Shown here one piece after another: positions 1 through 64,000 of a DNA stretch of 64,000 bases. Source of the DNA: Planctomycetota bacterium (lineage in GTDB: Bacteria > Planctomycetota > UBA1135 > UBA2386). Where the stretch lies: positions 6,816,001 through 6,880,000 of the forward strand of contig OZ245838.1 in assembly GCA_965228735.1 (NCBI GenBank). Reading direction: 5' to 3'. Position numbers and translations under genes: made by a program. Under the pieces are notes generated by a model, which saw only the letters and a list, made by a program, of their open reading frames with translations, did no database searches and was not told the DNA's origin. How positions within the stretch are numbered: the first letter of the stretch is position 1; each line of letters starts with the position of its first letter.

Positions 1-2
1 CC

Positions 3-2915
3 CGAGTTGTTGAGCATCAGCAGATCGCTGTCGGCCGCATCGGACGCGCGGCGGTAGATCGCCTCGGTCTTCTCGAGGTTGCCGGCCTGGTAGTAGTGGT
101 CGGCCAGCAGCGCGATGCCGAGCTTGATGCTCTCGTTCAGTCCGAGGTCGTCGCCGATGGCCTCCGGGCACAGCTCGACGGCCTGCATGAGCTTGTCCTC
201 GGCGAGATCGAAGTCCTTGGCCTGGAACGCGATGTTGCCCTGCTTGCCGAGCGTCATCGCGATCCAACGCTCGCAGCTCGCCCGGTAGTCGGCGTTCTGC
301 GCCATCGACTTCTCGAACGCCTGCCGTGCTGCATCGAGCGTCTTCACGGCCTGCTCCGGGTCGCCGAGCTCGCGCTGGTTGCTCGCCTCGAAGTAGCGCG
401 CCTTGCCGAGATACCAGATGCCGGTCGGGTCACGCCGCTTCTGCAGCACGCCGAGCGCGAGGTCGACCTGGTTCTGGTTGATCGCCGTGTCGGCGAACTT
501 GCCGAGCATCGCCGCGTCGTCCGGGTTCTTCGCGAGCGCGTCCTGGTAGACCCGCACGGCCGCGGCCGGCGCGCCGGCCCAGAGCTCCGTTGTCGCCCAC
601 AGATCGAGCGTCGCGCCGTCGGTCTGACCTTCGGCGGCGAGCAGGCGGAACGACTTCCGCGCGTCGGACAGCAGCTCCGGCGCGTCCTCGCCGGCCTGCT
701 TCTTCGCCGTGTAGGCCCGCGCCGCCGCGTTGGCGCGCACCGTGTGCGCCGCGTTGCGGTGTTCGGCCTGCCCGCCGCCGAGCGACTGCATGTGCAGCAG
801 CAGCGAGGACGCCGTCTTCGCCGCGTTCTCGAAGTCGCTGAGCTGGTAGTAGGCGTCCGCGAGCAGCAGGCGCGGCTCCACCGGATCGCTGTCGAGCTCG
901 ACCGCACGCTTCAGCGCGTTGATCGCGTCCTGGAAGAAGAACTCGACGCCGCTGCCGCCGGTCTGCGCCTTCTCCTTCGCGAGGCGCAGGTTGTAGTCCC
1001 CGCGCAGCGCCTGGAACGGGGCGTAGTCCTTGCACTCCTTCTGGATCTTGTCGAGCACCGCGAGCGCGCCGTGGATGTCGCCGGCCGCGGCCTTCTCGCG
1101 CGCCTGCGGCGCCGCCTTCTCGAACGCTTCCTTGCCGCCGCCCTGCTGCGCCATCGCGACGCTCGCGCCGGTGCTGGCCGCCGCGGTCGCGTTCGCCGCG
1201 ATGCCGCCGTTGCGCAGGATCGCCGCGGCTTCGCGCCGCTGGTAGGGGTAGTACTTCACGGCCTGCTCGCAGAACTCGCGGTACTCCGAGAACGGCCGGT
1301 TCAGGTTGTTGCCGAGCAGCACCGCGATGTTCTGGTAGGCGTCGCCGACCGCTTCCTCGAGGTTCTCGCGCGCGCCGGGGTCGGTCGACTCGTCCATCGC
1401 GGCGAGCTGCTCCGTGCCGAGCTCGATCGCCTGGTCGAAGCACTCGCGCGCGCGGTCGTAGCCGCGGCCGAGGTGGTAGACGAGCATCAGACCGCAGTCG
1501 TTGATCGTGCGCGCGTCGTCGGGCCACAGGCCGACCGCCTTCTCGTAGTAGCGGTAGCTCGTCTCCCAGAGTTCCTTCGCGCGAGCGCTGTCGCCGTCGC
1601 GCTCGACCTTGACGCCGAGGTCGCGGGCCGCGAGCGCCGCGTTGTTGTAGACGAAGCCCCATTGGTCGGGGTGGCGCGCGAGCACGCGTTCGTGGAACGC
1701 GAGCGTGCGTTCGAGCGCGTCGTCACCGCTCTCGGCGTGACCCGCCCCGATCGCGTCGATCAGACCCTGGTAGTGGTTGCCGAAGCTGTCGCGCACCACG
1801 GGCTGGCCGATCTCGTCGTAGGCATGGGCGAGCGGGCTCGCATTGGCGGCGGCGAACAGTCGCGTCTCGGCGCCGCCGAGGTCACCGACCTCGGCGAGGC
1901 AGCGCCCGGCCGACAGCTCGCACAGCGCGATCCACTGCGCTGCGCTGGCCGCGTGCTGCGGCATGACCGCGCTGTATTCGCCGAACTGCGTCTTGGCCTT
2001 GTCGTAGTTCGCGACGGCGCCCTGGAAGTTGCCCTGCTGGCGCTGGCCGTCGGCCTGGCCGAACAGCGCGCGGCCGTACTGCCAGTGCAGGATGACCGCG
2101 TCGGGGTTGGCCGCCGAGAAGCGGCGGTAGGCGCCCGCGAGTGCGGCGCGCTGCCCGATCGACGTCATCCACCCGATGTAGGCGTCGTGGATCGCGTTCT
2201 CGTCCGGGTGGTTCTGGATGCCGTGCTCGTACGCCGCCTGCGTCTTCTGGTCGTCCTGCAGGTAGCGGTAGACGATCGCCGTCTGGGTGGCCGCCTCGGC
2301 GGGGTAGTGCTCCCGCGCGAGGTGGTAGTTCTTGATGATCCGAACGGCCTGCTCGGCGTTCTTCTCGCTCGGCGGCACGATGCCGCGCGCGTTGGCCTCG
2401 CCGTTGTCGATCTCCTCCTGGCGCTTCGGGATCCACAGGCGCAGCTCGGAGTCCGCGTGCAGTCGCAGCGCGGTCGCGAGCTTGGGCTCGTCGACGTCGT
2501 CCTCGCCGGCCGCGGCGAAGCCTTCGGCCGCGACCTTGGCCGCGCCCGCGGCCGCGTCGAACTCGGCGAGGTCGAAGCGGCACTCGGCGAGCAGCAGCCA
2601 CGTCTCGGGCGCCGCGTTGCCGGCGTCGGTGACCTTCTCGAGCTGCGTCACCGCGTCGCGCAGGAAGAGGTCGGCCCGGCCCCGGTTGGGTTCGAGCGCG
2701 AGCATGCGCGAGCCCTGCGCCGCGAGCAGGCGGGCTTCCGCGAGGCCGGGGTTGCCCTTGAGCAGTTCGTCCGTGATCCGCAGCGCGCGGTCGGGGTCAT
2801 CGGCGAGCAGGCGCCGCGCCTCGAGCAGGCGTTCGGCTTCGACCGAGGTGGGGGTAGAAACGTTGGCGCAGGCCGCCAGAGCGGTCGCGCACCAAAACAG
2901 GGTCGATGACTTCAT
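3..2915 (-). CDS. TPR-repeat lipoprotein (3' end runs off the window)
   Basis: Absent from the ORF track because it has no stop in the window. Hand translation from ATG at 2915 gives MKSSTLFWCATALAAC (lipobox LAAC), then helical TPR-like segments (e.g. YYEKAVGLWPDDARTINDCGLMLVYHLG). Confidence 0.8.
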   Translation of the reverse strand, partial: MKSSTLFWCATALAACANVSTPTSVEAERLLEARRLLADDPDRALRITDELLKGNPGLAEARLLAAQGSRMLALEPNRGRADLFLRDAVTQLEKVTDAGNAAPETWLLLAECRFDLAEFDAAAGAAKVAAEGFAAAGEDDVDEPKLATALRLHADSELRLWIPKRQEEIDNGEANARGIVPPSEKNAEQAVRIIKNYHLAREHYPAEAATQTAIVYRYLQDDQKTQAAYEHGIQNHPDENAIHDAYIGWMTSIGQRAALAGAYRRFSAANPDAVILHWQYGRALFGQADGQRQQGNFQGAVANYDKAKTQFGEYSAVMPQHAASAAQWIALCELSAGRCLAEVGDLGGAETRLFAAANASPLAHAYDEIGQPVVRDSFGNHYQGLIDAIGAGHAESGDDALERTLAFHERVLARHPDQWGFVYNNAALAARDLGVKVERDGDSARAKELWETSYRYYEKAVGLWPDDARTINDCGLMLVYHLGRGYDRARECFDQAIELGTEQLAAMDESTDPGARENLEEAVGDAYQNIAVLLGNNLNRPFSEYREFCEQAVKYYPYQRREAAAILRNGGIAANATAAASTGASVAMAQQGGGKEAFEKAAPQAREKAAAGDIHGALAVLDKIQKECKDYAPFQALRGDYNLRLAKEKAQTGGSGVEFFFQDAINALKRAVELDSDPVEPRLLLADAYYQLSDFENAAKTASSLLLHMQSLGGGQAEHRNAAHTVRANAAARAYTAKKQAGEDAPELLSDARKSFRLLAAEGQTDGATLDLWATTELWAGAPAAAVRVYQDALAKNPDDAAMLGKFADTAINQNQVDLALGVLQKRRDPTGIWYLGKARYFEASNQRELGDPEQAVKTLDAARQAFEKSMAQNADYRASCERWIAMTLGKQGNIAFQAKDFDLAEDKLMQAVELCPEAIGDDLGLNESIKLGIALLADHYYQAGNLEKTEAIYRRASDAADSDLLMLNNS

Positions 2916-3195
2916 GAAGACAGCGGGCGCTCAGGCCAGCCCATAGCGGACACGCCCAGGTTCGAAGAACCGGGAAGCGAGAACCGGGATGGGAGCAGCG
3001 CGGGAGAGGGGGTTGGCGACCACTGTGATTGTCGCACCTGGACCCCGGCGGCACCAGGGTTGCCCGGCCCGGGTTTCGGTCGGACCGTGCTCGCGGCCGA
3101 ATATTTCGCTGATCCGGCCGGCAAGATCCTTGCGGCGCGGGCGTCCACAGCGGACGCGCGCCCGTTCGCGATTGCGCTACCATGACGCCGCTGCC

Positions 3196-4719
3196 ATGGC
3201 CCGAATCCCCTCCGCGTTGCTCTTCGCCCGCTCGTTCGCCGGCTTGATCGGTTCTTTGGCCGCGGCCCTGCTGCTGCTCGTGCCGCTGGCCGGGCTCGTG
3301 CCCGCGCAGGACATCGTCGTGCTCGAGGATCGGACGACCGTCCAGCTGCAGGGGCATGCCGGCCAACGCCTCGGCGCGACGCTGCCCAAACCCGGTTTCG
3401 GCGCCTGGCGCGTCGGTGAGCCGCTCGCCCACGCGGCCGACGGGGTGCAGGTCTACGCGTTCTACACGACGAAGGGCTGCCCCGAGCTCAGCGGTGACGT
3501 CGAGTACCTCGCCGAACTCGCCCGGCAGTTCGCGGATCGCGGCGTCCAGTTCGCGGTCGTCGTCGAGCCGGGTGCGGAGTTGCCGGACGCCCTCGGCACG
3601 CTGCGCGTCGTCGAGGACGTGGACAACGCGGTCGGCACGGCGTGGTGCGGCGGCGAGCCCGGCCAGGCCAACGTGCTCGTCGTCGGGCCGAGCGCGACGT
3701 TGACGTTCCGCGCGGGGCTCGGTCGCGGCGTCGTCGACGCGATCGATCGCACCCTGAGCGGCAAGACCGCGCTCGCCGACGTCGCGCGGATGGCGCTCGA
3801 ACTCAACCGCGTCGCGAGCAACTTCGACAGCGTCGTCGGCAAGTCGGCGCGGCGGCAGATCGACCCGGTGCTGCGCCTGTCCCCGCGCGACGGCTACGCG
3901 CTCGGACTGTCGTACCTCATCGCGTCGACCAAGGAACGCGACGCCGACAAGGCCGAGACCTGGCGGCTCGCGGCGACCGACCGGCTCGCCAACCTGCCGC
4001 GCCCGCTCGCGCTCTTCGTCGACCTCGTGCTGCGCGGCGAAGAGCGCCCCGAGAAGCTCGCCAAGCAGCTCCTGCTCGCGATCGTGCCGGCGTCCGCGCT
4101 GGCGGCCAACGATCCCGTCGTGCAGCTGGCGCATCTGCGGGTGCTCATCTGCGCGGGTCTGCACAAGCAGGCTGGCCGGCAGGCGGCCAAGGTCCAGAAG
4201 CTCGCGATGACCAACCCGGAGCACGCGGCCGTGCTCTGCGAGCTGCTCACCAGGACCGAAACGCCGGCCGCCTACGAGCCGATGTGCGAGCAGGCGCTGG
4301 CCGTTGCCGCCCGCGGCGGCATCGCGGCCAACCGGCTCGCGGCGCTGCGCTACCTCGTCGCGGCGCGCTGCTCGGAGGACCCGGACGCGGCGAAGAAGGT
4401 GCTCGATACGTTCGTGCAGAAGAACGGCGGGGCGAGCGGCATCAACAACACCTGCTGGTACCTGATGACGGACGTCCCGACGATGGGGCGATACTCCGCG
4501 TTCGGGGTCGCCCTGGCCGAGCGCATGCTGACCAATCGCGGCGGCATGAGCTACTTCGAGTTCGACACGGTCGCCTACGCCATGTTCCTGGACGGCCGGT
4601 TCAAGGAGGCCGTGGAGCTGCAGGAGACGGCGATCCAGAAGGGCGGCGGCAACGATCCCGAGTACAAGGAGCGCCTCGCGCGCTACGAGGCCGCGGCCGC
4701 GGCCGCCGCCGGGCGCTGA
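3196..4719 (+). CDS. Secreted protein with N-terminal thioredoxin/peroxiredoxin-like domain and C-terminal TPR-like helices
   Basis: Hydrophobic N-terminus; VYAFYTTKGCPELSGDVEYLAELARQFADRGVQF resembles the redoxin core; NNTCWYL...DTVAYAMFLDGRFKEAVELQETAI is TPR-like. Confidence 0.65.
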   Translation: MARIPSALLFARSFAGLIGSLAAALLLLVPLAGLVPAQDIVVLEDRTTVQLQGHAGQRLGATLPKPGFGAWRVGEPLAHAADGVQVYAFYTTKGCPELSGDVEYLAELARQFADRGVQFAVVVEPGAELPDALGTLRVVEDVDNAVGTAWCGGEPGQANVLVVGPSATLTFRAGLGRGVVDAIDRTLSGKTALADVARMALELNRVASNFDSVVGKSARRQIDPVLRLSPRDGYALGLSYLIASTKERDADKAETWRLAATDRLANLPRPLALFVDLVLRGEERPEKLAKQLLLAIVPASALAANDPVVQLAHLRVLICAGLHKQAGRQAAKVQKLAMTNPEHAAVLCELLTRTETPAAYEPMCEQALAVAARGGIAANRLAALRYLVAARCSEDPDAAKKVLDTFVQKNGGASGINNTCWYLMTDVPTMGRYSAFGVALAERMLTNRGGMSYFEFDTVAYAMFLDGRFKEAVELQETAIQKGGGNDPEYKERLARYEAAAAAAAGR

Positions 4720-4854
4720 GCCCGCCTCAGGCGGTGGTGGGACGGGTGGCGGGACCAGTGGCCCGGCGCGTGGCGCGGCTGCTGGCAGGACTGGGCCGCC
4801 GGTAGGGACTGGGGGCGGGTCCCGGGGACCGAGTGGCAAAAGGCCGTTCCGGCC

Positions 4855-4882
4855 TTGCCCCGGCCCGACCCGTTGCTATCCT
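4855..4882 (+). promoter_or_regulatory. Putative sigma70 promoter of rpmB
   Basis: TTGCCC-16 nt-TATCCT with extended TG. Confidence 0.35.
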
Positions 4883-4928
4883 GCTCCGCCCGTTTCCCCC
4901 CGAACCGCACCCCAACCAGCCCGCACCC

Positions 4929-5240
4929 ATGTCCAGAGTCTGTGACGTCACCGGTCGCCGCACCCGCGTCGGAAACAAGGTCAAGCGCCGTGGTCTCGCC
5001 AAGAAGGACGGGGGCGTCGGCCGCCGTGTGACCGGCCGCAGCAAGCGCAAGTTCAAGCCGAACATCCAGCCGATCCGGGTCCTCACCCCGGAAGGCAAGA
5101 TCCTGCGCCTCAAGGTCGCCACGTCGGTGATCAAGAAGGGCATCGTCACGATCAAGCAGGGCGACAAGCTGGTTTCGTTCCCGCTCGTGAAGGCCGTCCG
5201 CGGCCGCAACCGCGCGTTCTCGAAGGCGCAGAAGCAGTAG
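4929..5240 (+). CDS. rpmB: 50S ribosomal protein L28
   Basis: MSRVCDVTGRRTRVGN...RKFKPNIQ...LRLKVATSVIK matches the L28 pattern, with the RRGLAKKDGGVG insert. Confidence 0.95.
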   Translation: MSRVCDVTGRRTRVGNKVKRRGLAKKDGGVGRRVTGRSKRKFKPNIQPIRVLTPEGKILRLKVATSVIKKGIVTIKQGDKLVSFPLVKAVRGRNRAFSKAQKQ

Positions 5241-5338
5241 CTGACGCCCGCGGATCGACCGCGACGCTCGGCGGCGAGCCGATCGGAAACGGGCCAGTCG
5301 GTCGGGAATGAGCCGCGGGCTCGAACGTAGGGGTGACG

Positions 5339-5821
5339 ATGACGGATCCGAGTGCGGGCGATGACAGCGTGGGGGCGTCGGGGGCGCTCGATCTCGAGGA
5401 CCCGGCCCAGCTCGAGGTCGCCGTGCGCGAGGTCGCGTTGCGGCTGCTCGCCGGCGGGGTGTCGCGAGCGACGATCTCGCAGCTGCAGCGCATGATGCGC
5501 GAGAACGTCGGCGACTATCCGTGGCAGGAGGTCACGCGCCGCATCCTCGCCGAAGACGTCGACGCGCAGTCCCTCGTGCAACGCGGGCTGACCGCGCAGC
5601 GCGACTGGATCTGGCGTGGCGGGCGGGAGACGCCCGGGCCGTCGCTGTCGCATCGCACGAAGGGCTTCTTCGCGAAGCTCGTCGCGCAGACCATCTTCCT
5701 TTTGATCTGGGCCGTCGTGCTCGTGGCCGGGCTGCTGCTGCTCAAGCACCTGACGGGCATCGAGATCTACGTCGCGCTCGACTGGCTCTATTCGCTGTTC
5801 CCGAGCCTGCAGCCACGCTGA
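5339..5821 (+). CDS. Hypothetical membrane protein
   Basis: GC3-biased ORF with C-terminal hydrophobic helices. Confidence 0.7.
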   Translation: MTDPSAGDDSVGASGALDLEDPAQLEVAVREVALRLLAGGVSRATISQLQRMMRENVGDYPWQEVTRRILAEDVDAQSLVQRGLTAQRDWIWRGGRETPGPSLSHRTKGFFAKLVAQTIFLLIWAVVLVAGLLLLKHLTGIEIYVALDWLYSLFPSLQPR

Positions 5822-6032
5822 TCGGCGGGTCGCGAACAGAAAATTTCGCCCCCGGGGAACCGGCCTGGCGGCCGTTCTCTCCACGATCGGCTTGACGCCG
5901 GACCACTACGGTTCGGTTGCCGCGGTGGCATGGGGACTACGCGTTGTGGAGGACTGTCAAGGATTCGGTCGTAGCTGATTCACAAGTGTGGATTACGTCG
6001 TGGATTCGGCGGAAAAACCCGGGGGGCCCTTG

Positions 6033-6060
6033 TTGAAATCCGGTGGAACGGTGGCATGAT
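6033..6060 (+). promoter_or_regulatory. Putative sigma70 promoter
   Basis: TTGAAA-16 nt-CATGAT with extended TG, directly upstream of a structured segment. Confidence 0.35.
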
Positions 6061-6066
6061 CCATTT

Positions 6067-6356
6067 CCTGGCTTCCGCCAAGTTCTCGAAACGCCTAGTC
6101 GAGGACGGACGTGGGACCGGCAGTGGGAGTCCGCTCCCGCTGGCAGCGAAACGCTCTCTGAAAGACCAGCCGCCTGGACTGACCATCTTGGCGGCGTCGA
6201 AGCCGGGTTCGCCCGACTTCGAGCTAGCAGACACCAGTCGGGTCGTGGCTGTGTGGTGGAGACCAGTATCCCCCCTCCCTAACCGCCCTCTCCATTGCGT
6301 AGCCTGATCCGCATTCGCGGGCCTCAGTTCTGACCGGCTGAGGCCCGCTTTTTTTT
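6067..6356 (+). ncRNA. Candidate structured ncRNA or leader RNA, family not recognised
   Basis: Bounded by a promoter-like motif and a strong terminator; nested stems, a UUCG hairpin; no convincing coding signal. Confidence 0.45.
6317..6356 (+). terminator. Rho-independent terminator
   Basis: GCGGGCCTCAG/CTGAGGCCCGC 11-bp stem followed by T8. Confidence 0.85.
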
Positions 6357-6470
6357 GGGCCCGCTATTTTTTGGCCGTTGCGCCCCAGGTGTGGCCGCGG
6401 GGACCCTCGGGTGCCTGTAGATTCGGGATCCGGTGGCGCTAGAACCGGGCAAGACAGGCGGATACAGCGA

Positions 6471-7081
6471 ATGACGAAACCGGGTTTTCGCAAGGGACGT
6501 CCCGCCGGGACGCTCGGGGCAGCAGGCCGTGGCCAGGGCGGCGAGTCGGGCGCGTTCGTCAGCGGCGCGCTGTTCTCGCAGGCGCAGATCCTGCAGCTGA
6601 TGAAGAACGAGTTCGCGCGCTCGCGGCGGCACGAGATCCCGCTCGCGTGCCTGCTGCTGCAGGTCGATCGGCTCGCGCAACTCGTCGACCTCTACGGGGC
6701 CGGGCTGCGGCAGACCGTCCAGGAAAACGTCGCGACGATGGTGCGCGACCGGACCCGGGGCGCCGATTTGCTCGGCGTGACGTCGGCCGACCGCTACCTG
6801 CTCGTGCTGCCGCACACCGGGCTCGAAGAGACGCGCGTCGTCGCGGACCGGCTGCAGCGGCGCTTCGCCGAGCTCGAGATCGCGGTCGACGGGCGGCCGC
6901 TCGCGCTCACGATGAGCATCGGCATCGCGGCGAGCGTCGACGGTGACACGCTGTTCTTCGACACCCTCGTGGCGCAGGCCGAGGCCGCGATCGACTACGC
7001 GACCGAGCGTGGCGGCAACACGATCGTATCGTTCGGCGAGACCCAGCTGCACGGCCGCGACGGTGGCGGCGAGGGCAACGC

Positions 7082-7085
<4 letters not shown>
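6471..7085 (+). CDS. Degenerate GGDEF-domain protein with RxxD I-site (probable c-di-GMP receptor)
   Basis: EFARSRRH.PLACLLL, LTMSIGIA and AEAAIDYATERGGN fit the GGDEF fold; GGDEF is replaced by SADRY, preceded by RGAD. Confidence 0.8.
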
Positions 7086-8458
<1,373 letters not shown>

Positions 8459-8525
8459 CTGCCACGGATCCGGACCGGCGGTCGGGGCCTTGCGCCGCCC
8501 CGCGGCATCAACTGCAATCAGGTGC

Positions 8526-10688
8526 ATGATCGGCCCCTCGATCGGCGCGGCCCTCGGGCTCGCCGTCACGCTCGCTGCGCAGGCAGCGGCGACCCCGGTG
8601 GCGCAGTCGCCGGGCAAGTCGCGAGTCGACCCGCCGGCGCGGTTCGAACGCATCCTCTGGACCCGCGATGCCGCCGCGACCGGTGCGCGCGCGGTCGAAC
8701 TCGGCTTCACCGGCGTGCAGATCGGGCGCGGCGTCGACCCCGCGCCGGCCGCAGCCGCCGGGCTCGGGTTCTACCTCGATCAGCCGGTCGGCAAGGGGGT
8801 GCTCGAGCTGCGCGACCGCGAGTTCGTCCCGTTGCGTCAGGCCTACGAGAAGAGTCGCGACCCGGCCGTGCTCGTGCGGCCGGGCTGCTATGCGAAGGCG
8901 GAGTTCGTGGCCGATCTCGCCGCGCGGGCAGCCGCCGAGGCGCGGCGCGTCGCGGGAGCCGGCCTGCGCTTCGTCGCACTCGCCGACGAAGCCTCGGCGA
9001 CGCGGCACGACGCGCCGCTCGACACGTGCTGGTGCGGTGACTGTCTGCGGGCGTTCCGCAAGTTCGCGAAGCAGCGCTACCGCAGCATCGACGCGTTGAA
9101 CGCGGCGTTCGGCACCCAGTTCGAGCGCTTCGAAGACGTCGTGCCGCTCACGACCGATCAGGTGCGGCGACGCGAGCTCGGCGACGTCGATCTGCCGCTC
9201 GACCTGCGGCCGTTCACAGCGCGCCTCGACTTCGTCGACGGGCAGTTCGAACATCTCGTGCGCAGCGTGCAGAACGCGGTCGCGGCGGCCGTGCCCGGCG
9301 TGCCGGTCGGGCTCACGGGGCTCTCGGCGCCGAGCGCGTTCGGCGGCGGTGATCCCGCTCGCATCCTGCCGCTGCTCACGCTCGCCGAACCCTACGACGT
9401 CGGTTCGGCGCCGGCGCTCGCGGCGAGCTTCCTGCCGCCGGGGGCGCATCGCTATCGCACCGTGTTCCCGCCCGCCGAGGACACGCCGGCCGCGCGGGTG
9501 CCGGTGGAGTCGCTCGTGCGCGCGCAGCTCGCGGACATGGCCGCGCACGGCCTCGCGGGGCTGGTCGTCTGGAACGACGAAACGGTGCTCGCTGCCAGTG
9601 GCGGCGACGAGCCGGCCGCGACGACGCCGTTCGGCCGCGCGATCGTGGCCGGGCTCGGTCGGCTCGGGCCGGTGCTCGACGCGTGCGCGGGGGCGGAGAT
9701 CGCGACCGATCCGATCTGGATCGTCGAGTCGCAGCCGTCCGTGCGGTTGTGGTGGATGCTCGATTCGCAGCAGGACGGCATGAGCTGGCCGCGGCGCCTC
9801 GCGAGCTACGAACGCACCCACAGCACGAGTCAGGCTGCGCGCTCGGGCTGGCTCCTGCTGCTGCGCGATCTCGGGTTCCAGCCGCGCTTCGTGTCGGCCA
9901 CGCGCCTCGCCGCCGAACTGCCGGCGGGCCAGCCGCGGTGCGTCATCCTGCCGGCGACGATCGCGCTGTCGGATCGATCGATCCAGGCGCTCACGAGCTT
10001 CGTGCGGCTCGGCGGCACCGTGCTCGCGGATCATTCGCCGGCGCTCTACGACGAGGCGCTGCAGCGGCGTAAGGGCGGTGGACTCGACGCGCTGTTCGGA
10101 GTGCAGGAGCGGTCGTGGCGGTGGGACGATCTGCGCGTGCGGGAGGGCCGGGCGACCGTCGCCGCCGGCGGCGCCGCCGATCCGCTGCCGCGCGTGGCCC
10201 GCGGGCTGCGCGCCGGGCTCGCCGTTCGCAATCAGGACGGAGACGCGTTCGCCGAGGCGCGGCCAGGCCGGGGCCACGCGGTGTTGCTCAACGCGCCGGT
10301 GTGTGACTACGGCCGCATGCGGCTGTTGCCGGGCAAGGTCGCGTTCGCGCGCGAACTGCGCCGGCGGGTGCGTGCCGTGCTGCAGTCGGCGCGCTGCCGC
10401 GAGGCGTGCGACGTGCGTGGGCCGGGCCTGCCGACGTGTCTCGAACGGGTGCGGCTGCGCCTTCGCGACGGGCGCAACGTGCTCGCGATCCGGATGAATG
10501 CGCTCGCCGACCCGCCGCTCCTGCGCCGTCTCGCGCAGGACGGCCCGCGGTCGATTCGGCTGGCGCTGCCCGCGCCGCGTCGGCTGCGGCATCTCGCCGG
10601 GCCCGAGGTCGCCGCCGAGGCCGCAACCGAGTTCGACCTCCAACTCGACCCGTTCGGTGCACTGTTCCTCGAAGTGCTGCCGCGGTGA
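8526..10688 (+). CDS. GH42-like (beta-galactosidase trimerisation domain) secreted protein
   Basis: Signal peptide; CWCGDCLRAFRKFAKQRYRSIDALNAAFGTQF is GH42-like; VILPATIALSD...FVRLGGTVLAD fits the trimerisation/GATase-like domain. Confidence 0.65.
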   Translation: MIGPSIGAALGLAVTLAAQAAATPVAQSPGKSRVDPPARFERILWTRDAAATGARAVELGFTGVQIGRGVDPAPAAAAGLGFYLDQPVGKGVLELRDREFVPLRQAYEKSRDPAVLVRPGCYAKAEFVADLAARAAAEARRVAGAGLRFVALADEASATRHDAPLDTCWCGDCLRAFRKFAKQRYRSIDALNAAFGTQFERFEDVVPLTTDQVRRRELGDVDLPLDLRPFTARLDFVDGQFEHLVRSVQNAVAAAVPGVPVGLTGLSAPSAFGGGDPARILPLLTLAEPYDVGSAPALAASFLPPGAHRYRTVFPPAEDTPAARVPVESLVRAQLADMAAHGLAGLVVWNDETVLAASGGDEPAATTPFGRAIVAGLGRLGPVLDACAGAEIATDPIWIVESQPSVRLWWMLDSQQDGMSWPRRLASYERTHSTSQAARSGWLLLLRDLGFQPRFVSATRLAAELPAGQPRCVILPATIALSDRSIQALTSFVRLGGTVLADHSPALYDEALQRRKGGGLDALFGVQERSWRWDDLRVREGRATVAAGGAADPLPRVARGLRAGLAVRNQDGDAFAEARPGRGHAVLLNAPVCDYGRMRLLPGKVAFARELRRRVRAVLQSARCREACDVRGPGLPTCLERVRLRLRDGRNVLAIRMNALADPPLLRRLAQDGPRSIRLALPAPRRLRHLAGPEVAAEAATEFDLQLDPFGALFLEVLPR

Positions 10689-10708
10689 GTGCATAGTCCG
10701 GTCCGGAC

Positions 10709-11428
10709 ATGCAGATCCAGTGTCGGAGCTGCGGCCGCGACATCGCGGCCGCGGACATCAGCCTCGAACGGCTCGTTGCCAAGTGTGCGCACTGTGACGC
10801 GGTGTTCGCGTTCTCGGTCCCCGCGGCGGACGGTGGGGGCGGGGCCGCGCGTGAGCGCAAGCGCGCCGCTCTGCCTCCGATCGCACAACCGCGCGACTTC
10901 GTCGTCGAAGAGCAGGGGCGCGACCTCGTCATCGTGAAGTCGTGGCGCAGCGGGTGCGCGATCGCCTTCATGATCTTCTTCGCGGCGACGTGGAGCGGGA
11001 TCACCTGGACCGGTTTCGTGATGATGTCGATGACGGATGCCGGGTTCTTCCGGTGGTTCCTCATCCCATTCCTGTTGATCGGTGTACTGATCGTCTACGG
11101 CGTGGTCACCTTGTTGGTGAACTCGACGACGATTCGCGCCGCGCAGGGCATGTTGTCCATTCGGCACGGTCCGCTGCCGATGCCCGGCAACGTCGACCTG
11201 CCGGTGCGGGACGTCCGACAGCTGTTCGTGCAGCGGCAGTTCTCGTCGTCGCGCAGTTCGAGCGGCCGGACGTCCGTGCACGAGCGATTCGTGCTGCAGG
11301 CGCGACTCGAGGACGGCGAGAAGCGCAAGCTGCTCGATTGCCGTGACATCGACGCCGCGCTCTGGCTCGAGCACGCGATCGAGCGGCATCTCGGCATCGT
11401 GGACCGCCCCGAGCGCGGCGAGGTCTGA
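10709..11428 (+). CDS. Membrane protein with N-terminal zinc ribbon and two TM helices
   Basis: CRSC...CAHC plus two hydrophobic segments. Confidence 0.75.
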   Translation: MQIQCRSCGRDIAAADISLERLVAKCAHCDAVFAFSVPAADGGGGAARERKRAALPPIAQPRDFVVEEQGRDLVIVKSWRSGCAIAFMIFFAATWSGITWTGFVMMSMTDAGFFRWFLIPFLLIGVLIVYGVVTLLVNSTTIRAAQGMLSIRHGPLPMPGNVDLPVRDVRQLFVQRQFSSSRSSSGRTSVHERFVLQARLEDGEKRKLLDCRDIDAALWLEHAIERHLGIVDRPERGEV

Positions 11429-11439
11429 GCGCGGTGGCC

Positions 11440-12246
11440 ATGCAGACCGTTCTCGGAACTCCGATCACGCATCTCGCGCCGAGCGATGGACCAGCGTTCC
11501 TGATCTCGGATCTGCACGTGCCGCTCGGCGGCGGCAAAGTCCTCGCGTTCCTCGACGCGGCGCTCGCGGCGGCGCGGCGTGAGCGAGCGCGTCTGCTCGT
11601 GCTCGGCGATCTGTTCGACACCTACATCACGGCGCGGCAGACCGACGTCCTGATCTGGCGGGACGTCGCCGCGCGCTTTCGCGAGGCGCACGACGACGGC
11701 GTTCGCATCGACGTGCTCCCCGGCAATCGCGACTTCCTGCTCGGCCCCGAGTTCGTGGCGGCGAGCCGCGCGCAGCTGCATCCGGGCGGGCTGCGACTCC
11801 GACTCGGCGGTGTCGACACGCTGCTGCTGCACGGCGACGAGCTGTGCCAGAACGACCTGCCCTACCAGCGCGCGAAGAAGTGGCTCCGCAGCCGCTGGTT
11901 GCGCCTCGTCGCGCGCCGCCTGCCCGTCGGCCTCGCGCTGCGTGCCGCCGAACGCGCGCGGCAGAAGAGCGCCCAGGTGATCGCGAGCGGCGACCAGTCG
12001 CGTTTCCTGCCCACCAGAGCCGCGGTCGACGCGACGTTCCAGACCGGCGCCCGCCGGCTCGTCTTCGGCCACATCCACCGCCTCGCCACGGCGACCCTGC
12101 CAACCGGCCAGGAGACGTTCGTCCTGCCAGCCTTCGATGCAACCGCGACCGGCTACCGCGTGGACCGCAGCGGCATCACGCCCGTGCGATTCGAACCCGA
12201 GTCCGTTGTGACATCGGACGAGCCAGCGCCCCTGCCACTGCGGTAA
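11440..12246 (+). CDS. lpxH: UDP-2,3-diacylglucosamine diphosphatase
   Basis: ISDLH, LGDLFD, GNRDFL, LHGD, FGHIH; the GNRD motif is characteristic of LpxH. Confidence 0.85.
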   Translation: MQTVLGTPITHLAPSDGPAFLISDLHVPLGGGKVLAFLDAALAAARRERARLLVLGDLFDTYITARQTDVLIWRDVAARFREAHDDGVRIDVLPGNRDFLLGPEFVAASRAQLHPGGLRLRLGGVDTLLLHGDELCQNDLPYQRAKKWLRSRWLRLVARRLPVGLALRAAERARQKSAQVIASGDQSRFLPTRAAVDATFQTGARRLVFGHIHRLATATLPTGQETFVLPAFDATATGYRVDRSGITPVRFEPESVVTSDEPAPLPLR

Positions 12247-12394
12247 GGAAGGACGGGTCCGCACCGACCCAGGCCCGGCGTACGGGTACCCGGCGTACGG
12301 GTACCTGGTTCATGTCGCCAGCATGCGCGATGGCCAGTGGATGATCCTGGCAGCTTGAACCAGGTACCGTACGGCCGGGTTCGGTACCGCCATC
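12247..12394. repeat. Composite REP-like intergenic palindrome
   Basis: 15-bp tandem CCCGGCGTACGGGTA x2 (12274-12303); near-perfect inverted repeat 12289-12312/12356-12379; CGGGTTCGGTACCGCCATC (12376-12394) identical to 24715-24733. Confidence 0.75.
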
Positions 12395-12397
12395 TGT

Positions 12398-13942
12398 TCA
12401 CAGGTCGACGCCTGTCATCGTCAGGACGAGGCGTTGGACGTCGGCGAGGGTGAAGGTGTCGGCGCGGACCTCGGCGCGGATCGTGTTGTCGTCGATCTCG
12501 AGTTCGGTCGCGTGCACCCGGGTCGCGAATGCGAGGGCCTGGGCGTCCTCGCGCAGTTGCCACGGCAGCAGTCGCTCGGCCGCGATCGTCGGGCGCAGTT
12601 CGTCGACGCGGGTGACGAAGTCCTCGGCGTCGATCTCGTCGCGGGCCGTGAGTTCGATCGCGAGGCGCATGCCACGGTCGTCGAAGTCGATTCGGATCTC
12701 GCCGCCGCGGATCGCGGGCAGGTCGAGTGCCCGCAGTAGGGGCCAGACCTTGGAGCGTTCGGGCAGCACGATACGAAGTGCCGTGGGCGGGCCCTGCAGC
12801 AGCTGCCTGGCGCGGTCCGGCCGCGGCTTGCCGGCGCTGCCGCCCTTCGTCGCCAGCAGACCGTCCTCGAAGAACTCGATCTCGGCGTTGAGCAGGCGCG
12901 GGCGTTTGAGCTGCTGCTTCCGCGTCGGTTCGCCGAGCGGTCGCCGCCGCGGTTCGAGCTCGCCCGCGGCCTGCCAGCTCACGATCGCGGGGAAGTCGGC
13001 GTCGTTCTGCGCGCGCACGATCACGCAGGAATGATCGAGGCGGATGTTGCCGAAGCGGTGTGCGAACGCGAACGGCAGCTCACCGATCTGGTCTGCCATC
13101 CACTGCGCGCCGTTGCGTTGCGCCGGCGTCACGGGGCCGCCCGCGCGGACCAGCAGGTAGGCGGTCTTGTGGGCTGCGAACTGGCGCCCCGTCCGCGTCA
13201 GCCACGACACGTCCGGCAGGCGGGCATGATCGACGAGGATCGCGGCATCGAAACCGAGCGGCAGCTTCAACGTCGCGGGGTCGAGCCGGCGCCGTGGCGG
13301 CGACCAGGCCTCGCCCCGCAGTCGCTTCGTCGCCCGTTCGGCGCGACGGCGCAGCGGCTCCGGAGCGTCGGCGCGCGCGAGCCCCATGCACTCCGCGACC
13401 GCGCCCTTCACCCCGCGCCGTTCGAGCAGGTCGATCGCGAGCATCAGGTCGAACGTGCGCGCGCGATCGAGGTCGTCGTCGAGGTCGAGGTCCGCGACCT
13501 CGCTGATGGCCTGGCCGAGCAGCTGCCGCAGCGCGATGTCACTCGTGTCGATGCCGAGCGCCTCGAAGTGGAACACGGCGTCCGTCATCCCGAGCAGGTC
13601 GCCATGGCCGTGGCACAGCATCGCGGCCGTCGCGACCGCGCCGGAGTGCCGGTCGTACTCGTGCTCGAAACCATCGCGCAGCAGCGGCACGTAGTTGTCG
13701 CGCCCCGGAATCAACATGCCGGCATCGGCGAAGAAGAACATCTCGAGCGCGCCGTTCTGGCCGCGCCGCCAGCGCGAGGCTTCGAACCGGCCGCCGGCCC
13801 GGATTCGCGCCGCGATCGCCTGGGGCGCCTCGACCGGCCCGGGTTCGTCCGGCGTGCCGGGGGGCGGGGAGTGCTGGGGCGGCGCGAACGGCGCGAGCGC
13901 GAGGGCGAACAGCGCGGTGCGGGCACGGGACATCGCCGCCAT
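12398..13942 (-). CDS. Hypothetical secreted protein
   Basis: 514-aa ORF with signal peptide and GC3-biased codons. Confidence 0.7.
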   Translation of the reverse strand: MAAMSRARTALFALALAPFAPPQHSPPPGTPDEPGPVEAPQAIAARIRAGGRFEASRWRRGQNGALEMFFFADAGMLIPGRDNYVPLLRDGFEHEYDRHSGAVATAAMLCHGHGDLLGMTDAVFHFEALGIDTSDIALRQLLGQAISEVADLDLDDDLDRARTFDLMLAIDLLERRGVKGAVAECMGLARADAPEPLRRRAERATKRLRGEAWSPPRRRLDPATLKLPLGFDAAILVDHARLPDVSWLTRTGRQFAAHKTAYLLVRAGGPVTPAQRNGAQWMADQIGELPFAFAHRFGNIRLDHSCVIVRAQNDADFPAIVSWQAAGELEPRRRPLGEPTRKQQLKRPRLLNAEIEFFEDGLLATKGGSAGKPRPDRARQLLQGPPTALRIVLPERSKVWPLLRALDLPAIRGGEIRIDFDDRGMRLAIELTARDEIDAEDFVTRVDELRPTIAAERLLPWQLREDAQALAFATRVHATELEIDDNTIRAEVRADTFTLADVQRLVLTMTGVDL

Positions 13943-13979
13943 CGTAGCGCCGGTCGCGGAGACCGGAACGACGCGCGGC

Positions 13980-15536
<1,557 letters not shown>

Positions 15537-15599
15537 GGGGGAGCTTCTTAGCGTGTCGCCTGCTCAAGGTCCTACGAAACACCGGACGATGACGTTCCC

Positions 15600-16721
15600 G
15601 TGGAGCGTTTCCCGGAGTCGCGATCGAAGGCCGCGCTGAGCCGGCGCAAGCGCTTCTGGTTCCGCTTCGCGCTGCTGCTGTTCGGGATCGGCGTCCCGCT
15701 CGCGGTCTTCGAGGTCGGCCTGCGGTTCATGGCGTTCCGCGCCGACGCCGCCGCGGCCGCCGCGTGGCAGGAGGTCGGGGTAGCCGTGCCCGAGGACGGC
15801 CGCGCCAGCCTCGTGCACATCATCCGCCCGTGCCCGAACGATCGGCTCGTCTACGAGCTGCGCCCGGACCTCGACGTGACCTACGAGGGCGCGCGCCTCA
15901 CGACCAACGCCGTCGGGCTGCGCAGTCCGGACGTCGCCACTGGCAAGCGGGCCGGCACCTTCCGCATCGTCGGCATCGGCGACTCGGGGATGTTCGGTTC
16001 GGGCGTGCGTGACGAGGACAACTTCCTCGCCGTCACGCAGCGTCGCCTCAACGCCGAACTGCGCGACGAACCGTTCGAGTTCGTGAACACCGGCGTCCCG
16101 GGCTACAACACGACGATGGAGGTCGAGACCCTCGTCGTGAAGGGCCTCGCGTACGAGCCGGATCTCGTGGTCGTCGACTTCTGCGGCAACGACCTCGACC
16201 TGCCCAACTTCATCTCCGCGGCCGAGGACTACTGGACCCTGTCGCGTTCGTTCGTCTTCGAGTGGGGCGCCCGCGTGATCAACGGCGTCGATCGCATCAC
16301 GCCGAACCCGTTGGTCGGCGCGCCGCATCATCGCGACCTGTTCCGCCGCGAGAACGACCCGGACCGCGTGCCGCCGCGCTACCGCGACATGGTCGGCATT
16401 CCGGCGTATCGGCGCGCGATGCGGCGCCTCGCCGCGCTCGCCAGGGAGCATGACTTCCCCGTCGTCGTCACGTGTCACACGCGCGCGCCCGACTACGTGC
16501 GGGAGATCTGCGACGAGCTCGGCTTCCCCGTGCTCGACGCCGCGCCGCGCGTCGAGGCCTACATGCGGGAGCACGGTATCGCGCGCTACCTCGGCTCCGA
16601 GCTCTCCGTGAGCGCGACGGATCCGCACGGTTCGGCGATCACGCACGGCCTCATGGCCGACATGCTGCTCGAGCACCTCAGGGCCGAACCGCGGGTGCGG
16701 GCGTTCTGCGAGCGTTTCTGA
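15600..16721 (+). CDS. SGNH/GDSL hydrolase family protein
   Basis: N-terminal TM helix; IGDSGMFG, NTGVPGY, GND, DPH. Confidence 0.8.
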   Translation: MERFPESRSKAALSRRKRFWFRFALLLFGIGVPLAVFEVGLRFMAFRADAAAAAAWQEVGVAVPEDGRASLVHIIRPCPNDRLVYELRPDLDVTYEGARLTTNAVGLRSPDVATGKRAGTFRIVGIGDSGMFGSGVRDEDNFLAVTQRRLNAELRDEPFEFVNTGVPGYNTTMEVETLVVKGLAYEPDLVVVDFCGNDLDLPNFISAAEDYWTLSRSFVFEWGARVINGVDRITPNPLVGAPHHRDLFRRENDPDRVPPRYRDMVGIPAYRRAMRRLAALAREHDFPVVVTCHTRAPDYVREICDELGFPVLDAAPRVEAYMREHGIARYLGSELSVSATDPHGSAITHGLMADMLLEHLRAEPRVRAFCERF

Positions 16722-16782
16722 GCCCCGCGCCGGAACGAGCGGGAGCCCGGGGCGGCGTTCGGATAGATTGTCGGGCAGGAAG

Positions 16783-17745
16783 ATGGACCTGCCTCGACCC
16801 GAACTCGCCGAACTCGATGAGGAACTGCAGCGCGTCGCGGCCATGCGCCGGCGGCGCGAGCGCCTGCAGCGCGACGAGCACGCGATCCTCGCGAATCTCA
16901 GTGACGCCCGCGATCAGGAACGGGCCTGGGACGAGCGGGTGAAGAATGCGCGCGAGGACCTGCGAGCTCTCGAAGGGCTGAGTCTCACGAGCCTGCTGTC
17001 CCGGCTGACCGGCGACCGCGACGAGAAGATCGCGGAGGAGCAGCAGGAGCTCGTGCGGCACAAGCTGCGGCGCGACGAGGCCCGGGCTGCGCTCGCGCCG
17101 CTCGCGGCCGATCTCGAGCGGACGCGGGATCAGATCGCGCAGCTCGGCGATCTCGACCAACTGCGCCAGCGCCTGCTCGACCGCAAGGAGGAGCTGCTGC
17201 TCGACCGCGGCGGGGAGGCGGCGGAACGGCTCGTCACGACGGCCGAGGAGCTCGGCCGCATGATCGACGAGGAGGTCGAGGTGACCGAGGCGGAGTGCGC
17301 CGGGCTCGAGGTCGTTCGCGAGCTCGACGCGGCGCTCGAGCACCTCGGTTCGGCCCGCAGCTGGGGCACGTTCGACATGCTCGGCGGCGGCCTCATCGCG
17401 ACGATGTGCAAGCACGGCGGCATCGATCGGGCCCAGCCGCACATCGAGCGGGCCCAGCAGCATCTGCGGCGGTTCGAGCGCGAGCTGCGCGACGTCGACG
17501 GGGAGCAGAACGCGATCGCGCTCGACATCACCCAGTTCTTGCGGATGGCGGACTACTTCTTCGACGGCCTCATCGTCGACTGGATGGTCCAGTCGCGGAT
17601 CGTGAAGGCGATCGAACGGGCCGCGGAGACCCGGCGGACGGTCCGCCAGGTCGTGCTCGTCCTCGCCGAGCGCAGCAAGCACCTGACGACCGCGATCGAG
17701 ACGGCGCGGCGGGATCGGCGGCGCTGGCTCGAGGCGGTCGGGTGA
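16783..17745 (+). CDS. Coiled-coil hypothetical protein
   Basis: E/R/L-rich heptads; WGTFDMLGGG and DYFFDGL look conserved. Confidence 0.7.
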   Translation: MDLPRPELAELDEELQRVAAMRRRRERLQRDEHAILANLSDARDQERAWDERVKNAREDLRALEGLSLTSLLSRLTGDRDEKIAEEQQELVRHKLRRDEARAALAPLAADLERTRDQIAQLGDLDQLRQRLLDRKEELLLDRGGEAAERLVTTAEELGRMIDEEVEVTEAECAGLEVVRELDAALEHLGSARSWGTFDMLGGGLIATMCKHGGIDRAQPHIERAQQHLRRFERELRDVDGEQNAIALDITQFLRMADYFFDGLIVDWMVQSRIVKAIERAAETRRTVRQVVLVLAERSKHLTTAIETARRDRRRWLEAVG

Positions 17746-17961
17746 ATCGGCCGGGCGGTGGGGGTGGGGGCGCTCCGGGGCCCGGATTTTTGACATTCCC
17801 GGAGCCCGCGAGTGCGGCCGGCCGGTAAGCTCTTTGCCCCCTCACCGGCCCTCGGGGCCGGTTCCGGATTCCGGCAAGGTTCGACGTCCGGCAGCGATCT
17901 TTGCCAATGTGGATCGATTTTCCCCCGATAGCAACTCCGTGTCCATTCTGACGCATCCCTC

Positions 17962-19497
<1,536 letters not shown>

Positions 19498-19559
19498 TTA
19501 CTGACTCTCAGTCGTTTCTTCGCGTTTCCCGTTTCTCTCGAACAACCCCTTTTCATTGC

Positions 19560-21467
19560 ATGCACGGTAAGAACCTCATCAAGAAGTTCGCCATGGCGGA
19601 CGACGAGCTCTCGCGGCTCACGTCCGAGGCCTTCGGTGGCACCTCCCTGGCAGAACTCGACAACGCGATCGGCGAGACCGTCGCCGAACTCGCGCCCAAC
19701 AAGATCGTCCGCGGCAAGATCATCAAGGTGCAGGAAGACGGCACCGTGATCGTGGACGTCAACTACAAGGCCGAAGGCCACATCTCGATCGAAGAGTTCC
19801 CGGACCCGCTGGCCGTGCAGGCGGGCGAAGAGGTCGAGTGCCTCGTCGAGCAGATCGACGACGCGGAGGGCTTCATTGCGCTGAGCAAGCGCAAGGCCGA
19901 CCGCATCCGCGGCTGGGAGAACATCATCCAGACGCACAAGGAGGGCGACAACGTCAGCGGTCTCGTCCTGCGCAAGATCAAGGGCGGTCTGCTCGTCGAC
20001 ATCGGCGTGCCGGTCTTCCTCCCCGCGTCCCAGGTCAACATCCGCCGCGCCGGCGACATCGGCGACTGGATCGGCAAGGACATCGAGGCGCGCATCATCA
20101 AGATCGACGAGGAGCGGATGAACATCGTCATCTCGCGTCGCAAGCTCATCGAAGAGGAGCGCGAGGCGAAGAAGGCGGAACTCATGGCCGTTCTCGAAGA
20201 GGGTCAGGTCCGCACCGGCGTCGTCAAGAACATCGCCGACTTCGGCGTGTTCGTCGACCTCGGCGGCATCGACGGTCTGCTGCACATCACCGACATGTCG
20301 TGGGGCCGCGTGAACCATCCGTCCGAGATGGTCGGGCTCGACGACCAGGTCGAGGTCAAGGTGCTGAAGATCGACCGCGAGCGCGAGCGCATCGCCCTCG
20401 GCATGAAGCAGAAGTCCGCTTCGCCGTGGGAGAACATCGGCGAGAAGTACCCGGTCGGCCAGCGCGTCGCCGGCGAGGTCGTCAACCTCATGAGCTACGG
20501 CGCGTTCGTCAAGCTCGAGGACGGCGTCGAAGGCCTCGTGCACATCTCGGAGATGTCGTGGACCAAGCGCGTCAACCACCCGAGCGAGGTCGTCAAGATC
20601 GGCGATCGCGTCGAGGTCGTCGTGCTCGAGATCGACACCGAGAAGCAGACCATCTCGCTCGGTATGAAGCAGACGGAGGTCAACCCGTGGGACCTCGTGG
20701 CCGGCCACTACCCGCCGGGCACCGTCATCCGTGGCAAGGTGCGCAACCTGACCAACTACGGCGCGTTCATCGAGCTGCAGGAAGGCATCGACGGTCTGCT
20801 GCACATCACCGACATGTCCTGGACCCGCAAGATCACGAACCCGTCCGAGGTCGTGAAGAAGGGCGAGGAGATCGAGTGTGTGGTGCTGTCGGTCGACCAG
20901 GAGAAGAAGCGCATCGCGCTCGGTCTCAAGCAGCTGCAGGCCGACCCGTGGAGCGGCGACATCCCGGCGCGCTACCACATCGGCGACTCGGTGCCCGGCA
21001 CGGTCACCAAGATCACCAACTTCGGTGTGTTCGTGGAGCTGGAGCAGGGCCTCGAGGGTCTGCTGCACATCAGCGAGCTCGCCGACCACAAGGTCGACAA
21101 CCCCGAAGAGGTGGTCAAGGTCGGTCAGCGCGTCGAGGTTCGCATCATCAAGATCGACACCGACGAGCGGAAGATCGGCCTGACGCTGATCCAGGCGCAC
21201 TTCGACGAGAGCGAAGAGGCGGCGCAGGCCGCGGCGCAGACGCAGCCCGAGCCGGAGCGCGCTCCGGCCCTCGGTTCCCTCGCGAGCCAGCTCAAGGGCA
21301 TCGGCCTGCGAGGCAACGAGAACGAGGCTGGTGCGGCGCCAGCCCAGCCCGAAGAAGCCCAGCCCGAAGCTGCGGCAGAGCCGACGCCGGAGGCCGCTCC
21401 CGAGGCGCCGGCCGAGGCGGGCAACGAAGGCGGCGACGCGTCGTCCGAGGAGCCGAAGGCCGAGTGA
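19560..21467 (+). CDS. rpsA: 30S ribosomal protein S1
   Basis: Repeated S1 domains (GLLHITDMSW, GLVHISEMSW); located downstream of cmk; acidic tail. Confidence 0.97.
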   Translation: MHGKNLIKKFAMADDELSRLTSEAFGGTSLAELDNAIGETVAELAPNKIVRGKIIKVQEDGTVIVDVNYKAEGHISIEEFPDPLAVQAGEEVECLVEQIDDAEGFIALSKRKADRIRGWENIIQTHKEGDNVSGLVLRKIKGGLLVDIGVPVFLPASQVNIRRAGDIGDWIGKDIEARIIKIDEERMNIVISRRKLIEEEREAKKAELMAVLEEGQVRTGVVKNIADFGVFVDLGGIDGLLHITDMSWGRVNHPSEMVGLDDQVEVKVLKIDRERERIALGMKQKSASPWENIGEKYPVGQRVAGEVVNLMSYGAFVKLEDGVEGLVHISEMSWTKRVNHPSEVVKIGDRVEVVVLEIDTEKQTISLGMKQTEVNPWDLVAGHYPPGTVIRGKVRNLTNYGAFIELQEGIDGLLHITDMSWTRKITNPSEVVKKGEEIECVVLSVDQEKKRIALGLKQLQADPWSGDIPARYHIGDSVPGTVTKITNFGVFVELEQGLEGLLHISELADHKVDNPEEVVKVGQRVEVRIIKIDTDERKIGLTLIQAHFDESEEAAQAAAQTQPEPERAPALGSLASQLKGIGLRGNENEAGAAPAQPEEAQPEAAAEPTPEAAPEAPAEAGNEGGDASSEEPKAE

Positions 21468-22624
21468 TCGGTCGCCGGCGTTTCCGAAGCGGCGCGGGGC
21501 TCGCGCTGGCCGCTCTGCTGGCCAGCGCGTGCATCACCGTCGTCGAGGAAGCGCCGCTCATCGGGGATCAGATGGAGCTGCCGCCGTTCGCGGTGGCGCA
21601 GACGATCCCGCTCGGCAAGCCCTCGCAGTCCGAGGGCGAGCGGCAGCTGATCCAGCTCTACGACGGCATCCTGCGCCGCATGCAGGAAGCCGCGGATGAT
21701 CGTCAGGTCGACGTGCTGTTCGACCTGCTGAACAGCTACCAGAAGCCGGGGCTGCCCGACTGGCTGGCGAACCGGCTCGCGGGCTACCGCGCGCTGGCGC
21801 ACGGCCTGCGCTTCCTCGAACACGCGGTTTCGCGCGCCGAGCTGCGGCTCGTGCCGGCGACGGTCGAGGGGCCGGCCGACGGGGCGGGCGCCGCGGTCGA
21901 GACCGCTGCGACGGCGACGCCCGAAGGCATGTCGACCCGGATGCCGCACCTGCCGCCGATCGGCGATCCGCTGCAGCTCGAGTTCATGCTGCCGCCGATG
22001 GTGACGCCGATCCGGCTCGGCGGCCACGACGACAGCGACCCCGTGACGTTCGCGATCGCGATCACCTACGAGGACCTCTACGTCCACGGCGGTTCGAAGA
22101 AGCCGCAGGCCCAAGGCTTCGAGTCGCTGCCACGCGAGTTCGTGCTGCAGGCCGGCGAGCCGCTGCGACTGCCGATCCGGTTCGCGATCCCGACGGACGG
22201 CGCGGTGCGACGCACCGTGCACGTGCGCGTCGACATCCTGCCGGGCTACGTCCGCGTCGAGAACGCTCGGACCGGCGACGGCAGCAGCGGCGAGGTGCGT
22301 GCCCCGATCGAGCGCCGCACGCTGGCGGCGAGTTCGTGGCAGCAGTTCCCGGCCGGTCACCGACCGATCGCCGAGCGCCCACTCGCGACCCTGCGCGAGG
22401 CCATTCGCCTCGGCGACAGCAAGCACTTCCCGCACGTCCTGCTCGGCGCGCTGTTCACGACCGGCCCGGACCGGCAGGAGGCCATCGCGCTGCTCATCGA
22501 CCAGGTCCGCTTCGCCAACGAAGCCCTCGCCATGGTCGCCACCGCCGCCCTGCGCGAGATCACCGAGGCCGACATCCCGATCGGCGACCGCGAGGCCTGG
22601 CTCCGCTGGGCCACCCGCCGCTGA
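21464..22624 (+). CDS. Hypothetical lipoprotein with C-terminal HEAT-like helices
   Basis: GTG overlaps the rpsA TGA; LALAALLASAC lipobox; this is the 3' part of track ORF 19838..22624. Confidence 0.75.
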   Translation: MIGRRRFRSGAGLALAALLASACITVVEEAPLIGDQMELPPFAVAQTIPLGKPSQSEGERQLIQLYDGILRRMQEAADDRQVDVLFDLLNSYQKPGLPDWLANRLAGYRALAHGLRFLEHAVSRAELRLVPATVEGPADGAGAAVETAATATPEGMSTRMPHLPPIGDPLQLEFMLPPMVTPIRLGGHDDSDPVTFAIAITYEDLYVHGGSKKPQAQGFESLPREFVLQAGEPLRLPIRFAIPTDGAVRRTVHVRVDILPGYVRVENARTGDGSSGEVRAPIERRTLAASSWQQFPAGHRPIAERPLATLREAIRLGDSKHFPHVLLGALFTTGPDRQEAIALLIDQVRFANEALAMVATAALREITEADIPIGDREAWLRWATRR

Positions 22625-22640
22625 TGGCGGTACCGAACCC
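22623..22640. repeat. 5' part of the left arm of a 33-bp inverted repeat (carries intron IBS2/IBS1)
   Basis: GATGGCGGTACCGAACCC joined to 24633-24647 is the exact reverse complement of 24701-24733. Confidence 0.85.
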
Positions 22641-24632
22641 TTGCGCCAGGCGAAGCCTGGACGGGAGAAATCATGACCTGACAGGAATGAGAACCCCGTA
22701 TTGGAGTCCCGCGGGTGACGAAACCCGCCCGGCGAAGGCTAGCCACCAGCCGGAAGCGAGTCTTGCGTGGCGACCGGGTAACCGCCGCTGCGAAGCGTAG
22801 ACAGCGAGGATGTGGGCGGCGCGACTGAGCCCCGAAAGTACCGACAGCGAGAGAGCCGACGTGGTGGGTTCATCGGAAGGCAACATGGAAGGGCCGCAAC
22901 CGGCTTGGCCCGGAAGTCTCTCCGGGGTCCTGAGAACGACCGCACGCATCCATCGGACTCCCCAGGAACCTGGGATCCCCTCGATTGGTCCGATCGTCAA
23001 CTCCGGCTGGGGCCCGGAAACCAACTCTCCAGGGCCGCGACGTCGTGTCCGCGTCGGTGCCGTCAAGGAATCCGGACACACGGCCGGTACCGCCGAGCGA
23101 AGGAAACGAAGCGACGCGGGACGCCAACGAGGGAGTCGGAGTGCGTCATAGTACCAAAGAGTCCGGGGAACCCGCCCCACGGGGACCCGGCGGAGGGAAG
23201 GGCGTCACCGGCGACAAGGAACCGCTGGACGGACCGACCACGGAGACGACGGGCTCCGAGCAGGTCTCCACGAAACTCCGGCGGGTAGCGGAGCTGGCGA
23301 GGCAGCGACCAGACCTGGTCCTGACCACACTGGCACACCACATGGACATCGCGCTTCTGCGGGAGGCGTATCGCCGCACGCAGAAGTCCAAAGCTCCTGG
23401 TGTCGACGGCGTCACGGCTCGCGACTACGAGCAGGATCTCGAGGGCAACCTCGCGGACCTGCACGAACGCGCGAAGTCAGGGCGCTATCGCGCACCACCG
23501 GTCCGGCGCGTGCACATCCCGAAAGGGAAGGGTGGCACGCGTCCAATCGGAGTGCCGACGCTGGAGGACAAGGTCTTGCAGCGGGCGGTGACGCAAGTGA
23601 TGGAGGCGGTATATGAGCAGGACTTCTTGGACTGCTCGCACGGCTTCCGTCCCGGTCGCTCGCCGCACACGGCACTGGAATCGCTTTGGAAGCATGCGAT
23701 GTCGATGGGTGGCGGCTGGCTGTTGGAAGTCGACATCCAAGGTTTCTTCGACAACCTGGAGCCGACCCATCTGCGAGCGATCCTCGACCAGCGGGTGCGC
23801 GACGGAGTGTTCCGTCGACTGATCGACAAGTGGCTGAAGGCGGGGGTGCAGGAGGACGGTGCGCTGCATCGCTCTCGCAAAGGCACCCCACAAGGAGGCG
23901 TGATTTCGCCGCTGCTGGCGAACATCTATTTGCACGCAGTGCTGGACCGTTGGTTTGTCGAGGAAGTCAAGCCGAGGCTTGCCGGTCGCGCGGAGTTGGT
24001 CCGCTATGCGGACGACTTCGTGATCCTGTTTGCCGTCGAAGCCGATGCACGTGCGATGTCGTCGATCCTGGCCCAAAGGCTCGGGCGCTTCGGCCTCACA
24101 CTGCATCCGGACAAGACCCGGTTAGTCCGCTTCCAACCGCCCGAAGACGGCGCGGCGGGGAGCGGCACTTTCGACTTCCTGGGCTTCACCCATCACTGGT
24201 CACGCTCCCGGCGCGGCCGATGGACCGTGCAGCGGCGCACCACACGACACGTCGTGACCCGTACCCTGACTGGGCTACGGGATTGGTGCCGTCGCAATCG
24301 GCACGACAAGGTCCGCGTCCAGTACTCCACCCTGTGCTCGAAGCTACGGGGGCACTACCTCTACTTCGGCGTGACCGGCAACTCTGCTGCGTTACGTCGC
24401 GTATGGTACGAGGCCCGTCGCATCTGGCATCGGTGGCTGAGCCGGCGCTCGCGGGCGGCCTACATGTCGTGGGCCCGCTTCGAGCAACTGCTGCGTGCAT
24501 ACCCGCTTCCTCCGCCCCGGCTGACCCGGTCGGTCTACGCAGCGAGCCCTTGTCGCTGACGAGCCGGATGCGTTAGCCGCGCACGTCCGGATCTGTGGGA
24601 GCCCTGGGGGGAGACCCCCAGGGCCACCCGGC
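22641..24632 (+). mobile_element. Full-length group II intron (IIB-like, IEP lacking endonuclease domain)
   Basis: 5' TTGCG; EBS2 GTACCG 22838-22843; EBS1 GGGTTC 22866-22871; RT ORF; DV 24561-24593 with AGC triad; DVI with bulged A 24626. Boundaries are fixed by restoration of the flanking inverted repeat. Confidence 0.92.
23225..24559 (+). CDS. ltrA: Group II intron reverse transcriptase/maturase (start uncertain; first ATG at 23342)
   Basis: KAPGVDG, RRVHIPK, RPIGVPTLEDK, GFRPGRS, GTPQGGVISPLLANIYL, RYADD, FDFLGF, X domain; no HNH. Confidence 0.93.
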   Translation: MDGPTTETTGSEQVSTKLRRVAELARQRPDLVLTTLAHHMDIALLREAYRRTQKSKAPGVDGVTARDYEQDLEGNLADLHERAKSGRYRAPPVRRVHIPKGKGGTRPIGVPTLEDKVLQRAVTQVMEAVYEQDFLDCSHGFRPGRSPHTALESLWKHAMSMGGGWLLEVDIQGFFDNLEPTHLRAILDQRVRDGVFRRLIDKWLKAGVQEDGALHRSRKGTPQGGVISPLLANIYLHAVLDRWFVEEVKPRLAGRAELVRYADDFVILFAVEADARAMSSILAQRLGRFGLTLHPDKTRLVRFQPPEDGAAGSGTFDFLGFTHHWSRSRRGRWTVQRRTTRHVVTRTLTGLRDWCRRNRHDKVRVQYSTLCSKLRGHYLYFGVTGNSAALRRVWYEARRIWHRWLSRRSRAAYMSWARFEQLLRAYPLPPPRLTRSVYAASPCR

Positions 24633-24733
24633 GTTTCGAATCCGCCATCGACCAGGTTCGCCAACGCGGTTCGGCAGCGCCACCTGCGCTCGTCGCTCCG
24701 TGGCGGATTCGAAACGGGTTCGGTACCGCCATC
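24633..24733. repeat. Remainder of REP/MITE-like inverted repeat element (rest of left arm, 53-nt spacer, right arm 24701-24733)
   Basis: GTTTCGAATCCGCCA ... TGGCGGATTCGAAACGGGTTCGGTACCGCCATC. Confidence 0.85.
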
Positions 24734-24773
24734 CGGGATGGCGTGTGGGCATTCTGACGGTAGCGTCACCCGC

Positions 24774-25979
24774 GTGACCGTTCCCGTTGAAGAGCAGCTC
24801 CGGATCCTCGAGCGCGGTGTCGTCGATCTCGTCGATCGCGAGGATCTGAAGAAGCGGCTCGAGCAGAGTCAGGCCGAGGGGCGCCCGTTGCGCGTCAAGT
24901 TCGGCATCGATCCGAGTTCGCCCGACATCCACCTCGGCCACACGGTGCCGTTGCGCAAGCTGCGCGACTTCCAGCGGCTCGGCCACCGCGTCATCGTGCT
25001 CTGGGGCACGGCGACCGCGATGGTGGGTGACCCGACGGGGAAGAACAAGACGCGGCCGCCGCTGTCGCGCGACGACGTCGAGGCCAACAAGCAGACCTAT
25101 CGCGATCAGATCGGCGCCGTGCTCGACGTCGACGACATCGAAGAACGCGAGAACGGCGCCTGGTTCCACGAGCAGTCGTTCATGGACTGCATCACGCTCG
25201 CGAGTCGCTACACCGTCGCGCGCATGCTCGAGCGCGACGACTTCAGCAAGCGCTACAAGGACGGGCGGCCGATCGCGATCCACGAGTTCCTCTACCCGCT
25301 GCTGCAGGGTTGGGACTCGGTCGAACTGGAATGCGACGTCGAGATCGGCGGCAGTGATCAGCTGTTCAATCTGCTCGTCGGTCGCGACCTCCAGGGCCAG
25401 AGCGGTCAGACGCCGCAGATCTGCCTCACGATGCCGATCATCGAAGGACTCGACGGCACGCAGAAGATGTCGAAGTCGCTCGGCAACTACATCGGCATCA
25501 ACGAGAGCAGCTCGGAGCAGTTCGGCAAGGTGATGAAGGTGCCGAACGACCTGCTCGAGAAGTACTTCACCCTGCTCACCGACGTCGAGCCGGACCGCAT
25601 CGCGCAGTTGCTCGACAACCCGCTCGAGGCCAAGTTCGCGCTCGCCGACGCGATCGTCGCGGACTACCACGGCCCGGATGCGGCCAGGGCGGCGCGCGCC
25701 GAGTACGACCGCGTGCACCAGCAGGGCGGCCTGCCCGATGACCTGCCCGAGTTCGCGATCCCGAGCGACCAGCTCAAGGATGGCGCGGTCTGGCTGCCGG
25801 CCGCGATGGCGTTCGCCAGGCTCTGCGCGAGCAACAGCGAAGGCCGCCGGCTCGTGCAGGGCGGCGGCGTGCGCGTCGATGGCGAGGTCGTGAAGGACGC
25901 CAAGCACGGCCTGCCGCCCGGCGACTACGTGCTGCAGGTCGGCAAGCGCAAGTTCGCGAAGGTCGTGATCGCCGGCTGA
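24774..25979 (+). CDS. tyrS: Tyrosine--tRNA ligase
   Basis: KFGIDPSSPDIHLGH, GDPTGK, YPLLQGWD, GGSDQ, KMSKS, C-terminal S4 domain (VGKRKF). Confidence 0.97.
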   Translation: MTVPVEEQLRILERGVVDLVDREDLKKRLEQSQAEGRPLRVKFGIDPSSPDIHLGHTVPLRKLRDFQRLGHRVIVLWGTATAMVGDPTGKNKTRPPLSRDDVEANKQTYRDQIGAVLDVDDIEERENGAWFHEQSFMDCITLASRYTVARMLERDDFSKRYKDGRPIAIHEFLYPLLQGWDSVELECDVEIGGSDQLFNLLVGRDLQGQSGQTPQICLTMPIIEGLDGTQKMSKSLGNYIGINESSSEQFGKVMKVPNDLLEKYFTLLTDVEPDRIAQLLDNPLEAKFALADAIVADYHGPDAARAARAEYDRVHQQGGLPDDLPEFAIPSDQLKDGAVWLPAAMAFARLCASNSEGRRLVQGGGVRVDGEVVKDAKHGLPPGDYVLQVGKRKFAKVVIAG

Positions 25980-25987
25980 CCGGACCC

Positions 25988-26566
25988 ATGACGCCGCCGA
26001 CCGACTCCGCTCGCAGCCAGAATGCCGAATCGGCGGCGATCGCGCCGCGGGCCGTCGTGCTCGTCGGGCTGCGGTGCACGGGGAAGTCGACCGTCGGTCG
26101 TGAGCTCGCCCAGCGGCTCGCGTGGGCGTTCGTCGACGCGGACGACGAGCTGGCGCGCGCCGTCGGCCAGCCCGCGGGCGACTACCTTCGCACTGCCGGC
26201 GAGCCCGCGTTCCGGGCCGCGGAAGAGCGCGTCCTCGTTCCGCTGCTCGCGAGCGTTCGAGCGACGGTCGTGGCGACCGGCGGGGGCGCGCCGACGATCC
26301 CCGCGGTGCGGGCGGCGCTCGCGGCCGAGGACCTCTGCTGCGTCTGGCTCCAGGCGGACCCGGCGGTGCTCGTGCGGCGCCTCGCGAGCGGCGAAGCGAG
26401 CCGTCCGGCGCTGACGGATCGCGACCCGGCTGCCGAGATCGCGCAGCTGTGGCGCGAACGCGAGCCGCACTACGCCGCGGTGGCGCGGTTTTCCCTGGAT
26501 ACGTCGGCTGCCGAGCCGAAGGCGACGGTCGCGGCGATCGTCGACGCGGTGTTGGCGTCGGAATAG
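25988..26566 (+). CDS. aroK: Shikimate kinase
   Basis: LVGLRCTGKSTVG, DAD, GEPAFRAAE, VATGGG, RPAL, REPHY. Confidence 0.9.
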   Translation: MTPPTDSARSQNAESAAIAPRAVVLVGLRCTGKSTVGRELAQRLAWAFVDADDELARAVGQPAGDYLRTAGEPAFRAAEERVLVPLLASVRATVVATGGGAPTIPAVRAALAAEDLCCVWLQADPAVLVRRLASGEASRPALTDRDPAAEIAQLWREREPHYAAVARFSLDTSAAEPKATVAAIVDAVLASE

Positions 26567-26767
26567 TCGGCTCCGGACGGCCCGATTCGGGAAGCACACC
26601 GGTGCAACGTTCGTAGTCCGACTGCGCTTGGATCCGGCCCTAACGCGGTGCGGGCGCGATTGCCGATGGTGGCCTGCACCGATGCGGTTAGGATGGACCG
26701 CACGCAGCGGGTTCGTGTCGGCGCACGAACATGGGACCCACGGCAGCGAGAGGTAGCGGCTGACTTC

Positions 26768-29638
26768 ATGAACAGGCTTCTTCGGATGATGGCGGCGACG
26801 CTGGCGATGGCCGCGGGCACGCTGTTCGTCACCGATCTGCCGGCCTGCGCGCCTGGCTGCCCATTCGCTGGGGACCCATTCGCCGGGGACCCGTTCGGTG
26901 GGGACGCCTGCGAGCGGGACGGGGCCGACGACGGCGCGCGTTCGCAGCAGGACCAGAACGGCCGCCAGCAGAACGGCGGCAAGCCGCGCGACGAGATCGC
27001 CAAGCTGCGCGCCGACCTGCGCACGCCGGGCGCGGACGGTCGCGTGACGCGCGAGGGCGCCGTCGAGCGTCTGCTCGGCATGCCCGAGTCGCGCGCTCAT
27101 GTCGTGCTGAGCCAGGAGCTGCAGAACGACGACGACCCCGACGGCGTGCGCGCGACGATCTTGCGCGGCCTCGAGCGCCATCTGCTGGCGGCCGACGCCC
27201 AGCAGTTCGGCGGCGCGCCGACCGAGGTCCGGGAACAGATCTTCGGCGCGTACCTGCGCGCCGTCGTGCGGTGGTGGAGCGACGATCGCCCGGAGCGATA
27301 CCGCGCGCTGCGGCGACGCGCGCGGGAGGCGCTGATGCTAGTGCCCGTGCTCGAGCTCGAGCGCGTGGCGGGTCAGTATCTCGCGGTCGAGGAGAACGAC
27401 GCCCCCGCGTTGTTCGCCTGCATCGCCGACCTGCAGAACCTCTACCTCGGCCGGGTGATCGCGAACCAGCTCGAGAACGACGACGCGCGCATCCAACGGG
27501 CTGCGCGCGCGGCGCTGCGGCTCCTCACGTTCCGCGAGACGGACTTCGAAGCGCGTCAGGAGTTCATGACGTGGCTCGAGCAGAACTCGGATACGGACTA
27601 CACCGACCTCGCCGAGCAGGCCGCGCGCAGCAGCTCGCGGCGGGTCGCGGACGTCCTGCGGCAGCGTGACGACGCGATCATAATGCGCTCGCGCGATGTC
27701 GTGCTCGCCTACGCCGACTCCAATCCCGTCAACTGGAGCGCGATCCGGAAGGAAGTGCTCGTCGCCGATCAGGCCATCGCCGAGGCCTGCCTCGACGCGT
27801 TGCGGGGCGTTCTTGCCGATCGCCTGCCGCCGGTCGGTACCCCGGCGCGCCACGAGTTCTGCAAGGGGCTCCTCACGCGTTGGCGCAACCTGCCGGCCAA
27901 CCGTCAGCACCTGCGCGCGCTGCTGCTCGAGGTCGCGGCGTACGTCACGCGGCCCGACGAGACCGAGCTCGCCACGGAGATCCAGAACGGGCTCATCCTG
28001 CAGCTCGATCGCAAGGATTCGCAGGTGCGCCTCGCGGCGCTTCGCGGGTTGCGCCGCTTCCCGAGCGCCGAGACGCGGCGCGTGATCGTCGCGCATGCGC
28101 GGCGGGCCGTCGACGAGGGTGCGCCGGCGGTGCCGCTCATCGAGGCCGCGCTCGCCGCGCTGTCGGCGCGCACGCCGCCGCGCTGGTTTGCGCCCGGGCC
28201 CGACGATCCCGACAAGCAGGAGTGGATCGATCTGGTGCGCGCGATCTGGCTGCAGCCGACCCTGGCCAACTTGCGCGACCAGGCACTCACGCTCGCGCTC
28301 GCGCCCGCCGCGATCGGTGAGAACGGCGCGGAGCAGCGCGTTCCGGAGATCTTCGATCTGTTGCTGAAGTTCGCGCAGGACGCGCGGCTCGACAGTCGGT
28401 TCCGGGTGAGCTGCATCTTCGGGCTGCGGACGTGGAACTATGCGGCCGGCATCGAGCGCCGGCACGCCGCGTTGGCGGCGCTGCTCGCCGATGCCGAGGT
28501 CGACGTGCGCCTGCAGGCGGCGAGTTCGCTCGGCAAGCTGCACAAGGTCCGGCCGGCGGCGACGGTCGAGGCGCTGCGCACCCGGTTGGCCGTAGAGACG
28601 CAGGTGCCGGTCTACGAGGCGCTCGTGGAGGCGCTCATCGCGTGCGGCCGCGAGCCGCAGATGCCCGAGGTGGCGATCGGCGCGATCCGCACCGTGCTCG
28701 CGGACCTGCGGCAGGAAGGCGCGCTGCCGGAGGCGCACCTGTTCCGGCAGCAGAAACTGTTGCCTGCGCTGTTCCAGATCGCTGGCGAGCGTGGTGCGGC
28801 CGACGGCCCGTGGCTCGCCGCGTGCGACGAGTTGTTGGCGTTCGAAGAGCGGACGATGGCGCGCGACCTGTTGGGGCGCATCCATTCGGCGATCGACCTC
28901 GCCGGCAACGTCGAGTCGGCGGACGGTCGCGTCGCGAGCCGCGCGCGCTGGGCGATGCAGCTCATCATCCGAACCGCGTTGCTCAAGCCCGCCGACGTCT
29001 GGTGGGGCAGCTCGGAAGAGCTCAAGAGCGAGGCCAATGAGGTGCACATCGCGTTCGGCACCCTGAACAAGCCGAAAGTGCCGGCGGGCGATCGTCTCGA
29101 CGGTCCCGAGCACCGGGTGCTGTTCCTCGAGGTCGAACTCGTCGGGTCCAACTACGGTGAGGTGGTGGAGCGCGCCGGGGCGTGGCTCGCCGAACGTCCG
29201 GCCAACGCGCCGAACGGCGCCGCCGCAGCACCGACGTTCCGCCCGGAGCAGAAGGACCGCATTCGCCTCCTCGCGGCCGATGCCCGACTCGGCCTGTCCA
29301 AGCCCGCGCAAGCCGCAGCGATGCTGAAGGTCATCGATCCGAAGCGCCGCCTCGGCCCGCGCGAGCTGACCGTCTTCGACCGCGCCGGCCGCGCCCTGCT
29401 CGAGACCGACGCCGCGACCGCCGTCGCGCTGCTCGATCGCGCCCGCCAGGCCACCGCGACCGATGACCCCGCGTTCCGCCAACGCCTGCTCGAGTGGGCC
29501 CAGGCCGCTCTTACTCTCGACCCCAACGGCAAGAACCGCATCCTGACCGAGGTCGAGAAGCACGCCGCCCTGTTCACGGGCGAAGACTGCCCCGAGGACC
29601 TGCGCAAGCGCTTCCAGTCCCTGCGCGGCACCGGCTGA
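26768..29638 (+). CDS. Large secreted HEAT/TPR-repeat protein
   Basis: Signal-like N-terminus; HEAT-like units (DSQVRLAALRGL, EVDVRLQAASSLGKL). Confidence 0.75.
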   Translation: MNRLLRMMAATLAMAAGTLFVTDLPACAPGCPFAGDPFAGDPFGGDACERDGADDGARSQQDQNGRQQNGGKPRDEIAKLRADLRTPGADGRVTREGAVERLLGMPESRAHVVLSQELQNDDDPDGVRATILRGLERHLLAADAQQFGGAPTEVREQIFGAYLRAVVRWWSDDRPERYRALRRRAREALMLVPVLELERVAGQYLAVEENDAPALFACIADLQNLYLGRVIANQLENDDARIQRAARAALRLLTFRETDFEARQEFMTWLEQNSDTDYTDLAEQAARSSSRRVADVLRQRDDAIIMRSRDVVLAYADSNPVNWSAIRKEVLVADQAIAEACLDALRGVLADRLPPVGTPARHEFCKGLLTRWRNLPANRQHLRALLLEVAAYVTRPDETELATEIQNGLILQLDRKDSQVRLAALRGLRRFPSAETRRVIVAHARRAVDEGAPAVPLIEAALAALSARTPPRWFAPGPDDPDKQEWIDLVRAIWLQPTLANLRDQALTLALAPAAIGENGAEQRVPEIFDLLLKFAQDARLDSRFRVSCIFGLRTWNYAAGIERRHAALAALLADAEVDVRLQAASSLGKLHKVRPAATVEALRTRLAVETQVPVYEALVEALIACGREPQMPEVAIGAIRTVLADLRQEGALPEAHLFRQQKLLPALFQIAGERGAADGPWLAACDELLAFEERTMARDLLGRIHSAIDLAGNVESADGRVASRARWAMQLIIRTALLKPADVWWGSSEELKSEANEVHIAFGTLNKPKVPAGDRLDGPEHRVLFLEVELVGSNYGEVVERAGAWLAERPANAPNGAAAAPTFRPEQKDRIRLLAADARLGLSKPAQAAAMLKVIDPKRRLGPRELTVFDRAGRALLETDAATAVALLDRARQATATDDPAFRQRLLEWAQAALTLDPNGKNRILTEVEKHAALFTGEDCPEDLRKRFQSLRGTG

Positions 29639-29685
29639 CCAAGACCCGAACGGCCAGGAAGCGCTCGTTCCTCGAACAAAAGCGC

Positions 29686-29713
29686 TTGAGTCATGGTGAC
29701 ACCGCGCTATCGT
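29686..29713 (+). promoter_or_regulatory. Putative tRNA promoter
   Basis: TTGAGT-16 nt-TATCGT, 13 nt before the tRNA. Confidence 0.35.
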
Positions 29714-29726
29714 TCTCCGTCCGCGA

Positions 29727-29803
<77 letters not shown>

Positions 29804-29813
29804 CTCAGAAGCG

Positions 29814-29847
29814 CAGGGTGGACAGGCACATAGATCTGTCCACCCTG
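29814..29847 (+). terminator. Hairpin downstream of tRNA (terminator or att-arm)
   Basis: CAGGGTGGACAG/CTGTCCACCCTG 12-bp stem, with a T-rich tract shortly after. Confidence 0.5.
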
Positions 29848-30112
29848 TCTTCGTTTTTGGGGGGCCTCGACTCACTGTGACCAGAGTGTGTCCTACCCGG
29901 ACACCGAGTCTCGGCCTAGATGCGGCGAGAGCAGGGGGGACCCAGCCCGAGTTGGGCGTGGTATCCGGAAACTGCGCCGAAGTGATTCGCGGTCGAATCG
30001 TGGCATTCCGATTGCGGGAACGGCGATGAGCGCTTGCCAAGTTCAGCCGGCATCGCAGACCGGTGGCCGCAACCGGAGCGACGAACCGGGGCTTGTTGCG
30101 AGAGCCTGGCTG

Positions 30113-31182
30113 TCAGGCTGCGCGGCGGTAGCTGCGAAGCAGCCCGCCGAGTCGCTCGTCGGCCACGATCTTCTCTCCGCTGCTGCTCTCGGTAGCAGTC
30201 GGTGCGATGCGCTCGTTCACGATGCCCTGATGGGGCCGATCACGGTGGTAGTGCTCGACGAACTCGGCGAGCGCGCGTCGGAGGTGGGCTTCGCCGAAGA
30301 TGATCAGCTTGCTGAGGCACTCGCGCTTCACCGATCCGACGAATCGCTCGGCGATCGCGTTCATGTCGGGCGCCTGGATCGCGGTCGGCAGAAGCGCGAC
30401 ACCCGCGTCTTCGACGATGCGTTGGAACTGGGCAGTGAACTTCCCGTCCCGATCGAGGATCAGGAACCGCTTGTCGCGGAGGGCGCCGTCGACAGGATCC
30501 GTGAGGTTGCGGCCGACCTGCGCCATGAAGGCGCTGTCCGGGCTCGTCGTGATGCCGGCGATTTCGACGGCACGCGTCGCGTGGTGGATGACGAACAGCA
30601 CGTAGTGGGTGACCAGCCCGCGCGCGGTCCACACGTCGACCGTGAAGAAGTCGGTTGCTGCGATCACGTCGGCGTGCGACTTCAAGAACGTCGCCCACGA
30701 GGTCGGCCGTTCGGGGCTCGGCGGCACGCCGGCATCCTTCAGCACCTTGGCGATCGTGGTTCGAGCAACTCGATGGCCGACCTTCTTCAGCTCACCTTGG
30801 ATCCGCAGGTAGCCCCAGCTCGAGTTGTCGGTCGCCATGCGAACGATGAGCTCGCGGATCGTCTTCATGATCCCGGGCCGGCCAACGCGAGTCCGGTGCG
30901 GGTACGTGTGCTTCGCCGCGATCAGCCGGTGGTGCCAGCGCAGGATCGTGTCGGGCGTGACGATCGTGGCAACCTGGCTGAGGAGCTTGCGGCCGAGTGC
31001 CTGGCCCTTCGCCGCCAGCCGACGTCGCTGGTCGTCGCTGAGCCGCAGGCGGCGTGCTCCGAACTGCTCGCGCAGCACGCGGTCTCTTCGACGAGGTAGT
31101 CGATCGCCTGCGTCTGTTGTCGGTTCACCCAGCCGGCGAACGCGAACAAGAGGAAGCGCAGGGGCAGCAGGGTGTCCGGCAT
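30113..31182 (-). pseudogene. Integrase-core (rve, DDE) transposase with one frameshift
   Basis: N-terminus MPDTLLPLRFLL...IDYLVEE continues in another frame as RVLREQ...TPDTILRWH...ATDFFTV...LDRDGKF...AERFVGSVKREC...RPHQG; 1-nt loss near 31083. Confidence 0.85.
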
Positions 31183-31259
31183 GGGGGCGGCGCACGGTAG
31201 TCGCAGGCTCGCTCGCGGCAACGCTTGCGCCATGGTGCGCCGGAGTCCCCGCATCTCGC

Positions 31260-32177
31260 TCATGCTCGAGCCCAGCCGGTGGCGTGGCTCCACGATCCCG
31301 GTGGCTCGGCACCGCGCAGGGCCTCGGCGAGGGGCCGCAGGAACCGGACCAGCTCATGTCCCAGGTCCGTGAAGACCTGCGGAACGTCCCCGCCGGCTGC
31401 CACCGAACGGGAGTACGCGCGCCATCGCTGGTCCAGGACCGGGTCGGAGTAGAAGTCCGCGTCGAGGATCTCGTCGAGGTCGCCGAGGTCCGCGTCGCGT
31501 TGCGAGAAGGTCGCCCTTGCCGCGCGGCTGAGCAGCGCCCCATCGAACTCGCTGCGCCGGGCGAACGTGATCAGGTCACGGAAGTCTTTCATGCGGCTGT
31601 TGGCGCGTCCGAGCCGGACGATCGCCTCGAACTTCTCCGCGACGACGGTTTCGATCGGATACATGCGCAGACGCGGGGCAGGCAGTGGCAGCAGGGTCGG
31701 GAAGTCCCGGGCGCGAGGAGCCGGCGTGATCGCATCGCCGAAGCCGACATCGACCTGGAGGTGGATCCTGGCCTTGCCGAGGTATGCCGACAGCGTGATG
31801 CGCACGCCGCCATACTCCTGCACCGCGCGGATCTCGGCGGCCTCGACGGAGTCCTCGTCGAACTGCAGGGCGTCTTCGCTGCATGGTTGACGGCAGACCT
31901 CGCGGAAGACGTCGCGGAGGTGCTCAGGAGCGGTTTCGCCGAAGCCCTCGAGGTCGATGTCTCGGGTGGGGCGGTAGAGTTGGTCGGGCCAAAGCAGGAG
32001 CAGGAGGGCGCCCTTGAGCACGAATCGTTCGGCGTGCTGCGTTTGGCAGAGGCGATACAGCAGTCGCTCGGCGCCGTAGCGCAGCAGGGTGAGCTGGAAG
32101 TCCTCACCGCGGTCGCGAGCACCGTTGAGCAGGCGGCGATGGATGGATGCCGCCAGGTCCTTGGGCTCGCCGTTCAT
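31260..32177 (-). CDS. abiEii: AbiEii nucleotidyltransferase toxin (type IV TA)
   Basis: ERLLYRL, FVLKGALL, RPTRDID, DVGFGD, AEKFEA, NSRMKDF; ATGA overlap with the upstream gene. Confidence 0.92.
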   Translation of the reverse strand: MNGEPKDLAASIHRRLLNGARDRGEDFQLTLLRYGAERLLYRLCQTQHAERFVLKGALLLLLWPDQLYRPTRDIDLEGFGETAPEHLRDVFREVCRQPCSEDALQFDEDSVEAAEIRAVQEYGGVRITLSAYLGKARIHLQVDVGFGDAITPAPRARDFPTLLPLPAPRLRMYPIETVVAEKFEAIVRLGRANSRMKDFRDLITFARRSEFDGALLSRAARATFSQRDADLGDLDEILDADFYSDPVLDQRWRAYSRSVAAGGDVPQVFTDLGHELVRFLRPLAEALRGAEPPGSWSHATGWARA

Positions 32178-32788
32178 GCGATGAGGACCTCCAGATCCTG
32201 GCGAACGCGCTCGGGAGCTCCGCACTCCCGCGCCATGCGCAGCAGGCCGCTGGCGGAGACCTTCCGGCCACGCAGGCCTTCTCGGGCTGCTTCCAGCGCA
32301 GTCTCCCGATCGATCAGTCTGGTCAGGCGGAAGCAGTCGATGATGGTCCGGGCAGGGTTCGTGATCTTGGTCGGCACTCCGTCGATCCGTGTCGGCTCGA
32401 CGCCCGCGGTCAGTAGCACGCCGGAGAACCGGACGACCCGGACCTTGGTAGGCACGGAACGTGGGGCTCGCTGGCCGTAGGGGATCCCGATCCAGACCTC
32501 CGGCGAGAGCCGGGTGCCGATGCCGTGGATCTGCAGCGCCGTCAGCAGACAGACGATGCCGCGCGGGACACGCGCGCAGGCCGCAGCGACGGAGTAGAGG
32601 CCTGACGTGTCGGCTGCCACGAGTCGGTAGAGGCCGCGGGCGACCCGCTCCACCTCACCGCGGCGGACCAGGTTTCGTAGCATGGCTTCCGTGATGCCCA
32701 GGGGCCTCAGGTCGCATGGCCGGAAGAAGGCGCCGAGCCCCGCCCTGCGAAGGGAGGTCGGGGTCAGTTTCGAGGCGGGGGCGGGCAT
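32174..32788 (-). CDS. abiEi: AbiEi family antitoxin (type IV TA)
   Basis: wHTH (VERVARGLY), GIVCLLTAL..HG, PARTIIDCF; coupled to AbiEii. Confidence 0.9.
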   Translation of the reverse strand: MPAPASKLTPTSLRRAGLGAFFRPCDLRPLGITEAMLRNLVRRGEVERVARGLYRLVAADTSGLYSVAAACARVPRGIVCLLTALQIHGIGTRLSPEVWIGIPYGQRAPRSVPTKVRVVRFSGVLLTAGVEPTRIDGVPTKITNPARTIIDCFRLTRLIDRETALEAAREGLRGRKVSASGLLRMARECGAPERVRQDLEVLIA

Positions 32789-32917
32789 GGTGGAATATGT
32801 CTACATGGTTGGGCTTCATGTGTGCAGTTTCCACCCTCTCAGGAGGCCGAATCGATGTTCCGATTACGCGAAGTTCGAGGAGCGTCACGACTGCTCCCCC
32901 GATCCGGACTGGCTTCG

Positions 32918-33136
32918 TCACGTACTCCATGACGAAGAGCGTCCCGACTGCTCTACCATTTGACTAAGCCCGGGGTAGAGACTGACACAAACGGTCTCTA
33001 CCTCGGGCTTTGTCTTTATCTGGTCGACGTAGCACCCGACCAGGCTGCGGCGCTCCTCCAGGGTTCCTGAGGCCAGCACGGACTCCAGCCGGTCGAACTC
33101 GGCCGCGATCCGCTTCCGGAGTTTGGCACGGGTGGG
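32918..33136 (-). pseudogene. Probable C-terminal remnant of a large serine recombinase reading into a tRNA 3'-end copy
   Basis: Hand translation: RKRIAAEFDRLESVLASGTLEERRSLVGCYVDQIKTKPEVETVCVSLYPGLSQMVEQSG...; no start; overlaps TCCCGACTGCTCTACCA. Confidence 0.45.
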
Positions 33137-33321
33137 GGATCCGCGGGTTTCGGTCCGAGCGTCGCGAGTCTGTCATGACCGGTCCGAGTCCGGCGTCTGT
33201 TCGGGCAGGCGCTGACCCTGGAGGCGGTCGGGTCGGGCACCCTCGTGGTCGATTGCAGCCAGTCCGTTCATGCGGGCGTCGGCGTCGCGCAGCAGGATGG
33301 TCCGAAACCAAGGAACTCCTC

Positions 33322-33795
33322 ATGGCTCCCCTGATCACTCTGCTCGTCACCTTCGCTGTTGCCCGCACCTGGACCGGACTCCGGGGGCACCGAGATTCCG
33401 GCCTGCGCGCCGCGCGCGCCGCATTGGCGGCGATGCTCGTCCTCACGGGCGTCGCGCACTTCGTCTCGACCGAGGCGATGGTGCAGATGGTGCCGCCGTT
33501 CTTGCCGGGCGCCGCGACGTTCGTCTACGCGACGGGTGTGCTCGAGCTCGGCGTCGCTGCGCTGCTGCTGTGGCGCTTCGCTCGGCCTACGCCGCGGCTC
33601 GGCTGGGCCCTCGCTGCGTTCTTCTTGGCGCTGCTTCCCGCGAACGTCTACTCGGCGGTCGCGGAGGTCGGGCTGGGCGGCCATGGCCCCGCATACCTGT
33701 GGTTCCGCATCCCGCTCCAGCTGCTCTTCATCGGCTGGGCGCTCGTGGCCACCGGCGCGGTGCAGCGCGGACGCGCGGTTGTCGCCGCGGCTTGA
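33322..33795 (+). CDS. DoxX-like membrane protein
   Basis: TGVAHF...MVPPFLP...TGVLE...LPANV...RIPLQ; AAGGA SD upstream. Confidence 0.85.
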   Translation: MAPLITLLVTFAVARTWTGLRGHRDSGLRAARAALAAMLVLTGVAHFVSTEAMVQMVPPFLPGAATFVYATGVLELGVAALLLWRFARPTPRLGWALAAFFLALLPANVYSAVAEVGLGGHGPAYLWFRIPLQLLFIGWALVATGAVQRGRAVVAAA

Positions 33796-33824
33796 CGAGC
33801 TCGCCCTATGCGCGCTCGGAGCTC

Positions 33825-33951
33825 GCATGCGGTCTGAGAACGTCGTCGGAAAGCCGTGTGCGGGAAATCCGCACGCACGGTTTGAACGGGGGTCTCAGGT
33901 GGTGCAGGGCTCGCTTGCTTGTGTTTCCTTCATCACCTGAGATCTACCTAT
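33825..33951 (+). mobile_element. Group II intron 3' remnant (domains V and VI only)
   Basis: AAGCCGTGTGCGGGAAATCCGCACGCACGGTTT (DV, AGC 33852-33854); DVI stem 33888-33948 with bulged A 33946; ends AT. Confidence 0.85.
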
Positions 33952-34699
33952 GCACCTCCCCGACGCGGCGCCGTTCACGATCTGGCCCTCACGCCTCGCG
34001 GCGCAGGCGCCAGGGGACGCGAGCGCGCCGCATGCACACCACGCGATGCACCTCCTGCTCGCTAGGAGCGGAGACCTGCGGGTTCGCGAAGGGGGCGAAG
34101 TGCACTGCGCGCCCGGGGTGGTCACTGCTGCGGACGTCGAGCATGCGGTAGAGGCAGCCGGACGGGAAGTGGTGCTCGCATTCTGGGATCCCGAGTCGGA
34201 CGACGGCGCGAGCTTGCGCGCCACGTTCGAGGGCGGCGTGCGGCTGATCTCGGAGGCCGAACGACGCGCGTTGCTCGTCGACCTCCCCGAGGCCCCGGGG
34301 CGTGACGACCTCGACGCGTTCATGGCGCGCGCACGGGACACCCTCGCCGGGCCGACGTCGCGACCGCGCATGCACCCCGACGTGCGCGTGTTGCTGGAGT
34401 CACTGCGTGACGGCGCGGAGATCGACACCTCGCTCGAAGCGCTCGCCGCGCGCGTGAGCCTCTCGCCCTCGCGCCTGATGCACGTCTTCACCGAGTCGGT
34501 TGGCATCCCGCTGCGGCCCTATCTCCTGTGGCTGAAGCTGCAGCGCGCCGCGACGTCGATCGTGAACGGGGTGGGGCTCACGCAGGCGGCGATGGGGGCG
34601 GACTTCGCGGATGCGGCCCACATGAGCCGAACGTTCAAACGCATGTTCGGGATGACGCCCTCCGCGCTCCAACGGCGGAGCCGCCGCGCGTCGAGCTGA
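33950..34699 (+). CDS. AraC family transcriptional regulator
   Basis: Cupin-like HAHHAMHL; double HTH SLSPSRLMHVF...FADAAHMSRTFKRMFGMTPS. Confidence 0.92.
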   Translation: MHLPDAAPFTIWPSRLAAQAPGDASAPHAHHAMHLLLARSGDLRVREGGEVHCAPGVVTAADVEHAVEAAGREVVLAFWDPESDDGASLRATFEGGVRLISEAERRALLVDLPEAPGRDDLDAFMARARDTLAGPTSRPRMHPDVRVLLESLRDGAEIDTSLEALAARVSLSPSRLMHVFTESVGIPLRPYLLWLKLQRAATSIVNGVGLTQAAMGADFADAAHMSRTFKRMFGMTPSALQRRSRRASS

Positions 34700-34724
34700 A
34701 GCAACTCGCGAACCGGTCGCTGTC

Positions 34725-36875
34725 CTACTGCCGCTCCAGATCGACGATGACTTCGGTCGTTTCACCCTCGCGCACTTCGATGCGGCGCGGTGGGATCGGG
34801 CGGAACCGGCCCTTGCCGATGCCCTCGAAACTGATCTCGTACAGCCCTGGCGCGTCTGCTTCGAGCATCCAGTAGTTCAGGTAGCCGACGTTGCCTTCGT
34901 GTCCGATCGGGCGGACGGTCTTGGCGATTCCGTTGTAGATGCCTTCGTCGCGCGGAAGCGTGGCGCCGTCGACGCGGAAGTCGAACTTGATGGTGTAGCC
35001 CGGTCCGAGTTCGTAGCGGACGTGCTGGAGACCTCGGACGAGGTCGAGTTCCTGCTGGCGATGAGCCAGGCCCAGATCGTCCGGAAGCCGGTAGGTGCGC
35101 AGCAGCACCGGGCCGGGGGCGGCCCAGATGCGGAAGTGACCGGGTGAGCCATCGTATCGGGTGGCCTGGCGTTGGCTGCTGTGGTCGTGATGGATGCGGT
35201 CCGTCAGCTCCTCGCGGCTGGAGAACCGGATGATCTCGAGCGGGATCCGCTCACCCGTCTGGGCGTGTACGGTTTCGACTACCAGCTCGGCGAGCTCGGG
35301 AACCACGAACTCCAGGTCGTCGCGACCGCCCGTCGGAAGCTCGATCATCCAGTTCTTCTCGAACGGCATGAGCCGGACCTGGTAGCGGCCGACCGGCAGG
35401 CCTTCCAGACGGAACGCCCACGTCGGGAGCGCGCCCACCGCGGGCTCCATGTCGGCTAGCGTGATCTCGTAGTCGGGTTCGCCGTACTTGTAGTCCGACT
35501 TGTAGAGCCACAAGCGAACGTCTTTCTCGCCGCCGAACGTGGGAAACGAGAGCCTGCCGGCGAGGTTCGTCAGCTCCGGGGGCGCGGGTGAGTCGTCCAG
35601 CACCAGCATCACCTCGTGCTGCCTGCCGGCGACCAGCGTGATCTTCTCGCGCGCGAGCACGTGCCGCTTCCGCCATGAGAAGTCGTGGCCCAGCTCCACC
35701 GAGACGCTGTGCTCGCCCGGACTCAGATTCTCGATCCGGATCCCTTCGGCCGCGAGCGTCTCGTCGAGCTCTTGGCAGAACACACCATCCACATTCCCGT
35801 CCGGTCGGAGGCTCCCGACGCAGATCGTCGCCGGCTTGTCGAGCTTCGCGTACTCCCCGAGCTGCACGTTCGCGAACCGAACGTTCATCGTCGTGGCCGG
35901 TCCCAACAGCAGCTCGCGTTCGCTGCCCTTGCTGACGTCGATCACTATGCGGCCCCAGGCGTAGCCGGGGGCGCGCGCGTAGACCATCACTCCGCGCTCG
36001 TTCTCTTCGGGCTGCACGAGGTCGGTGGGCTCCGGTGCCTCGCCCGCCGTGGCCGGCCGCAGCGCGATGCCCGCGACGTGATCGTCGCGCTCCTTCGCCT
36101 TGCGCCCGCCGAGCAGCGCGATGGGGGAGCTCAGGCCGTCACCGAGCTTTGTGAAGATGTCGTCCGATCCAGGTTGCTGGTGCAAGCCCATGAACGCCGT
36201 CGGCACGCAGCGGAGCTCGACGTCTTCGAGGTGCTCCTTCGTGAACGCGTCCCGCACCGAGAGCGCGAACTCCGGCCAGAAGACGACCTCTGCGAACTGA
36301 ACGCGAGCTTCGTAGATGGTCTGGCCGTTGCTGGATTCGATGCCGGCGGTCGCCGGCACGCGGATCGTCTCGCGCAGGTACAGCGGATGTTCCACTGCGA
36401 CCTTCAGCTCGTCGAAACTCTGTTCCGGATACTGCGCCGCCACGGCCGCGAGGTACGAGTCGAGGCCGAACTCGCTCGTCGTACCCTGGCTCTGCCACGA
36501 CTCGCGGATGCGCGCGGTTCTCTGCTTGCCCTCGTCGTAGGTTCGGACCGTGATCCTTGCCTCGGCGGCGCTCTCGTCCGGCATCCCCTCGAGGATCACA
36601 CGCAGAACGTTCGTTCCGGCGGCCGCAGAGCCGGTCGACACCTCGGCGACCAGGATTCGCTCCGCGTCGTCCGCGGGGTTCCGCTGCGAGGCGTCGGTGG
36701 CCCGCTCGGCGGCCGCCGTTACACCGGTCTCCAGGGGCGCGATGGACGGCGATGTCGCCGGTGCGTCGCCGGGTAGCGGGCCAGCCGGAATGGCGTCGGT
36801 CCGTGTGAGCCACCAGCAGCCGGCGGCACCGACTGCGATCACGACGGCGACCGCGATGAGATGAGAGCGTTGCAT
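34725..36875 (-). CDS. Membrane-anchored beta-sandwich protein (carboxypeptidase regulatory-like domains)
   Basis: N-terminal TM anchor; repeated IENLSPGEHSV, LEGLPVGRYQV, APGLYEI motifs. Confidence 0.65.
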   Translation of the reverse strand: MQRSHLIAVAVVIAVGAAGCWWLTRTDAIPAGPLPGDAPATSPSIAPLETGVTAAAERATDASQRNPADDAERILVAEVSTGSAAAGTNVLRVILEGMPDESAAEARITVRTYDEGKQRTARIRESWQSQGTTSEFGLDSYLAAVAAQYPEQSFDELKVAVEHPLYLRETIRVPATAGIESSNGQTIYEARVQFAEVVFWPEFALSVRDAFTKEHLEDVELRCVPTAFMGLHQQPGSDDIFTKLGDGLSSPIALLGGRKAKERDDHVAGIALRPATAGEAPEPTDLVQPEENERGVMVYARAPGYAWGRIVIDVSKGSERELLLGPATTMNVRFANVQLGEYAKLDKPATICVGSLRPDGNVDGVFCQELDETLAAEGIRIENLSPGEHSVSVELGHDFSWRKRHVLAREKITLVAGRQHEVMLVLDDSPAPPELTNLAGRLSFPTFGGEKDVRLWLYKSDYKYGEPDYEITLADMEPAVGALPTWAFRLEGLPVGRYQVRLMPFEKNWMIELPTGGRDDLEFVVPELAELVVETVHAQTGERIPLEIIRFSSREELTDRIHHDHSSQRQATRYDGSPGHFRIWAAPGPVLLRTYRLPDDLGLAHRQQELDLVRGLQHVRYELGPGYTIKFDFRVDGATLPRDEGIYNGIAKTVRPIGHEGNVGYLNYWMLEADAPGLYEISFEGIGKGRFRPIPPRRIEVREGETTEVIVDLERQ

Positions 36876-37150
36876 GGCGAAACGGGCGCTGGCGAGGCTC
36901 TGGCAATGATGCCGGACGACGGCTTCGACGGGGCAGAACTCCCGCAAGCCGGCCGAGGTCGAGTCGTGGCAGCGCCCCGTTCGGTTCGATGTCTCGCAGC
37001 TGAACCGCCCCGGCGTTCCCGGAGGCTCCTCCGTAGCTTGCGACGAGCCGCGCGCGGCGCGTTCGCGGCCCGCTCCCTGACACCAACGCCACGGACGAAC
37101 GCCAAGATCGCACTCAGCGGGCGGCGACGTCCGCTAAAATAGCGGCTTCG

Positions 37151-40100
37151 ATGACCAGTCGAGGTCGAACGTCCGCGGGTTGCACGCCAGTCGTCACGGT
37201 GCTGGTCGCACTGTTCGCCGGGCCGGCCAGCGCGCAGTCGCGCGACTTCCCGGTCTATCGCGCGCCGCTGCAGGCGTTCGAGCCGGGCGAGGGGCTCGCC
37301 GGCCTCGCGCAGACGTCCGACGGCTTCCTGTGGACGGCGACGAGGCGCGCGCTGCTGCGTTTCGACGGCGTCGAGACGCGCCGCTTCACGCCTGCAGGCG
37401 AGCAGCTGGCGGGCATCACGTTCCTGCCGCGCTGGCTGGCCAGGAGCCGCGACGACCGCCTCTGGCTGCCGTCCGCCGCCGGCCTCGTCGCCTTCGACCC
37501 CGTGCGCGAGACGTTCACGCGGTACCGGCCGAAGGCCGCCGCGCCGTCGCGCGAACAGCTCCGCGTCGGCGCCGTCGTCGAGGACGCGCACGGCGGCATC
37601 TGGGCGTGCACGGGCGCCGGCATCGCGCGCGTGGATCCGACGACGCGCACGTTCGAGGTCCGCCACGTCCTCGACCGGGGTTCGCTGGGCCAGCTCGCAC
37701 CCGCCGCCGAGCCGCGGCCCCCACGCTACGACTACGCGCAACGGGCCGTGCGCGGTCCCGGCGGGCAGCTCTGGATCGGCACGCACTACGGCGTATGCCG
37801 CTTCGATCCCGACAGCGGCCGCTCGCGGCGGTTGTTCCTGCAGGAGCCGGGGCAGCCGTGCGCCGTCGGTGGGATTGCGTTCGCGCGCAGCGGTCTGTTG
37901 TGGGTCGGCACGGCCGCAGGGCTGTACTGCGTCGACCCGCGCGCCTTCACGGCGCAGCGCGTCGAGTCGACCCGCCACCTGCACGTCACCGATCTCGGCG
38001 TCGATGCCGCAGATCGGGTCTGGGTCTCGACCGTCCAGCGTTCGCTGCAGGTGCGGGACAGCGAGGGGCGGCTGCTGAGCCGCCTGCGCCTGGACGGGGT
38101 TCCGGTCTCGACCGCGCTGCCGCGCGCGCGCGCCACGCGATTCCGCCCGACGGACGCGCGGATCGCGATCCGCAGCCCGGCCGTGCGCAACGTGCTCCAC
38201 GATCGCGCCGGGCGCGTGTGGGCGGTGAACCCGGCCGGGCTGTGGAGCGGGGACATCGCCACCGGGTTCGAGACCTATCGCGTCCCCGGGATCGCCGACG
38301 AGGTCGCGAGCCACGGACTGTCCGCATGGTCGGACTCCGACGGCACCATGTGGTTCGGCTGCAACCAGACCGGCCTGCACCGGATCGCGGCGGACGGGCT
38401 CTCGGTCGAGCAGGTGTTCGTCGACGCGCACTCCCGGCGCGGCAACGTCTGGGCATGCCGGCGCGACGCGCGCGGCGACCTGTGGTTCTCGGACTCGGCC
38501 AAGCTGCTGCGCATGCGCGAGCCCGCGACGTTCGAGACCGCGACGTTCGCGCCGCGGCCGTCGTTGGTCTCGGGCCTGCACGAAGACGCCAGCGGCAAAC
38601 TGCTCGCCGTCGCCCGGATCGACGGCGAGGACTGCATCTGCGTGTACGGCCTCGATGCGTTGCGCTGGGCGCCGGTCGAACACCTGGCGTGGGACGCCGC
38701 CACCGCGCCGACCGCCGGCGAGTGGTTCTGCGGCACGTCGGCGATGCTGCTCTGGGATGCGGGCGCGCGACGGGCGCACCGGTTGCCGCTCGCCGCGCTC
38801 CCGCCGGACTGCCGCGTGCGCGAGCCCAGTTGCTGCGGCGACGGCGCGGGCGGCTTCTGGCTGCTGGGGCACCGCGATTTGCACCACTTCGAGGCGAGCA
38901 CCGGTCGGCCCCGTTCGGTGCCGTCCCTGCAGCGTCTCCTGGCGCAGGGCGGACGTCCGACGTCCATCACCCGCGGACCGAACGGCACACTGTGGCTGTT
39001 CACGGCGCGGTCGGCGTTCGCGTTCGACCCGCTGGACGAGGCGTGGCGCTCGTTCGGGGGCGCGCACGGGCTGCCGGACACCGAGATCCATGCGAGCCGA
39101 CGGACCCCGTCGGGCCATATCGTGCTCGCGACCGACGAAGGCGTCGTGCGCTTCGACCCCGAGGAGGTGCTGCGGTCAGCGCCAGCTCCCGACCCGATGC
39201 TGCTCGAGACGCGCGTCGCGGGCGAGCCCGTCCAACGGGGCCCGCTCGAGCTCGGCTACCGCCAGGACCTGGTCTCGTTCCGGTTCGCCGCCGTTCTCGA
39301 ACGCGAGCCGCGTTGGCTCGAGTACTCGTTCCGGCTCGACGGGATCGACGCCGACTGGCGATCGAACGGCAGCCACCGCGAGCTCACGTTCGCCAACCTC
39401 CCGGCGGGTCGCTACCGGCTGATCGCGCGCGCGCGGCGGACCGGCGAGGCGTGGTCGGCCGAACGCGGCCTGGCGGAGCTCGTCATCCACCCGCCGTGGT
39501 GGGGGAACGGCTGGTTTCGCGCGGCCATTGTGATCGCCGCGGCGCTCACGCTGCTCGGCTTCTACCGGCTGCGCACGCGTGCGATGCGCGAGCGCGCCGC
39601 GGCGCTGCAGCTGAAGAACGAGCTGCAGTCGCAGCTCGCGGAGTCGCGCCGGCTCGAGTCGCTCGGACGGCTGGCCGGCGGCGTGTCGCACGACTTCAAC
39701 AACATCATGACGGCGCTGCTCGGACATTCGGAGCTGCTCGAGCTCGCGGTCGAAGGGGCGCCCGCGGCGGCGATGGCGGAGGTCCAGGAGATCCGCCGTT
39801 CGTGCGACCGCGCGACGGAGCTGACCCGACAGCTGCTCGCGTTCAGCCGCCGTCAGGTCCAGGTGCCGAGCGTGTTCGATCCGGGGCCCGTGCTGCGGCA
39901 GCTGGTGCCGATGGTCCGGCGGCTGATCCCGTCCGGCATCGAGCTCACGATCGACGTTCCCGAAGGGCTCGGCCGGATCCGGGCCGATCGCGGCCAGCTC
40001 GAGCAGGTCGTCGTCAACCTCGTCACCAACGCGCGCGACGCGCTGCCGAACGGCGGACGGATCGCGATCCAGCTGACGACGCGCGACCTCGACCGGGCCC

Positions 40101-40783
40101 ACGTCGCGCAGCATCCGGACGCGCGCGAAGGGCCGCACCTGGTCGTCTCTGTCACCGACAACGGCCAGGGCATTCCCTCCGAGCTGCTGCCGCACGTGTT
40201 CGAGCCGTTCTTCACGACCAAGCCGTTGGACCGCGGCACCGGGCTCGGCCTGGCGTCGGCCTTCGGCATCGTGCACCAGTCCGGCGGCCACATCACGGTC
40301 ACCAGCCGCGTTGGCGAAGGCACCGAGTTCGGCGTGCACTTCCCGATGTGCGCGGCGCCGGCGAGCCCGATGCCCGAGCGCGCGGCGACGCCCGTGCCCG
40401 ACGTCGCGTCGGCCGAGCGGACGGTGCTGCTCTGCGACGACGACCCGGCGATCGTCGAGATGGCGACGCGCGCGCTCACCCGCCACGGCTACCGGGTCGT
40501 TTCCGCCAGTTCGCCACGGATCGCGCTCGAACTGGTTCGCGAGCAGGGCGTCGAAGTCGACCTGCTGGTCACCGACCTCGTGATGCCCGGCATGCGCGGC
40601 GGCGATCTCGCGCGCGCGATCCGCGAACACCACCCGGAGCTGCCCGTGCTGTTCATCTCGGGCTACAGCGAAGAGGACCTGCCGGAGCTCGACGACGACC
40701 TCGCGACCGACTTCCTGGCGAAGCCGTTCTCGGGCAGCCAGATCGCCGAGCGCCTCGTCGGGTTGATGGCCGCGGCCGAGTAG
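37151..40783 (+). CDS. Hybrid sensor histidine kinase (beta-propeller + Y_Y_Y, HisKA, HATPase, REC)
   Basis: Repeated G.LW.GT blades; YSFRLDGID..W, NLPAGRY; TM; HDFNN; NARDA; DNGQG; FFTTK; GTGLGL; TDLVMPG. Confidence 0.93.
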   Translation: MTSRGRTSAGCTPVVTVLVALFAGPASAQSRDFPVYRAPLQAFEPGEGLAGLAQTSDGFLWTATRRALLRFDGVETRRFTPAGEQLAGITFLPRWLARSRDDRLWLPSAAGLVAFDPVRETFTRYRPKAAAPSREQLRVGAVVEDAHGGIWACTGAGIARVDPTTRTFEVRHVLDRGSLGQLAPAAEPRPPRYDYAQRAVRGPGGQLWIGTHYGVCRFDPDSGRSRRLFLQEPGQPCAVGGIAFARSGLLWVGTAAGLYCVDPRAFTAQRVESTRHLHVTDLGVDAADRVWVSTVQRSLQVRDSEGRLLSRLRLDGVPVSTALPRARATRFRPTDARIAIRSPAVRNVLHDRAGRVWAVNPAGLWSGDIATGFETYRVPGIADEVASHGLSAWSDSDGTMWFGCNQTGLHRIAADGLSVEQVFVDAHSRRGNVWACRRDARGDLWFSDSAKLLRMREPATFETATFAPRPSLVSGLHEDASGKLLAVARIDGEDCICVYGLDALRWAPVEHLAWDAATAPTAGEWFCGTSAMLLWDAGARRAHRLPLAALPPDCRVREPSCCGDGAGGFWLLGHRDLHHFEASTGRPRSVPSLQRLLAQGGRPTSITRGPNGTLWLFTARSAFAFDPLDEAWRSFGGAHGLPDTEIHASRRTPSGHIVLATDEGVVRFDPEEVLRSAPAPDPMLLETRVAGEPVQRGPLELGYRQDLVSFRFAAVLEREPRWLEYSFRLDGIDADWRSNGSHRELTFANLPAGRYRLIARARRTGEAWSAERGLAELVIHPPWWGNGWFRAAIVIAAALTLLGFYRLRTRAMRERAAALQLKNELQSQLAESRRLESLGRLAGGVSHDFNNIMTALLGHSELLELAVEGAPAAAMAEVQEIRRSCDRATELTRQLLAFSRRQVQVPSVFDPGPVLRQLVPMVRRLIPSGIELTIDVPEGLGRIRADRGQLEQVVVNLVTNARDALPNGGRIAIQLTTRDLDRAHVAQHPDAREGPHLVVSVTDNGQGIPSELLPHVFEPFFTTKPLDRGTGLGLASAFGIVHQSGGHITVTSRVGEGTEFGVHFPMCAAPASPMPERAATPVPDVASAERTVLLCDDDPAIVEMATRALTRHGYRVVSASSPRIALELVREQGVEVDLLVTDLVMPGMRGGDLARAIREHHPELPVLFISGYSEEDLPELDDDLATDFLAKPFSGSQIAERLVGLMAAAE

Positions 40784-40848
40784 CGGAGGCGCGCGCGCAA
40801 TCGAGGCCAGAGACGAGGAGGCGCGCAAGAGCAGCGTCTGCCGCCGCG

Positions 40849-41463
40849 CTATTGGCTCGCCCGGAGACTCTCCGGGCCGTAGCCGTCGACGAACCGCCCC
40901 GTGCCGCGGTACTTGCCCCAGAACGGGCCCCAGCCCCAGCCCCGATAGTACGGGTCGTGATCGAGCGGGTTGCGGGGTGCCCGGAAGCGCTCGAACTCGG
41001 TATCCTGGGTGGCGACGTCGATCCCGCCCGCGACGATGGAGTGGCGAATGGCGAAGTCCGGAACGTCGAGGGCGCTCGTGGCGTTGCGCGCTGCGAACCA
41101 CATGTCGACGCGCCTGGTCTCGCCTGGCGGCACGACCGTCGAGCCCTCGCTCCGCGCGAGCTCGAGCGCGTCGGACGTCGAACGAACGTCGCCGAGCTCG
41201 ACCGCGGTCGCGCCGGTGTTCTGCAACTCGAAGCCGACGTGTACCTCGACCCGGTAGTCCTCGGAGCCGCCCACCGTACGTTCGCCGTTGGCGCCGTCCG
41301 ACCAGACCCAGACCCTGCCCGCGACGTCGCTCGCACCGAACGGATACACCGACGCGGGCACACCGCCCGGCCCGGTGGCGTTCCTCGGCTCGCTCGGCAC
41401 GAAGTAGCGGACATCCACGCAACCGTTGAGTGACAGCAGGAGCGCCAGTGCCAGGATTCGCAT
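40849..41463 (-). CDS. Hypothetical lipoprotein
   Basis: MRILALALLLSLNGC lipobox; aromatic Gly-rich tail. Confidence 0.7.
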   Translation of the reverse strand: MRILALALLLSLNGCVDVRYFVPSEPRNATGPGGVPASVYPFGASDVAGRVWVWSDGANGERTVGGSEDYRVEVHVGFELQNTGATAVELGDVRSTSDALELARSEGSTVVPPGETRRVDMWFAARNATSALDVPDFAIRHSIVAGGIDVATQDTEFERFRAPRNPLDHDPYYRGWGWGPFWGKYRGTGRFVDGYGPESLRASQ

Positions 41464-41656
41464 GCCCCATGATTGGTGCACGATTACGCGCCAGGCAAGC
41501 CCCCCGGCCCCGGAACCGCGCGCCGGCCGACCGGCACGTGCCTTCGGCAGCCGGAGTTACGGACCACGACCGGCGTCGCGCTGTCGGCGGTTCGGCACGC
41601 CAGCAGCATCCGGCGCGATGCTGGTGGCCGCGCTCTGGTCTAGTGTTACCCCAGAC

Positions 41657-42808
41657 ATGCTCAACGGATTCCGTGCACCCACAGCGACCTCGATCTCGGC
41701 GGGATGTTCACTGCAGGCGGCCGACGTTCTGCTCGCGCACGGGATCAAGCGCGTTCTCGTCGTCACGGACCAAGGGGTGCGCGCGACCGGTGCCTTCGCC
41801 GGCTTCGCCAAAGGCCTCGGTTCGAGCTCGCTCGAGGTCGTGATCGACGATGGTGTCGAGAGCAATCCGCGCATCGCAACGGCGCAGCGGTTGGGCGAAC
41901 GCGCCCGCGAAGGCGGATTCGAGGGCATCGTCGGGATCGGTGGTGGCAGTGTGCTGGACGCAGCGAAGGCCGGCGCGATGCTCGCGACGAACCCTGGGCC
42001 CGCCGCAGCGTTCGTCGGCAAGAACCTCTTCACCAAACCTCCTCTGCCTTTCATCGCTCTCCCGACAACCTGCGGCACCGGCAGTGAGGTCACCTGGGTC
42101 AGCGTCCTCAGCGACCCTGATCGCGAAGTCAAGGTCAGCATCAAGGGCGACGGCATGTTCCCGAACGCCGCCCTCGTCGACCCCGACCTGCTGGCCGAGC
42201 TCCCGGCGCACTTGATCGCGACCACCGGCCTCGACGCCCTGACCCACGCGATCGAGGCCGTCACGGTGTCTTGTCGCAACCCCGTTTCCGATGCGCTCGG
42301 TACGGCCGCAATCGGCCTGCTCCTCGACTGGCTGCCCCGCGCTGTTCAAGAGCGCGAGGCGAGCGCCCTCTTCCAGGTGGCGCGCGCCTCGACCCTTGCC
42401 GGCATGGCGTTCGGCAACTCGGACGTCGGAGCCGTGCACTGCCTCTCCGAGAGCATCGGCGGACTGCACGACCTGCCGCACGGCCTCCTCAACGCGGCGC
42501 TCCTGATCCCGGTCTTCGAGGCCCATGGCGAAGCCGTCGTCGAGCCTCTGGCCGCGGTCCAGCGCGTGCTCGAGCCAGGCAACGAGGCAGCGCCACATGA
42601 GCTTGCCGCCCGGTTGCTGGGCACGATCCGCGACCTGGCTCGGACCATCGGCATCCCGCGATTCTCGCAACTCGCGGTGCCCCGGGCCGACTACGACCGA
42701 CTCGCCGAGCTCGCCGTGCAGAACGGGTCGAACGACTCCAACCCGCGCCCGATGCGCGCCGCGGAGTACCGCCGGATCCTGGATCGTGCGGGCGCGGCCC
42801 CTGCTTGA
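41657..42808 (+). CDS. Iron-containing alcohol dehydrogenase
   Basis: GGGSVLD.AK, PTTCGTGSEVT, DALTHAIE, VHCL, HGLLNA. Confidence 0.93.
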   Translation: MLNGFRAPTATSISAGCSLQAADVLLAHGIKRVLVVTDQGVRATGAFAGFAKGLGSSSLEVVIDDGVESNPRIATAQRLGERAREGGFEGIVGIGGGSVLDAAKAGAMLATNPGPAAAFVGKNLFTKPPLPFIALPTTCGTGSEVTWVSVLSDPDREVKVSIKGDGMFPNAALVDPDLLAELPAHLIATTGLDALTHAIEAVTVSCRNPVSDALGTAAIGLLLDWLPRAVQEREASALFQVARASTLAGMAFGNSDVGAVHCLSESIGGLHDLPHGLLNAALLIPVFEAHGEAVVEPLAAVQRVLEPGNEAAPHELAARLLGTIRDLARTIGIPRFSQLAVPRADYDRLAELAVQNGSNDSNPRPMRAAEYRRILDRAGAAPA

Positions 42809-42872
42809 TGCGGTCGGCGAGCACGGCACGTTCGCCTGCTGCGGTTCGTCGCCGACCCTCGATCGGATCTCC

Positions 42873-43634
42873 TCAGTCGGGTTCGTCGTCCCCGGACTCC
42901 CGCCGCTTTGCGAAGAACTCCTCGAACGACATCCCGGGTTTCGGCTTCTGCGCGCGCAGCGCCCGCAACGCCGCCGGGCCGCCCGCCGATTCTGCGCCCG
43001 AACCCGCCCCGGCTTTCGCGGCCGGCCACTCGTGCCAGCCGGCGAATCGCTGCGGCGAACGCCCGCCGGTCTTGACCTGATGCAGTTCGAGCGCCCCGTC
43101 GACGAGCAGCACCACTTCTCGCGTGCTGCCGCGACACACCAGGATCTCGTCGTAGAGCATCGAGCCCAGATCGGCGCGGATCCGGTCGCGCACCTCGGGG
43201 TCGGGCAGGTCGAAGTCGTCGAGATCAGGACAGGCGCCCTGCGCCCGGGCCCACGTGAGCCAAGGCGCCGTGTCGTAGAGCCCGAACGCGACCTCCGGCA
43301 TGCGAAATCGCGGCGGTACCCCGCCGCACGCAACCGCGTGGTCGGTGAACGTTGCCGGCAGCTGCACGTCGTGGCACTCGACGTAGTGCGGCAGCCCCTC
43401 GGGCCAGACCCAGCGACCGTCGGTGTAGTCGCCGGCACCAGTGTGCACGATCCCGCAGTCGAAACGACAGAACGACGGCTCCGGAAACCGTGTCAGTTCC
43501 CGTCCCGCGCGCAGGTACTCGAGCACCGCGCTGCGCGGTTCCTGATCCCAGACGCCCACCAGCGCCTGCGGCCGCGGGAGCGTCTTCGGCGCGTGCGGGT
43601 TGAACCAGTGGCCGAGCACCTCGAGTCGCTGCAT
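42873..43634 (-). CDS. Hypothetical protein
   Basis: Conserved-looking CRFDCG...TDGRWVWPEGLPHYVECHDVQLP; start uncertain (43634 or 43682). Confidence 0.65.
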   Translation of the reverse strand: MQRLEVLGHWFNPHAPKTLPRPQALVGVWDQEPRSAVLEYLRAGRELTRFPEPSFCRFDCGIVHTGAGDYTDGRWVWPEGLPHYVECHDVQLPATFTDHAVACGGVPPRFRMPEVAFGLYDTAPWLTWARAQGACPDLDDFDLPDPEVRDRIRADLGSMLYDEILVCRGSTREVVLLVDGALELHQVKTGGRSPQRFAGWHEWPAAKAGAGSGAESAGGPAALRALRAQKPKPGMSFEEFFAKRRESGDDEPD

Positions 43635-43930
43635 GAACGCGTCACCGTAGCGGATGCGGGGCCCGGCGCGTTCTACGACCAACGTGATTCGGCCACGAGC
43701 TGTGACCCATGACGAAGGGCGTCCGGACCGCGGTCGCGGCCTTGCAGGTCGCGGCGCGCGACGGCATCGACGGGCCGGTCGTCACGATCGGATGCGACAG
43801 TTGGGATCGCTACCGCGGGCAACCGTGGCTCGCGGGGTTGCCCGCCGAGTGAGACCCGGCGTGATGCAGGAGTCGAGCATGACCAGGCCAGTAGGATGCG
43901 CCTGCGCGCGGCTTGCGGCATGATGCGCCG

Positions 43931-45394
43931 ATGCGCTGCCTCGCCGTCATCGTTGCCGCCATCGTCACCGCTCTTGTCACCGCAGGCCCGATCGCCGCGC
44001 AGGAGCTGACGGACAAGCAGCTCCGCGGGCTCGAGAGGCTCGGCGAGCGTTGGGACGATGGCGACTCACCCGGGTTCTCGGTAGCGATCGCGCGCGGCGG
44101 CAAGCAGATCTACGCCGCCGGCCATGGCCGGGCGCATCTCGAGTTCGATGGGAAGATCGCGCCAGACACGATTTTCCACGTCGCTTCGGTCAGCAAGCAG
44201 TTCACCGCGTTCGCGCTCGTGCTGCTCGAGCAGGACGGGGAGCTGTCGCTCGACGACGACGTGCGGAAGCACGTGCCGTGGCTGCACGACTTCGGTGCGA
44301 CGATCACGATTCGCCACCTGCTCAACCACACGAGCGGCCTGCGCGACCAGTGGGAGCTGCTCGCGATCAGTGGCTACCGCCTCGACGACGTCCTGACCAG
44401 GGACCACATCCTGGCGATCCTGCGCGCGCAGCGCGAGCTGAACTTCGCGCCGGGATCGGAGTACATGTACTCCAACATGGGCTACACGCTCGCCGCGTAC
44501 GTCGTCGAAACGGTCGCGAAGAAGCCGTTCCACGCGTTCTGCAAGGAGCGCATCTTCGAGCCGCTCGGCATGACGCGAACGCACTTCCACCACGACCACC
44601 GGCAGGTCGTTCCGGGGCGCGCCTACAGCTACGCGCTGACGCGTGGCCGCTGGCACAAGGGTGTGTTGAGCTACGCGAACTGCGGCGCCACGAGCCTGTT
44701 CACGACGGCGACTGATCTGACGCGATGGCTGCACAATCTGGGCGCGGGTGAAGTGGGCGGCAAGGACGCGGTGATGGCGATGCGCACCCGCGGCCGGCTC
44801 ACGAGCGGTCGGGAGATCCGCTACGCGCTCGGCTTGCAGGTCGGGGAGAGCCGCGGTCACACCATGCTGCAACATGGCGGCGCCGATGCCGGTTTTCGAT
44901 CCCACGTCATCTACCTGCCGGACGTCGACCTCGGCGTCGCGGTGCTTTCGAACGCGGCGAATGGCAACCCGAGCCTGATCGCGAACGGGATCGTTCAGCT
45001 GCTCGTCAAACGGCGGAGGGTGGCCAAGAAGCCGGAGCAGCCGGAACGGTCCGCGCCGGGGGCCAACGCGGACGGGCCCGACACGGACGAGGCCGACGCG
45101 GAAGGGCCCGGCGCGGCGCCCGAGGTCGAGCCGATCCCGCTGGCAGAGATGGCCGGGCGCTACTTCTGTCCCGAGCTCGAGGTGTTCTACGAAATCGTCG
45201 TCGACGGCGACGACGTCAAAGCGGTGCACCGCCGGCACGGCGACTTCGATCTGCAGCGCCGTGGGCCCGACACGCTGACGGGGCGCCCGTTCTTCTTCCG
45301 GAAGGCTTCGTTCGCCCGCGAAGACGGCCGGGTCACGGGCTTTTCGTTGACCGGCAGTCGCGTGCGCAACCTGCGCTTCGTGCGCGTCGAGTGA
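43931..45394 (+). CDS. Serine hydrolase, beta-lactamase/AmpC-like family
   Basis: Signal peptide; SVSK, LLNHTSG, YSN, HGG. Confidence 0.92.
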   Translation: MRCLAVIVAAIVTALVTAGPIAAQELTDKQLRGLERLGERWDDGDSPGFSVAIARGGKQIYAAGHGRAHLEFDGKIAPDTIFHVASVSKQFTAFALVLLEQDGELSLDDDVRKHVPWLHDFGATITIRHLLNHTSGLRDQWELLAISGYRLDDVLTRDHILAILRAQRELNFAPGSEYMYSNMGYTLAAYVVETVAKKPFHAFCKERIFEPLGMTRTHFHHDHRQVVPGRAYSYALTRGRWHKGVLSYANCGATSLFTTATDLTRWLHNLGAGEVGGKDAVMAMRTRGRLTSGREIRYALGLQVGESRGHTMLQHGGADAGFRSHVIYLPDVDLGVAVLSNAANGNPSLIANGIVQLLVKRRRVAKKPEQPERSAPGANADGPDTDEADAEGPGAAPEVEPIPLAEMAGRYFCPELEVFYEIVVDGDDVKAVHRRHGDFDLQRRGPDTLTGRPFFFRKASFAREDGRVTGFSLTGSRVRNLRFVRVE

Positions 45395-45464
45395 GGCCCG
45401 GGGGGCCCGCGTCGATCGTGACCCGTCACCCAGGAACCGTCTCTCGGGGGCAGGTTGAGCAGCG

Positions 45465-47165
45465 CTACTGCACCACGGTACGGATCACGTTCGTAGTGGC
45501 CAACGTCTGAGCTGCGTTGGAGGGGATGATGAACCCGAGTCCTTGGACGATGAACGTGAGTGTCGTGTTTTGCGGTATTCTCAGGGTGAGAGACGCTGTT
45601 CCGGACGCGTCGGGGATCAGGCCGGGCGACAGGGCGACGGCGTTCTGGTCGATTGCAATGAAGCCGACGGAGGGGAGGTGGCCCCACGCCTGCTGGGGAG
45701 GCACGGACAAGTGTAGGACCATGTAGCTGCTTCGGACGGTGTTGTCGTAGAACCCGACATCGAAGCCGAACGTGAGCTCGTAGTCGACAAAGCCGGAAGT
45801 CGTGTTGATCAGCCGCGGGGCGTCGATCTGGCTCAACGCATTCGGATGAAAGCGCAGCGATGATTCGGTAGGTACCGCCGTGAACAGGTCGGGGTCGCCG
45901 TCGAGGTCCACATCGGCGAGCGCTACCCCTTGGGTATTCAGCTGCAATTGCGAGTCTGACTGGATGCGGCCTGGCGCGTCCACGAACCCCGGACCAGTCA
46001 TGGGGGAGTTGTCGAACAGATAGAGCCGCGTTCCGCCGTGGGTCGATCCGAACGTCTCGTTCACCGTCACGACATCGAGGTCGCCGTCACCGTCGACGTC
46101 GCCCACGGCAAGGTCGTTCGAGGCATCGCCCGAGGAAGGCAGCGGTTGGGGCGCGGCGAAGACCCCGGTCCCGTCGTTGAGGAACAGTTGTTCGGAGCCG
46201 TTGATCCAGAAGCCGGCAACGAGCTCCGGTTTGTTCGCCGTGATCAGATCGAGGTCGCCGTCGTTGTCGACGTCGGCGAGCTCGGCGCCGCTGCTTCGCC
46301 TCGACGGCAAGCCGCTCAGGCCCGCGGTGGCGGTGCTGTCGGTGAAGGCGCCGGAGCCGTTGCCGGTGATCAGAACATGCGTGCCCGCGCCACCAGTGGC
46401 CGAGCGCAGGCCTGCGAACAGATCAGGATCACCGTCGCCGTCGATATCGCCGGTTGCCAGCGCTTCGATATGGATGTTGCCCGTCACGGCGGGAATGCCC
46501 GTCGCGACCTCCGTGAAGGTCGGCGGCATCGTGCCGCTGTTTTCGAGGTAGAACAGGCCGGAGGTAAAGCCTGGCCTCGGTGCCGCGCCGGCGAAAATGT
46601 CCAGGTGTCCGTCGCCATTCCAGTCGACCAAAGCGACGCATCGGACGTTTGCGAAGTTGGGCACTTCCAGCAGGGCCAACTGGCTGCGGTCGTCGAAGGT
46701 CGACGTCGACGACAGAGCGTTCTCGAAGTAGAGCACCGCGCCGGGGCCGGAGCCCTGGGTGACCGCGAGCACGATGTCGAGTTGCCCGTCGCCGTTCATG
46801 TCGCCGACGGCTCCGTCCGTGGCGCCATTGGCAGGCCGTGTAACGAAGCTCGTCCGGTCGAAGAACTCGCCCTGCGGGTCAGCGAATCCGGTCGATTGAC
46901 CGCCGTTCTCGTAGTACGAGTCCTGGCCCGAGCTCACGACGTACGCGTCGACATCGCCATCGCCGTCGAAGTCGGCCAGCAGCACGTCCTGGGCCGCCAG
47001 AGTAGGCGAGTTGGGGAGCTTCGCGTTGAACCCCAACACCGGCGGCGCCGTGCCCGTCTCGGCAGCGTGCAACGTGAATTGTGTTGTGAATGACTGCGCA
47101 AGTGCGGGGGACGCGAGTGCGAGGGCGACTGCCACAGTCAACGTGCGATGAGTCGATGCGTTCAT
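45465..47165 (-). CDS. FG-GAP/VCBS repeat secreted protein
   Basis: Signal peptide; about seven D.DGDGD.D repeats. Confidence 0.9.
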   Translation of the reverse strand: MNASTHRTLTVAVALALASPALAQSFTTQFTLHAAETGTAPPVLGFNAKLPNSPTLAAQDVLLADFDGDGDVDAYVVSSGQDSYYENGGQSTGFADPQGEFFDRTSFVTRPANGATDGAVGDMNGDGQLDIVLAVTQGSGPGAVLYFENALSSTSTFDDRSQLALLEVPNFANVRCVALVDWNGDGHLDIFAGAAPRPGFTSGLFYLENSGTMPPTFTEVATGIPAVTGNIHIEALATGDIDGDGDPDLFAGLRSATGGAGTHVLITGNGSGAFTDSTATAGLSGLPSRRSSGAELADVDNDGDLDLITANKPELVAGFWINGSEQLFLNDGTGVFAAPQPLPSSGDASNDLAVGDVDGDGDLDVVTVNETFGSTHGGTRLYLFDNSPMTGPGFVDAPGRIQSDSQLQLNTQGVALADVDLDGDPDLFTAVPTESSLRFHPNALSQIDAPRLINTTSGFVDYELTFGFDVGFYDNTVRSSYMVLHLSVPPQQAWGHLPSVGFIAIDQNAVALSPGLIPDASGTASLTLRIPQNTTLTFIVQGLGFIIPSNAAQTLATTNVIRTVVQ

Positions 47166-47313
47166 CCGTCAGTCTCTTGGTTGTGAACTTCGGTGGTCTG
47201 GAGCAGCCTCTGTTGAGCGGCGCGCGTTGCGTGTTGCGCTGATTCTGCAGAAACTGAGTCACCCTCGACCGGGTTGACACTCGCGTGCTCGGGGCACTAG
47301 CGTTGAGAAGCGA

Positions 47314-47913
47314 ATGGGTGGTCAACGCGGCGAGCGCCACACCGCCGATATCCTGCGGCGGGCGCAAGGCGGCAACCCCGACGCCTGGGCCGAGTTGGTT
47401 CGGCGTTGCGAGAATCGGTTGCGCGTTCTGGTGAGCTTCCGATTACGGGCGGCCGGTCCGGCCAATGCGGACGACGTGCTACAAGACACCTGGTCCGTCG
47501 CGCTGCAGAGGTTCTCGGCGTTCGAGTATCGCGGCGAAGGCTCGTTCTTGCGGTGGATGTCGGGAATCCTGCGCATGAAGATCCTGGAGGCGGCGCGGAC
47601 CACGCACCATTTGCGAGGAGGCGTCGACCTGGGCGCGGTTGCCGTGGGGGCCAATCCGCCGGGGTTGCTGCGCGCGCTGATCGAGTCGCAGACGCCCTCG
47701 CGCGAAGCCTCGTGCAACGAGCAGGTTGCGCGGGTCCGGCAGGTATTGGCCGCGCTGCCGGAGCCCGATCGAGAGGTCCTTCTGATGCGTCACTATGAGG
47801 GGCTGACGCTCCGCGAGGTCGGCGCTCAACTCGGTGTTGACGCTTCTACCGTACTACTGCGCGAGCGACGGGCGATCGACCGCTGCGCCCGGGAGTTGAG
47901 GGAGACCCAGTGA
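47314..47913 (+). CDS. ECF RNA polymerase sigma factor
   Basis: Region 2 (ADDVLQDT, FLRWMSGI); region 4 (LPEPDREVLLMRHYEGLTLREVG). Confidence 0.9.
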   Translation: MGGQRGERHTADILRRAQGGNPDAWAELVRRCENRLRVLVSFRLRAAGPANADDVLQDTWSVALQRFSAFEYRGEGSFLRWMSGILRMKILEAARTTHHLRGGVDLGAVAVGANPPGLLRALIESQTPSREASCNEQVARVRQVLAALPEPDREVLLMRHYEGLTLREVGAQLGVDASTVLLRERRAIDRCARELRETQ

Positions 47914-50714
47914 GGAGGCCCGTGAGAGACGCGGTGGACGGGAGCGACTCGAGCCACCCGAGTGATCACGACCGTGTGCTCGCGTTCCTGACCTTCCGTG
48001 AGGATGCGGAGTCGGATGATCGATCCGTACCACGGTCGGGCGATCGGGTCGCCGGCTACACGCTCGGTGCGGAGATCGGGCGAGGCGGTGTTGGTGTCGT
48101 GTTCCGCGCCCGTGACGAAGCGCTTGGCCGCGACGTCGCGCTCAAGTTGATACCAGCGGCCCTCTCTGATGTCGGTCGCCAGCGCGCCGAGTCGGAAGGG
48201 CGCCTGCTCGCCGCAGTCCGTCATGATTCCATCGTGCCGGTGTACGCGACGGGTTTCGTGCGGGGGTTCTATTGGGTGGCGATGGAGTTGGTCGATGGCG
48301 AGTCGCTGATGCGTTGTCTCGCCGGCGAGCCGGCCCGCGGATTGCGCCCGGGCGAGCCCGATTGGCTCGGGTGGTTGTTGCCGTACCTTCGACAGATCGC
48401 CGCCGCACTCGGAAGTTGCCACGCCCGCGGCATCCTGCATCGAGACATCAAACCGAGCAACGTCCTCATTGGGTCGAACGGCCAGGCCTATCTCGTCGAC
48501 TTCGGGCTCGCGCGGGTACTCGATGTCAACGCGACGGCCACCGTGGGATTCGTTGGCACGCCCTGCTACGCATCGCCCGAGCAAGTCCGCGGCGAGCCAC
48601 TCACTGCGGCCAGCGACGTCTTCTCGTTCGGTGCGATGATGTTCGAAGCGATCACTGGCGTGCTCGCATTCTCGCAGCACGACCGCGGAGCACTGGACGA
48701 TTCCATTCGGTTCGACGACCCGGTCTGGCCGCGGCGCGTTCGAGCCTCTGCGGAGCTTCGAGCGATCGTCGAGAGATGCCTCGAGAAGGACCCTGGGGAC
48801 CGTTACCCATCGGGCAGCGAACTCGCTGCAGACTTGGCGCGGTTCTTGCACTTCGAGCCCGTTCGAGCGATCAAGAGAGGCCGGCTGAGTCGCTTCTGGC
48901 AGAGGGTGCGGCGGCGGCCAGGGCCCTTCGCCGTGCGGGCCGGCGGCGTCTTGCTGGGCTCGGCGGTCGTCGCGCTGTGGTTTCACAACGCGACACAGGC
49001 ATCGTCGCTGCAGCGCGTCGGGGCCGAGGCGCAGTTCGCGCGCGCGGTCGAGGCCTACGAGATCGGCGATCTGGACGCTGCCGGCCGGATGTTCGCGAAT
49101 CTCGCCGGGTCTGACTACCGGGCTGCAGAGGCGATCGACTATCGCGGCGAGTTGGCTCTCCGGCGGGGCGAACTTGGCGAAGCGCGCCGAATGTACCGAG
49201 CGTCAACTGTCGATGACCGGCAGCTGACGACCCGTGTCGGCCGGCTGTTGTCGGCTGTGGTCCCAACGGATTCGGCGTTGCAAGGCGGGGCGACTACACC
49301 TCGAGAGCACGCGATGCTCGGCCGGTATCGGTTCGAACGCCGCGACTTCGCTGCGGCCAAGGTTCACCTGGACCTGGCTCTCGCCAAACGCAACGTATGG
49401 CCGTGGCTCGTAGATCGCGCTCGGTGTCATTTGGCGCTGTATGAGTTGCGCGCTGGCGGTCGTGATGCCCTCGCTGCCTGCTCGTTGTGGCCTGATAGTC
49501 TCCGTGATGCCACGTTGTTGGAGACACTGTGTTTTTGCTTGCGCAACACGGGCAAGGCGGCCGAGGCTGTTCGAGTAATCCGGGAAGGGCGCGTGCGAGG
49601 CATCGACTCGGATGTTCATCGCGCGCACCTTGCTCTGTGCCTGCTGGCCGTGGATAGGCGCTCGGTAGAGGCGAGAGAAGAGATCGCGAAGGCGTGTTCG
49701 GCATCGAGCCTCAGCGAGTGCGCAGACCTCGTCGCCTTCGCCGTCGCGATGTGTTACGGGGCCGAGCCCGGAGCACCGCAACTCGCGTTCATCGATCGGG
49801 TGCTGGCTGAGCGCCCAGAATCCCCGGGGGCCTGGGCCGCCAAGACACTCGCGGCTTCGCGCCGATCGGATTGGTCCGCTGCTGTGGATGCCGCCCAGAA
49901 GGGACTGGGTCATGCAATGGTCGGCTCATGGGCACTTTCCTTGCGCCGGCATCTTGCGATTGCGTGGTTCGAGCAGCAGCGCTTTGCGGAGGCCGCGGTG
50001 GAGCTGGAAGCCATCGAAGAACTCGTTCCCGGAGACGCGGCGATCTCTAGTTTGCTTGGCCGGGCTCTTCTGCAGTTGGGACGACTCGAGGCCGCGTTCG
50101 CTGCAAGCGAGCGGGCGATGAACGCCGACCAAACGTCGTACGAAGCGCTCGTACTGCGTGGCCAGTTACATGCGCACCGGGGTGAGTTCGAGTCGTCCAT
50201 TCCCTATTTCATGCGTGCGTGTGGCGTGCGGCCAGATCGAGCGGACGCGTGGTACAAGCTGGCGAACGCGCAGGTTGATCTAGGCCAGAACGGCGCCGCG
50301 TGGCTCAGCGCCCGCGAGGCGACCCGCCTGAGCCCGGTGTGGGGTTGGGCCTGGGTCACGCGCGCTCTCGTAGAATCGCGGCTCGGCAAGTCGTCGGACT
50401 CGGTTGATAGCTACCGGCGCGCGGTGGCCATCGTCAAGGAGCCTCGCGTTCGGCTTGATCTCGCAGAGGAGCTCCGAAAGCTCGGGCGTATGACGGAGGC
50501 ACTGATTGAGGTCGAGAACGCCCTCCGTCTCGCTCCCGAATCGCCGTACGTCCTCGCAAGTCTCGGTGAACTTCTCTCGACTGCGGATGATTCGTCGGGC
50601 CGTGATCTCGAGCGTGCGGAGCGAGTGTTGCGCCACGCCTGTCGGTTGGCCGATGTCGAGTTCCGCCCGACGTGCGAGCGACTGCTGCGAGCCGCGATCA
50701 CGGCTCGGCGGTAG
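47910..50714 (+). CDS. Ser/Thr protein kinase with TM helix and TPR domain
   Basis: IGRGGVG, VALK, HRDIKPSN, DFGLA, YASPE, DVFSFG; TPR C-terminus; 4-nt overlap with the sigma gene. Confidence 0.93.
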   Translation: MRRPVRDAVDGSDSSHPSDHDRVLAFLTFREDAESDDRSVPRSGDRVAGYTLGAEIGRGGVGVVFRARDEALGRDVALKLIPAALSDVGRQRAESEGRLLAAVRHDSIVPVYATGFVRGFYWVAMELVDGESLMRCLAGEPARGLRPGEPDWLGWLLPYLRQIAAALGSCHARGILHRDIKPSNVLIGSNGQAYLVDFGLARVLDVNATATVGFVGTPCYASPEQVRGEPLTAASDVFSFGAMMFEAITGVLAFSQHDRGALDDSIRFDDPVWPRRVRASAELRAIVERCLEKDPGDRYPSGSELAADLARFLHFEPVRAIKRGRLSRFWQRVRRRPGPFAVRAGGVLLGSAVVALWFHNATQASSLQRVGAEAQFARAVEAYEIGDLDAAGRMFANLAGSDYRAAEAIDYRGELALRRGELGEARRMYRASTVDDRQLTTRVGRLLSAVVPTDSALQGGATTPREHAMLGRYRFERRDFAAAKVHLDLALAKRNVWPWLVDRARCHLALYELRAGGRDALAACSLWPDSLRDATLLETLCFCLRNTGKAAEAVRVIREGRVRGIDSDVHRAHLALCLLAVDRRSVEAREEIAKACSASSLSECADLVAFAVAMCYGAEPGAPQLAFIDRVLAERPESPGAWAAKTLAASRRSDWSAAVDAAQKGLGHAMVGSWALSLRRHLAIAWFEQQRFAEAAVELEAIEELVPGDAAISSLLGRALLQLGRLEAAFAASERAMNADQTSYEALVLRGQLHAHRGEFESSIPYFMRACGVRPDRADAWYKLANAQVDLGQNGAAWLSAREATRLSPVWGWAWVTRALVESRLGKSSDSVDSYRRAVAIVKEPRVRLDLAEELRKLGRMTEALIEVENALRLAPESPYVLASLGELLSTADDSSGRDLERAERVLRHACRLADVEFRPTCERLLRAAITARR

Positions 50715-50898
50715 CGCGCTGACCTCAACGCCGCCTCGAAGCCTCTCGGTGGACCCGCTGAGCAGACTGACCGAGCCCGCTTCGCGGGCGGCCGCCGCAA
50801 CTGCTCAACCGCAACGGCACCCGGTCAGAACGCGCCCTCGTCTTGGTGCGGTGGCGCGCGCCAGACCTGCGGCCGCTAGGCTGTTGGTGGAACTCGCC

Positions 50899-53800
50899 AT
50901 GTCCAAACCACAGTCCCTTCTCCGGTTCCTGACGGCCGTCTCGTTCACGGCCATCGCGTCACCCGTTCTTCCTCTCCTACACGCGCAGGGCGAACCGGCG
51001 GCCGCCGGTCGGCCGCCAGCGGAGAAGGCCGCGGAGAACGCCGCGGACACGACTACTGAGGACGCCACGCCGAAGGTCCTGACCGTCGCCGACTACGGCT
51101 CGTGGAACCGAATTGGCGACGTCACGTTGTCACCGAACGGCCAGCACATCACCTACAGCTACCGGCCGAACGACGGCGACACCCGCTTCTTCATCGCCGA
51201 GGCGGCGAGCGGGCGCGTCGTTCACGAGGTGATGAACGGTGGGTCCGTCCGGTTCTCGGACGACGGCAGGTGGATCGGCTACCTCGTCCGGCCGCAGGAA
51301 GCCGAAGCGAAGAAGCTGGCGAAGCAGAAGAAGCCCGTGCGCTCGGCGCTCGAACTGGTCGAGCTGCCGCCGCTCGGCGACGCGGATGCCGCGATCGAGC
51401 CGCGACGCTTCGAGAGCGTGCGGTCGTTCCGGTTCGCGGACGAGGGCGTGCCGTTCGTCGCCGTTCACAAGCACGGGGCCGAGAAGGCCGAGCACGACGG
51501 CAGCGACCTCGTGTTGCTCGATCTGCGCCGGGGCCAGGTCCAGAACATCGGCAACGTGTCCGCGTTCGCGTTCTCGGAGACCGGTTCGTTCCTCGCCTAC
51601 ACGATCGATGCGGCCGATGACGCCGGCAACGGTGTCTACCTGCTGAGGTTGCGCGGCGACGACGGCGCCGCGGCGGGGACCCCCGTGGCGTCCGTTCTCG
51701 ATTCCGGCACCGACTCGACGTACCGCGGTCTGGTCTGGCAGCGCAATGATCGAACCACCGACGCCGACTTGCTTGCTGTCCTGCGGGGGCGAGTCGTCGA
51801 GTCGGACGTCGCGGAGAGCGCCGAGCCAGACGCGAAGACCGGCTCCGATCCGAAGACGAACGGCGAGCCCGAGAAGAAGGAGTTCGAGGCCGAAGAGAAC
51901 GAGCTGCTCGTCTTCGACCCGGCGGCGGGCTGGTCGGAGGTCTTCGACCCGAAGAAGGCCCCGCGGTTCCCCGACGGCCACGTGCTCTCCGAGTACCGTG
52001 CTCCGTCCTGGTCCGACGACGGCAATCGCGTGTTCGTCGGCGTGCGCGCCCAGGCCGAGAAGATCGCGAAGAAGTCCGACGACGATCAGGCCAACGTCGA
52101 GGTGTGGCACTGGCAGGACGAACGCGTGCAGTCCGTCCAGAAGGTTCGCGCGTCCCGGGACCGGCGCCGCACCGACCTCGCGGTCGTGCACCTCGCGGAT
52201 CGCGCGGGCCAGCGGCTGGACCAGCCGCGGTTCGTCGCGCTGACCGACGACCGGGTGCGGAGTGTCACGACGACCGATCATGCCGACTTGTTCGTCGGGC
52301 GGGACGACTCGCGCTACCGCGGGGACATGTCGATCGACGGCGGTCTCGCGGACTACGTCACGGTCGACCTGTGGACCGGCGAGCGCCGTCCGATCGTGCA
52401 GCGCGTGCGTCGGTCGATGGGGGCCTCCCCCGACGGCCGCTTCTTCGTCTGGTCGGTCGACGGTGCGATCAGCGCTTACGACCTCGAGCGCCGGCGGCGC
52501 ATCCCGCTCTCCGGCTTGATCGATGTCGACTTCACCAACCGGCAAGCCGACCGCACGAGTGAGAGTTCGACCTACGGCATTGCAGGGTGGGCGGCGGACG
52601 GTCGCACCGTGATCCTCAATCACCGCTACGATCTGTGGGCCGTCCCGCTCGTCGCGGACGAAGCGGAGGACGGCGAGCTCGAGCGCCCGACCGACCTGAC
52701 CGGTGGCGTGGGGCGTGAGCGCGCGATCCGGTTCCGGCTCGTGGACCTGGAGCCGGACGTCGACACGTTCGACCTCACGAAGCCGTTCCTGCTGTCGGCG
52801 TACGGGGATCGGACCAAGGAGTCGGGGTACTTCTGGGGCTTGCCCGGCGGTGCGCCGAAGCCGTTGCGCTACGTCGATGCGATGGTCTCTGGCCTGCGCA
52901 AGGCGGCGGACTCAAGCCGCGTCGTCTGGACCCGCCAGACGGCGGTCGAGTTCCCCGACCTGTGGACCGCGACGCTGCCCGCTGCCGGCCAGCCGATGTC
53001 GGCTCCTCAGAAGCTCACCGACGCCAACCCGCAGCAGTCGGAGTACGCGTGGACCCCGGGCCGGATCCTGTTCGACTACACGGACGCGCGCGGCAACGAG
53101 CTCCAGGGCACGCTGACCCTGCCTGCCGGTTACGAGAAGGGCCGCCGGTATCCGGCGCTCGTCTACTTCTACGAGAAGATGTCACAGCGGCATCACCAGT
53201 ACTCGATGCCGGCCTACGACGATCGGCCGCACATGTCGACGTACGCGAGCGACGGCTACGTCGTCATTCAACCGGACATCGTCTACGAGCCGGGCAAGCC
53301 GGGCTCTTCGGCCGTGGACGACGTGACGGCGGCGGTGCACGCGGCGATCGAGCTGGGGATGGTCGATCCCGACCGAATCGGCCTGCAGGGCCACTCGTGG
53401 GGCGGCTACCAGTCGAGCTTCATCGTGACGCAGACCGACCTCTTCGCCTGCGTCGTGACGGGTGCGCCGTTGACCAACCTCGTCAGCATGCACAACGTGC
53501 TCTACAAGCGCAGCGGCTCGCCCAACGCGGGCCTGATCCAGTGGGGGCAGGGCCGCATGGGAACGAGCCCGTGGGACGACTGGCAGGGCTACCTCGACGA
53601 GTCGCCGGTGTATCACGCGCGTTCGATCACGACGCCGTTCATGATCCTGCACGGCACGGCCGACGGCGCGGTGGACTGGAACCAGGGGCTCGAGTTCTAC
53701 ATCGCGGCGAAGCGGCTCGGGAAGCAGGTGATCCTGCTGAGCTATCCCGACGAGCCGCACCACCTGCGGAACAAGGCCAACCAGATCGACTTCCAGATCC

Positions 53801-53919
53801 GCATGAAGCAATACTTCGATCACTACCTCAAGGGCGCGGATGCGCCCGCGTGGCTCGAAGGCGGCGTGGACTACATCGAGCGCGACCGCGAGGTGCTGAG
53901 CGAGCAAGTGGGACGGTGA
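50899..53919 (+). CDS. S9 family (prolyl oligopeptidase-like) peptidase
   Basis: Signal peptide, propeller region, GHSWGG, HGTADGAV, EPHH. Confidence 0.92.
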   Translation: MSKPQSLLRFLTAVSFTAIASPVLPLLHAQGEPAAAGRPPAEKAAENAADTTTEDATPKVLTVADYGSWNRIGDVTLSPNGQHITYSYRPNDGDTRFFIAEAASGRVVHEVMNGGSVRFSDDGRWIGYLVRPQEAEAKKLAKQKKPVRSALELVELPPLGDADAAIEPRRFESVRSFRFADEGVPFVAVHKHGAEKAEHDGSDLVLLDLRRGQVQNIGNVSAFAFSETGSFLAYTIDAADDAGNGVYLLRLRGDDGAAAGTPVASVLDSGTDSTYRGLVWQRNDRTTDADLLAVLRGRVVESDVAESAEPDAKTGSDPKTNGEPEKKEFEAEENELLVFDPAAGWSEVFDPKKAPRFPDGHVLSEYRAPSWSDDGNRVFVGVRAQAEKIAKKSDDDQANVEVWHWQDERVQSVQKVRASRDRRRTDLAVVHLADRAGQRLDQPRFVALTDDRVRSVTTTDHADLFVGRDDSRYRGDMSIDGGLADYVTVDLWTGERRPIVQRVRRSMGASPDGRFFVWSVDGAISAYDLERRRRIPLSGLIDVDFTNRQADRTSESSTYGIAGWAADGRTVILNHRYDLWAVPLVADEAEDGELERPTDLTGGVGRERAIRFRLVDLEPDVDTFDLTKPFLLSAYGDRTKESGYFWGLPGGAPKPLRYVDAMVSGLRKAADSSRVVWTRQTAVEFPDLWTATLPAAGQPMSAPQKLTDANPQQSEYAWTPGRILFDYTDARGNELQGTLTLPAGYEKGRRYPALVYFYEKMSQRHHQYSMPAYDDRPHMSTYASDGYVVIQPDIVYEPGKPGSSAVDDVTAAVHAAIELGMVDPDRIGLQGHSWGGYQSSFIVTQTDLFACVVTGAPLTNLVSMHNVLYKRSGSPNAGLIQWGQGRMGTSPWDDWQGYLDESPVYHARSITTPFMILHGTADGAVDWNQGLEFYIAAKRLGKQVILLSYPDEPHHLRNKANQIDFQIRMKQYFDHYLKGADAPAWLEGGVDYIERDREVLSEQVGR

Positions 53920-54072
53920 TCGTGGGGTGCTCACGACCGTGTTGAGGGTGCCGGTTCCTGGCACGAGCCGGGTTCGGCGCCCACCCGGTGCGCAACGGGC
54001 CGTGTCGTGGCGGGACGACTGCCGCAGGCCATCCAGGGCGCGGACTTCTTGTCCGAACGTTCGACGCAAGGC

Positions 54073-55188
54073 CTATCGAATCACCGGAAGCGGGCGCCGC
54101 GGCCGGGCCACGCCTTCGAGCCCGTAGCCGGGCCGCCGCGACAGCAGCACGACCTCGCCGTCGAAACCGGCCGCGACGAGCTCGTCGGTCGAGTTGCGGC
54201 CGTCGAGTTCACCGGTCGTCAACCAGTGGCCCTTCTGCGCGCCGGTCCAGATGTCGGTGACCTGCCACGAGCCGTCGGGCCCGCGTGACACCAGCTGCAC
54301 GATGCCGTTGTAGCCGTAGACCGCGACGGCCTCGCGATCGTCGGCGAAGAAGCGACCTGCCGCGACGCCGCGCAGCCCCTGGTCCGTCACGAGAATCGGT
54401 TCGCGCGCGACATCGCCGGGTGCGTCGAACATGACGCGCAGCAGCACGCCGTCGTCGCGGGTCACGTAGAACGTGCCGCGCTTGCGGCCGCGCGCGATTC
54501 GCCCGAGTCCCTGGCTCTCGTGCAACACCACGCGCGAGGTCAATCCCTGCCTGTCGAGCTGCATCGCGAGCAGGTGCCCGGCCCGGCTCACGCCGAGCAC
54601 GGTTGCCCGCTCGGACCCCGGTAGTTCAGCGACGAGCGCGTCCCGCACCCGGCCGCCGACGTGCCCGACGCGTTCGACCCGGAACGCTCCGGCTGCGCCG
54701 CTCGGCGATGCGCGGTAGACCGCACCCGAGATCCCGAACGCGAGCAGCTCGGCGCCGGCACCCTCGGCGAGTTCAGCGGTGAGCACGGTGTGGAACTCCT
54801 CGGCTGCGACGTGGCCGATCTCACGACTCTCGAGCGTGAATCGCGCGAACGGCTGCGGCCGCAGCGTGACCTGGTGGATCGAGCCGGCCTGGCCCGCGGC
54901 GTAGAGCTCCCGTCCGGGCAGGCGCGGATCGATATCGGCCGGCCGTGAGGGCGCGAGCCACTGCCGGTCGGGGGTGACCTGGTGCGGCGTCCATTTGCCG
55001 CTGTAGACCGACAGCACGAACAGGCGGCCGGCGTCGTCGGTGGCGATCACCTCGGGCGGGGCGTGGGCCTCGACGACCTGGTCGACGTGCGCGTACCAGA
55101 CGCCGTCGTCGCCGGAGTGGATCGTCTGTGCCGCCCAATGTTCGGGCCCCTGCGGCAACAGCGATATCGCGAGGGCGAGCGCGATCAT
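54073..55188 (-). CDS. Hypothetical secreted beta-propeller protein
   Basis: MIALALAISLLPQ start overlaps the upstream TGA; repeated blade-like units. Confidence 0.7.
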   Translation of the reverse strand: MIALALAISLLPQGPEHWAAQTIHSGDDGVWYAHVDQVVEAHAPPEVIATDDAGRLFVLSVYSGKWTPHQVTPDRQWLAPSRPADIDPRLPGRELYAAGQAGSIHQVTLRPQPFARFTLESREIGHVAAEEFHTVLTAELAEGAGAELLAFGISGAVYRASPSGAAGAFRVERVGHVGGRVRDALVAELPGSERATVLGVSRAGHLLAMQLDRQGLTSRVVLHESQGLGRIARGRKRGTFYVTRDDGVLLRVMFDAPGDVAREPILVTDQGLRGVAAGRFFADDREAVAVYGYNGIVQLVSRGPDGSWQVTDIWTGAQKGHWLTTGELDGRNSTDELVAAGFDGEVVLLSRRPGYGLEGVARPRRPLPVIR

Positions 55189-56579
55189 AGGATCGTGAAG
55201 CTGGCGCCGCGCGAAGCCGCGAGCAGGCCCGAGGCCTGCTCGTAGACGAAGCCCTGGGTGTAGACCGCGATGCCTGTCAACGCCGGTCCCGGCGGCAACG
55301 GGAAGTCCACCCTGCCGGTGCCGTTGCTCAGCGTCGAGAAGACCGGATACGTCACGCCCAGATCGACGAGCACCGACATTCCGAACATCGTCGTCGGCAC
55401 CGTGCGCGCCAGGCTCATCACGAACAGCACCGGATCGCTGCTCGTCAGGCTCGCCTCGAGCGTCAACGAGAACTGGAAGTTGCCGGGCTCGGGCAGCCCG
55501 CCGGGATTCGGCGTGAGCTGCCAGTCGTAGGTCGCGGCGCCGGGCGTCCCGGCGCCGAACGCTTCGGGGTTGGGATTGACGTCGAGCGCCGAGATCGTCG
55601 CGCGATCGGGTGTGATGAGCAGCGACTCGGGCGTACCCGGCTCGGCCCAGAACACGGAGCGAGCGGGGTTGCCCGCGTTCGCGGTCGCGAGGATGTGGTT
55701 GCCGGTTGCGCGCTCGACCGCGATCGCGTTGAGGGGGCCGATCGTCGTCACCACCGCCGATGTGGTCTGGGTCACCGGGTCGTAGCGGAACAGGTTCGGC
55801 GGTCCATTGAGGCACGCGACGAGGACGGTGCCGTCGAGGTCGACGGCCAGGTTCGACCCCGGCGCTGGCAGCGAAGCGACCTGCGTCGCGATGCCGCCGG
55901 CGATCGGCACCTCCCACAGGTCGCCGGCCATCGTCGAGATCCAGTTGGTGACGTAGATCGACTGGCCGTCTGGCGTCACCGCGAGGCCGTTCATCACACC
56001 CGGAAACTGGCTGAGGTTCGTGATGGGGATCGGGGTGAGCGCGCCGGTCTGCGTATCGAGGATGCCGATGCCTTGCCAATGAAAGCTCGCGGTCAGGGCC
56101 TGTGCCAGCGGGCTGTTGGCGGTGAGGTCCGTCGCGGCGACGACGACACGGCCGTCGGGCAACAACCCCATTTGCGGGGACTCGGCCTCGACGACGCTCG
56201 TGCCGATGCTGAATGCCTGGCTCGAGACGACCGCGGCGGCGTTGAGGTGCAGCACGTGCACGTCCACACTGGTGCCGGCGGGAGCGCGCTCGGCGGCGAT
56301 GATCGCCTCGTCGCTCGGGCGACGCAGCAGCGCAGCAACGCCACGGTTGGTCTGCAGTGGATCGTAGGACAGAGCTGCCGGCAGGCCGGTGACCTCGATC
56401 GCCGGCGCGGCCGTGTCGCGCGGGTGCACGAAGAAGATGCCGTTCTGGCCGGTGGCGCCCTGGAACGAGCCGAACATCACGTAGCCGTCGGGCACCTGTG
56501 CGGTCGCCGTGGCCGCGGTGAGCAGCAGTTCGGTGGTGAGGGTGGCGAGGAAGGAGAGGGAAGTGAGGGTGGTCTGCAT
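55185..56579 (-). CDS. Secreted beta-propeller protein with conserved-looking C-terminal domain
   Basis: Signal peptide ending ATA-Q; GLAVTPDG and LAVDLDG blades; GGAGG SD. Confidence 0.8.
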   Translation of the reverse strand: MQTTLTSLSFLATLTTELLLTAATATAQVPDGYVMFGSFQGATGQNGIFFVHPRDTAAPAIEVTGLPAALSYDPLQTNRGVAALLRRPSDEAIIAAERAPAGTSVDVHVLHLNAAAVVSSQAFSIGTSVVEAESPQMGLLPDGRVVVAATDLTANSPLAQALTASFHWQGIGILDTQTGALTPIPITNLSQFPGVMNGLAVTPDGQSIYVTNWISTMAGDLWEVPIAGGIATQVASLPAPGSNLAVDLDGTVLVACLNGPPNLFRYDPVTQTTSAVVTTIGPLNAIAVERATGNHILATANAGNPARSVFWAEPGTPESLLITPDRATISALDVNPNPEAFGAGTPGAATYDWQLTPNPGGLPEPGNFQFSLTLEASLTSSDPVLFVMSLARTVPTTMFGMSVLVDLGVTYPVFSTLSNGTGRVDFPLPPGPALTGIAVYTQGFVYEQASGLLAASRGASFTIL

Positions 56580-56813
56580 GATTTGCCTCCGATCGGAACC
56601 AGGTGCCGGGATGAGCAACGGCCATGCCACCACGCGCGTAGTCCGCTCGATTCCCGTTGCGGTTACGAGGCCGTGCCGGCGGCGACGCAGGTGTCGCGGT
56701 GATGTGACGCCATCGCGCCTCGCTGACCGAAGCGCGCGCCGTTCGTCGTCACGCCGCCACTACGTCGTGTGCCACATACGCGACGCGGTGGGCCGAGGCC
56801 GTGGCGGGCTCCC

Positions 56814-56985
56814 TCAGCGGCCGATCGAGACCCTCAGCCCGTCGCTGCCGACGACGGTGAGCGAACCAGCGAACAGCGCGAACCACTGGGTCGTGAACGT
56901 CTCGCCCGCGAGCGCGATCTGGTTGGGGATGGCGACGCCGAACGACGTTGCGCCGGCAGCGCGCCGCAGGGTGCTCAGCAGCAGG
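56814..56985 (-). pseudogene. Orphan C-terminal fragment of a secreted protein
   Basis: Startless frame ...GATSFGVAIPNQIALAGETFTTQWFALFAGSLTVVGSDGLRVSIGR*, resembling the C-termini of 55185..56579 and 45465..47165. Confidence 0.5.
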
Positions 56986-57074
56986 GGAGCAGGAAGCGCA
57001 CGCCATGATGATTGCGATTGCGCACCATGCGGTCGCCGACCTGCGAGCGGTGTCGGCGTCCGCAGGTCGACGCG

Positions 57075-58256
57075 CTACCACATCAGCAACGCGGTCTCGC
57101 CGTGCGATGCCGCCCAGTAGAGTCGCACGCGAAGGACGTAGCGCCGGTTCGCGATGAACTTGTAGTCCAGCGTGGCGTTGAGCGCGGTGCCGCTGTCGTC
57201 GTCGCCATCGCGATACCGGAGTTCATTGCCGTCCTCCTCGAACAGCACGATCACCGTGTCGGAGTCGCCGAACGTGCGGATCGTGCGCCAGCCGGTCGTG
57301 GTCGGAACGATCGAGAAGTTCGCCTGCTCGCCTGGCCCGAGCTCGAGTCGCTCGAGTTCGAACGCCCGGAGCTCGGGGTGGGTGTTCTGGATCGGCGGGT
57401 AGAACAGTTGGACCTGGTCGATGTCCTTGCTCGACAGGCCCGCCGCGGGAATCAGGTCGTTGTTCTGGAACTCCGAGGGGTGCTCGATCAGCCCCGCCTC
57501 GAAGTGGTAGTGCATGATCGAGTCCCTGTCCCAATTGGTGCCGGACACGTCGTCGGCCGGGAGCTTGTTCAGGATGTTGTGCCGGATCTGACTCTCGGTC
57601 CAGTTGTTCGGCGGGCCGGAGAACGAATCGAGCACGGCGGCCTCGTCCCAGACGATGCCGCTGAGCGGGTTCTGGTGTTCGTGCGGAAAGCCGAGTGCGT
57701 GGCCGATCTCGTGCAGTGCCGTGTCACGGCCGTACTGGGTCGTCAGATCCCAGCCGAAGTTCATCGTCCAATCGGTTGGCGAGCCGCCGTAGTCGATCGC
57801 GTCGCGCCCGACGTACGAGGCCGAGCCTCCCGGTCGGAAACTGATCTTGATCTCGGCGTCCGACGGGTCGTTCACCTCTTCGAATTCCAGGCCGATGCCG
57901 AGGTCCCTCCACTCCTGGAACGCGTCGCGAACCGCCTGCTTCTGGTTCGCGGCGCCGACCCAGTTGTCGGGCAGCCAGGCGCCGGCGGTGGCCTTCTCGA
58001 AGAAGTAGTAGTGCAGGGTCGTGCCGTTCACCCACTTCTTCGACGTGCGTCGAATCAGCTCGAGGCGACGCGGCGAAACGTCGCCGTCGACCGGCCGTTC
58101 CGGCACGTCGACGAGTTTGCAGAACGCCGGCTTGCCTGCGGTCTTCCGTCCTGTGCTCGACGAGCCCTTGCCGTCGTCGTGGACGATGTTGTCTTCGATG
58201 CGGTCGAGGCGGCGCTCGATCTTGGTGAGGCGCGAAGCCAGTTTCTTTTCGGACAT
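57075..58256 (-). CDS. Metzincin (M12/astacin-like) zinc metallopeptidase
   Basis: HEIGHALGFPHEH and Met-turn SIMHY; C-terminal PPC-like domain. Confidence 0.92.
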   Translation of the reverse strand: MSEKKLASRLTKIERRLDRIEDNIVHDDGKGSSSTGRKTAGKPAFCKLVDVPERPVDGDVSPRRLELIRRTSKKWVNGTTLHYYFFEKATAGAWLPDNWVGAANQKQAVRDAFQEWRDLGIGLEFEEVNDPSDAEIKISFRPGGSASYVGRDAIDYGGSPTDWTMNFGWDLTTQYGRDTALHEIGHALGFPHEHQNPLSGIVWDEAAVLDSFSGPPNNWTESQIRHNILNKLPADDVSGTNWDRDSIMHYHFEAGLIEHPSEFQNNDLIPAAGLSSKDIDQVQLFYPPIQNTHPELRAFELERLELGPGEQANFSIVPTTTGWRTIRTFGDSDTVIVLFEEDGNELRYRDGDDDSGTALNATLDYKFIANRRYVLRVRLYWAASHGETALLMW

Positions 58257-58543
58257 GGATCTCTCCTTCTTTCCTTCCCGTTCCCTTCCCTGCCGTCCCG
58301 TCGGATCGCCCTTCGGATCCGGTCTGCGTTGCTATTGTCTCGTTTCCCTCGGTCGGCGTCGAGCCCCGCGGCCGCCTTTCTGGCGATCTCGACGACCGGC
58401 GGCCCGGGCCGAACCGCGTCCCCTCGGAACGGCAATCCGCGCGGCGAGGGTCGGTCGCGCCGCGCGACTCACCAGCAGCACGAGCAACCCGACCGTCATC
58501 GATCAGGTGCCGGCGCGAGGCGCCTGGCCGATCACCGTTACGC

Positions 58544-59260
58544 TCAGTCTCCGAGCGGCCGATGCTGGTTGACGAAGAGGCTGACCTCCGCACCAGCGCA
58601 GCGCTCATGCAGTCGTTGTTGCAGGTTCGCGAGGCTCCGAGCCGTGCCGCGGAACACCGAGAATGTCAGGGTCGTCTGGTCGGCGACGTCGCTCATGCCG
58701 TCGAGCGCGGCCGGCTGCCCCTGTTCACGGCTGCTCTCGAGCACCGCCTCGAGGGTTGCGTTGGTCTGCTCCTTGGGCACGGTGACAACGAGCGACGCGA
58801 CGGCGCTGCGGCTGCGCGCGAAGCGCGGCACGACGCGCAGGATCACGAGCAGCAGGAACGTGAGCGTGAGCAGCAGTGCGAGCATCACGAAGTTGAGCGT
58901 CGCGGAGCAGATCGACGTCGCGATCAGCGCCATGAGGAAGCCGATCTCCTCCGGTTCTTTGAGCGGCATCCGGAAACGCACGATCGACAGCGCGCCCAGG
59001 AGGCCGAGCGACATCGGCAGCGAGTACTGCAGGCACACGAAGATCGCCGTGATCGAGATCCCCAGCACGGGAAACGCGCGGTGGACGTCCGACCCCGTCG
59101 CGCGCCGTTCGAAGAACACCGCGTAGAGGAAGAACAGGGTCATCGACGACGCAACGCTGAGGAGCAGGATGACGAGTAGCGGCAGCCAGTCGGTCACCGC
59201 GACGTCCTGCAGGCGCAACTCGCCGAGCCGGCGGAAGATCGACTGGAGCCACTCGAGCAT
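58544..59260 (-). CDS. DUF4956 family membrane protein
   Basis: SLGLLGALSIVRFR.PLKEP; adjacent to a VTC gene. Confidence 0.88.
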   Translation of the reverse strand: MLEWLQSIFRRLGELRLQDVAVTDWLPLLVILLLSVASSMTLFFLYAVFFERRATGSDVHRAFPVLGISITAIFVCLQYSLPMSLGLLGALSIVRFRMPLKEPEEIGFLMALIATSICSATLNFVMLALLLTLTFLLLVILRVVPRFARSRSAVASLVVTVPKEQTNATLEAVLESSREQGQPAALDGMSDVADQTTLTFSVFRGTARSLANLQQRLHERCAGAEVSLFVNQHRPLGD

Positions 59261-59265
59261 GGGTG

Positions 59266-59916
59266 TCAATCGGCCTCGGCGAGGAGGCCATACTTGGAGA
59301 ACGACGAGCGGCGAGCGCCCATCTCGCGCAGGAACGTGAGCGCGCGCGGGAGGTGGCGGGTGTCGCCCTTCGCCTCGACGACGACCCACGGGAGTGGGTG
59401 GTGGGCGCGTTGCGCCGTACGCGCGAGCAGCGGATGCACTTGCACGGCCCGGATCTCGGTGTCGAGTGCGACGCGCAAGGCACTCGTTCGCTCGACGAAG
59501 CGGTGGCGCCGGTAGACGACGTGCAGCGTCGGCTGCAGGTTGCCGAGCGGAACCTCGACTCCCGCCGCCCGCAGCATGCTCGGGACGCCACGCCACGCCG
59601 CGCTGTGCAGTGGAGCCTCGACGTCGACGTCGTCGAGCTGCACCCGGAGCTTCTGCCGTTGCGCGCCGGCCTTGCGCTTGCACTCGGCGAACGCGGCCTG
59701 TCGCCCGCTCGAGCCGTACCAGCGCACGCGGATCTTGGCCTTGAGCCGGTCCCCGTTGCGCACCTCGGCCACCGAGTCGAGTGTCGGCGTGTCGAAGTAG
59801 ACGCTGTGCACGACGTCGTCCGCGAACTCCCCATCCGGCGGCAGCACCGCTCGCAGCCGCGCGAGCAGACGCGGGGCGACGCTCGCGTGCGCAACGTATT
59901 TGCGTTCGTAGGACAT
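59266..59916 (-). CDS. VTC-domain (CYTH-like polyphosphate polymerase) protein
   Basis: YERKY, SVYFDT, KIRVRWY, ECK, RVALD, VEAK, FSKY. Confidence 0.88.
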   Translation of the reverse strand: MSYERKYVAHASVAPRLLARLRAVLPPDGEFADDVVHSVYFDTPTLDSVAEVRNGDRLKAKIRVRWYGSSGRQAAFAECKRKAGAQRQKLRVQLDDVDVEAPLHSAAWRGVPSMLRAAGVEVPLGNLQPTLHVVYRRHRFVERTSALRVALDTEIRAVQVHPLLARTAQRAHHPLPWVVVEAKGDTRHLPRALTFLREMGARRSSFSKYGLLAEAD

Positions 59917-60129
59917 GGGCCGGAACGAGGCTGCAAGTCTACCCGCGGTCGGTGCCGAGTTCTGGAGCGGAAGGACGGGTCAGGGCGGCATCTCCCGGGC
60001 CAACGCGCCTTCTGGAACGGGAAGTCGTCGACGTCAGTCCAGATCAGTGGACCCGTCCGCTCGATGTCCGCTTTCGGTCTCTTGCGATTGTGGGCGGACC
60101 GTGTCCTGACCGTCGGGTCGCAGCCTTGT

Positions 60130-60753
60130 CTAGCGCGCTTCGGCCGCATCCATGCTGCGGTCGTGCAACCGGCTGAGGAGCAACTGCGCGAGTATCGCGC
60201 CCGACACCGCCATCGTCATGTCCCACTGCGCGTCCCAGGGATCGCCCTGGTGGCCGAGCCATTCGGGCCCCGCGTCGGGGTAGAACAGCAGCACGCACCA
60301 CATCTCCAGCAGCTCGTAGGCGGCGCTGAAGCCGAGACAGCAGCCGGTCACCAGCCAGAATACCGTGCCACCTCGCGCCATTCCGCGCCGTCGAATCAGC
60401 CACTCTCGAAGGAGGATCGCCGGTACGAAGCCCTGGAAGAAGTGCCCGATGCGATCCACAGGGTTGCGCTCGAGGCCGAACCAGTGGAGCACGTCCTCCG
60501 GGATCGGTACGCCGGCGAACGTCCAGCGGCCGCCGATGCATTGAATCAAGAAGAACGCCGTGAGCAGGCCGTAGCTCAGGGTGCTGAACCGGAAGTAGCT
60601 GCGCCGGATCGCGAACACGATCAACACCGCCGCGAGCGGCAGCACCTCGAAGCCCCACGTTGCCGGGTCGGACGTTCCGAGCGCCGACCAGATCGCGCCG
60701 ATCGTGCAAGTCGCCATCAGCAGTGCGAAGACCCAGTTGTCGCGGGCGGCCAT
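60130..60753 (-). CDS. DUF2238/YjdF-like inner membrane protein
   Basis: RNPVDRIGHFFQGFVPA, YELLE, QGDPWDAQWDM. Confidence 0.88.
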   Translation of the reverse strand: MAARDNWVFALLMATCTIGAIWSALGTSDPATWGFEVLPLAAVLIVFAIRRSYFRFSTLSYGLLTAFFLIQCIGGRWTFAGVPIPEDVLHWFGLERNPVDRIGHFFQGFVPAILLREWLIRRRGMARGGTVFWLVTGCCLGFSAAYELLEMWCVLLFYPDAGPEWLGHQGDPWDAQWDMTMAVSGAILAQLLLSRLHDRSMDAAEAR

Positions 60754-60846
60754 GTCGACACTGTACCGATGCGTGCGACGAGATGACGATCGGGAGTCAT
60801 CGTCGCTGGCAGGTGAAGGCGGGGCGTGCCCCGCGCGTCGACCTCG

Positions 60847-61602
60847 CTAGCCGCTGGCGGTGCGGAACACGACGACCCGACCGCCGCTCGCCACGGCGGG
60901 CAAGCCGCGCCGCGGTAACGACATCACGCGAGGTGCCGACCTGCCGTCCGATGCCTTGGATCCTCGCTTCTGCTTCGAACCCGGCGGGGGGCCGGTTCGC
61001 CCGTTCGACTCGTTCTTCTTCGCGTCCGCGGGTTTGCGATACGGATTCTCGCCGTCCCTCAGCTCCAGCGGAATCGTCAGCACGTGGGTGCCGAACGCGA
61101 ACCGGAAGCGTGCCTTGTCGGCTTCGCCGACGGGATCGATCGCGAGGTGCAACCGCTTGTGGAGCTCCGCGGTCGATTTCGCATGCATGTGCCAGTCGAT
61201 CGGGATCGGCCCTTCCCCGCCCTGCTTGCGCAGGTTGAGTTCCCAGCACTGATCGCGGTCGATCGTGAAGTAGAGGTCGTAACGGCCCGGCGGGATCAGG
61301 TTGCCGCACGCGACGACGTGGTTGGTCGTGGCGAACGTGCCGATCGGTTTGCTCGCTGCGATCCGGTTGAACTCGGCGTGTCGGCTCTTCTGTCCCGGCA
61401 GCATCCGCCACATCCCCTTGCCGTAGGCGATCGCGGTGTAGTGCAACTCGACCATCGAGTCGCCGGGGAAGTCGATCCGGGTCGACAGGCGCGGCGCATT
61501 CTCGTTGATCGAGCCCGTGACCTGGGCCGCGGTGACTGCGGAGAACGCGGCCGCGGCGAGGCCCGCGGTCAGGACACAACGGCAACACGACGCCACGTTC
61601 AT
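60847..61602 (-). CDS. Secreted protein, DUF2911-like
   Basis: Signal peptide; VELHY..IAYG, LIPPGRYDLYF..W. Confidence 0.55.
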   Translation of the reverse strand: MNVASCCRCVLTAGLAAAAFSAVTAAQVTGSINENAPRLSTRIDFPGDSMVELHYTAIAYGKGMWRMLPGQKSRHAEFNRIAASKPIGTFATTNHVVACGNLIPPGRYDLYFTIDRDQCWELNLRKQGGEGPIPIDWHMHAKSTAELHKRLHLAIDPVGEADKARFRFAFGTHVLTIPLELRDGENPYRKPADAKKNESNGRTGPPPGSKQKRGSKASDGRSAPRVMSLPRRGLPAVASGGRVVVFRTASG

Positions 61603-61678
61603 CACCGTCGAGTCTAGCACACGGTGGTGCCGGCGATGGTGGGTGGGAGCTCCCGATGCTGCGGTTGTTTCGACTGCG

Positions 61679-62896
61679 CTAGATCGGCAGCCGTTCGAGC
61701 TCGAGGGTGACCGTCCGTTGATTCTCACCGCGCCGCAGCAGCAACGTGTGCTTCGCGGTCACGCCCTCGCGCAGCCCGTTCCACAGGCCCTCGATCCCGA
61801 TCTGCAGGGCCGAGCGGCCGTCGACCTCGAGCAACACGTCATCGCGTCGGATCCCGGCGCGATCGGCAGGCGAGCCCTCGTAGACGTGAAACACGCGGAT
61901 CTCGGTCGGGACGGCACCGTCCGCGGCGAACTCGAGGCCGGTCAGACTCTCGCGCAGCGGCGCGGTGATCGCTGCGTTGGGTTCGAGGAACATGCGCGTC
62001 CGGCGGTAGTCGAACGTGACGGTGAAGCGGCGCAGCAGTTCGCCGCCGATGATGCCGGCGTAGAAGCGCCGACCCGACGTGCCGTCGCTCACGACGGCGT
62101 GCGCGACGACATCAGTGAACGTGTGCCGGCCGAGCACCACCTTGTCGATGCGGACGAGCTTGCCCGTCGCCTGCGTGCCGCCGAAGCCCCAGCCGCGCGC
62201 GGCGACGCTGGGCTGATCCGCAGCGATGACCTCGTCGTAGAAGTGCGGCGACAGGCTGATCGTCTGCGCGCTCCCCGCGTCGACGAGGAACTTGCCCGTC
62301 ACCTCTTCGCCGTCACGTCGCGTCAGGCGCAGCTTCACGAGCGGCTTGGTGCGACGGATCTCGAGGTCGAGGGCTTCGCCCCGGCCCGAGTAACGAAAGC
62401 CCTCTGGCTCGTAGAGCCGCATGCGGCCGGCGCCATAGTCGAGTTCGACGACCTTCGCCTGCGGCAGGTCGTAGCCCATGATGCCCCACAGCGGCCGGCC
62501 GACCGCGCCCGTGAGCTGGCCCATCGGCACGGCGCCAACCGTTCGGTTAGGCCAGGTGAACGCGCCGAGCTGCAGCGTGACGCCCGACGTCTTGCCGAAG
62601 CGTACAGTGCCACCCGGTTGTGTCGACGTGCCGAGGTCCTGCACGGCGAAGCCGAGTCCCTCGACGAACGTGCGGTCGAGGAAAGTCTGCGTCGCGCCCG
62701 TGTCGAAGCACAGCCAGCGCGGTTCGCCACCTCCGACGGTCGCCCAGACGAACGGCAGGCCGAGCGGGGTCGTCATCGGCAGCGTCGCGATCGGGGTCGA
62801 TGGCGCGGGGTCGGCCTCGGGCCCCTGGGCGAGCACCAGCGCGGCGCAGGCCAACGCCGGGGCGATTCGGAAGAACGTGCGCGGCATGGTGTGCAT
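61679..62896 (-). CDS. Tandem retropepsin-like aspartyl protease with C-terminal PDZ domain
   Basis: FDTGA...GIMG and VDAGS...GIIG; GSPADRAGIRRDDVLLEVDG. Confidence 0.88.
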   Translation of the reverse strand: MHTMPRTFFRIAPALACAALVLAQGPEADPAPSTPIATLPMTTPLGLPFVWATVGGGEPRWLCFDTGATQTFLDRTFVEGLGFAVQDLGTSTQPGGTVRFGKTSGVTLQLGAFTWPNRTVGAVPMGQLTGAVGRPLWGIMGYDLPQAKVVELDYGAGRMRLYEPEGFRYSGRGEALDLEIRRTKPLVKLRLTRRDGEEVTGKFLVDAGSAQTISLSPHFYDEVIAADQPSVAARGWGFGGTQATGKLVRIDKVVLGRHTFTDVVAHAVVSDGTSGRRFYAGIIGGELLRRFTVTFDYRRTRMFLEPNAAITAPLRESLTGLEFAADGAVPTEIRVFHVYEGSPADRAGIRRDDVLLEVDGRSALQIGIEGLWNGLREGVTAKHTLLLRRGENQRTVTLELERLPI

Positions 62897-62967
62897 TGCT
62901 GCACAGTCGCCGGGCCCGTCGCCTGGGACTCAGCAGATCCGGAAATGTGCCCGCGATCCGGGAAGCG

Positions 62968-64000
62968 CTATCGATTCCGTGGCGAAGTCTGCAGTGCGCT
63001 CCGCACGGCCTCGACGATGGTGCTTCTCGTAGCCGGCTTCTGCAGGACCGCTGCCAAGCCGGAGTCCCGGTAGCGATCGAGCAGGTCGGTTTCCGCGTAG
63101 CCGCTCGCCAGGATCACGGGCACCGTCTCGCAGTGTTGGCGAATGGCCACCAGGGTCTCGGCACCGTTCTTTCCAGGCATGCTGTAGTCGAGCAGGACAC
63201 AGTCGATCGCGTCATGGTGCTGGCGGAAGAGCTCGATGGCCTCCTCGCCGTCGGCAGCCGACAACACCTCGCATCCCGCGGTGCTCAGGACGCGGACCAT
63301 GACCCGGAGAACGGCGTCGTCGTCGTCGGCAACCAGCACCGTCGCGTCGAGCGATTCCGCAGGGTGCGGGGTGCCGCACGGTTCTGGCGTCGGGGCGGAA
63401 GTCGTGTGGGGGAGGAGGACCGTGAACGTCGTGCCGTGGCCGACCTGGCTCTCGACGAGGAGCCCGCCGTGGTGGCTGGTCACGATGCCGTGAACGGCAG
63501 CCAGTCCGAGTCCGCGGTTGTCGGACTTGGTCGAGAAGAAGGGATCGAACATGCGAGCCCGGTCACGCGTATCGATGCCGACGCCGGTGTCCGCCACCGT
63601 CAGGACGACGTACGAGCCCGGCGCCAGCGGCGCGCCTTCGGCCTGCCACTCGCTGAGGCCCTGGTCATCGAGGTCTCGAATCGACGTCCGGATCGTGATC
63701 TCTCCCGCCACGTCCCCGATTGCGTCCACGGCGTTGGTCAGGAGATTCATCACCAGACTGCGAATCTGTGCCGCGTCGCCGGACACCCCGCAATCACCAC
63801 GATGGAGATCGAAGTGGAGTTCGATGTTCTTGGGAATGCCCACCCGCAAGAGGCTCGCGACTTCGTTGACGATCTCGTTGCAGGCTACGGTTCGTGGCGC
63901 CGTGTTGCCTCGCCCGGTGTATGCCAGGATTTGCGCGCACAGTTCGGCTGCAGCAGTGCCGGCCTTGTGGATGTCCTCGAGTTCGGGCTGACCGCGATCG
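62968..64000 (-). CDS. Hybrid histidine kinase/response regulator (5' part outside the window)
   Basis: NLLTNAVDA, DTGVG, FFSTK, GLGL, REC (VADDD, LDYSMPG, QKP). Confidence 0.9.
   Translation of the reverse strand, partial: DRGQPELEDIHKAGTAAAELCAQILAYTGRGNTAPRTVACNEIVNEVASLLRVGIPKNIELHFDLHRGDCGVSGDAAQIRSLVMNLLTNAVDAIGDVAGEITIRTSIRDLDDQGLSEWQAEGAPLAPGSYVVLTVADTGVGIDTRDRARMFDPFFSTKSDNRGLGLAAVHGIVTSHHGGLLVESQVGHGTTFTVLLPHTTSAPTPEPCGTPHPAESLDATVLVADDDDAVLRVMVRVLSTAGCEVLSAADGEEAIELFRQHHDAIDCVLLDYSMPGKNGAETLVAIRQHCETVPVILASGYAETDLLDRYRDSGLAAVLQKPATRSTIVEAVRSALQTSPRNR

Follow-up and report, generated by a model that had tools for sequence, protein, structure and literature searches.

Why does a group II intron split one arm of an intergenic palindrome in the window (the whole 64,000-nt stretch of DNA analysed here), while the second arm of the same palindrome, carrying the same pairing site, stands empty? 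The preliminary description proposed that the intron is directed by its exon-binding sites (EBS) to a dispersed REP-like repeat, which would serve as a harmless and abundant target. Excising 22641-24632 in silico indeed yields a 33-nt arm that is the exact reverse complement of 24701-24733, and both exon pairings put forward there hold, with 22866-22871 complementary to 22635-22640 and 22838-22843 complementary to 22628-22633. The 13-mer of the target recurs on the minus strand at 24716-24728, as claimed; the other occurrence named, at 12377-12389, turned out to be only half an arm beside a sister repeat. The features of the locus are the following.

12356..12374, minus strand: family-B arm (B is the sister repeat family that flanks the RAYT-like gene)
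12377..12392, minus strand: empty half of a target-family arm, linked to the family-B arm
21464..22624, plus strand: upstream gene for a 386-aa protein that matches neither a Pfam nor an NCBIfam family
22624..22640, plus strand: outer part of the left REP arm, the 5' exon
22628..22633, plus strand: IBS2 (22629 and 22630 are positions -12 and -11)
22635..22640, plus strand: IBS1
22641..24632, plus strand: group II intron, starting TTGCG and ending GC, one of 10 copies
22741..22744, plus strand: alpha, covarying pairing with 22902-22905
22838..22843, plus strand: EBS2, complementary to IBS2
22866..22871, plus strand: EBS1, complementary to IBS1
22902..22905, plus strand: alpha-prime, at the tip of a stem-loop (class E/F feature)
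22930, plus strand: EBS3 (C), third pairing, with G24633
23225..24559, plus strand: intron-encoded RT/maturase, YADD present
24561..24594, plus strand: domain V as read from sequence, AGC triad and 5-nt loop
24597..24629, plus strand: domain VI, read likewise, predicted branch A at 24626, the 7th base from the end
24633..24646, plus strand: inner part of the left arm, the 3' exon (G24633 is IBS3)
24647..24701, no strand: REPIN spacer, 55 nt
24702..24732, minus strand: right REP arm; it pairs fully but has the seldom occupied orientation and is empty
24738..25979, plus strand: tyrS, the downstream neighbour

The intron measures 1,992 nt and is present in ten copies of 99.95-100% identity in the 7.19-Mb genome. 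Its boundary could formally slide one base to the left, owing to a shared C, and we favour 22641 from the homolog alignment and the EBS1 register. The encoded RT/maturase matches TIGR04416 with 343.9 bits (cut-off 300), and no endonuclease domain was found in it. It probably starts at an in-frame CTG at 23225 behind AAGGA, giving about 444 aa; the search query covered 23249-24556 (436 aa). The fold of domains I-IV matches RF02005 with 123.5 bits (gathering threshold 49), while Rfam Intron_gpII stays below its cut-off at this site. The catalytic triad of domain V and the bulged A of domain VI appear in both sequence and fold and are conserved in homologs. The intron ends, UUGCG...GC, depart from the consensus GUGYG...AY. 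As this variant recurs in many homologs, and UUGCG...GU ends are reported for intron UHB.I2 (PMC7923331), we regard it as a clade variant. Alpha-prime at the end of the DId3 stem-loop, a 5-nt domain V loop and an RNA length without the ORF of 657-681 nt, which varies with the start codon chosen (450-700 nt for class E/F), are all class E/F features of this endonuclease-less group II intron. It does not conform to class C, as EBS2 and a 6-nt EBS1 covary with the exons and the insertion site lies inside the arm loop.

The target is abundant. The genome holds 133 arms with at most seven mismatches to the 31-nt palindromic arm, and the reversed genome, used as a control, holds none with up to eight; the 13-mer itself occurs 79 times. 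Most arms (118 of 133) form 59 inverted doublets, whose spacer is 55 nt long in 53 cases and variable in sequence (mean identity 46%). The doublet is non-coding and 117 nt long, with a fixed spacing of 86 nt in this family (family A), whereas spacing in family B is not fixed. Most elements lie within ~30 nt of a gene end as judged by a crude gene caller, several of whose calls overlap an element. A single-copy gene for a RAYT-like HUH transposase lies outside the window (G000:C1:6715991-6717019), flanked by family-B arms and only half an arm of family A. Its product, which has an extra C-terminal helix-turn-helix, scores 26.8 bits against PF01797 (cut-off 23) and 51.4 bits against NF047646 (cut-off 80); the genome search with PF01797 gave no RAYT, and NF047646 and a direct protein scan did. 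In the relative G013, an intermediate repeat borders the RAYT-like homolog. The target repeat is more aptly called a REPIN-like doublet, accompanied by a RAYT-like gene, than a REP-like palindrome.

All ten intron copies occupy the same bond of the arm, their outer flanks differing, and none sits in unrelated sequence. Together, the arm abundance and the single-bond occupancy lie far beyond chance. The link to tyrS drawn previously appears incidental, since the other nine copies lie elsewhere in the genome. At the window locus the stop codon of the upstream gene (22622-22624) overlaps the repeat start, and the gene reads into the intron. By a crude ORF test this holds for eight of the ten copies, which makes restoration of the hairpin by splicing possible at the RNA level; empty arms show a similar rate. 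A search of 22400-24900 gave no sigma-70-type promoter.

Pairing helps to explain the choice of arm. EBS1, EBS2 and EBS3 pair fully at all ten occupied targets, including two that deviate from the 13-mer by an unpaired base at -7 or a G-T wobble. The 84 fully pairing arms hold all ten introns, and the remaining 49 hold none (p=0.013). Across 39 homolog sets the three pairings covary with the exons, with Watson-Crick fractions of 0.91, 0.63 and 0.93 for EBS1, EBS2 and EBS3 against shuffle maxima of 0.44, 0.39 and 0.57. IIE/IIF introns are described as self-splicing in vitro without the EBS2-IBS2 pairing, whose role in homing is only proposed (PMC3753933), and all five EBS2/IBS2 pairs are present in 86% of RmInt1 insertions (PMC4075523). 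The paired arms of this genome provide natural evidence for such a role in IIE/IIF homing. Outside arms there are 197 further sites that pair fully when wobble is allowed; 109 of them have the favoured orientation and none is occupied, so that bases read by the protein, the hairpin or selection against gene hits must add specificity.

Replication accounts for the empty partner arm. With the origin near 4.56 Mb and the terminus near 1.24 Mb, nine of the ten copies have the orientation that insertion into the lagging-strand template would produce; the tenth lies in the disfavoured one. Introns occupy 9 of the 26 fully pairing arms that face one way and 1 of the 58 that face the opposite way (p=7e-5), a rule that was missed in the earlier reading and explains why the arm at 24716-24728 is empty. 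A comparable orientation bias relative to replication has been described for RmInt1 (PMC8914252). The three exon-binding sites match one bond in the arm, and the intron likely spreads by reverse splicing into that arm while it is single-stranded on the lagging-strand template. By analogy with RmInt1, the intron would be spliced out of a read-through transcript and would reverse-splice at the fork, with the nascent lagging strand as primer. We are highly confident of the homing step, reverse splicing into the arm on the lagging-strand template. An intron-free allele is on record as well: the public run X8 holds the doublet at the window locus without the intron, in a form that exceeds a clean join by 5 nt and shows four other differences. 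No intron-skipping joint was seen in seven of the eight runs examined. Taken together, the ten copies, the covariation and the intron-free allele bear out the proposal that the intron targets a multicopy intergenic palindrome by EBS/IBS pairing.

The proposal that this target is harmless fares less well. In the orientation used by the intron, arms with an intact pairing site are underrepresented, which argues against harmlessness. Positions -12 and -11 of IBS2 are altered in many other arms of the left-arm orientation. In 27 doublets these positions are changed only in the exposed arm, in none only in the other arm, and in four in both (p=1.5e-8). No arm is altered at both positions (17 at one, 20 at the other). 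Changes outside IBS are balanced between the arms (26 vs 25), while the other IBS positions lean toward the exposed arm (13 vs 4). The strand that carries the changes switches at the origin and again at the terminus, also without assuming their positions, and transcription direction explains neither occupancy nor changes. Sister family B serves as a control: none of its 63 doublets is occupied and no position is biased. Likewise, 92 arms in G013, in which no intron of this kind was found, show no change at the two matching positions.

We put the probability that the repeats evolved target-site escape through IBS2 changes on the exposed strand at roughly 0.6. Insertion, or attempted insertion, would cost the host or the REPIN enough to favour single changes at -12 or -11; the depletion of intact sites is what such a cost would leave, and the cost itself we infer from this sequence pattern. 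Both positions differ between related repeat families and are hence likely tolerated by the RAYT. The changes also weaken the arm hairpin by ~3 kcal/mol, so that effects of sequence and of structure are not separable.

The main rival to escape is an intrinsic left/right asymmetry of the repeat. The transposase would insert family-A doublets in a fixed replication orientation, with the outer bases of the leading end taken from, or loosely matched to, target DNA; the intron would skip arms that do not pair, and homing would be unchanged. IS200/IS605-type elements prefer the lagging strand, the changes cluster at two adjacent outer positions, and the fixed spacing of family A, not shared by family B, suggests that the two may move differently. 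REPIN excision is also asymmetric in P. fluorescens SBW25 (PMC3116915). Nevertheless, the outermost arm positions 0 and 1 are equally variable in both arms, and the remaining IBS positions lean the same way as -12 and -11, unlike the non-IBS positions. Moreover, the base corresponding to -11 is retained in all 63 exposed arms of family B, which neighbours the same RAYT-like gene, and G013 is invariant at the positions matching -12 and -11. We therefore consider intrinsic asymmetry unlikely, although it deserves serious attention.

Survivorship would leave a similar pattern if an earlier intron wave filled most of the susceptible doublets and these were deleted whole, the survivors being already altered and escape alleles never favoured. 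It requires mutation and loss only, and selection against intron-loaded genomes has been argued for Enterobacteriales (PMC3522654). In a simple model, however, a steady state predicts a ratio of changed to unchanged exposed arms near that of the partner arms (4 of 31, 0.13), against the 31:28 (1.1) observed. A single purge would demand the loss of ~9/10 of the doublets, yet neither decayed intron copies nor remnants beyond the ten were found in the genome. Survivorship appears improbable on these grounds; the same lack of decayed copies means that a long conflict has left no direct trace. Finally, it is very hard to maintain that RAYT or recombination copies repeat-plus-intron units and that the EBS match dates back to a single founding insertion: the window copy and the one at G000:C1:1606004(-) do have the same 55-nt spacer (no other two of the 53 spacers are identical), and a contig over the intron end and spacer stands at ~2x flank depth in run X2, but the spacers of the other eight copies differ, the two sharing copies differ at intron base 1082 and the last exon base, gene conversion between two intron-bearing loci would account for the shared spacer more simply, and the doublet without intron in run X8 largely refutes such copying.

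Target-site escape can be placed in a wider frame, in which an RNA-guided retroelement preys on REPINs in a three-level arms race legible in a single chromosome. As each doublet offers one exposed and one sheltered arm, the genome would hold dozens of independent, internally controlled resistance mutations, located where EBS2 reads the arm and the RAYT tolerates change, and the class E/F clade would, in other genomes, have redirected its EBS toward different host repeats. The chances of this broader picture seem to us about evenly balanced.

The arm asymmetry was seen in one genome. A search of 40 sampled relatives did not return the exact repeat, and relaxed BLAST in five of the 40 returned scattered weak hits only. 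A metagenome scan gave nine contigs whose long matches are 99.7-100% identical to the window genome and hence provide no independent control; the odd end of one of them (L113) maps back onto the same contig and was treated as an assembly fold-back. Two further genomes offer no suitable system for a second comparison of the arms: in G192 the motif has only 17 copies, and in G189, an assembly of 120 contigs, 29 of the 30 loci examined have no inverted motif partner within 500 nt. A palindrome beside the Pirellulaceae homologs proved single-copy (1, 1, 0, 0 and 1 matches in five genomes) and is thus not counted as a REP target.

Paired arms are a built-in control that genome data rarely offer, and here they reveal the replication-strand rule of an endonuclease-less intron. 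If escape is true, insertion into 'safe' repeats is costly. The findings bear on two questions, the neutrality of bacterial group II introns and the value of REPINs to their host. The strand-specific IBS2 changes in repeat doublets are new. The targets described for group II introns are homing sites, terminators and attC sites (PMC4424553); full EBS pairing with a REPIN arm adds another natural target type, which we did not find in the literature searched.

Among known systems, RmInt1 of Sinorhizobium meliloti, which inserts into ISRm2011-2, shares the lack of an endonuclease domain, recognition by EBS1, EBS2 and EBS3, a multicopy mobile target and a strong, not absolute, lagging-strand-template bias (PMC8914252, PMC4075523). 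Its target is a transposase-coding IS, whereas ours is a short non-coding doublet that offers one exposed and one sheltered arm, and our intron RNA has class E/F features. The portions of these two papers available to us do not mention one-sided target changes. The IIE/IIF introns Cl.be.I2, Pe.th.I2 and Ge.ur.I1-1 resemble ours in alpha-prime at a stem-loop tip, the 5-nt domain V loop, RNA length outside the ORF and covarying EBS2-IBS2 (PMC3753933). Our intron differs in its UUGCG...GC ends and is assigned to E/F jointly, by RNA features; to the homing role of EBS2-IBS2, proposed only in that paper, the window genome adds natural evidence. IIC introns, located after terminators or in attC sites, likewise invade many intergenic hairpins without an endonuclease, but they have no EBS2 and a short EBS1 and insert after the stem-loop, in contrast to the 6+6+1 pairing covarying with the target and the site within the loop of the arm hairpin seen here (PMC4424553). 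ISPsy8, ISPa11, ISPpu9, ISPpu10, ISRm19 and ISRm22 are also mobile elements specific for REP repeats; they use DNA transposases, whereas the element described here recognises its target by intron RNA, and a P. putida group II intron is associated with REPs in only 2 of 9 cases (PMC1525189). With REPIN-RAYT systems the repeat shares intergenic inverted doublets at fixed distance, a variable spacer and a single-copy HUH transposase gene that may be its cognate RAYT (PMC3116915, bioRxiv 10.1101/2021.07.10.451892, 10.1101/119735). It stands apart from them in the additional helix-turn-helix and sub-threshold NF047646 score of its RAYT-like protein, and in arms that are asymmetric at the intron pairing site.

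The feature at 22641-24632 is real, and rechecking of the sequence bore out every coordinate claim of the preliminary description. The group II elements of the window and a neighbouring region are:
22641-24632 (+), group II intron of 1,992 nt, upstream of tyrS
29727-32225, probable edge of an integrated island: a tRNA gene, then an integrase-core (rve_3) transposase and a gene for an AbiEii-family toxin
33849-33953, domain V/VI from another group II intron (Rfam Intron_gpII, 41.7 bits); no reverse transcriptase (RT) was found next to it

The intron matches Rfam group-II-D1D4-6 at 123.5 bits, and its protein (IEP) scores above the TIGR04416 cut-off for group II RT/maturases, with RVT_1 as sole Pfam domain and no endonuclease domain found. 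Alpha-prime at a stem-loop tip, a 5-nt domain V loop and a length of 657-681 nt without the ORF are shared with IIE/IIF introns as described in the consulted part of PMC3753933, a likeness that holds for class E/F only, not for E versus F. The element at 33849-33953 resembles the end of another intron of the host genome (G000:C1 ~7,171,700-7,173,750), the protein of which shares 43% identity with the IEP. The 619-residue open frame at G000:C1:4719942-4721800 encodes a YMDD-type RT that is not related to those of introns (27% identity to the IEP in a partial alignment) and may be a defence RT.

The host genome (one contig, 7.19 Mb, 69% G+C) contains, once the introns are taken out in silico, 133 arms that differ from the 31-nt target arm at no more than 7 positions, confirming the supposition that the target is multicopy; the reversed genome yielded none up to 8 mismatches. 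Of these arms (family A), 118 form 59 inverted doublets, in 53 of which a spacer of 55 nt, variable in sequence (mean identity 46%), separates the arms. Within the spacers a weak inverted motif persists, CGCAA at ~position 14-18 with its complement at ~38-42. A related family B comprises 63 doublets, and in several hybrids a B doublet is joined to a whole or half A arm (e.g. window 12356-12392). Family-B arms flank the single HUH transposase gene (G000:C1:6715991-6717019) on either side, and a family-A half arm lies just downstream. In another genome, G013, the homolog of this gene is 50% identical and lies between copies of a related repeat that occurs 92 times; the exact target repeat was not found in the 40 relatives sampled.

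BLAST located ten intron copies in the host genome. Eight are contiguous, six of them identical and two with a single change; insertion sequences interrupt the other two. As to whether other copies share the insertion site, every one of the ten interrupts the repeat at one and the same bond, and their outer flanks differ. The interrupted copies (G000:C1:339710-344444 and 6550593-6553893) contain multicopy insertion sequences of ~1.3 kb (twice) and 1.4 kb, apparently IS3-like and IS256-like from their proteins. Only one pair of the 53 spacers is identical (window 24647-24701 and G000:C1:1603912-1604012). Both of its loci carry the intron, with a difference between them at intron base 1082, and the pair probably arose by gene conversion that ran through the intron and the far arm. 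A contig at ~twice flank depth in public sequencing run X2 suggests that this pair is not an assembly error.

Target choice follows base pairing to a large extent. An alignment of 48 introns placed EBS1 and EBS2 and revealed a third site, EBS3 (C22930); leaving out 5 introns without an anchor, as well as duplicates and short flanks, gave 39 distinct sets. In these sets, in which kin are not independent, Watson-Crick pairing reached 0.91, 0.63 and 0.93 for EBS1, EBS2 and EBS3, compared with means of 0.29, 0.27 and 0.30 (maxima 0.44, 0.39 and 0.57) in 2,000 shuffles. All 10 occupied arms of the host pair fully, while none of 49 broken-pair arms is occupied (p=0.013). Outside arms, 197 sites pair fully when wobble is allowed, and all of them are empty, indicating that pairing is not the whole rule.

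Replication strand appears as a second determinant. With the origin at ~4.56 Mb and the terminus at ~1.24 Mb (GC skew and dnaA), 9/10 introns are read in the direction of the leading strand, and the intron RNA would thus have entered the lagging-strand template. Fully pairing arms are occupied in 9/26 cases in the favoured orientation versus 1/58 in the other (p=7e-5), which accounts for the empty state of the partner arm at 24716-24728. The consulted part of PMC8914252 describes the same strand behaviour for RmInt1. We favour, at a probability of about 0.93, a mechanism in which the intron RNA would retrohome into REPIN arms at the fork.

Public runs show variation among strains. No intron-skipping joint was found in 7 of the 8 runs examined at the locus; in four of these, intron contig depth was 4-12x that of the flank, depth being a rough guide. 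The intron-less allele that the preliminary description proposed to look for was recovered in run X8, where a 6,998-nt contig spans 21800 to 25600 without the intron, at 4-5x lower depth than the intron itself, indicating that filled and empty alleles coexist among strains. Its letters 3' of 22640 read GTTTCGAA, and the allele (window 22640/24636) exceeds a clean exon join by 5 nt, with 4 other differences; the extra nucleotides may be a footprint of loss, a duplication or a variant arm. Run X16 holds an intron variant (window 22687-24610; 12 differences over ~1,740 nt) and REP arms without the window locus flanks; another strain or species carries both.

The two arms of a doublet differ markedly in their changes. 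IBS2 positions -12 or -11 are changed in 37/67 exposed arms (the orientation the intron occupies) versus 5/66 sheltered ones. Over 59 doublets, changes affect the exposed arm only in 27, the sheltered only in 0, both in 4 and neither in 28 (p=1.5e-8). Read along the chromosome with no origin assumed, changes fall on the plus strand to 0.72 Mb, on the minus strand at 2.16-4.21 Mb and on the plus strand again from 4.69 Mb (27/27). All six possible kinds of substitution occur, never at both positions of one exposed arm. The remaining IBS positions show a tendency in that direction too (13 vs 4), non-IBS positions none (26 vs 25), and the -12/-11 bias persists at convergent genes and at genes transcribed against replication. 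The exposed arm is broken in 35/59 doublets, always empty there, and intact in 24, filled there in 9. Between the three related families of repeats, the matching positions vary and the next three bases are constant, a comparison suggesting positions that the transposase may tolerate.

These changes probably reflect selection, which would favour arms unreadable to the intron. Against this stand the single genome behind the asymmetry, a search of that genome for decayed intron copies that found none, and the weakening of the arm hairpin by the same changes. An intrinsic left/right difference of the repeat, which the asymmetry of REPIN excision reported in the consulted part of PMC3116915 would support, is the main rival source, a less probable one. 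No position is biased in the 63 family-B doublets, and no family-B site is occupied, including 25 exposed sites short of only one IBS2 pair (one mismatch allowed, fixed positions). None of the 92 G013 arms (up to 3 mismatches allowed) is changed at the two matching positions, and the 126 of 235 RNA candidates scored in that genome included no intron of this kind. Survivorship alone fits poorly in a simple steady-state model, which predicts a changed:unchanged ratio of ~0.13 where 1.1 is observed.

Homologs show related habits. A sister intron in G189, of the same phylum (protein 62% identical), has ten copies, each behind a motif present 194 times within one mismatch (control 2), and G192 carries three copies in a repeat present 17 times. 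Others lie inside genes or single-copy hairpins; repeat targeting is thus common in the clade, not universal. Rebuilt empty sites fold with z below -2 in 12/34 cases (including a few duplicate loci) versus 0/31 upstream controls, a value not reached by the window's own 120-nt join. Two class E/F-like homologs (L003, L009) lie in candidate integron attC sites, and in another homolog (L146, G424:C9) the 3' end directly abuts a further group II intron at its 5' end.

In the consulted parts of the papers, the doublets share the layout of REPINs (PMC3116915), REP-targeting IS elements are known and a P. putida group II intron is REP-associated in 2/9 cases (both PMC1525189), and IIC introns target hairpins (PMC4424553). 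No report of EBS-directed homing into REPINs was found in the parts consulted of the literature on group II introns in REP/REPIN repeats (main texts, subscription journals largely outside; including PMC1525189, PMC8919778, PMC4424553, PMC7923331 and bioRxiv 10.64898/2026.09.22.753630), nor, within the same bounds, of strand-specific resistance in that on target-site escape (including PMC3522654). It is the one-sided IBS2 changes that set this case apart.
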